Shown: positions 1 to 314 of the stretch, piece by piece | How positions within the stretch are numbered: the first letter of the stretch is position 1 | How the letters are laid out: each line of letters opens with the position of its first letter | Sequence record: X15716.1 | Origin: a phage | Strand: one strand, 5' to 3' | DNA length: 314 bases | Notes under the pieces: generated by a model | What the model saw: only the letters and a program-made list of their open reading frames with translations | What the model was told of the DNA's origin: nothing | The model's database searches: none | Program-made: the position numbers and the translations under genes

Positions 1-1
1 T

Positions 2-220
2 GAAGTTGAGCATTACCCAATTGAAATGTCTGTTGGTTCTGGTGGTGTTTGTTCTGCTCGCGATTGTGCTACTGTTGATATTCATCCTCGTACTTCTGGT
101 AATAATGTTTTTGTTGGTGTGATTTGTTCTAGCGCTAAATGGACCTCCGGTCGTGTGATTGGTACCATCGCTACGACTCAGGTTATTCATGAATACCAAG
201 TCCTTCAGCCGCTTAAATAA
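2..220 (+). CDS. G: Microvirus major spike protein G, C-terminal 72 codons plus stop; 5'-partial, CDS continues upstream of the window
   Basis: Frame is open from position 2 (gaa gtt gag cat tac cca att gaa atg…) to TAA at 218-220, so the ATG at 26 is an internal Met. The translation [72 protein letters not shown] aligns with the recalled phiX174 G C-terminus (DC.T.D..PRT.GNNV.VG … QVI … LQPLK conserved, one indel). 47 of 72 codons end in T, typical of phiX-like phages. Coding GC is about 42% against about 60% downstream. Confidence 0.85.
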
Positions 221-227
221 AAGGCTG
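206..227 (+). other. Weak hairpin straddling the G stop codon: 5-bp stem (cagcc/ggctg) with 12-nt A-rich loop containing TAA
   Basis: 206-210 cagcc is the reverse complement of 223-227 ggctg; the loop 211-222 is gcttaaataaaa. The large loop makes it only marginally stable. Confidence 0.25.
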
Positions 228-235
228 CCGCACTC

Positions 236-270
236 CCGGTTAGATGCCTGCCCAGTGTAGGGCAGACCGG
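236..270 (+). other. Outer 5-bp stem (ccggt/accgg) enclosing the 248-265 hairpin; possible coaxially stacked compound structure
   Basis: 236-240 ccggt is the reverse complement of 266-270 accgg. Position 266 is immediately 3' of the inner hairpin's last base (265), which would allow stacking. Short stems like this can arise by chance. Confidence 0.35.
248..265 (+). other. Stem-loop in viral-strand ssDNA/mRNA: 6-bp GC-rich stem (ctgccc/gggcag) with 6-nt loop (agtgta)
   Basis: Direct inspection: 248-253 ctgccc pairs perfectly with 260-265 gggcag (5 G:C and 1 T:A); the loop is 254-259. Confidence 0.6.
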
Positions 271-314
271 TACGGAGATACCCGATAAACTAGGAACGTG
301 GAAGGCGTTAGCCG

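Follow-up and report, generated by a model that had tools for sequence, protein, structure and literature searches.

The last 94 nucleotides of the DNA analysed here, positions 221-314, are very probably (about 93%) the 5' two thirds of the origin of complementary-strand synthesis of coliphage alpha3, an element that fills the region between genes G and H and that is the homologue of the origin of phage G4. The whole stretch, which comprises 314 nucleotides of record X15716.1, is hereafter referred to as the window. Among the defining features of the G4-type primase-dependent origin family of Bullavirinae that could be tested, all are found, save that stem-loop II is absent and that the start site and a part of hairpin I are cut off by the end of the window. 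The origin itself is already known, since Sims, Capon and Dressler described it in 1979; according to the title of their paper, the sites where the negative strand is initiated in St-1, phiK and alpha3 are dnaG (primase)-dependent origins (J Biol Chem 254:12615, cited in PMC13037366). As a discovery, the result therefore matters little, being the re-identification from raw sequence of an origin that, as far as this title and its citation tell, was sequenced and assigned as primase-dependent in 1979. What the analysis adds is that a long-range helix is better supported by covariation than the obvious local hairpin, that stem-loop II of G4 is dispensable in the alpha3 group, and that the module occurs in rare plasmids of E. 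coli, which could help to define the minimal features recognised by primase. Apart from a deletion of four nucleotides, AGCC, the element in the window is ordinary.

The window and the spacer between genes G and H

Megablast and a multiple alignment identify the window as coliphage alpha3, corresponding to X60322 4740-5057. The best megablast matches among the phage records are the alpha3 entries X60322, DQ085810 and NC_001330, with an identity of 98.7% over all 314 bases, followed by St-1 (93.6%), phiK (92.3%) and then further alpha3-like coliphages. The shortfall of 1.3% to alpha3 is due to a single event, since in the multiple alignment 314 of the 314 aligned bases are the same as in three alpha3 records (X60322, M25640 and DQ085810), and the sole difference is a 4-nt deletion, seen as a gap at AGCC. 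The alpha3 genome X60322 is reportedly that of Kodaira et al. 1992.

The first part of the window, 2-220 on the plus strand, is the 3' end of gene G and encodes the C-terminus of the major spike protein. The frame that begins at position 2 matches positions 110-175 of the 175 of the Pfam profile Phage_G (E 2.8e-12) and is the same as the alpha3 G coding sequence. Because this frame terminates at the TAA stop codon, 218-220, the segment 221-314 is a non-coding spacer. A hydrophobic open reading frame of 38 codons, which has a TTG start and overlaps gene G in another frame of the plus strand, can also be noticed at 6-122. It was rejected as a gene, as a stop codon interrupts it in both St-1 and phiK, and it can most likely be explained as a by-product of T-rich codon usage.

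Alignment to alpha3, St-1, phiK and the G4 origin shows that 221-314 (plus strand) are the initial 94 nt of the intergenic spacer G-H. This spacer is the complementary-strand, or minus-strand, origin of alpha3, which acts on the viral plus strand. These 94 nt correspond to 98 nt in the alpha3 reference, where the spacer between the end of gene G at 4959 and the start of gene H at 5095 measures 135 nt. Beyond the end of the window, alpha3 has 37 nt more before the ATG of gene H, and the continuation expected past 314 is CCTTCCCTCCTGCTAAGCCCAAAAAGGAG...ATG. The original prediction had considered a start of gene H within a few nt of 314, with neither conserved origin stem-loops nor a CTG motif, as a finding that would speak against an origin. 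The H start codon of alpha3 begins instead 38 nt past the window end, and hairpin I and a CTG lie in between.

The same prediction took the GC-rich spacer of at least 94 nt after gene G for a candidate complementary-strand origin in the arrangement of alpha3, St-1 and phiK, and set it apart from phiX174, with its very short G-H spacer, and from G4, with an origin between F and G. This context agrees with the records. The window is alpha3, and the G-H spacer measures 135 nt in alpha3, 136 nt in St-1 and 135 nt in phiK, while that of phiX174 is 8 nt; the annotation of the G4 record puts its origin between F and G. The G+C content is 59.6% in the spacer versus 42.3% in positions 1-220. Across the alpha3-like group, the spacer is conserved far more than the adjoining G gene, and it is 91-93% identical in phages whose G gene has diverged too much for megablast.

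Homology to the G4 origin and the predicted start site

From one end to the other, the G-H spacer of alpha3 can be aligned with the F-G spacer of G4, with an overall identity of 72%. This alignment, for which the spacer was extended to gene H and compared with G4, alpha3, St-1 and phiK as had been proposed, bears out the candidate origin, as the homology to the annotated G4 origin (V00657 3884-4019) covers its whole length. The identity can be divided into three blocks: 81% over window positions 220-285, 29% over 286-299, and 82% from 300 onwards, past the window end. Within the first block, the segment 272-284 on the plus strand, ACGGAGATACCCG, is a conserved linker that is near-invariant in the phages and in the plasmid copies described below; in G4 it corresponds to the region of the 5' arm of stem-loop II. 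The variable block, 286-299 on the plus strand, is located where G4 has the 3' arm of its stem-loop II, and there is no equivalent helix in the alpha3 group.

The G4 record annotates an "RNA primer of replication" at 3970-3997 and the origin of complementary-strand synthesis (rep_origin) at 3998. This annotation coincides with hairpin I of G4, composed of GGACGGCG, AAAGC and CGCCGTCC, and with the CTACTG that follows it, in which the CTG is 3996-3998 and its T is 3997. The alpha3 counterpart consists of GGAAGGCG, TTAGC and CGCCTTCC, followed by CTCCTG. The homologous CTG of the alpha3 reference is found at +10 to +12 after window position 314, in the block CCTCCTGCTAAGCC, which is conserved with CCTACTGCAAAGCC of G4. 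Judging by homology, the start T of alpha3 would be X60322 5068, in CCTCCTGC, 11 nt past the window end. If the primer is made as in G4, the predicted alpha3 primer of 28 nt would be 5'-AGGAGGGAAGGCGGCUAACGCCUUCCAC, and window positions 298-314 would template its 3' part. The original prediction had listed two CTGs on the plus strand of 221-314, at 225-227 and 248-250, and had suggested that the initiation site may lie beyond the window. A recount gives the same two and no other, and the position of the homologous CTG is in line with the suggestion.

Several features are common to the origins of G4 and alpha3. Both have the long-range stem III, in which an A is bulged, an 8-bp hairpin I with the loop motif GCGNNAGC, a CTG start that lies 3' of this hairpin and directly precedes AAGCC, and, at the 3' end, the ribosome-binding site of the downstream gene. 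The two origins differ in their location, which is between F and G in G4 and between G and H in alpha3, in the loop, which is GCGAAAGC in G4 and GCGTTAGC in alpha3, and in the context of the start, which is CTACTG in G4 and CTCCTG in alpha3. Furthermore, G4 has a stem-loop II of 6 bp (CGGAGA/TCTCCG), which the alpha3 group lacks. The negative-strand origins of alpha3, St-1 and phiK are at the same locus and agree in lying after gene G and in having stem III, the linker and a hairpin I with GCGTTAGC; St-1 and phiK are 92-94% identical to the window. The motif GCGTTAGC has been described in hairpin I of St-1 and alpha3 (PMC13037366). Compared with the reference alpha3 origin, the window is without AGCC (269/270) and ends inside hairpin I. 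Of the origin, it thus includes stem-loop III, the linker and one half, the 5' one, of hairpin I, while the CTG start site, the remaining 3' arm of this hairpin and the ribosome-binding site of gene H are missing. Lacking the start site and the other half of the hairpin, the window alone would not be a working origin.

In the G4 origin, primase and SSB alone suffice for priming; the stem-loops leave SSB-free stretches that are bound by two primase molecules, synthesis begins at the T of a CTG that lies 3' of three stem-loops, the primer is up to 28 nt long, and after priming the Pol III holoenzyme turns the circle into a duplex (PMC6783573). By homology with G4, the viral ssDNA of alpha3 would enter the cell and be coated by SSB, except for the folded origin. 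The stem-loops may phase SSB in such a way that short SSB-free flanks are left, to which the host DnaG primase could bind, needing neither DnaB nor another protein of the primosome. Primase would then begin an RNA primer opposite the T of the 5'-CTG-3' that is just 3' of hairpin I, and this primer, copied back through hairpin I up to about 28 nt, would be extended by the Pol III holoenzyme to give the duplex replicative form. The phasing of SSB, the binding of primase and the exact primer are steps that we infer for alpha3.

Folding and covariation of the spacer

The minimum-energy fold of the 94 nt as ssDNA contains the nested hairpins that had been predicted. They are centred on CTGCCC (248-253), paired with GGGCAG (260-265), and the stem is extended by CGGT (237-240) with ACCG (266-269) and by CTCC (233-236) with GGAG (274-277). 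However, the folding energy of this piece is unexceptional, with a z of -0.90, and 36 of 200 shuffles fold as well. The energy by itself therefore does not set the structure above chance. For comparison, z is -1.88 for the whole alpha3 spacer and -4.69 for the G4 spacer. Judged from the aligned sequences, conservation and covariation do show a structure beyond chance where the energy does not. Two pairing models were tested for covariation on 21 sequences, 17 alpha3-like and 4 G4-like, and a second test used 18 sequences, which include two plasmid copies and two metagenomic copies.

Stem-loop III can be described as a long-range helix on the plus strand. Its 5' arm, GGCTGCC (223-229), pairs with 261-265 and 267-268 of the 3' arm, GGCAG(A)CC (261-268), in which A266 is bulged. 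The pairs are G223-C268, G224-C267, and C225-G265 to C229-G261. In the set of 18 sequences, this helix is Watson-Crick in 99.2% of cells and has two compensatory pairs, one of which is T-A in 6 sequences versus C-G in 12, and the other A-T in 3 sequences versus G-C in 15. The same helix is seen in the minimum-energy fold of G4.

The stem noticed in the original prediction is the local hairpin CTGCCC/AGTGTA/GGGCAG (248-265, plus strand). Because the 3' arm GGGCAG is common to both, the local hairpin and the long-range helix are mutually exclusive. The local hairpin has no compensatory change, a T.G pair is found in 12 of the 18 relatives, and three of its six pairs are broken in plasmid CP062859; the substitutions of helix III turn its pairs into T.G or G.T in most relatives. 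It was rejected as a conserved structure on account of the lack of compensatory change and of the T.G pairs. On naked ssDNA it is nevertheless the form predicted to dominate in alpha3, with a pair probability of 0.93 versus 0.02 for the long-range helix, whereas the long-range helix dominates in G4 (0.90) and in NC28 (0.81). The two are best seen as alternative conformers, of which evolution has kept the capacity for the long-range one. The suggestion that the hairpin corresponds to an upstream stem-loop of the origin thus stands as regards its region, which is that of stem-loop III, but the supported pairing is 223-229/261-268 and not the local 248-265. Within the alpha3 clade, the local hairpin becomes perfect through the change to A264, but T226 compensates for this change, so that the long-range pairing is kept.

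Hairpin I (300-314, plus strand) is cut by the end of the window. Its 5' arm GGAAGGCG consists of 300-307 and its loop TTAGC of 308-312, while 313-314 are the first 2 nt of the 3' arm; the mini-hairpin motif GCGTTAGC is located at 305-312. In the alpha3 reference, the hairpin is complete, with an 8-bp stem that has the 3' arm CGCCTTCC and a pair probability of 0.99. It is paired in 100% in the set of 21 sequences, with one compensatory pair between the alpha3 group and the G4 group. In a metagenomic alpha3-like phage, SKEJ01012116.1 (105-250, minus strand), a C in the 3' arm of this hairpin is replaced by T (GCGTTAGTCGCC), which gives a G.T pair in the 8-bp stem; it is the sole natural variant of this stem seen within the alpha3 group.

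The helix of G4 stem-loop II, CGGAGA/TCTCCG, is formed by the 4 sequences of the G4 group only, and 45% of cells are paired overall. It was rejected for alpha3, as the G4-type pairs are missing throughout the alpha3/St-1/phiK group and not just in this window. A replacement helix was not found among the 17 alpha3-like sequences. The three-stem-loop picture therefore does not carry over unchanged, since stem-loop II of G4 is not conserved in the alpha3 group.

The AGCC deletion, copies outside the phages and other readings

The junction of the 4-nt deletion is at 269/270 on the plus strand, where alpha3 has ACCGAGCCGTACGG and the window has ACCGGTACGG. It is an even question whether the copy in the window is damaged or mis-read, AGCC having been lost either by an error of sequencing or assembly or by a real mutation that weakens the origin. 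AGCC is present in X60322, M25640 and DQ085810 and in all alpha3-like relatives, and the GCC at this site is invariant across the alpha3 group, G4 and the plasmid copies. A gapped pattern spanning the site was scanned against viral, metagenome and genome contig collections; it matched 13 contigs in the viral collection and one in each of the other two, every one of them with the full spacing, and the deletion allele was not found in these collections. The remainder of the window is 100% identical to alpha3, and the deletion adjoins the palindrome CCGTACGG, within a GC-rich stretch (CCGAGCCGTACGG) that would be a setting for error. Against damage stand the predicted folding, which is unaffected by the deletion (-23.2 vs -23.1 kcal/mol, with the same pair probabilities), and the linker between stem III and hairpin I, which already differs by 2 nt between G4 and alpha3. 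This reading disputes the integrity of the copy in the window, not the identity of the element. In the minimum-energy fold of wild-type alpha3, AGCC pairs with GGCT (223-226), a pairing that is lost in the window. A closing helix GGCT/AGCC was rejected as a conserved element, as beyond the GGC/GCC core the T-A pair becomes C.A or T.G in relatives.

Close copies of the alpha3 origin are also found in a few small non-mobilizable plasmids of E. coli, of 8-9.6 kb, with an identity of 82.6% over 117 nt. The copy is located at 1083-1201 in CP057337.1 and at 7025-7143 in NZ_CP062859.1, on the minus strand and antisense to all plasmid genes in both. Further plasmids with a copy are CP057350, NZ_CP062904 and CP057168. 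The plasmid copies keep stem III, ACAGAGATACCCG and CTCCTGCTAAGCC, and in place of the original hairpin I they have one remodelled around the mini-hairpin motif GCGAAGC. They retain a decayed start of gene H, CAGCTATC for CAGCTATG, in which ATC replaces ATG. The persistence of this remnant may point to a capture of the module from an alpha3-like phage, and the plasmids would then use it to recruit the host primase. The plasmids have genes for an AlpA-type HTH protein, for a small-terminase-like protein and for a resolvase, and one product weakly matches a replication initiator; because of these genes they resemble phage satellites. The element was found in only 2 of 5,426 complete E. coli genomes.

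The plasmids R1/R100, F and ColE2 carry G4-type single-strand initiation (ssi) signals. These classical signals gave no match in blastn with the alpha3 origin at E<=0.01, and they are therefore much more distant. Both the plasmid ssi signals and the copies in the small E. coli plasmids could be described as portable primase-priming modules outside the microviruses, comparable to the alpha3 origin, although the element of the small plasmids is antisense to genes, unlike the alpha3 origin. In phages of the G4 group the module occupies the spacer F-G, and in those of the alpha3 group the spacer G-H. Its function is independent of the neighbouring genes, since the G4 copy is at F-G and the plasmid copies are antisense to genes. 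A broader and tentative proposal, which we consider somewhat improbable, is that the origin forms a self-contained priming cassette of ~130 nt that can move horizontally, rather than a fixed part of the microvirus genome, and that the AGCC deletion is a real, tolerated allele of its linker.

GC-rich hairpins that are directly 3' of a stop codon, on the transcribed strand, could also serve chiefly in the RNA, by terminating transcription or by stabilising the G message at its 3' end, comparable to the terminators that follow genes of phiX174. We regard this as very unlikely for the main role of the hairpins, while a secondary role in RNA is possible. None of the hairpins is followed by a T run, and a scan of the alpha3 G-H region for sigma-70 promoters and intrinsic terminators gave 0 sites; a terminator was rejected as the main function. 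An Rfam scan of the region at E<=1 gave no match. Moreover, G4 has the same module at another gene junction, and the plasmid copies are antisense to all genes.

The primosome assembly site of phiX174 (PriA/n', in the F-G hairpin) likewise starts the complementary strand from an intergenic hairpin, and it needs the full primosome. No phiX174 record is among the matches to the alpha3 spacer or to the G4 spacer. That the spacer is a site of this type, which needs DnaB, DnaC and DnaT, rather than a primase-only origin, would fit the general knowledge that phiX174-type microviruses use one in an intergenic hairpin, but it is practically excluded by the homology to the G4 origin, which extends over the whole length and includes the primer template and the CTG, and the 1979 paper describes alpha3 as dnaG (primase)-dependent in its title (cited in PMC13037366).

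A further relative of the alpha3 origin is found in JAEWGQ010000432.1, an 8.8-kb contig named "MAG: Actinomycetes bacterium". At about 2700-2815 on the minus strand, this contig has an origin-like element that is diverged and belongs to the plasmid type. Here hairpin I, otherwise of 8 bp, has shrunk to GGCGCTAGCC, which keeps only the GCGNNAGC motif and is located directly before CTCCTGCTAAGCC. The assignment of the contig to an actinomycete looks doubtful, because its relatives are E. coli plasmids.
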